A DNA stretch of 63,381 nucleotides, counting the filler, from Octopus bimaculoides (Eukaryota), in NCBI RefSeq assembly GCF_001194135.2. It is 8 parts of 7 records of this genome, joined end to end, with 100 filler letters (N's around TTAATTAATTAA, not from the genome) between each part and the next. Parts side by side here need not be neighbours in the genome. Positions count along the whole stretch, not along the records: positions 37,929 to 44,492 come from NC_068987.1; 7 more parts are not named here. One strand, 5' to 3'. The position numbers and the translations under genes are program-made. The notes under the pieces are model-generated. The model ran no database searches and was not told the DNA's origin. It saw nothing but the letters and a program-made list of their open reading frames with translations. Shown here piece by piece: positions 1-63,381 of this stretch. The number at the start of each line of letters is the position of its first letter. Positions within the stretch are counted from its first letter, which is position 1.

Positions 1-12268: not shown

Positions 12269-13414
12269 TATAAAACGGGTAGCATCACCCGAAAGCTAGG
12301 ATAATGTGAAGAAGCGCNNNNNNNNNNNNNNNNNNNNNNNNNNNNNNNNNNNNNNNNNNNNNNNNNNNNNNNNNNNNNNNNNNNNNNNNNNNNNNNNNNN
12401 NNNNNNNNNNNNNNNNNNNNNNNNNNNNNNNNNNNNNNNNNNNNNNNNNNNNNNNNNNNNNNNNNNNNNNNNNNNNNNNNNNNNNNNNNNNNNNNNNNNN
12501 NNNNNNNNNNNNNNNNNNNNNNNNNNNNNNNNNNNNNNNNNNNNNNNNNNNNNNNNNNNNNNNNNNNNNNNNNNNNNNNNNNNNNNNNNNNNNNNNNNNN
12601 NNNNNNNNNNNNNNNNNNNNNNNNNNNNNNNNNNNNNNNNNNNNNNNNNNNNNNNNNNNNNNNNNNNNNNNNNNNNNNNNNNNNNNNNNNNNNNNNNNNN
12701 NNNNNNNNNNNNNNNNNNNNNNNNNNNNNNNNNNNNNNNNNNNNNNNNNNNNNNNNNNNNNNNNNNNNNNNNNNNNNNNNNNNNNNNNNNNNNNNNNNNN
12801 NNNNNNNNNNNNNNNNNNNNNNNNNNNNNNNNNNNNNNNNNNNNNNNNNNNNNNNNNNNNNNNNNNNNNNNNNNNNNNNNNNNNNNNNNNNNNNNNNNNN
12901 NNNNNNNNNNNNNNNNNNNNNNNNNNNNNNNNNNNNNNNNNNNNNNNNNNNNNNNNNNNNNNNNNNNNNNNNNNNNNNNNNNNNNNNNNNNNNNNNNNNN
13001 NNNNNNNNNNNNNNNNNNNNNNNNNNNNNNNNNNNNNNNNNNNNNNNNNNNNNNNNNNNNNNNNNNNNNNNNNNNNNNNNNNNNNNNNNNNNNNNNNNNN
13101 NNNNNNNNNNNNNNNNNNNNNNNNNNNNNNNNNNNNNNNNNATATATATATATATATATACATACACACATATATATAGACACACATATATACATACTTA
13201 ACGTTGCATAAAAATATATTTTCGAGGATAATTTTAATGATATATATATATGTACATATATATATGTTCATGTATGTATGTATATAAAGAATTGTATGCA
13301 TACATATATATGTTAGTGCAATAGAAATTATTGTTAGCTTTATATGGTGAGATATAAGTTTTTCCTGTACTTGCGTTTTGTTTTATATATATATATATTT
13401 ATATATGCATATAC

Positions 13415-13454
<40 letters not shown>

Positions 13455-13488
13455 TATAATATATTATATTATGTTATATTATATTATA

Positions 13489-14707
13489 GTAGCAATGCAC
13501 CCTGACGTTGCCTGGGTGTTATGCTTTACAACCACATAGTATTATTATAAATATATATACTCAATTCTCGGATTCAAATGAAACGTATGCACCACACACA
13601 ATGCACTCCGGCGTTGCCCGGGTCATTGAAGACTATAACAACACGACTAACTGGTATTGCACTAGATGTCTCTGATAAGGAAAAAGCGATTTGAAATTGT
13701 ATCAATCAGTGAAGACGGTGTGGATTCCGACCAATGAAGGGAGCCGCACGTGGGCGGACACATATGTGTATGTGACCTTAATTTGCCCTCGCATAGATGC
13801 GCGGTGTTGTTGTCTGCATTGAGCTTATCAGGTCAAACATTTGTTTTCCATCGCACCACCCACGCTATAGTACACGCTCAACCACTGTGAAAAATAGGGA
13901 GATTATAGCAACATCCATATGAACTTTGCGGCTTTTAAAATGAATAACAGGCATGAATATATACTAATAACCATAAGCAATTTTGCATAAATTTGACTGA
14001 ATAAAGGGGAAGATGTTAAAAGCAAAAATGCTCGAAAGGTTTTAGTCATTGCTTCACGTCTTTACCACACTTGAACGAATATAGGCTCATACTGTGCCTA
14101 ATCTTTGGAGAAATTTTATTGAGCTTAAACCTGAAAACGCTCCTTTGGCTTTGCTGAGTCGTTTGCTACCCCAAGAAAATCTAAATTGACAAATGGTTTT
14201 CGGTAGTAATACCAGAAGCGGTCACAATAATGACAGAACTCGGTTCATTAACAAATTTTCTGTTGAAAAATAAGGCTTCGTACAAAGAAATAGCATCACA
14301 ATACTTCCGAGACATCGTTTAACCATAGAATGCTCAAGACTTTCACATGTGCCAATGATTGTTCCTAAAATGTATGTTGTTGGTTCTCTTCCGTTGACGT
14401 ACAGTGTTTTGTGCTTCACAACTACACACATAATACTCCTTTTATATTGTTGCAGTTTTTTACACCAAAAGCATCAAAAATGGCATCGTAGATGAGAAAC
14501 AAATTCAAATATTGCCCGAAATGACCTCAAAATTGTGCAACCCGCCCTCGGTTTCGAAGTGATTTTTTTAGTAAAAAAGAGTTTTACAAAATCTTACTAC
14601 ATTTGGTAGCCGAACGATTACTGAATCTTTTGATACATCATACGTCGAATCCATAAGGAACATACGCACTACACACAAACATACACACTATGTTTTATAT
14701 ATATATA
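13489..14707 (-). mobile_element. Non-autonomous Helitron (putative) with two tandem 3' termini
   Basis: Minus strand starts with a TATATATATAAAA 5'-like end at ~14707. It has hairpin CCCGG-GCAACG-CCGG at 13601-13623 and a degenerate copy of it followed by GCATTG-CTAC at 13489-13518 (canonical: hairpin + CTRR). Confidence 0.55.
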
Positions 14708-14932
14708 ATTATATTATATTATATTATATGAAATATAATATACACTCAGACATAGACAAGCACACGTACACACAAACACACACACACATATGCGCTGCTG
14801 TAGCCCCGTAAAAATGACAGTGTCTCAACTCAAGTTGTTTGTAAGAAATTATGCGAAGATAATGAGCGTGCAAGAGTAAAAACGTAAAATGAGAGTATTT
14901 TATAATAAATACAGATTGAATTTAGTTAGTCG

Positions 14933-14936
<4 letters not shown>

Positions 14937-15028
<92 letters not shown>
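14937..15028. repeat. (GA)n microsatellite
   Basis: Direct reading. Confidence 0.95.
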
Positions 15029-15029
<1 letters not shown>

Positions 15030-16395
15030 TTACATTATAAAGACAAACTGAAAAAAAACGTTATAACAATGTAATAGAAAGGTCAGGTGGCCTGTACCGA
15101 AATATGAATTTTAAATTATATCTAAGTGCATCTTAATACATGAGATTTGTAACTTACGAACTCAGAAGCTTCGTTCTGTATAAAACTCGAAACTCTATTT
15201 GTCACGAAACCATAATAAACTCGAAAACTCTATTATTGCAAAAATATTGTTTTGTCTATTTCAATTTTGTCACGAACTAATGTACTGTATGTATGTATGT
15301 ATGTATGTATGTATGTACTTATGTACGCATCCATGCATGCACGTATGTATCTATGTAACTATGTATGTATGTATGTATGTATGTATGCATATGCATGTAG
15401 GCAGCGATGCATGTGCGCGTTTACGTAAGTATACGTATATAACTACATATGTATGTAACTATCTATATATTGGGCGTATGTTAGCACGCAAGCACGTACA
15501 TGAATAATTATAATTGTAGGAATACTATACATATGTATGTTTGCCTGAAGACTGTATATACGTACGCATACCTTTATTTACTTTCACGAGCAGGCTGTTC
15601 CGTTGATCGGATCAACTGAAACCCTCGTCGTCGTAACCGACGGAGTGCCACGACACATACACATATATGTATGTACAATTCTATATATATATGTATATGT
15701 GTGTGTGTGTGTGTATGCATTTATGTATAGTTATATATGTCTCTGCATGTATGTATGTATATGTGTGGGTGGGTGGGTGCGTGGGTGTCGTGGCTGTAAT
15801 AGTGTATACCTGTTTGTATATTTGTGAGTCTATGTGCACTAATATACGATTACGAGTTAAAAACATCTCGAGGTATTCATCTTAAAATTATAATATATTA
15901 TATATTATAGATGTATATATTTATATAACCGGACACATTTATATTTTAAGCAACTGCGAGAGAGAAAATACTCGAGTACATAAACATTAAAACGGTACGA
16001 ATGAAATCAAATGAGAATTGTGTTAAATATATATACATTTCCTCGGGGGGAAATCATACAGCAGGAAATGTAAACATTGAGTTGAAAATTAAATGAAATT
16101 TGAAATTATCCACCTTGAGCGTTGATATAACAGAGCAAAGTGTGGCAAAAAATGTTTGCAAAATTCAGTCTGGGAGCTCGGAGTCAATAAGGTTGAAACT
16201 AAATGTAATATGAAAAGTAATATAAAATATGTTGATTAACTAATTAATTCTGAAATTATATTAACTTTAAATAAATACATATTATATACTACGAAAGAAA
16301 TATAAATCTCAGGTAATTTGAAGTATAAACACTTAGGTGCATATCACGAATTAGCCAGGTACCAAATAAAAGCAATTTCCAATTGAGCTAAATAT

Positions 16396-16557
16396 AGGTG
16401 CGGGTATGGCTGTGTAGTCAAGACTCACTTTACGAACATATAGTTTCGGGTTCAGTCCCACCGCGTGACACTTACGTTCAGTGTAGTTTAGCCCACTTGC
16501 CAATCAATACATTCTGCATGAATTTGTTAGACGGAAACTGTGCGGAAACCCATCGTA
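16396..16557 (+). mobile_element. tRNA-derived SINE family A head, diverged
   Basis: TGGCTGTGTAG A-box-like, GGGTTCAGTCCC B-box-like, and TAGACGGAAACTG body shared with 35315. Confidence 0.7.
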
Positions 16558-16695
16558 NNNNNNNNNNNNNNNNNNNNNNNNNNNNNNNNNNNNNNNNNNN
16601 NNNNNNNNNNNNNNNNNNNNNNNNNNNNNNNNNNNNNNNNNNNNNNNNNNNNNNNNNNNNNNNNNNNNNNNNNNNNNNNNNNNNNNNNNNNNNNN

Positions 16696-16731
<36 letters not shown>

Positions 16732-17121
16732 GTGTGTTTGTATATATATATATACATATATATACAAACATACATATATGTATACATACATACATATACA
16801 TTTGTGTGTGTGTGCGTGTTTGTGAGTGTGTGAGAAGCATAGCAGGTTCTAAGGTTAGGAGAAACGAGCACATAAGTCAAGGTCAAACATTTATCAGTTC
16901 ATTTCTCTTATATTACTTGAAATAATTCATTAGTTATACTATAGGTAATTGTATTCTACATTCATTAAATTCATGTTTCAGAAACAATATCATTATGTAT
17001 GAAACTTAACAATCTCTGATATATATTGCTAAAAAGTTTAAAAGAACATTTTGGAAAAGGACTCGATTTTAAAAAATGTACTCGGGGGAGCAGTCGCTCT
17101 TTTTGCTCCTCAATTAACTAA

Positions 17122-17153
<32 letters not shown>

Positions 17154-17399
17154 TACACACACATATATTTATATGTTGTGTATGAAGCCCAAGCTGTTGT
17201 ATTTAGTTTGTTTGTCCGCATAATTGCCTCCATATCTGTTCACCTGGATTCCTCTTATAGTCACTCTTTATGCCGCTGCATTGGTCCGCCGTGAGAATAT
17301 CAGAGGTTATATTTGAATCATTTGATCACTACTTATTTGTTTTCTATACCGAAAATCTATGGATCGCATCTTTTAACTGTGTCTGTGTGTGTGTTTGGG

Positions 17400-17765
17400 T
17401 CTCTGTTCACCCCACCACCACCACCACCGCTTCACAACTGGTGTTGTTATGTTTGCTCCTCGTAACTTAGCGTTCGAAAATAGAGAACCGATAGAAAAGT
17501 ACCAGGCTTAAAAAGAAAATAAAAGCTGGAGACGTTGTTTATATATTAATAGATCAAACTTACACAAAGAACAAAAGACAGAGAAAATTAAAGGGGTTTT
17601 GTTTTGTTTTTTAGTTTTCTTCTGCCAAATCCACGTAAAAGACTTTGGTTTGGTCGGCCCGAGGCTATAGAAGTAGACATTTGCAATGCCCTACGTAGTG
17701 GTATTGAACCTGGGACTATGTGGTTGGGACGCAAGCTTCTTATCCCAGACCGACGTCTACGACTA
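17400..17765. mobile_element. Two SINE family A fragments (tail on + at 17400-17520, head on - at 17611-17765)
   Basis: Match to family motifs GTAACTTAGCG...CCGATAGAA and TTGGTCGGCCCGAGGCTATAG. Confidence 0.7.
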
Positions 17766-18187
17766 TGTCCTCGTTTTTGAAATTATATTCCTTATAATTA
17801 GTGATGGGTAAACTGTAATAAAACCAGTTAACCTGTATTTAATTGTTGATTCTGTATATCTGCCTAAAGCTGTATAAATAATGTGACAATTCTAAAAGTA
17901 GTCTAATAGAGCTGTAATCTGTTGTCAGTTGGCGGATTCGATCGTAAAGTCAACTCGGAGTTAAAATGACATCCACACTCACACATTTAAACTGTTTTCT
18001 TTTCACTGCGTGTGTTTTGTTAGCATCGACACACCAAAATGTCAAAGTTCAGACATGTGCTTGCTTTGTATATATATGCATGCATCTATAAATAATTTAT
18101 TATATATTTGTGCGTATGTGTGTGTGTGTATGTATGTGTGTGTATGTAGCTATGTGTGGATGTGTGTATGCATACATAAACATATGC

Positions 18188-18244
<57 letters not shown>

Positions 18245-18506
18245 ACACACACACACGGGTACTTACATGTAAATATGTGTATTTCCGTGTGCGTGAGCTT
18301 TTCATCCATCTGTTACATGCTTATACGAATGTGTATATAAAGTTCACATTTGTGGATATTTATGANNNNNNNNNNGTAAATATGTGTATTTCCGTGTGCG
18401 TGAGCTTTTCATCCATCTGTTACATGCTTATACGAATGTGTATATAAAGTTCACATTTGTGGATATTTATGATGCAAAACAAACATGACTAGCATCATTT
18501 ATTTTT

Positions 18507-18507
<1 letters not shown>

Positions 18508-18573
<66 letters not shown>
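18508..18573. repeat. (GTA)n microsatellite
   Basis: Direct reading. Confidence 0.95.
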
Positions 18574-19226
18574 TGCAGTACGTCTGATTAGCACTGAAAG
18601 GCGTCGTTATTACTTCTACATTCACATCACGTTACTATTTTCGAGTTTACTTGTCTGTATAAATATAGAAATGTACTCTTTGATATACGTATACTTGTAT
18701 GTATGTATGTATGTATGTATGTATGTATGTATATATGCATGTATGTTTGTATGAATGAATGTGTGTGTATATACCAATATATGTAATTATACGTATGCAC
18801 ACATATACGCACAGACACATATACGCCCCGTCTTCATATATATGTGTGTGTGTGTTTATATTTACTACGGGTTACTTGAAGCTAACTTTCTTCCTAGACC
18901 TCGATCCCTGGATCTTACATTTACATATACATACATACATATATGTATATANNNNNNNNNNNNNNNNNNNNNNNNNNNNNNNNNNNNNNNNNNNNTTAAT
19001 TAATTAANNNNNNNNNNNNNNNNNNNNNNNNNNNNNNNNNNNNNNNNNNNNTCCGGATTATTCATACAAGGATTACTTTGCACGAATTTCTACACGGATA
19101 TTTACCACTGGAATGAAAGTACACTTCAAGTACTGTTCTCTCTTTTTTCAGCACATCACACTCTTTACCACTTCATACTAAAAATATCCGCCTATGGATA
19201 TAATAATAGATTACTTTATTTTTTCT

Positions 19227-19275
19227 GTCTCCGATGAAGGGAAGTACTGGATCTTCCCAGAAACAGCTGTAAGAC
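19227..19275 (+). ncRNA. Minimal type I hammerhead ribozyme with U4C core variant
   Basis: GTCT-CCGATGA-A-GGGAAG-TACTGGAT-CTTCCC-A-GAAAC-AGCT-GT-A-AGAC: 4-bp stem I, 6-bp stem II, 8-nt palindromic stem III (ACAGCTGT), GUA triplet. Confidence 0.75.
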
Positions 19276-19337
19276 TCTATCCATAAAATTCTTCAACCTT
19301 ACCTTTGCTCTCTTTATCTTTTTGTTTTTATATATTT

Positions 19338-19398
<61 letters not shown>

Positions 19399-21181
19399 TG
19401 TGTGTGTATGTACGTATACACACACGTATATGCACAGATACATATGCACTCACCAGTTGATATATACTTAAGCCAGCACTCTCACACGCATATATAAACA
19501 TATACACACACATATATTGCATTATCTCTCTCTCCCTACACACACATACACACATATATAGGAATACATATATGTATACATACATGTATGTCTGTATATA
19601 TGCATGTATGCACGGATTCATGTATGTACGTACGTACGTACGTACTTATGTATATATGTATGTATGTATGAACGTATGTTTATATGTATGTACGTATGTA
19701 TATATGTATGTATGTATGTATGTATGTGTGTATGTATGTATGTGTGTATGTATGTATGTATGTATGTATGTATGCTGCATTTGCTGCTTGTCCACATTCA
19801 CTGCAGGTATCTTCCTTTATCAAAGGCACTTAATTAACGGACTGCAGTTGTGCACAAAGCAAAATTAAGCTGCGGGTTAATCCACCAGATTAATGATATA
19901 AGGTTGTACTTAATTGGAAGAGGTGATGCTGTTCTATAATACATGCAAACAGAGACAAAATCTGTCCATGACAGAACAGATCAAGTTTAAATATGCCAAT
20001 ACTGATAAAACTGTTAAATTTATCTCGTGCAGCTTTGACAATCAATCTGCCACTAATGGGTACCATTCCTCCTTTCCAGCATGATACCACTCCTTCTTAT
20101 AACACAGCTATCTTAACTATAAATTCATCCATTAATTTGCAGCAGTGTAGCTTCTGTCTTCTATCTATGTATCTATGTCTATTCATCTGTCGAAACATTT
20201 GTTTCTCTATTTCTCTTTCTTGTCGCGTCCTCAAAGTAGGGGAGCTGAAAGGATTAGTCGAGTTATGAAGCGATGTGAATGCATCTTTCCTAGGTTGTTT
20301 GCGTGGTCGAATGACTGAGAGCGAGAAAGAGAGAAGAAAATTAAATAAAGAGAAACTATACCTTCACTGGATTGATAATTTAAGGCACTTCTCTCTCTCT
20401 CTCTCTCTCTCACTCTCTCTCTCTCTCTCTCTCTTTCTCCTTTCGCTTCTCGTTCTGTACAGGCGTGCATATATGTATGTATGTACGCGACTCTAAATTA
20501 TAGTAAGCTTTAAGTATTTTTCCCCTAAATTCATTCTGCCACAAAAATAGCAAAGAGACGGAATGTAATCATTGTGGTCCTCTAGAAGTGATGACTAAAA
20601 AATATAATAGTGTATCCTGCATGCTGGAAATCTATATGGTCGAATGCTTCCGAGGAGAGCAGTTTATTTCAAATTGATGTTATATTTTCAATGAATGATT
20701 AAATGGAGCCGCTTGAAACGGCCGTAATGCACTGATACCTAGACAACCTTGTTACTTAATTGCTTTTATGTAAGTATGTAAGTATGGATGTATGTAAGTA
20801 TGTTTGTATGTAAGCGTGTATGTATGTATTCTTTTACTCATATCACTGTTACCTGTTTCAGTCAGTAGACTGCAGCTATTCTGGGGCACTTACTTTAGTG
20901 TTCTCCTTTTAGCGAATCACTGGACAGTGGGGAACCACGCAGTAGTAGGTGACAAGCACAACCACAAAGTTACGTCCACATGCATACATACGTACCTACA
21001 TTCATACTGTCATACATATATACATACATAATACATACATACATATACACATACATACTTATATATTCCGGCCACCAAATCCATCCACTATATATATAAG
21101 TGTATCTATGTAGATATAGACACACACGCACACACACATATATATATATACATATATATAAATGAATAAAATATATATATG

Positions 21182-21223
<42 letters not shown>

Positions 21224-21233
21224 NNNNNNNNNN

Positions 21234-21279
<46 letters not shown>

Positions 21280-22655
21280 GCATGTATGGGTACATGATGT
21301 TACAAACTGTAAACAACGTGAAATACCAAAACAAAAGAGTTGAATACATCAGCAACGAGAAAAGCAAATGGAAAACAGGACAAGTAACATAAAGAACGAC
21401 CCTTCATCAGTTGCCAGCTGTCCATCTCCTCCTCATTTCGAGTGTATATATATATATAACCATATCCATTTATAACAAGCCTAATCGTGTTTTTTACATC
21501 ACTTGTATTTCGATATCAGCTCACCTGGATGAACTTCTCTTATAACCGCTCTTTATCCCGTGGATCTGCTCCTCGATAAATACTTCGGTGTTTAAGTTCC
21601 AGGCATTTGAGCACTAGTACATGCTTCTACATTGACCATTCTAACTCTCACATTTTCACTGTAATACATATGTAATGCAAAAAATAACTTGCTGACTGCG
21701 ATAGTGAATACGATAGGCATAAAATTTCAAAACGTATTCTGTCTGTGCGGCCTGGTGATTGGAGACTCCTGTTTACAGTACATTAGATATTAGCATGGTA
21801 TTTCTGAAACAATATACTATTAGTGCTTTGTACCAAGTCATTTGATCGACTACCCATGTGGCATGGATGCTCGATGCTAAAGAACAACAAAAATAACAAT
21901 AAAAATTTATATTACAGAAATTTAGTTTCACTCAAATCATTTTCCACTTTTAATCACGACAGGGTCGACTTCAGATTTTTATCATTGCAGAATTAATAAA
22001 AGTAATGAGAGAGTGTAAATGTGTAGCATTAATCAGCTACATTTTCTTCTATCCAAAACTGATCTTTTTGTCTAAAGTAATATATATATATATATATANN
22101 NNNNNNNNNNNNNNNNNNNNNNNNNNNNNNNNNNNNNNNNNNNNNNNNNNNNNNNNNNNNNNNNNNNNNNNNNNNNNNNNNNNNNNNNNNNNNNNNNNNN
22201 NNNNNNNNNNNNNNNNNNNNNNNNNNNNNNNNNNNNNNNNNNNNNNNNNNNNNNNNNNNNNNNNNNNNNNNNNNNNNNNNNNNNNNNNNNNNNNNNNNNN
22301 NNNNNNNNNNNNNNNNNNNNNNNNNNNNNNNNNNNNNNNNNNNNNNNNNNNNNNNNNNNNNNNNNNNNNNNNNNNNNNNNNNNNNNNNNNNNNNNNNNNN
22401 NNNNNNNNNNNNNNNNNNNNNNNNNNNNNNNNNNNNNNNNNNNNNNNNNNNNNNNNNNNNNNNNNNNNNNNNNNNNNNNNNNNNNNNNNNNNNNNNNNNN
22501 NNNNNNNNNNNNNNNNNNNNNNNNNNNNNNNNNNNNNNNNNNNNNNNNNNNNNNNNNNNNNNNNNNNNNNNNNNAGTAAAAAAAATAATACATATTATGC
22601 GAAGCTTCCTTGCAATTTCGATCACCTTCCATTCGTGTGTGTGTGTGTTTTTTTT

Positions 22656-22713
<58 letters not shown>

Positions 22714-22749
22714 CTCTCTCTCTCTCTCACACACAGACATACTCTCTCT

Positions 22750-23285
22750 CTCAGCTTTTCATTCCCGCCGTGGTCAATAAAAGTACCAGTTAAGCGCTGA
22801 ATTCTATGTAATCGACAAACACTCTTCCCCTTACTTTTTGCCAAAATTTGAAACAGTTGTTAGCTGGTTCAAAGCGGCGAGCTAGCAGAATCGTTAGCAG
22901 GTCGTGCAAAATGCAATGCAGCATTTCGTCCGTCTTTAGGTTTTAAGTTCAAATTACGCCGAAGCCAACTTTGCCTTTCAACCTTTCGGGGGTCGATTAT
23001 CTAAGTACTAGTTACCCCTTTCCCCAAATGTCAGGTCTTGTGCTTATAGTAGAAGGGATCATTATTATTATTATTAGCAGAATCGGTAGAGCTTCGGACA
23101 AAACGCTAGGCAGCATTTCTTCCAGCACTTTATGTTCTAAGTTCAAATGCTGTTGAGGTCGATCGACTTCGCCTTTCATACTATCGGAGATTGATAAAAT
23201 AAACTGCCAATCGAGTACTGGGACCGATGTAAACAATTTGGCCGCATTCCCTCAAAACAGCTGGCTTTGGGCCAAACTTAAAATC
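22750..23285 (+). mobile_element. Tandem array of about three partial family B SINEs
   Basis: Repeated GCAGAATCG...AAGTTCAAAT...TTGCCTTTCA...GTAC modules. One copy ends in an (ATT)n tail directly followed by the next copy. Confidence 0.7.
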
Positions 23286-23396
23286 ATTAATATTAGTTAT
23301 ACTTTTATTGTATTTCATTCACGACCTATCGAATATGGGTAGAGATAGCCATCTGCTAACAAATCTTTTAAATCATACGTCATTAAGATTGACTTA

Positions 23397-23580
23397 TCAT
23401 TGTTGTTGTTTAGCCTTGGTGAAGCACACCTATAGTTACAGACATTTCAGCCATGACCATCGTTCTTTTGTATGTCTCAAGGGCTACATTGATCAGTGTA
23501 TGCGGTCGTTGAGTCCGAAGGGATATTTGGCTATTATTTCCAGCAGTTTGCAAGACCACGTTGAATCTCAATGATCAGTT
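23397..23580 (-). mobile_element. Old SINE-like dispersed repeat fragment
   Basis: TTGTTGTTGTTTAGCC tail and GATATTTGGCTATTATTTCCAGCAG body resemble a recalled cephalopod repeat; not verified. Confidence 0.35.
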
Positions 23581-24902
23581 CGGATTTACATTCTTTAAAC
23601 AGTACTAACAACAGCAGGCCATATTTGTTTCTAGACACACCTCCCTTCTTTTCTTCATTTTCTTTTCCTTCCTATTGATTCATTCTCTTCATATCAAATC
23701 TGCTTCTAATTGCTACCCCCAACTATACACCCCCTCCTTCTGCTCCTTCCTCCGCCATCTCCAGCATTTAACTCTATTCTTTCTTTTCTACTTCTTTCAT
23801 TCTCACCTCCTTCAAATTTTTTTCCTGTGCCTACCTTCTTCCCCCCCCCTACTTGTCTCTATATTCCCCGCCTCATCATTATCTACCTTTTTCCTTCCTG
23901 TTTTCTACAAAGCTAAACTTTACTAGTAATAAGACAACCCCAAATTTTCAAACCTCTTCATGTATTTATTATTTTATTTATTTATTTATTTATCTATTCA
24001 TTTATCTACTTANNNNNNNNNNNNNNNNNNNNNNNNNNNNNNNNNNNNNNNNNNNNNNNNNNNNNNNNNNNNNNNNNNNNNNNNNNNNNNNNNNNNNNNN
24101 NNNNNNNNNNNNNNNNNNNNNNNNNNNNNNNNNNNNNNNNNNNNNNNNNNNNNNNNNNNNNNNNNNNNNNNNNNNNNNNNNNNNNNNNNNNNNNNNNNNN
24201 NNNNNNNNNNNNNNNNNNNNNNNNNNNNNNNNNNNNNNNNNNNNNNNNNNNNNNNNNNNNNNNNNNNNNNNNNNNNNNNNNNNNNNNNNNNNNNNNNNNN
24301 NNNNNNNNNNNNNNNNNNNNNNNNNNNNNNNNNNNNNNNNNNNNNNNNNNNNNNNNNNNNNNNNNNNNNNNNNNNNNNNNNNNNNNNNNNNNNNNNNNNN
24401 NNNNNNNNNNNNNNNNNNNNNNNNNNNNNNNNNNNNNNNNNNNNNNNNNNNNNNNNNNNNNNNNNNNNNNNNNNNNNNNNNNNNNNNNNNNNNNNNNNNN
24501 NNNNNNNNNNNNNNNNNNNNNNNNNNNNNNNNNNNNNNNNNNNNNNNNNNNNNNNNNNNNNNNNNNNNNNNNNNNNNNNNNNNNNNNNNNNNNNNNNNNN
24601 NNNNNNNNNNNNNNNNNNNNNNNNNNNNNNNNNNNNNNNNNNNNNNNNNNNNNNNNNNNNNNNNNNNNNNNNNNNNNNNNNNNNNNNNNNNNNNNNNNNN
24701 NNNNNNNNNNNNNNNNNNNNNNNNNNNNNNNGTGACACACGACCAGCATTTTGAACGTTTAAAACTCACCCGCCCATTGCACACCATTTTCAAAAGGGGG
24801 TAAGACCTAATTTCGTTTCGTGGTCGGATTAACAACATCAGCTGTGTCCGTGCGATTCCAACTGTGCGCGTGTGTGTTATTGTCGCTCTCTGGCTGCGGC
24901 TA

Positions 24903-24944
<42 letters not shown>

Positions 24945-25924
24945 TGATTGTGTGTGTGTGTGTGTATGCGAGTGTGTGTGTGTGTGCACGCATGCATACA
25001 AGCATACATACACACGCACAAAGAAATACACACGTACACGCGCATGCGCGCGTACATATATAATATATATAATATGTGAATTGCTTGCTCTGGTTTGATG
25101 GTTAGCTAACTAAATGACCGGGTCAGGATATAGATGTATGCTCGAAAAATCGTATTTTTGTATGTATGTATGCATGTATGCATGCATGTATGCATGTATG
25201 TATGTATATATGCATGCATTTATGTATGTATATATGCATGCATTTATGTATGTATGTATGCATGCGTATTTATGTATGTATGTATGTATGCATGTATACA
25301 TGCGTATGTATGTATGTATGTATATATTTATGTATGTAGCTAGTTACAATGAATGTGAAAGTCTTTTTCTGAAAAGTGTTCGTAATTCTTATTCGTATCT
25401 ACATTCTTCGAAGGACGTAAACGAGTTAATAACAAAGTGACAAAGCTCTGTTGGACTGAAGACAACTTCACGGATTTCTGAATGTCGGCCGAATAATGTG
25501 AGCATATAAGTTGATGAGTATGCGGATATACTTACATTTATGTAGTAGGTGTACATGTTTTTTTAGTAATACGAGTGTGTATCATTAATCTTTATATACG
25601 AGTGAAGGTGTATGTCATATGTATATCGGGGACTATGTGTGACTTCAATTCATAAAATTAAAACTGAGAATCTTTGGAATGTTTTACAACTCTTTATTGT
25701 ACCATTAACAACTTTAGATTTGGAGGTTAGGATGCAGTTTGCTTTGCTCTTTCTTCGAATATGTCGCCGTCTCCGGGCTTTTATGTAAATCTTTTGCCAC
25801 ATAAATAACAGCAACTATGATAACAGAATACGTACACATGGGAATCTAGGTCGAGGATACAAGAACTGCAAGTTGCACATTAGCTTACCATAGATGTATT
25901 CATTATATATATATATATATATAT

Positions 25925-26145
25925 ACTCACTTTACTCTTTTACTTGTTTCAGTCATTTGACTGTGGCCATGCTGGAGCACCGCCATTAGTCGAGCAAATC
26001 GACCCCAGGACTTATTCTTTGTAAGCCTAGTACTTATTCTATCGGTCTGTTTTTGCCGAACCGCTAAGTTACAGGGACATAAACACACCAGCATCGGTTG
26101 TCAAGCGATGTTGGAGGACAAACACAGACACACAAACACACACAC
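25925..26145 (-). mobile_element. SINE family A 3' half (young)
   Basis: Near-identical to 29356-29545 (CAGTCATTTGACTG...GACCCCAGGACTTATTCTTTG...ATCGGTTGTCAAGCGATG); head lost in gap. Confidence 0.85.
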
Positions 26146-39638: not shown

Positions 39639-42600
39639 TTTTTTTATATATATATGCCTGCTGATATATGACCTACGTTGGACTCCTCATTCGCATAATC
39701 ACCGAACTTGGAGCTTAACTGTTTTCTGTCCGCAGCACTTACTCATCATTACCTGACACCTTTGGGTCTTCTTGACACCATTACCTCTCTTAACCTATAT
39801 ATATATATATAGTATAGCTATGTTTTATAGTGTGCGGTGAAGTGTGGTACAACTGTCCATGGTTTTAAATGAGCCTACGATAGAGAGTAGTAAGTGTCTT
39901 TCCACTGTGGTTGTTGGAGTTATGAAGTTTGCAACTTTTATTTTTGCCATCGATTTTACATGTTATATCAGTCATTCTGTTTACTCTCGGGTAAATATTC
40001 CTGCTGTGTGTTGTAAATAAAAAGGTTATATTTATGAAAAATATAGCTAGTGTCGGGTATGGTGCGTAGCGATGCACCATACAAAATTCCCGGAGTATGC
40101 GCGAGATTTTTATGCATGTATTAACACGCAAAGCAGAAACAGTGTGTAAGACTGAGTATGATAGATATGCAAGATAGAGGGATGAATAAATACATGCATG
40201 TATACATAAATCTAAATAAAAGTATATATTTCTAAGTTGTGTAGACATATGAAGAGTGTAATGAGAGGAAGATCGGATGTAGGTGGTATGGAGAGTGTTA
40301 AAGAAAGAGAATGATAGAAAATAATAATATTGTAGACCATGTAAACATTGTCTTTTTTTTATAAAGCGATGATAGCTTAGCTATTAGTTTAGATAGTTTG
40401 CGGCCTGAGCGTAATTTGGAGTATAATATTAGCACAATAACTCTTTGTTGGGTTGTAAGTTGTTGGTGACGAAATTTTCCTTAGGACGAGCTTAATCAAA
40501 TGAAATTATCACGAGCTTTGTTTCGTATTACATTGATTTATTGATGTTGTTCTGACGGTATTTATTTAGCATGTTCAAACGGAAGGAACTGTCTCAGATC
40601 TTGCTTAAGTATAGAGTATTGCACCGAATTGTTCTTATAGTAGAGATTCCGGTTAAATGTTTCTGATAGTAGCAAGACGAATCTCTAACAGGATCAGAGC
40701 TGAGATTTGAGGTTAAACCGAGCTAACTCTATTTTTTATCGAGCCCTAAGAATCTTAAGGCCGGTTACACAGTTTGCATAGCGTGTAAATGNNNNNNNNN
40801 NNNNNNNNNNNNNNNNNNNNNNNNNNNNNNNNNNNNNNNNNNNNNNNNNNNNNNNNNNNNNNNNNNNNNNNNNNNNNNNNNNNNNNNNNNNNNNNNNNNN
40901 NNNNNNNNNNNNNNNNNNNNNNNNNNNNNNNNNNNNNNNNNNNNNNNNNNNNNNNNNNNNNNNNNNNNNNNNNNNNNNNNNNNNNNNNNNNNNNNNNNNN
41001 NNNNNNNNNNNNNNNNNNNNNNNNNNNNNNNNNNNNNNNNNNNNNNNNNAAGGCAGAATTCATCACGGCATGATGTAGACTCAGAATATAAAGCGCCCAG
41101 ATAAAATTCCTCTAAGCATTTTGAGCGACGTGTCAGCGATTCTACCTGCTCGCCTATTACGCATGCGTAAATACTAAAAGCAATACCTCGCTTGTTCGCT
41201 TAGACAGTGAGATGTATTAGCTACATCTTCCTTGGTTTAATGTGTCATCTTAAAAAAATTTAAAACCAGATTGCACAATGAATTCTTGACTATACAAAAA
41301 CCAATGCCTTAGCTTTTCAATTCCAGATTGATTTGTAGGCTATGGTCATGAAATACAGTGTGTCGTGAGCATGCTAGAGAAGAAAGACACAATTGTTCGT
41401 CCTGTCAAAGATTTCTTCCAAAAGGAATAGCGACGAAGTAAGAGAGACGCGAGAGGGAATGGAAAGAAGAGCCGAAGAGAGAGAGAGAGAGAGAGAGAAT
41501 GAGAGAGAGAAGAGAGAGAAGCGAGAGAGGAGAGAGAGAAGGGGAGAGAAAGAGAGAGAGAGAGAAAGAGAGAATGAGAGAGAGAAGAGAGAGAAGAGAG
41601 AGAGAAGAGAGAGAAGGAGAGAGAGAATAAGTGAAGAATTGACCCACACCACCTCCAGTCTTAATCTTGTAGAGTGTTTATTGAACACGAAAGGATGTTA
41701 GATAACGTTGTCCATGCATGGTATTGAACTCAGACCACAGACAGTCGCAATATATAAATCAAGGTATCCATGCCACGGCTATAATGGCCCTACTACCTCG
41801 CAGACTGACAGGAAAAAAAAAAGAAGATTGGTCTAGACTGGAATGCCTTTATTTATAGATTTGTTCGATCAAGTATAAAATGGGGCTAAATAGCAACAAC
41901 AACAACAACAGCCTCAACAACAACAACAACAACAACAACAGCAACAACAGCGAAACCAATATTAAATACGACGGGAACACACACATAAATATACATAGCT
42001 TGTTTTTATCTATATATTCACTTTGTGAACGGAAAACAAAGTAATATAACAAAGAGACGGAAGAAAATGTTGGAAGGTGAACAGCTACGAAGATTTACAG
42101 ATACTGTCAATTGTCCATTATATACATATATATACATACATATATATATNNNNNNNNNNNNNNNNNNNNNNNNNNNNNNNNNNNNNNNNNNNNNNNNNNN
42201 NNNNNNNNNNNNNNNNNNNNNNNNNNNNNNNNNNNNNNNNNNNNNNNNNTGGGTTTATGTGCCTGCCCTGTGAAGGTATATTGGCAGCTAGGACGCCAAA
42301 AGTCAATGGGTGGATGCACCATCGGGTTTGCCTGATATGTTATGATCATTCGGGATTCAGTGGATGATGGGCGAGTGAGGTGATCCACTGAATTTTGCCT
42401 GATTGATGGATGCACTGCCAAGCTTTACCCTTTGGGATACTACCTTGGCGTGGTGAAAGAGCTTACGTCCGTGTGGGGAGGTATGTCGGATGGGTTGTAA
42501 AACAATGCTGAATATGTGCCCTTGCATAGACAAACTAAATGTGTCCCTTGCCCCATGGCGGTGCCAGCCAGTCTGGTGGGGGCCATGTAGTGTGGGTGAT

Positions 42601-43519
42601 CTTGATTGAGAGGAGTGGGCCTTTTCGGAAGTGATAGGTGGGCTGCCGATAGCCTGCCTCCTGGTAAAATCGACTGGCCGACATAGGGTACATTGTGACC
42701 CGCGTCAATGGTGAGTGAAGACCCGTTTCGGGCGGGGTTGCGCAGTACGTTATGACCCATTCGTCTCGGTGAGGTCCGGTGTGTCATGGCCTCTTAACCC
42801 CAGCAGGTGGATGACCACCGAGGTTACCACTGGTTTTTCGTATATCGTTTCGACTTTCGCCGGTGTGTGATACCTCGCCGTTTCGGAGGGATGGATGCAC
42901 TGCCGCGCATTTGCTTTCCACGAGCTGTTGGCATTGGGTGGATGCACTGCCCTTCGTTGGCCGGAAGATGCACTAGTGAGTTAAGGTGAAGGTATGTCTA
43001 CTGTCCCTAGTTGTGGGGCTGTGCCTGGAGATCGTTTCGCTTATGCATTCATGGAAATTGCCGCCTGCGGATATCGTAATATATAAATAAATAAGTTTTA
43101 AAACATACGGTAGCCAGGGGCCGTATAAACTGTTGACCCCCGGTCAGGGTGGTGCCTGGAGGTTAAAGCCGGGCGTGTTGCCCTTCCACGTCGGGCCTAA
43201 TAAGAAACGGTGGGATCATTTTGGTTCCAGCCTTTCTACCCACCCCGGTGGCGGATAATGAGCCATTTCTGCTACCGGTTAATCAGTGGCTCACCCAACT
43301 GACTTTTAGATATAGATGATACAATTGATTTCTCAGTGATCGTCGCTGTGATCNNNNNNNNNNNNNNNNNNNNNNNNNNNNNNNNNNNNNNNNNNNNNNN
43401 NNNNNNNNNNNNNNNNNNNNNNNNNNNNNNNNNNNNNNNNNNNNNNNNNNNNNNNNNNNNNNNNNNNNNNNNNNNNNNNNNNNNNNNNNNNNNNNNNNNN
43501 NNNNNNNNNNNNNNNNNNN

Positions 43520-44208
43520 GAACATACGGCGGTGTGTAGAATGAGGGATGAGATGTCTACGGCGCGAGGTTACAGGAGGATCGAATGGGAGGAGTGAACA
43601 TACCAGACATCTCGACGGTAAGAAAGACTAGTAGTTCGATGAACGAAGTAATACGATGAAGGAATATGCCATATCGCACCAATGGTATATCGACAAGAAA
43701 TTCGATGAACGAAGTAACGAGTACATTGAATGAAATGAATGAACATACCATGTCACTCCGACGGTGTATCGAAAAGAAAGATGAGACATCCAATAAACGA
43801 AGCAAGAAGCAAATTGAGTGACAAGATTGAAGATACAGAGACGATTCAATGAGAAGTATGAAAATCGAGAAGACTGAATGAGAAGGATGCAAATACTAAT
43901 CGCCCCGATGGTACTTCGATAGAAAGATGTGATGCCGAAGCAGCAGCGAGGATAGTTAAGGAGATCAAGAAGATACTAATATTGAGACCCAAATTGAAAA
44001 TTAAAATAAGATACCTGGATAAGACGAAGTAACGACCCGTCGGCGAAGAATGATGAATATTTTAATATTTTTTTAATTTGTTTTAATAGATGGTGTCCTC
44101 CCGAATGTGATATGGGCCTGCTCGACACTTAAAGCATTGGCACCTGGTAAGACCACCCACGTCAAAAACAGGGAAGTGATGACAATATATATGTCAACAA
44201 GAAATAGA
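43520..44208 (+). mobile_element. Putative decayed 3' end of an R2-type non-LTR retrotransposon
   Basis: Abuts 28S precisely at the R2 target site. Weak by-eye motifs in order (GGVNIP, RTNGISTR, RRC...ET, RYRDD) with many stops, then an AT-rich 3'UTR-like stretch. Confidence 0.45.
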
Positions 44209-44492
44209 TAGTCAAATGCCTCATCTAATTAGTGACGCGCATGAACGGATCAACGAGATTCCTACTGTCCCTGTCTACTGTCTAGCAAAACCATAGCCAA
44301 GGGAACGGGCTTGGACGGATCGGCGGGGAAAGAAGATCCTGTTGAGCTTGACTCTAGTCCGGTTTTGTGAGAGCACACGATAGCCGTAGCATAGGCGGTA
44401 GCATTCGCGTTGCCCCGCGCGCTGGCTGCCGTCACCGGCGGCGCGACGCTCTTTATCGGTGGTTGTCACGTCGGCGTTTCCTCGCCGCTCTT
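44209..44492 (+). rRNA. 28S rRNA fragment (domain IV region), probably pseudogenic
   Basis: TAGTCAAATGCC-TCATCTAATTAGTGACGCGCATGAA...GGGGAAAGAAGATCCTGTTGAGCTTGACTCTAG matches the conserved eukaryotic LSU core. It carries a 3-nt deletion (TCG) and C>T changes, and ends at a scaffold linker. Confidence 0.92.
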
Positions 44493-44592
44493 NNNNNNNN
44501 NNNNNNNNNNNNNNNNNNNNNNNNNNNNNNNNNNNNTTAATTAATTAANNNNNNNNNNNNNNNNNNNNNNNNNNNNNNNNNNNNNNNNNNNN

Positions 44593-44624
<32 letters not shown>

Positions 44625-44626
44625 AG

Positions 44627-44661
<35 letters not shown>

Positions 44662-44676
44662 GCATACATATATACT

Positions 44677-44711
<35 letters not shown>

Positions 44712-45902
44712 CGACGGAAGCCCATGAACAGGTAGGTACGAATAGATTTTGCAAATATATATGTAGCTGTAACTGCACACACGCACACGTACACATTTAA
44801 ACACGCCCACATATTCATATATAAATAGGTAGATAAATGCGTGTATGTTGTGTGTGTGTGTGCGCGTGTGTGTGTGTGTGTACGCACATAGAAAGACATA
44901 TAGATAGATAGGTAATTAGATAAACAGATAGATATATAATGCAAAATTATTTTGAAGACTTTCGTGTTTCTGTAGGTGTATGTATATGATCATAAGTTCG
45001 TGTGTGTAGATATGTATATACATGATTATATATACATACATATGTATATACGCACACTCACGTGTACACACACACACACACACGCACACACATACACACA
45101 CACAAATATATATGTATGCGAATGATTATATTATATATATATATTTATATATGTATGTGTGTATGTATGTATGTATGTATGTATGAATGTATACTAGTAT
45201 GTGTCTGTGTGTGTGTTGAATGGCGTTATGATAGGAAATGTATCTCAATAATTTGATTGCTTGCGAAATTTATGATATTTGATGCTGGAATTCAGTGATG
45301 TTAACTGTTCTTGTAAGAATTCTTCCATTTTACACTGAAGATGTCTTCGTTTAAATTTCTTATCAAATTACACGTCAGTACGCCGCCATTACGACGCAGC
45401 CGATCGTCATCGCTATTGTATTCATATCATATTTTGTGGTATTAATATATCCTCATCCTGATATATCTTATCATACACGTCGGCAAGAATTTTCTCAAAC
45501 TTGGACGTCATCTATGCCCTTTGGAATACAGCATGAATATCACAACTTCACTGTTCTCTTCTGAATGATAATTTTGTCTTCCATATTTATGCATGAAATG
45601 AGAACTATTTCTTATTGTTACTGCTGTTGTTGTTGTTGGTATTCGTGGTGGTTGTGATGATGGTGGTAGTGGTTTTAGTGGTGGTCATAGTAGAAGTGGT
45701 GGTGGTTGTAGTGGTGGTAATGGTGGTGGTTGTGGTGGTGGTGGTGGTGGTGGTGGTGTTAACGCTGAACTCCTAGTTAACTCCGACAAGGTAGTCATAT
45801 GTGAAGAGGCTTTCCTGCATTGCTTGTGTACATCATTCCCCAACATATCCATTTTTATTTTCTCTCTCCCTATCATCTCTCCATTCCTACCCCTTATCCT
45901 TC

Positions 45903-45949
<47 letters not shown>

Positions 45950-47520
45950 ACTTCGACGGGCAATTTGAAGCAGGTCTGTCTTATAGACGTCTAAAATCTT
46001 AGCAACATCATAGGCTCTTGGACAAATCAATGCAATGTGCCATATAACATTTTTTTATTGACAGCAATCCACTGCATACAAAAATAAGAACAGGATCCAT
46101 AGACCCGTGAGACCTCATAGCAATTTCTCAGTGTTCCCATGCCTTAAGACAGCACCAATTTGAGATAAACTTGGCTGTTATATATATATCATAAGTGTTG
46201 CACTAAATAAATTGTGAAAATGTCACCCTTGCACATTGGCACAAATGGGCAAATAGTCGGGGAAACACTAAAAATGACGAACACAAACACACACACATGT
46301 TCACAGTAGTCTTTTTTAGAGTGGTACTGAATGAAGAATGGAAAGAGTAAAAATTATAACGTTTCGGACGTTAGATACTCCTTCAGATGCTAGTGGAAAG
46401 GCCAGAAGAGACTGGGAAAAGGAAATTAAAACAAGAAGAACGCCAGGAAAAAGCATAGATGCACACACACGCACATTGCTTTTCAGCTTACTGGGATAGG
46501 TAAAATAAAGTACCAGTAAGCTTCTTAGGTCAATTTAATTGATTAAAAGCCCTCCATTACGCGTTAAAAATGATTGTTAGGAGTCCCAGGATTTTCAGAA
46601 AAAGCAGACCGTGTTTAAGTTCTGTTACTGTACATCTAAAGTCTATTGTTGCTGGTTTCATCATTCATTTTCTCATGATAAATGAACTAAGTATTGCAGT
46701 TAGTCACCATGATTAATGATCTTGCACCATCTTGAAAGATCGAATGAAAATGAGGGAAAAGACGCATACTTTACTTCGGTAGTATATGTCCACCTGACTA
46801 CCATGTCTTAGCTCAGACAATCTGACTAGATTGAAACGTCTTACATTTCTTATTATATAAATAGGTTCCTTGGATCAGATCGTCTGTCTGCTACCCATTC
46901 TCAAATAACTCCACGAATATACCATGTCTGATGACGCATAAGCACGGATAGAGTTTGCGATATGAAAAGAAAATTCCTGCTCGATAATTATACGCGGTCA
47001 TCTTCGGTAAAACTGGTGTATCTGCTCTTCATTTCTCTCTCAGTGTTGCAGTTCTATATTAAATTGAGACCGAAGACTGGTGTTTAGCATCACAGGCCCC
47101 TGTCATTTAGAATACCACTCAGTCAAATCTTTATTTTTGGCAGAACTAGTGAATGACGTGTCAAGATTTTCTTGAGTGAATGACATGTCAAGATTTTCTT
47201 GAGATATTTAGAATGTCTGTGGAAATGTACTGAGTAGTCCTTTCTAGAGGAATTTCAAGCGTGGATTAACTTTTATTTTATTCTATCTTTAGTCTTTTAT
47301 TTGTTTCAGCCTATAAGTTTGTGGCTGTAGTGGAACACCCCTAATGAATAACTTTCAAAAATCGCCGGTTTGATTTTTTATTGCCTTAGTTCGATACATA
47401 TTTTGTGAGTAAAATTGAGTAGAGGGAAACTGTACAGTTGGGTGGATTGTACCTGTAATTGAAAAGTACAGCCTTAGCAGAGACAGAGAATGTTTTGATG
47501 AATAAGATTAAGCTCTACAG

Positions 47521-47705
47521 AAGGGGTCCCCAAACAATTTAGACCATCAACCCCTTCATGGAATCTGTGACCCCTCATCGACCCCCAGGTATGTACAAGA
47601 AAATTAATGATAATAATAATAATTAAGTAGATGTGCATTTATCGACCCCTTGAATAGTCCCATCGACTTCCAAGGGCCGATACCGACCACTTTGGAGATC
47701 CCCTG
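47521..47705. mobile_element. hAT (Charlie-like) MITE, 185 bp
   Basis: TIRs AAGGGGTCCCCAAA / TTTGGAGATCCCCTG; 8-bp TSD CTCTACAG / CTTTACAG (7 of 8 match). Confidence 0.8.
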
Positions 47706-49649
47706 CTTTACAGGATCCACAGGTCAACCAGACTTGTCTAAGGTAAAGAGAGGACTACAAAGCCGTCTTCCACAGATCACTGACATGTGAGGTTATGTCG
47801 AAGAGCTGTTATTACGAGCAATACATATCGCCCCGTCTTTTGTCAAAATCTGTTGTTACAATCATCATTTGTTCTTTTAATTATAAAAAGTTAATAGATT
47901 GTATTCTATCTGGTAAGAATTGCGAAAGAGCTTAGGAGAGCGTCTTTCTTCGCTGATCAAAATCTTAACATTTCCACGTAACGTGGAGGAGAGCGGGAGG
48001 TGAGAGAGGTGAAAGAAGAAATGCCTTATTGGATACAGGAAGTGAAACATGGATGAAAGTGAATGATATGGTTTGGATAGGAATAGTTGGACACATCCTT
48101 TATGGTTCTATATGCTTTGGGTATAGCCTTTGTTTGTCCTCAACAAAATGTGTCTTAAAGGAGTTCTCATTTAAATTGTTATAATTTAATTGCGTTCTCT
48201 AACATAACACTGATTCATTTTAGTTGCTTTATTGTTGTTATAACAAGACAGACATTTACGAGAATGCAATTTGTTAATTGTTTATCTCTTTCTGCTTTCA
48301 CGACAGGAATTCGTGTCAACATAATTACTGTGGTAACTCCTGAACATGTTTTCGATCATGGCAATTGTCAACTTCCTGTTTCGAAGAAGGCGAAAACTAA
48401 TAAAAATCTTTTGTGTTTTGGGAACAATTGGCCAAACAGTAGCTATAATGTAAATATTAATACCGAAACTGACAACACCACTATGAACAATATTTTCTAG
48501 CATTATCTTAAGGCCACGAATGTTGGCAGAGGATCTAGTCGGTTATTGTGTCATCGGTACTTGGTTCTTTACTTTTACTTGTATAGATTATTGAACTGCT
48601 GTCATGCTGGAGTACCGTCTGGAAGGGTTTAGTCGAACAAATTAATTGAATGGTTTAAGAAGTTCGCTTCCGAACTACGAGATCCGGAATCCAACCCCAC
48701 GTTGTGACATCTTGTACAGATGTGATTTTTTTATTGCTTAGGTTCGATAATATTTTGTGAGTAAAATTGAATAGAGGGAAACTGTACAGAATCCCGTTGG
48801 GTGGATTGTGCCTGTAATTGAAAGGTACAGCCTTATCATGCAAATTATCATGCTTATTCAACCTGAGAATTAAATAAAGGATATGCGTTTCTGTGGCCAG
48901 CCCAACCACTAAAACGCTAATTCAATGGGAAGGTGGGAAGGTAATCATGTGCACAGTTCTTCAAACTTTTGGTATGACTCTATTTTTCTTCCTATATAGA
49001 ATTAACTATGGTAAGTTTCCTCTGCTTACATTTTCCCCAAGTAGTACTCTCGTAGGTATTTATTTGTTCCTACACGGTTAAGGAACTGTGCTAGAATATT
49101 TCTTAATGAAATTAACTCCTTTTGTCATCGTGTCTATTTCCTACCCATCTAGCGGCCTTGGACTTATCCAGGGTCCAGCCATTTTAACGGGACTTTTAAT
49201 CCGATGACAAGCAATGACAGGTACTTTAATAAAATTACCTTTAATCCAATGACAATTGCGGGATTAGGGTTTTCAAGTGTCACGACTTGCCGTTGTTAAT
49301 AATGTTCCTTTTACCATTTCATCCTTGTCGAAATTGACACGAATAATCTCAGCTTTTACACTGCTGGTCAATATCTTCACGAAGACGACGTCTATCTATG
49401 CTAATATCGAACAAGACATGATGACGACAAAAGCTGTTAATTTCACTTAGAAATACTGGAGCCTGAATTTTCAGTGAAAGGTTAGCTGTTTGGAGCAAAT
49501 AAATACCTATTTTGCTTCAGTAAAATGTAAGCAAAATGGATTCACCATAGATTTTTAGTTTTACATGAGCAGCAAAATAGGATCAATATGAACGAAACAG
49601 GACATCGAACTTTCGCAGTCAGGGCTGAAAAGTTCATAAGTACAGAACC

Positions 49650-49915
49650 TACAACATTTCGGCTGATATACACTCCAGCCTTCAGCAGGAGTCTTGGGGA
49701 AATTTCGAACCTGAGTTCTCATTCCTAAGGTATTTTTCGATGTTATTATTATTGTTGTTGTTGTTATTATTATTATTATTCAGGTCACTGCCTGGAATTG
49801 AACTCGCTTTTAACAATTACGCCATATGCCCGTGGGCTACTAGCCCCAAGATTCCGAGTTCCATTCCAGGCAGTGACCTGAATGATAATGATAATAATAA
49901 AAACAACAACAACAC

Positions 49916-49981
<66 letters not shown>

Positions 49982-50175
49982 TAATAATAATTATAGCATC
50001 GAAAAATACCTTAGGAATGAGAACCCAGGTTCGAAATTTCCCCAAGACACTTGATGAAGGAGGGTATATCAACCGAAACGTTGTGTTAACAACAAACAAG
50101 ATGAGGACAAATATCCATCAAATGTAAATAATGTAAATAATGTACATAATTCCTCATCTCTTAAATATAGAACTG
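49650..50175. mobile_element. Head-to-head dimer of a tRNA-headed, (AAT)n-containing, hammerhead-bearing SINE-like element
   Basis: The left copy (minus, 49650-49837) and right copy (plus, 49834-50175) are reverse complements. Module order in both: tRNA-like head (A-box TGGCGTAATTG, B-box GAGTTC[A/C]ATTCC), (AAT)n, TCGAAAAATACCTTAGGAATGAGAAC, hammerhead. Confidence 0.8.
50046..50087 (+). ncRNA. Degenerate minimal hammerhead of the tRNA-headed element (antisense partner at ~49650-49695)
   Basis: Plus: GACAC-TTGATGA-A-GG-AGGGTATATCAA-CC-GAAAC-GT-T-GTGTT. Minus copy: GACTC-CTGCTGA-A-GGCTG-GAGTGTATAT-CAGCC-GAAAT-GT-T. The mutations differ, giving the consensus GACAC-CTGATGA-A-GGCTG-loop-CAGCC-GAAAC-GT-T-GTGTT. 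Confidence 0.75.
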
Positions 50176-50853
50176 ACCTTTCACTTGTAAAATATGCATA
50201 ATCTATTGGAACGTATTCAGTGATCCGTAGGTTAGTGTGTGCCTGTTTTTATGCAGTATTAGCTTAAAATCTGCACAGCGTGCAAACTTTTACAATAGCT
50301 CCTTCGGAGAACTAATTGGATCTGCGGCCCAAAACTAAACTGAGCTAAATAGCATGACTATAATAATGACTATATGCCCCAGTGCTGTTTGATCAGCGGT
50401 TGAGGACGAACGAGAATTAATTCTGTGATGCAATCATTTTGTTCCAGTCTCTAGTTGAATTCCAGCTGTTGGCCCATTTGTCCCAAAGTTCTTATCTCGA
50501 CGTAAAATTAACTAAACGAATGTCATTTATCTCCCCCTTGATCTCTGAAGTCACCTGGCAAACAGTAACCAAGATGGCGTGAATCGTCCAAGCTTTACCT
50601 GATAGAAATAAGAACCGAAATGCTTTTTAAATCAGATCCTAATGCTGGATGTTCAGGAACCAATGAAGGGCAGATTTTCACTCCCGGGATCATTCTGATT
50701 CCAAAAAGGTATAACATATCTATGTAGAGCAAACGTAGACTGAGAAATAGCGGTCCCAGACAGACAGAATTTCGTTTTTATTATAATAGATGTGTGTTTA
50801 CAAATCGCAGCTTCATTACTACACACACATATAAGTAGATGCATATACAAGCA

Positions 50854-50901
<48 letters not shown>

Positions 50902-52268
50902 NNNNNNNNNNNNNNNNNNNNNNNNNNNNNNNNNNNNNNNNNNNNNNNNNNNNNNNNNNNNNNNNNNNNNNNNNNNNNNNNNNNNNNNNNNNNNNNNNNN
51001 NNNNNNNNNNNNNNNNNNNNNNNNNNNNNNNNNNNNNNNNNNNNNNNNNNNNNNNNNNNNNNNNNNNNNNNNNNNNNNNNNNNNNNNNNNNNNNNNNNNN
51101 NNNNNNNNNNNNNNNNNNNNNNNNNNNNNNNNNNNNNNNNNNNNNNNNNNNNNNNNNNNNNNNNNNNNNNNNNNNNNNNNNNNNNNNNNNNNNNNNNNNN
51201 NNNNNNNNNNNNNNNNNNNNNNNNNNNNNNNNNNNNNNNNNNNNNNNNNNNNNNNNNNNNNNNNNNNNNNNNNNNNNNNNNNNNNNNNNNNNNNNNNNNN
51301 NNNNNNNNNNNNNNNNNNNNNNNNNNNNNNNNNNNNNNNNNNNNNNNNNNNNNNNNNNNNNNNNNNNNNNNNNNNNNNNNNNNNNNNNNNNNNNNNNNNN
51401 NNNNNNNNNNNNNNNNNNNNNNNNNNNNNNNNNNNNNNNNNNNNNNNNNNNNNNNNNNNNNNNNNNNNNNNNNNNNNNNNNNNNNNNNNNNNNNNNNNNN
51501 NNNNNNNNNNNNNNNNNNNNNNNNNNNNNNNNNNNNNNNNNNNNNNNNNNNNNNNNNNNNNNNNNNNNNNNNNNNNNNNNNNNNNNNNNNNNNNNNNNNN
51601 NNNNNNNNNNNNNNNNNNNNNNNNNNNNNNNNNNNNNNNNNNNNNNNNNNNNNNNNNNNNNNNNNNNNNNNNNNNNNNNNGAGCGGTTTGTACTGATGAA
51701 ATTAAAAGAGCTGCTTAACCGCCCGTCTTATACCCTTCCCGCCTTGGACTTTTATGTAGTTTAACAACAGCTGGCACACTAGACAGTGACACCTACACGT
51801 GAATAGTTACACACAGACACACATACAAAAAAAAAAAAAATAATAATAAATAAAATAAAATAAATAAATACATAATCGCGTCATGAAGATACTCGTGTGG
51901 TCGTACGAAGTGCTGGAAATAATAGTAACATTTCCTTGAAATCCCACGCTTCCTTTCATAAGGAAAGGAATTACAAGAGTACGCTATGCATTCGACAACC
52001 CTAATGTTAGATAATGCAAACAGCAGCAAAAAACAGCGACATAAGAGCAAAATTAACAACAGCAGCAGTGACAGCAGTAGCAGTAGCAGCAGTAGCAACA
52101 ACAACAACTACAACAACAAAAGCTGTAGAAGCAGTAACAATGAAAACACGTATAGGAATAGATGAATTAATACACACCCATGTCGTGAAACGCATGACGT
52201 TATTATATTAACGTATATAACCATATAACCATATAACAGATGTGTGTGTGTCTATTCATTTATACATG

Positions 52269-52308
<40 letters not shown>

Positions 52309-52677
52309 TACGGAGCAGACATACAATCATGTCAAATTTACGCATTTCTTTCGTAGAATGAAAAAGAAAAAAANNNNNNNNNNGAGCAACCTTAATCGAT
52401 GCTCGGCCCTTTTTGAGGTCTCATTAGATGTTTCCGCGTCACTTGAGCTATCTTAGAGAAACGAGTAATCAATTCATTTATATACACGTTAAATCTAGAA
52501 GCTTCAAAAAAACAAAACAAAAAAACTGGCGCTTCTAATTTGCATACAGTATGCGTTTAACACATCTTATATTAGAGGCCTATGAACTGGGAACCCACAC
52601 CACACAGCATCTGTAAACCTGCATCGCTTTTTCAGAGGAGTGGAAAAAATTATCCTGAAAAACAAATGTTCGAATGC

Positions 52678-52713
<36 letters not shown>

Positions 52714-52746
52714 GCGCGCGCACACAAACATGTATGCATGTAGATG

Positions 52747-52779
<33 letters not shown>

Positions 52780-52929
52780 GTGTGTGTAATATCCTGTATG
52801 ATGCAACCATAAGATAGTTTACGATTTGTTGAGGTTTGAGGAAAGCACGCGCAAACAGTTCCTTCCCCAACACACACACCTGCACGTGCGCGCGTATATT
52901 CATACTTACAAACAAGGATACGTATACTC

Positions 52930-52981
<52 letters not shown>

Positions 52982-53420
52982 NNNNNNNNNNNNNNNNNNN
53001 NNNNNNNNNNNNNNNNNNNNNNNNNTTAATTAATTAANNNNNNNNNNNNNNNNNNNNNNNNNNNNNNNNNNNNNNNNNNNNATATATTAATAAATTATAG
53101 GGTAGCAAAAAATTTTTTTGAAATTTTATTTATCACCAGTGGTCTAGCGAGAATAAAAATTCTGAAAAATTTTGAAAAATTAAACATGAACATAAGCCAT
53201 GTTCCCTATGACTCGTGTTCATATGTTGTCTGGTTATTCCGCTGAAGATAGTTCGACCATTGTAAGATATATTTTTATATATATGATACGGAATATAGAT
53301 TGGTAAATGTTTTTATTTTTCATTCCCTTTCGAAATTATCCCTATTTTTGTGGTATGTAGTCTTTTGCTGCTCTTTCTAGCGGGTCAGATGTCATATTAT
53401 AGGCATCTCTGTATTTTAAA

Positions 53421-53473
<53 letters not shown>

Positions 53474-56400
53474 CACAGTCTACTCGCTATTGAGTATGCC
53501 CAGTGAATGCCCACACAATGGCTAAAGCTATAAAAGATTTACAGAACATACCCAAAGAGTTAGATATGAAAATCAGAGTAGACATATGCATATTTAATAT
53601 CATAAATTAAACTACTGCTAAATACTACCCTTATAATAAAGTTGAAGATAAATTGTGTTGTATAGTTTCAATCGTTTCTCAATTATCATTAAATATTAAC
53701 TTAATAACATTAATCAGTTCATATACAACTCATTTTCTGGTGAGATATTATTTAACCTAGATGCTCATAATTACAAGTATGCATTCAAATATAGTGTCTT
53801 CAAATAATGGATAATACATTGCACAACAATAATATTAAAAATATAAATATGTAGTATATTCCTCCTTAGAGAGTGAACGTTTATTTCAATGTTGCAGGAT
53901 TTTCCTAAACTTCATGAAGGAGCATCTCCGTGTAGAACACAGATAACAGAGAATCAGAAAACTTCCCAGTACGAACACGTTGCGTTCTGTCACATTTAAT
54001 GACAACAAATCTAGTACCTGCCTTTCAATCGTGTGTATTATTTATAATGCAACAGTTTGCGCAGCTAAAGCGTCTCCCATATAGATAACGGCGAAACTAA
54101 AAGCTAGATAGTTTTTTTTATGGAAAATACATTGGAGAATATATTTGCATATATTTTTAGATACTTAGAAACTGATCACACAACTTCATTATTTAATGCG
54201 TCTGGGGTTTAAACGATAATATTAGTAATTGAAAAATTGAGCATGCGCTTTTTCACATTAATGGCCCCAGAAGGTGTGTTTCTTGTCTCTCAGAGAAGTG
54301 TAAGACACGTTAACAGTCTTGCTCAATTTTAGATAATATATTGGAATTGATACTTACTTTCTTGTTGTTACATGTTCTTTATTTCCCATTTACTAGATTA
54401 TTTGCCATACTCAGAGTGACAGTCATATAAATAAAAAAGGAAATCAATCATTCATTAACTAACATTTTAATAACAAAATCCGATACATTTTATACATATT
54501 AGCATTTTATGTGTAAACAGAAATTCTCATTTCATACCCTAACTGAATATTTAAATTTCTTAATTATCATTTACGGTATACAGCAGCCCTATACTTAAAA
54601 TAATCTTATGAGACTTTTTGATGTAATTGTTATTTGTCTTTTATGTTAGCACTTCATTCTGTAAGAAAAAAAAAACTGTAAGATAGATTTTCTTTATCAT
54701 ACAACCTTCTAATCCAACATGCAATATTTCCGTGTACAAAATCTTTGCAAAAGATCCGTTTTCATTCTTTGATTTTCCTATAATGCTTATATACTACTTT
54801 GGATATATCTCAAAATTAGAACTCATTTTCTTAAAAACAAAAGAAAAAAAATATGCGTTCTCGCATTTGCTAGCGCTTAATATTTATTTCAAAACAAAAC
54901 GTACACATCTAACAATGTTTAAGAACACTTCAATCTTTATTCCATATTAAAAAGGACCTTTGGTATAGTATCGTCTAAATGTGCTTGCAAATATGTTTGT
55001 TTATATATTGTCACATTGGTTCCCTAATTCATTCGTTTAAATGATCTGTAAATGTCAGCTCTCTAGAGCTCTCTTTGAAAGAGTACACTATCTCTTTTAA
55101 CTGCTAGATGGTCTATGCATTTTCGGACTACTAGCAATAACCTCCAAATCACGCCCAACTTACATCCTACAGTCTTAAAATGGTAGGTTGCGTTGAAATG
55201 TTGTCTTAGATAGGTTTCTCGATTATGACAAACAAAGATAAACAACGATAGCAACAATTCTTGATTTGTTCTTCACTAGACTCAGTGGCGGAGGTAACAT
55301 GGGATCTGTGCTGTTTTTTATGGATATAAATGAAAATACATGATATCCACCGGAGATTGAATCTTTATCACAGATATAGCTTGATGTAAGCTGACTGCTT
55401 GCTTCTTAATGTAGTTCGCTTCTTGAAATGACTGAAGCAAAAAAGCGATTAAATTAAACATTGGCTTCGTACGTTAGCTTTACATATGAAACATATTTCA
55501 AAGATAAGAATGAAGTCAACCTTTTTGACTCAGTGCACATAAGTGGAAAAACACCTTTACATATAAGTGAATGCTTAACATATTTGTTGAGCTCGTGAAA
55601 TTGCATTAGGCTCCTTGACAAAAGCATAAGCTAAGCAATCACCTGATATTAGTGATTCGGACTGGGCGAATGTGTGTTGACCTTTCTGAATCACATATTA
55701 TAAATATTATCGGAACTTACATATTTCCAAATAATTGATGTTCTTAGATGCAAGAAAAAAAAAAGTACTTTTTGAATGCATAAGTTTTATGAAATAAAGA
55801 AGCAACAAAATAGACCAAGTAAACATTAGTTTTACTGATTCGTGGGAAAATTGTTGATAGCGCTCATATTTTTAAAAATAATATCTACATTGCTGCAATA
55901 CCTCAGATCTGATGTTTTTTTTTATACACATAATACAGGAGTAATTTTCGGCGCTGGTCAAACTTTGTCCAATAAAGTTCATAAAATGAAATACAGACAC
56001 GGTCTGGTCATACACAATGAAACTGGTTTATATTGAACAACAAGGAATGAAATGCAAAGTCTACAGTGGTGGTATCGGTATTTAGAAAGCAGTATAACGA
56101 AACGAGATATAATAATTAATTTAGTGGACCACACCATTGATACTCCACGTAAAATTAGGAAATTAATATTTCTATTTCGCAGGGTGATAAAAAATAACAT
56201 AATATAGAGTTGAACATATTTTTTATTATCTAAATCAGTAAGTACTTTACATTTTAGAACAAAAATTTTACAAGATTTCAATGTGCTTTGTTCTTATGTA
56301 GCATCGATACAACAGCCATTCATATTATAAGGGGAAATGAATAATATGTATTTCCTATTCCTTACAAAAATTGGATATCAATATTTATGTCCAAGAAGAA

Positions 56401-57281
56401 GAATACTTGTTACCGAATATATGTTAGAAAGAAAATTGAAAAGTTTCTAAGCATGGCTATAACTCGATATAATTAATGCTTTTCGATAAAATTCTGATCA
56501 TTATAAAGGAAATCAGTTCAATAGCCAAGTAAAAAAAGAAAAGCAGAAAATACCGAGTACACTGAACGAATGTCCGTCTTTGTAGAACTTAATATCTACA
56601 CGTGTACAAAATAAAAATATCTAAAGAAATTATATAGTTAGAAGAGATGGCTGACACGTCTAACTTGCAATATAGTCATTGAGTATTCTTTTCTACCACT
56701 ACTACGAATTCTAACAAAAGTAAAATGAAGATATGAAGGTAAATAATCACATGTAGAATGTAAGGCAATACTGAGACTCAGTCTTCTACGATGCAATTGC
56801 TCCAATGATAAGATTTAGAAAGTCATACAATTACATTCTAAAAATGGACTCTCATGAATACAAGCAAAATAACGATAATTTATTCATTTATTTGCTTAAT
56901 TTGCGAATCTCATTTACTTTTGCCTCTTAAAGTGTATCTTGTCTTCGTTACTGCTTTCAATATTTTTTTGCATATTATTTTTGTAACCACTCTACTTTTA
57001 TTGGAAAAACAAAGAGAAAAAACACACTAGTTACAAAATGTCACAGGAACAAAAAATCCCCACAGCAGACACGCGCGCGTATACACATATATATACCCGT
57101 ATGAATATGAATGTGTGTATATATATATATATATGTTTAAATATATATGTATAGAGACAGGATCTGAGAGCTAGATATATGTACGTGTATATATATATAT
57201 ATATATNNNNNNNNNNNNNNNNNNNNNNNNNNNNNNNNNNNNNNNNNNNNNNNNNNNNNNNNNNNNNNNNNNNNNNNNNNN

Positions 57282-57322
<41 letters not shown>

Positions 57323-57350
57323 CTTAAAGTTAGAATATGTTTATAACATT

Positions 57351-57860
57351 CTTACGTCTAAAGGCAATACTGAAGAAAGATAACCCCTGGAGAGATTCAA
57401 AGGCGTAGCTTTAACTAATGAAAACCAGTCAACATCAGTGACTAGGTTGCGTTAGTGGACCGCCTGGTCAGAATAAAAATAGCAGCATCAGCACTGAGTA
57501 GTGATTAGGAATAAAAGAACTTTAATCTATAGATATTGCGAACCATTTCATAAGTTTCTGTAACGCTTTTTGCCCAGTTAAACACAAACCTTATTGCATA
57601 GCGTGCTTCCAAACTCCTCGGCTACATTCTACAAACTAGTTTGGTGGCTTTTAGTAGGGCATTTTCAAAGTGCTGTTACAATCGTCTCCTTCAATCTGGA
57701 ATTGCAAAAATTCGTAGGTCAGCTTATTATATGCAGAGAAATGATGTGCTGAGATTACAATAATCTCGTTCATTTAAAACTGCCTCTCCTTAAAAAAAAC
57801 AGACAAAACTTTTGAAATGCACCACATATATATTATACATATGCGTATGTGTGTGTGAGA

Positions 57861-57919
<59 letters not shown>

Positions 57920-58311
57920 TGAATGTGTGAGTGCGCACACACATGTGTCTGTGTATAAAATGGGTAAGAGTACGTCAGAAGGTCTATAGTAGGCAGTAGA
58001 CACAGATAGATTGAGTCTAAGACCAAATCAAATACTTAAAATCTAATATCAAACAATGCGAGACGAAATCCACGCAAACAAACGTCGGCTATAGGAAATG
58101 TAGGAGTCTAGCAAATGAAAGTATAATGCAATAACCGATGGGTAGGTAGTTGTTAATTACACCAAAGTGTTTTATAAATCAGATATACAGACGTAAGTGT
58201 AAATTTAATTACATAGAAAAACAAGAAAAAGAAAGTTCAAATGAAAATTTAAAGCTACGGCTTTGAATCTCCCCAGAGTTACCTCTCTCTGGTATTTCCT
58301 TTTGGACAAGG
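57351..58311. repeat. ~63-bp imperfect inverted repeats ~835 bp apart (possible old TIR element)
   Basis: 57351-57414 versus the reverse complement of 58249-58311; core GAGATTCAAAG[G/C]CGTAGCTTTAA. Confidence 0.65.
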
Positions 58312-58628
58312 CTAAAGAATCAAAAATGCGCGTCTGTAAATTCGCTAGAGCTAAGCACCGGGTAGATATGGTGTTTTAACACCTTTTACCATGAAAGAGA
58401 ATTTTTTCTCAACGGTTACTGCAGTGAATTTGCCCGTGGAAATTAACATATTTTAACTAACTTAAATTTCATTTATTCCTAATCACTGCTTCGTGGTGAC
58501 GCGACTATATATATATATATATATATATNNNNNNNNNNNNNNNNNNNNNNNNNNNNNNNNNNNNNNNNNNNNTTAATTAATTAANNNNNNNNNNNNNNNN
58601 NNNNNNNNNNNNNNNNNNNNNNNNNNNN

Positions 58629-58699
<71 letters not shown>

Positions 58700-58720
58700 G
58701 TCTATCTATCTATCTGTCTA

Positions 58721-58781
<61 letters not shown>

Positions 58782-58800
58782 ATCTGTCTATCTATCTATT
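58629..58800. repeat. (TCTA)n microsatellite
   Basis: Direct reading. Confidence 0.95.
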
Positions 58801-58957
58801 TGATCTATGCTTAGTGTCTTTTCCTTCGTGTAAGTGTGTGTGTCGGTGGGTGCCAGTGTATACATGGACATTGAAGCCCAATCCCTCTCTTTATTTTGGG
58901 GGATGGTGCGGATCAGATATCTTCTACGAATCTGCGTCTTTCATTTTAATAACGCCA

Positions 58958-59145
58958 AGGAATTAGGAATAAGGAATAAGGAATAAGGAATAAGGAATAA
59001 GGAATAAGGAATAAGGAATAAGGAATAAGGAATAAGGAATAAGGAATTAGGAATAAGGAATAAGGAATAAGGAATAAGGAATAAGGAATTAGGAATTAGG
59101 AATAAGGAATAAGGAATAAGGAATAAGGAATAAGGAATAAGGAAT
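58958..59145. repeat. (GGAATAA)n heptamer tandem array, ~27 copies, with GGAATTA variants
   Basis: Direct reading. Confidence 0.95.
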
Positions 59146-59221
59146 CTATCTGCCACCATACAATACATCCTACGTGCATATACGAGGCATATAAACACAT
59201 GCACACAGACACATACATACC

Positions 59222-59320
59222 CATATATATGTACGCACACATATATATGTACGCACACATATATATGTACGCACACATATATATGTACGCACACATATAT
59301 ATGTACGCACACATATATAG
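59222..59320. repeat. 18-bp minisatellite CATATATATGTACGCACA x5 plus a partial copy
   Basis: Exact tandem copies with no spacers. Confidence 0.95.
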
Positions 59321-59597
59321 ACGCGAAAAACATGTTTACTACACCAATGTAAGTTTACTAGCAGACCGGTGTATATTTACTAACCTATATCTACTAACCT
59401 ATATTTACTAACCTATGTTTGCTAACCTAAAGGTTTGTAATTTCCATATATTTTCGTTTTTGCTTTCTGTTCGGTGGATGGTGGTTTTAAGGGTGGTATT
59501 TGATTTACGCCATGTTTACAGAACAATTTGATGGCAAGGTGGTTATGCATGGTCGTATGTATCAGCAATATGCAGATAGCTTTTGTCTGTAATCTTT

Positions 59598-59765
59598 TAC
59601 TCGTTTAAGTCATTGGACAGCAGCCATGCGGGGGCACTCCTCTTCAATCTTTTAATTGAACAAATTTATACTTATTCTGCTTGATACATATTCATGCTTA
59701 TTCTGTCGGTCTCTGTTGCCAAACAGCAAGCGAATACAATGTAAACAAGCCAACAGCAGTTGTCT
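59598..59765 (-). mobile_element. SINE family A tail, diverged
   Basis: Similar to 25925-26110. Confidence 0.6.
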
Positions 59766-59775
59766 AGCATACGTA

Positions 59776-59991
59776 CGAAGGGGTGCTGAAAAGGTCCCGA
59801 CTTTAAGGTTGTTGTGAAAGGCCTGGTTGCAGCCCCAACCTTCCGAGTTCTTTTACAGGACTTAGAAAAACTGGAGGACTGCTGCAATACGTGTCTGAAT
59901 CTGGGAGGAGAATACGTTGAATAAAATCATGATTAATCGATCCTCCTGTATTTTCTTTTACCTAAAGCTAGGAACTTTTCACGCACCCTTG
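59776..59991 (+). mobile_element. Mariner-derived MITE retaining the transposase C-terminus
   Basis: TA on both sides; TIRs CGAAGGGGTGCTGAAAAGGTCCCGACTTT / AAAGCTAGGAACTTTTCACGCACCCTTG. 59862-59924 encodes LEKLEDCCNTCLNLGGEYVE* (mariner end motif like LPERWEKCIxLxGxYVE*). Confidence 0.8.
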
Positions 59992-60308
59992 TACATTGTT
60001 GTGTCGACGCCCCCAGGCGAAGAAGTAGGATCTCCCAAGACATATAAATAAAGGTAGTCTGGCCATGGTAGCTGTTGAGTAGCAGTTGTGTAGCAGTTGA
60101 GTAGAGATCATCCGAAGGTGCTAGATAGCAGTAGCTTGAGACATAACATACATATACATACATACATACTTACATACATACATAGAAATACACACATATA
60201 CATACATATTTTGAGTTTATCTCTACAGATTCTCTATAGAATTTAGAACCAGTACTGAGAGCTACGACTTTTCTTATACGAATACGTCTATGTAAATAAT
60301 GCGACATA

Positions 60309-60395
60309 TTAAGTTACAGGGGCGTAAACAAACCAACACTGGTTCTCAAGCGGTGGTGGTGATGGTGGGGGACTAACACAACACAAAGACAAACA
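60309..60395 (-). mobile_element. SINE family A tail fragment
   Basis: TAAGTTACAGGGGCGTAAACA...TCAAGCGGTGGTGG motif. Confidence 0.6.
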
Positions 60396-60869
60396 CACAC
60401 ACATACATACATACATACATACATACATACATACATACATACATACGCCCTGCATATGTATTCCCGACAACCCGTTTGATATGATTCTACAAAAAAGCAA
60501 TTGCTGACTTCTGAACGAATGCATGGAGAATGGTTTCATTATACTTTGTGCAACTTAGACAAGTCATATTGATTGTCTTTAAAAATTATTCTGTACTCGC
60601 CACGTTCCCTCAGCACTGCCAAATAAAAAAAACGTGTATGTATGTGGGGAAGGGGAGGCATGCTAATTATCCATCAAACTCCACATGAAATTTCTTCGGG
60701 GAAATTTATATCCAGAACATCTCCCATGTCAGTGATGGTCAAAACCCTTTCTTATCGCCCTGTAAAACGTACGGGTGGTTGTTTTACCAATTGGTTTTGT
60801 CAATATGGTGAATACCATTGAACATCTGGCAATACTGGAGATGCCTAGGATCAAATAATAATAATAATG

Positions 60870-61091
60870 ATAATAATCCTCACTTCTATAGGCACAAGAC
60901 CTGAACTTTGGTGGAAGGGGCATAGTCGATTAGATCGACCCCAGTACGCAACTTGTACTTAATTTATCGACCCCGAAAAGATGAAAGGCAAAGTCGAACT
61001 CGGCGGAATTTGAACCCAGAGCATAAAGACAGACGAAATACCGCTAAGCATTTCGCCCGGCGTTCTAACGTTTCTGCCAGCTCGCCGCCTT
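60870..61091 (-). mobile_element. Full-length tRNA-derived SINE family B with (ATT)n tail
   Basis: Minus strand: AGGCGGCGAGCTGGCAGAAACG head, GGGTTCAAATTCC B-box, tail repeat. Confidence 0.85.
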
Positions 61092-61682
61092 GTATCAGAC
61101 ATATATCAGATCGCTGCCTTGTATAAACTTTTATATTACCGACCCAAGAAGAAATTTAACTCAAAGCTATTTGCAGTGAAATCTGAACTCAGAAGAGAGG
61201 AGAGCTGAAGGCATCCACATATTTTGACTGTTACTCTACCAGTTCCACCACTTAACATTTATTCAAATAGACGCCATATCTTTGATTTAAAATTCAAATC
61301 TGTAATCTTTTTTTACTATTCTTTCTCTGTTTCATTCATTCTTTCCTTCTTTTTTATTCTTTCTTCCTTGTTGTTATTATTTCTGTTTGTTTTCTTTTAT
61401 TTTCCTCTTCAATCCAGACCTCGTTTATGACACTAAATGACGATGTTTTAAGTTTAAAGTCAAACTTGTGTCCTTTATAAACAACACGTTCACTCCATCT
61501 TTCGACCGGTTGTTTTCTCTGTTTCCCACCAAGTGAAAGTTCAGAAAAAAAACTCATCAATATAGATGGCGTTGCCCCAACATGGCCTCAAATAACTGGT
61601 TGGAACCAGTCAAAGATTCTTTTCTTTTTTTTAATTCTTTTCTTTTTTCCTTTCCATTTTTTGCTCGTGTTATACGTTTGTT

Positions 61683-61780
61683 TAGCATGCCGGACAAACT
61701 GTTTGTCAGCCTTCCTTCCGGTTTTACGTTCTGAGTTCAAATTCCGCCGAAGTCGACTTTAACTTTCATCCTTTCGGGGT
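61683..61780 (+). mobile_element. SINE family B, truncated by gap
   Basis: GAGTTCAAATTCCGCCGAAGTCGACTTT is complementary to the 60870-61091 copy. Confidence 0.8.
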
Positions 61781-62289
61781 NNNNNNNNNNNNNNNNNNNN
61801 NNNNNNNNNNNNNNNNNNNNNNNNNNNNNNNNNNNNNNNNNNNNNNNNNNNNNNNNNNNNNNNNNNNNNNNNNNNNNNNNNNNNNNNNNNNNNNNNNNNN
61901 NNNNNNNNNNNNNNNNNNNNNNNNNNNNNNNNNNNNNNNNNNNNNNNNNNNNNNNNNNNNNNNNNNNNNNNNNNNNNNNNNNNNNNNNNNNNNNNNNNNN
62001 NNNNNNNNNNNNNNNNNNNNNNNNNNNNNNNNNNNNNNNNNNNNNNNNNNNNNNNNNNNNNNNNNNNNNNNNNNNNNNNNNNNNNNNNNNNNNNNNNNNN
62101 NNNNNNNNNNNNNNNNNNNNNNNNNNNNNNNNNNNNNNNNNNNNNNNNNNNNNNNNNNNNNNNNNNNNNNNNNNNNNNNNNNNNNNNNNNNNNNNNNNNN
62201 NNNNNNNNNNNNNNNNNNNNNNNNNNNNNNNNNNNNNNNNNNNNNNNNNNNNNNNNNNNNNNNNNTGCTGCCCCTGCTGCAAAATTTTA

Positions 62290-62690
62290 AACCATTATTA
62301 TTATCATTGTTATTGAGTGAGAGAGCAGTGCATGCCATCAAAGTGACACCGGAGTAAAATATACGAAGCCCATTACACCCACCATGGCTCTCCGTCTGAT
62401 AAGGGTATACCAGGCACATGCATCACAACCATATGTGCGCGACATGGTGATCTCATATCAAGACAAACAGCGCATGACCTCGCAGGTGGGGCCCAGTTAG
62501 AATTTTCTTCAGGTTGAGTAGACCCATCCTGTTTAAAAGTGGCTGATGATATGTGCATCTCTGATCACGAGCAGAAGTAGTGGGGGGAGCATCATAGCAA
62601 TGTGTTGAGAGGAATTCTTTGGGGTGTGGATAATTCAACTCTGGAAACATGGGTGTTTCATACAACATCCTTAAACAACCCTTATTCTCC
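62290..62690 (-). mobile_element. Retroposon 3' end (LINE tail or SINE) ending in an (AAT)n-like tail
   Basis: GC-richer block ending ...GCACTGCTCTCTCACTCAATAACAATGATAATAATAAT on the minus strand; resembles a recalled high-copy octopus repeat, family not assigned. Confidence 0.55.
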
Positions 62691-63326
62691 AACGGATGGC
62701 GATATCGCCATCCGTTGGAGAAAGAATTGTAGTTAGAATTAGTAGTCTTTTAACTGCTATTTCTAAATTTTCAGTATGTTGGTGAAGCAACTCCTGCTGA
62801 TCCCTATATGTTTATAATTATAAATGGTTTAGCGATAAAGGTTTTTTTGCATACTGAATTACTTGGCACAAACTGATTCAATGCAAACAGCTTTGATTTT
62901 CATACCTTCCGAAGTCAGGTAAACCCTGAAAGTATTCTTTCGTCAATCTGGCTTTCTGCACGATAGCAACGTATGAAATATTTCTATTAGTTCCAGGATA
63001 CTTATAAAATTTGGCATTGGATATAGAGGAGAAAAACTGGACGTTGATATCTTTGATTGGTCAATAGTTTATTTTCTCGATTATCTACTAAATGTGAGCA
63101 TTTATCCTGACCAGACGTCTTTCCTTTGTCTAGTGAGAATGTTGTAACCAGCTCTGGCTCATAAGCTGTGAATATCACCGGAATGCATCGGCGGAAAAAA
63201 GGTGCGGGTGACATTAGTTTTCCGTGTAACAAAGCATATGCATATGTATGTATATGTCTGTATACATATACATACATACATACATGCATACATACATACA
63301 CACAGACACATATATGCATGTATGTG

Positions 63327-63381
<55 letters not shown>

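Follow-up and report, generated by a model that had tools for sequence, protein, structure and literature searches.

A decayed 28S rRNA fragment joined at the R2 site to a non-coding repeat in Octopus bimaculoides: a probable orphan copy of an rDNA insertion

Introduction

The target of R2 elements in 28S rRNA genes is 5'-AAGG/TAGC-3' (PMC3581529), the slash here and below marking the insertion point or join. Full-length R2 elements are 3348-5417 bp long, with an ORF of 3030-4170 bp (PMC3581529), and some fish R2 contain 28S-derived sequence (PMC5035012). Extra-rDNA and degenerate copies are both documented (PMC2718515, PMC4370867): Bacillus rossius harbors a degenerate R2 (PMC4370867), and in several Drosophila species the non-rDNA copies are 1-2% diverged (PMC2718515). 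Drosophila R2 SIDEs are short, the R2 5' ribozyme being fused to the R2 3' end (PMC3414825), and the Pokey piggyBac element inserts at TTAA in the 28S hot spot (PMC3849761).

The window analyzed here is a stretch of 63,381 nucleotides, filler included, joined from eight parts of the Octopus bimaculoides genome (GCF_001194135.2), and all positions count along it. In the part at 37929-44492 (NC_068987.1), a 28S fragment begins at the R2 site behind unrelated sequence. Insertions at the R2 site are familiar, as are dead copies of them, and the main use of this locus is in annotation: it flags a 28S pseudogene and a family of rDNA-insertion repeats likely to stay unclassified in repeat libraries for want of coding similarity. 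What goes beyond routine is that the last 2 kb is non-coding and repeat-rich, yet ends in a base-exact R2-site junction in three species.

The locus resembles R2 (R2Dm, R2Bm, and relatives) in its base-exact 3' junction at AAGG/TAGC without poly(A), in an orientation in the window consistent with co-transcription with 28S, in a depth that would fit occupation of a small fraction of rDNA units, and in its presence in related species. Unlike R2, the 1.8 kb read here contains no reverse transcriptase, zinc finger, restriction-like endonuclease, Rfam R2 3' element, or ribozyme, and its 3' end is non-coding for at least 1.96 kb, sub-repeats included, which goes beyond published layouts (PMC3581529). 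The Drosophila SIDEs (PMC3414825) are likewise non-coding, located at the R2 site, few, and in need of R2 protein in trans, as the present element would be, but they are short and carry the ribozyme, whereas the element here is at least 2 kb long and no ribozyme was seen. Degenerate and extra-rDNA R2 copies share with this locus being dead, persisting, being duplicated by genomic turnover rather than transposition, and having diverged from array copies; they retain recognizable ORF remnants, whereas the window copy has no coding remnant, and the decayed 28S flank that it keeps is at least 284 nt long. Pokey would leave ...TTAA/element/TTAAGGTAGCC, whereas here 28S resumes at TAGCC without TTAAGG. 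The site of I-PpoI and of the L1925 group I intron lies in the same few conserved 28S bases, but such an intron would leave both exons. We know of no other element that leaves 28S resuming at TAGCC.

The 28S Junction

A cmscan search against Rfam gave an LSU_rRNA_eukarya match on the + strand (101.4 bits, E 5.4e-24). It is confidently aligned from UAGUCA (44209-44214) onward, opposite UAGCCA at model position ~2280. The aligned start at 44209 falls right behind the model sequence CUCUUAAGG; 5' of it, posterior probabilities in the alignment are low and its gaps are large. The window bases ahead of 44209 are ...GTCAACAAGAAATAGA, which is not 28S. When the 85 nt of 28S that normally lie 5' of the site were aligned locally to 43520-44208, the score of 18 was that expected by chance (shuffle mean 17.9), the query, also aligned to 42250-43353, being a yeast/general eukaryote consensus and not a database sequence. 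The presence of 28S-derived sequence within the element was rejected on the same alignment. Because the cmscan alignment starts at 44209 and the upstream alignment is no better than shuffles, the breakpoint is both exact and abrupt: 28S similarity sets in at 44209 (TAGTCAAATGCC), the base that follows the insertion point in the R2 target. The original prediction, which held that the 28S fragment begins exactly at the R2 site and that non-28S sequence precedes it, is thus borne out on both points.

The 3' junction between element and 28S therefore lies at 44208..44209 on the + strand, an insertion at AAGG/TAGC that is precise on its 3' side both by cmscan and in the main-form contigs described below. 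Combining the window and main forms, the junction reads ...AAGAAA(C or T)AGA/TAG(C or T)CAAATGCC. No 5' junction, that is, 28S ...CTCTTAAGG on the 5' side of the element, was seen in the piece.

Recurrence of the Join

The comparison material consisted of Logan contigs: X1, X2, X3, X7, X9, X10, and X14 are runs of the same species, X15 belongs to related species B, and X16 to related species C. The join is spanned by contigs of 572 nt in X9 (depth 54.9), 603 nt in X2 (113.2), 375 nt in X10 (203.6), and 630 nt in X14 (5.2); it is also present in contigs of 135 and 171 nt in X3 and X7, respectively, and in a 193-nt contig of species B. In species C, contigs end at a join on the same 28S base, ...AAGAAAGAAA/TAGCCAAATGCCTCG. 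The join is reproducible, being spanned by independent contigs in four runs (X2, X9, X10, and X14) and in species B; it is not an assembly artifact, although a chimeric join at 44208 had been named among the outcomes that would refute the prediction. An rDNA array edge, also raised at the outset, is an unlikely alternative, given that the join occurs in multiple copies and in three species alike.

Most contigs (X3, X7, X9, and X2) have one main form, ...AAGAAACAGA/TAGCCAAATGCCTC and next GTCATCTAATT, as in canonical 28S; the junction itself reads ...CAGA/TAGCCAAATGCCTCGTCATCTAATT, and in these short k-mer contigs the canonical flank is readable for ~25-30 nt. Further diverged, single-copy variants keep the site, e.g., AACTACAAGTAGACA/TAGCCAAATGTCTCG, and others have TAACC. 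Such diverged variants at one site suggest repeated or ancient events at a single base.

Scans of metagenomes with the junction and with an internal 28-mer gave no matches. Run X14 is probably an RNA run, with a single junction-spanning contig at a depth of only 5.2. Two poly(A) RNA-seq runs yielded four partial reads and none, respectively; this is essentially no reads, and we count it against the reading preferred below, although the expression results as a whole say little either way.

Extent and Copy Number of the Element

The scaffold piece at 37929-44492 is interrupted by N runs at 40792-41049, 42150-42249, and 43354-43519, and another starts at 44493. The junction is situated on a 973-bp contig (43520-44492) between two gaps, and 43520 is merely the contig edge, the first base after a 166-N gap, and not a biological boundary. 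The 3'-terminal 689 bp of the insertion element (43520..44208, + strand) is 63% A+G, non-coding, and without poly(A), and is built from degenerate sub-repeats of 30-145 bp (GAACATACC...CGACGGT...AGAAAGATG) that form six repeat families, D1-D6. Across the gap, 42250..43353 (+ strand) is also non-coding, is ~50-56% GC, and has GGATGCACTGCC-type sub-repeats over 42250-43000. Word depth over 42550-43353 (310-340 in X3, 190-260 in X7, and 17-33 in X1) matches that over 43620-44222 and amounts to ~3-7 times single copy. The gap of 166 N (43354..43519) is entered from the left by 111 nt (a 361-nt contig of X3) and from the right by 66-79 nt in X1, X3, X7, X9, and X10 (a 73-nt overhang before 43527). 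Given equal depth on either side of the gap and overhangs from both sides, the gap lies inside the element, and the repeat spans at least 42250-44208, i.e., at least 1.96 kb of non-coding sequence. The extent of ~690 bp first proposed was thus too short, the element reaching at least 42250 at the same copy number.

Depth for a single copy was taken from the unique flanks at 39840-40790 and 41050-42100. It was ~85 in X3, compared with 275-340 for the element and 47,000-117,000 for 28S; the corresponding values were ~50, 190-260, and 10,000-12,000 in X7 and 6-18, 55, and 2,500-7,900 in X9, and in X1 single-copy and element depths were 4-7 and 17-35. Overall, the element is present at ~3-9 times single copy, and the joined form amounts to ~0.4-2% of 28S depth, which fits a low-occupancy rDNA insertion.

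At its 5' limit the picture is less uniform. The first ~250 bp (42250-42500) has a depth of 1,200-5,300 in X3; at 15-60 times single copy, this segment must be shared with a more abundant repeat. A 112-nt contig overhang in X7 continues the repeat 5' of 42250. The upstream scaffold neighbor, 41050-42100, is single copy apart from microsatellites, but the link from it to the element crosses the 100-N gap at 42150-42249 beside a (TA)n run, and this counts against reading the locus as an orphan.

The overhang before 43527 contains 'TTAAGG' (TTAAGGCAAGATGGAACATACC...) and was considered as a possible join between 28S and the 5' end of the element, but was rejected because it matches the element's own sub-repeat family. 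A contig that runs into canonical 28S is expected, in a 31-mer graph, to break off within 30 nt, and the 3' junction contigs behave in this way; the contigs overhanging 43527 run 66-254 nt further, too long for canonical 28S. Together with the sub-repeat match, this identifies the overhang as internal sequence.

Two further observations concern the scaffold. An 823-nt contig of X3 bridges the 258-N gap at 40792-41049, implying a true gap of ~137 nt and confirming order and orientation there. In X1, X2, X3, X7, X9, and X10, a single-copy contig joins 42484-42513 (...GGTTGTAAAACAATGCTGAAT) directly to 43533-43610 (GTGTGTAGAATGAG...), departing into other sequence after 43610; the contig represents a relative of the repeat, rearranged or more distant, at another locus.

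Coding Capacity and RNA Structure

The original prediction regarded the upstream sequence as the decayed coding end of an R2, and this view did not survive. The + frames contain 12-19 stops each in 43520-44208 and 17-23 in 42250-43353, and no ORF with a reverse transcriptase and C-terminal restriction-like endonuclease occurs in 42250-44208, the 5' part of the element being outside the piece. Two of the motifs on which the idea was based, GGVNIP and RTNGISTR, do occur in frame +3 of 43520-44208, but as that frame carries 12 stops in 229 codons they are chance strings. Pfam searches at E<=10 in all frames of 42250-44208 detected no reverse transcriptase or endonuclease, the lone match being a sub-threshold Ninjurin in one minus frame of 43520-44208; over 41050-42149 they returned low-complexity noise only. 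Searching all + frames against every PDB chain with phmmer gave one random match (E = 0.8) and none to solved R2 proteins. Exact-product look-ups for two minus-strand ORFs found nothing. In the runs examined, Logan contigs on the repeat are at most 630 nt long, too short to reach the 5' part of the element.

At the RNA level, the Rfam R2 3' element had no match, a miss that weighs little given that R2 3' ends are poorly conserved between taxa. No HDV-like ribozyme was detected by Rfam in 37929-44492 at E<=1, and both the conserved R2 ribozyme core (CCTCCTCGTGG-like) and a tRNA-like head were absent. Folding of the 3' end showed no excess stability over shuffles (MFE z -1.1 and +0.3), and the variant positions there formed no compensatory pattern. 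Rfam matches to mir-1277 and mir-929 were far below threshold and were discarded; the former sits on the TC/TA repeat at 38749-38943 and is an artifact.

Decay of the 28S Flank

The 28S fragment occupies 44209..44492 on the + strand, corresponding to ~2280-2566 of the LSU model, and its 3' side is cut by the contig end. Relative to the main form, C is replaced by T in the window at 44205 and at 44212 (TAGTC vs TAGCC), so that the element's 3' end reads ...AAGAAATAGA rather than ...AAGAAACAGA; overall, the element part is ~2.9% substituted with respect to main-form contigs (16/561 and 17/592). Compared with deep rDNA reads, the 28S part has a 3-nt deletion after 44220 (TCG or CGT, the placement being ambiguous) and substitutions at 44263, 44273, 44287, 44294, 44423, and 44427, and the canonical high-depth contig differs at nine of 84 positions over 44360-44443. 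All of the listed 28S changes, which are mostly transitions, lead away from the universal 28S consensus. Against high-depth rDNA contigs, the flank has at least 14 substitutions in 196 compared positions (~7.1%), the reads having been compared on either side of 44323-44359.

The fragment thus combines a 3-nt deletion, substitutions, truncation at the R2 site, and a single-copy neighbor, the features of a 28S pseudogene or orphon, and on the sequence it is classed as a pseudogene. Alignment to the species' consensus 28S had been proposed as a check; against the deep 28S contigs, the copy looks like an orphan in that it has diverged by ~7% plus the deletion, differs from the main element form as well, and lies in the scaffold beside DNA of single-copy depth. 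From scaffolding across N gaps, we infer that the copy lies outside the homogenized rDNA array.

The flank is more diverged than the element (7.1% vs 2.9%; Fisher p = 0.011). Had a single block simply decayed as a whole, this gap would not be predicted, and it too is counted against our preferred reading; it could possibly arise from sequence exchange among element copies, or from main-form copies residing in partly decayed units. The major junction contig of X10 (depth 203.6) has the same 3-nt deletion but retains TAGCC, and the window copy consequently belongs to a small subfamily. The deletion at 44220/44221 is minor or absent in X2, X3, and X9, and junction subfamilies vary in copy number between individuals.

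Origin of the Insertion

We consider it probable, with moderate confidence, that the window contains a dead, pseudogenized orphan, copied from a piece of rDNA that bore the 3' part of an element specific for the R2 site. By this reading, an R2-type protein would have nicked 28S between AAGG and TAGC, and the freed 3' hydroxyl would have served as the primer for reverse-transcribing the element RNA from its 3' end (target-primed reverse transcription). Duplication would then have followed, either of the whole inserted unit or of a block in which the non-coding 3' part, at least 2 kb of it, was still attached to the 28S downstream, and a duplicated block may have left the homogenized array and decayed. 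Target-primed reverse transcription would account for a base-exact 3' junction without poly(A), and an exact nick-site junction, copies of different ages, and occurrence in three species, all without poly(A), are what R2-type target priming produces. It is this junction pattern, together with 28S resuming at TAGCC as we know it from no other element, that leads us to see the 3' part of an R2-site element here. The 3' end lacks poly(A), and the sense strand is purine/A-rich, both typical of R2 and LINE elements. We infer that the element either descends from R2 or was mobilized by R2 machinery; the putative R2 identity of the upstream sequence is drawn solely from the insertion site and not from homology.

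Several results weigh against the orphan-insertion reading. R2 homology is absent from the 1.8 kb of readable sequence by Pfam, PDB, Rfam, and the ribozyme core; the equal depth over the whole block and its few copies fit block duplication as well as they do retrotransposition; and a non-coding 3' sequence of at least 1.96 kb exceeds canonical R2 layouts. The absence of excess stability at the 3' end and of any visible 5' junction also counts against it.

What kind of element left this 3' part can be addressed only tentatively. One possibility, which we hold with low confidence, is a long (>2 kb), wholly non-coding, non-autonomous element resembling the SIDEs and composed of degenerate sub-repeats, which would have parasitized R2 integration machinery, been kept at the R2 site in at least three related species, and shed orphans with 28S flanks. 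A complete, non-coding form bounded by both junctions would make it a rare non-autonomous R2 passenger outside Drosophila and, if so, a natural template for the 3' RNA features that an R2 protein needs.

It is somewhat unlikely that the sequence belongs to a complete, autonomous R2 with an unusually long (>2 kb), repeat-rich 3' UTR, the ORF of which would lie 5' of 42250 and have been lost to a gap or mis-scaffolding. The exact junction suits such an element, as does the continuation of the repeat 5' of 42250 in other runs (the 112-nt overhang in X7), and the Rfam miss would be explained by the wide variation and lack of sequence conservation of R2 UTRs across lineages. On the other hand, the published lengths allow only a 3' tail much shorter than 2 kb (PMC3581529), and the higher copy number of 42250-42500, at 15-60 times single copy, points to a mosaic rather than to one UTR.

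An origin without any retrotransposition is improbable. A double-strand break at the R2 cleavage site would, in that event, have been repaired once, long ago, joining downstream 28S to an unrelated repeat, and the hybrid would have been duplicated and inherited by three species. The failure to find R2 homology upstream and a copy number that is low and uniform over at least 2 kb would both follow, and the diverged junction variants look mutually homologous near the join, so that they could share one event. Insertions of different ages are nevertheless a better fit to a main form with a canonical flank alongside older variants with decayed flanks, and neither the main form nor several diverged variants show a microdeletion on the 28S side. 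Repair joins rarely keep the exact nick position.

Finally, an assembly chimera or the unique edge of an rDNA array, suggested by the isolation of the 973-bp contig between gaps of a draft scaffold and by the frequent mis-assembly of rDNA, is barely credible, as contigs of 193-630 nt span the join in X2, X9, X10, X14, and X15, the join in X16 is at the same base, and the joined form is at multi-copy depth where an array edge would be single copy.

Other Possible Insertions and Repeats

The same stretch of 28S bears other joins. At 44263, unrelated sequence (...ACAAGACTGATCAGAAATTACAAATAGC(A or G)G, >255 nt) is joined to 28S ~55-60 nt past the R2 site in X2, of the same species, and in X15, of species B. 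This position is within ~3 nt of where the R1 target-site duplication starts, and a second rDNA-specific element probably has its 3' junction here. At 44221-44224, ...ACACTGTATTTCGTTGATTAATCCTCGTCG is joined to 28S 10-15 nt past the R2 site (X3, X7, and X10), which may represent a further type of insertion in the same hot spot. Over 44360-44492, many differing low-depth 28S-like contigs (depth 6-220 in X1 and X3) accompany the canonical one, and some of them continue into A-rich or unrelated sequence; it appears that decayed 28S fragments are numerous in the genome.

The remainder of the piece is also rich in repeats. The region 39000-39840 is a very high-copy interspersed repeat, with a word depth of 10^3-10^5 compared with ~85 for single copy in X3, and has many deletion variants and thousands of matching contigs. 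Dense microsatellites at 38749-38943, 41475-41626, 41894-41949, and 42119-42149 comprise (TCTC)39, (TA)19, an AG-rich tract with a 75-bp higher-order unit, (CAA)18, and TA/TATATACATA runs, and their depths reach millions.
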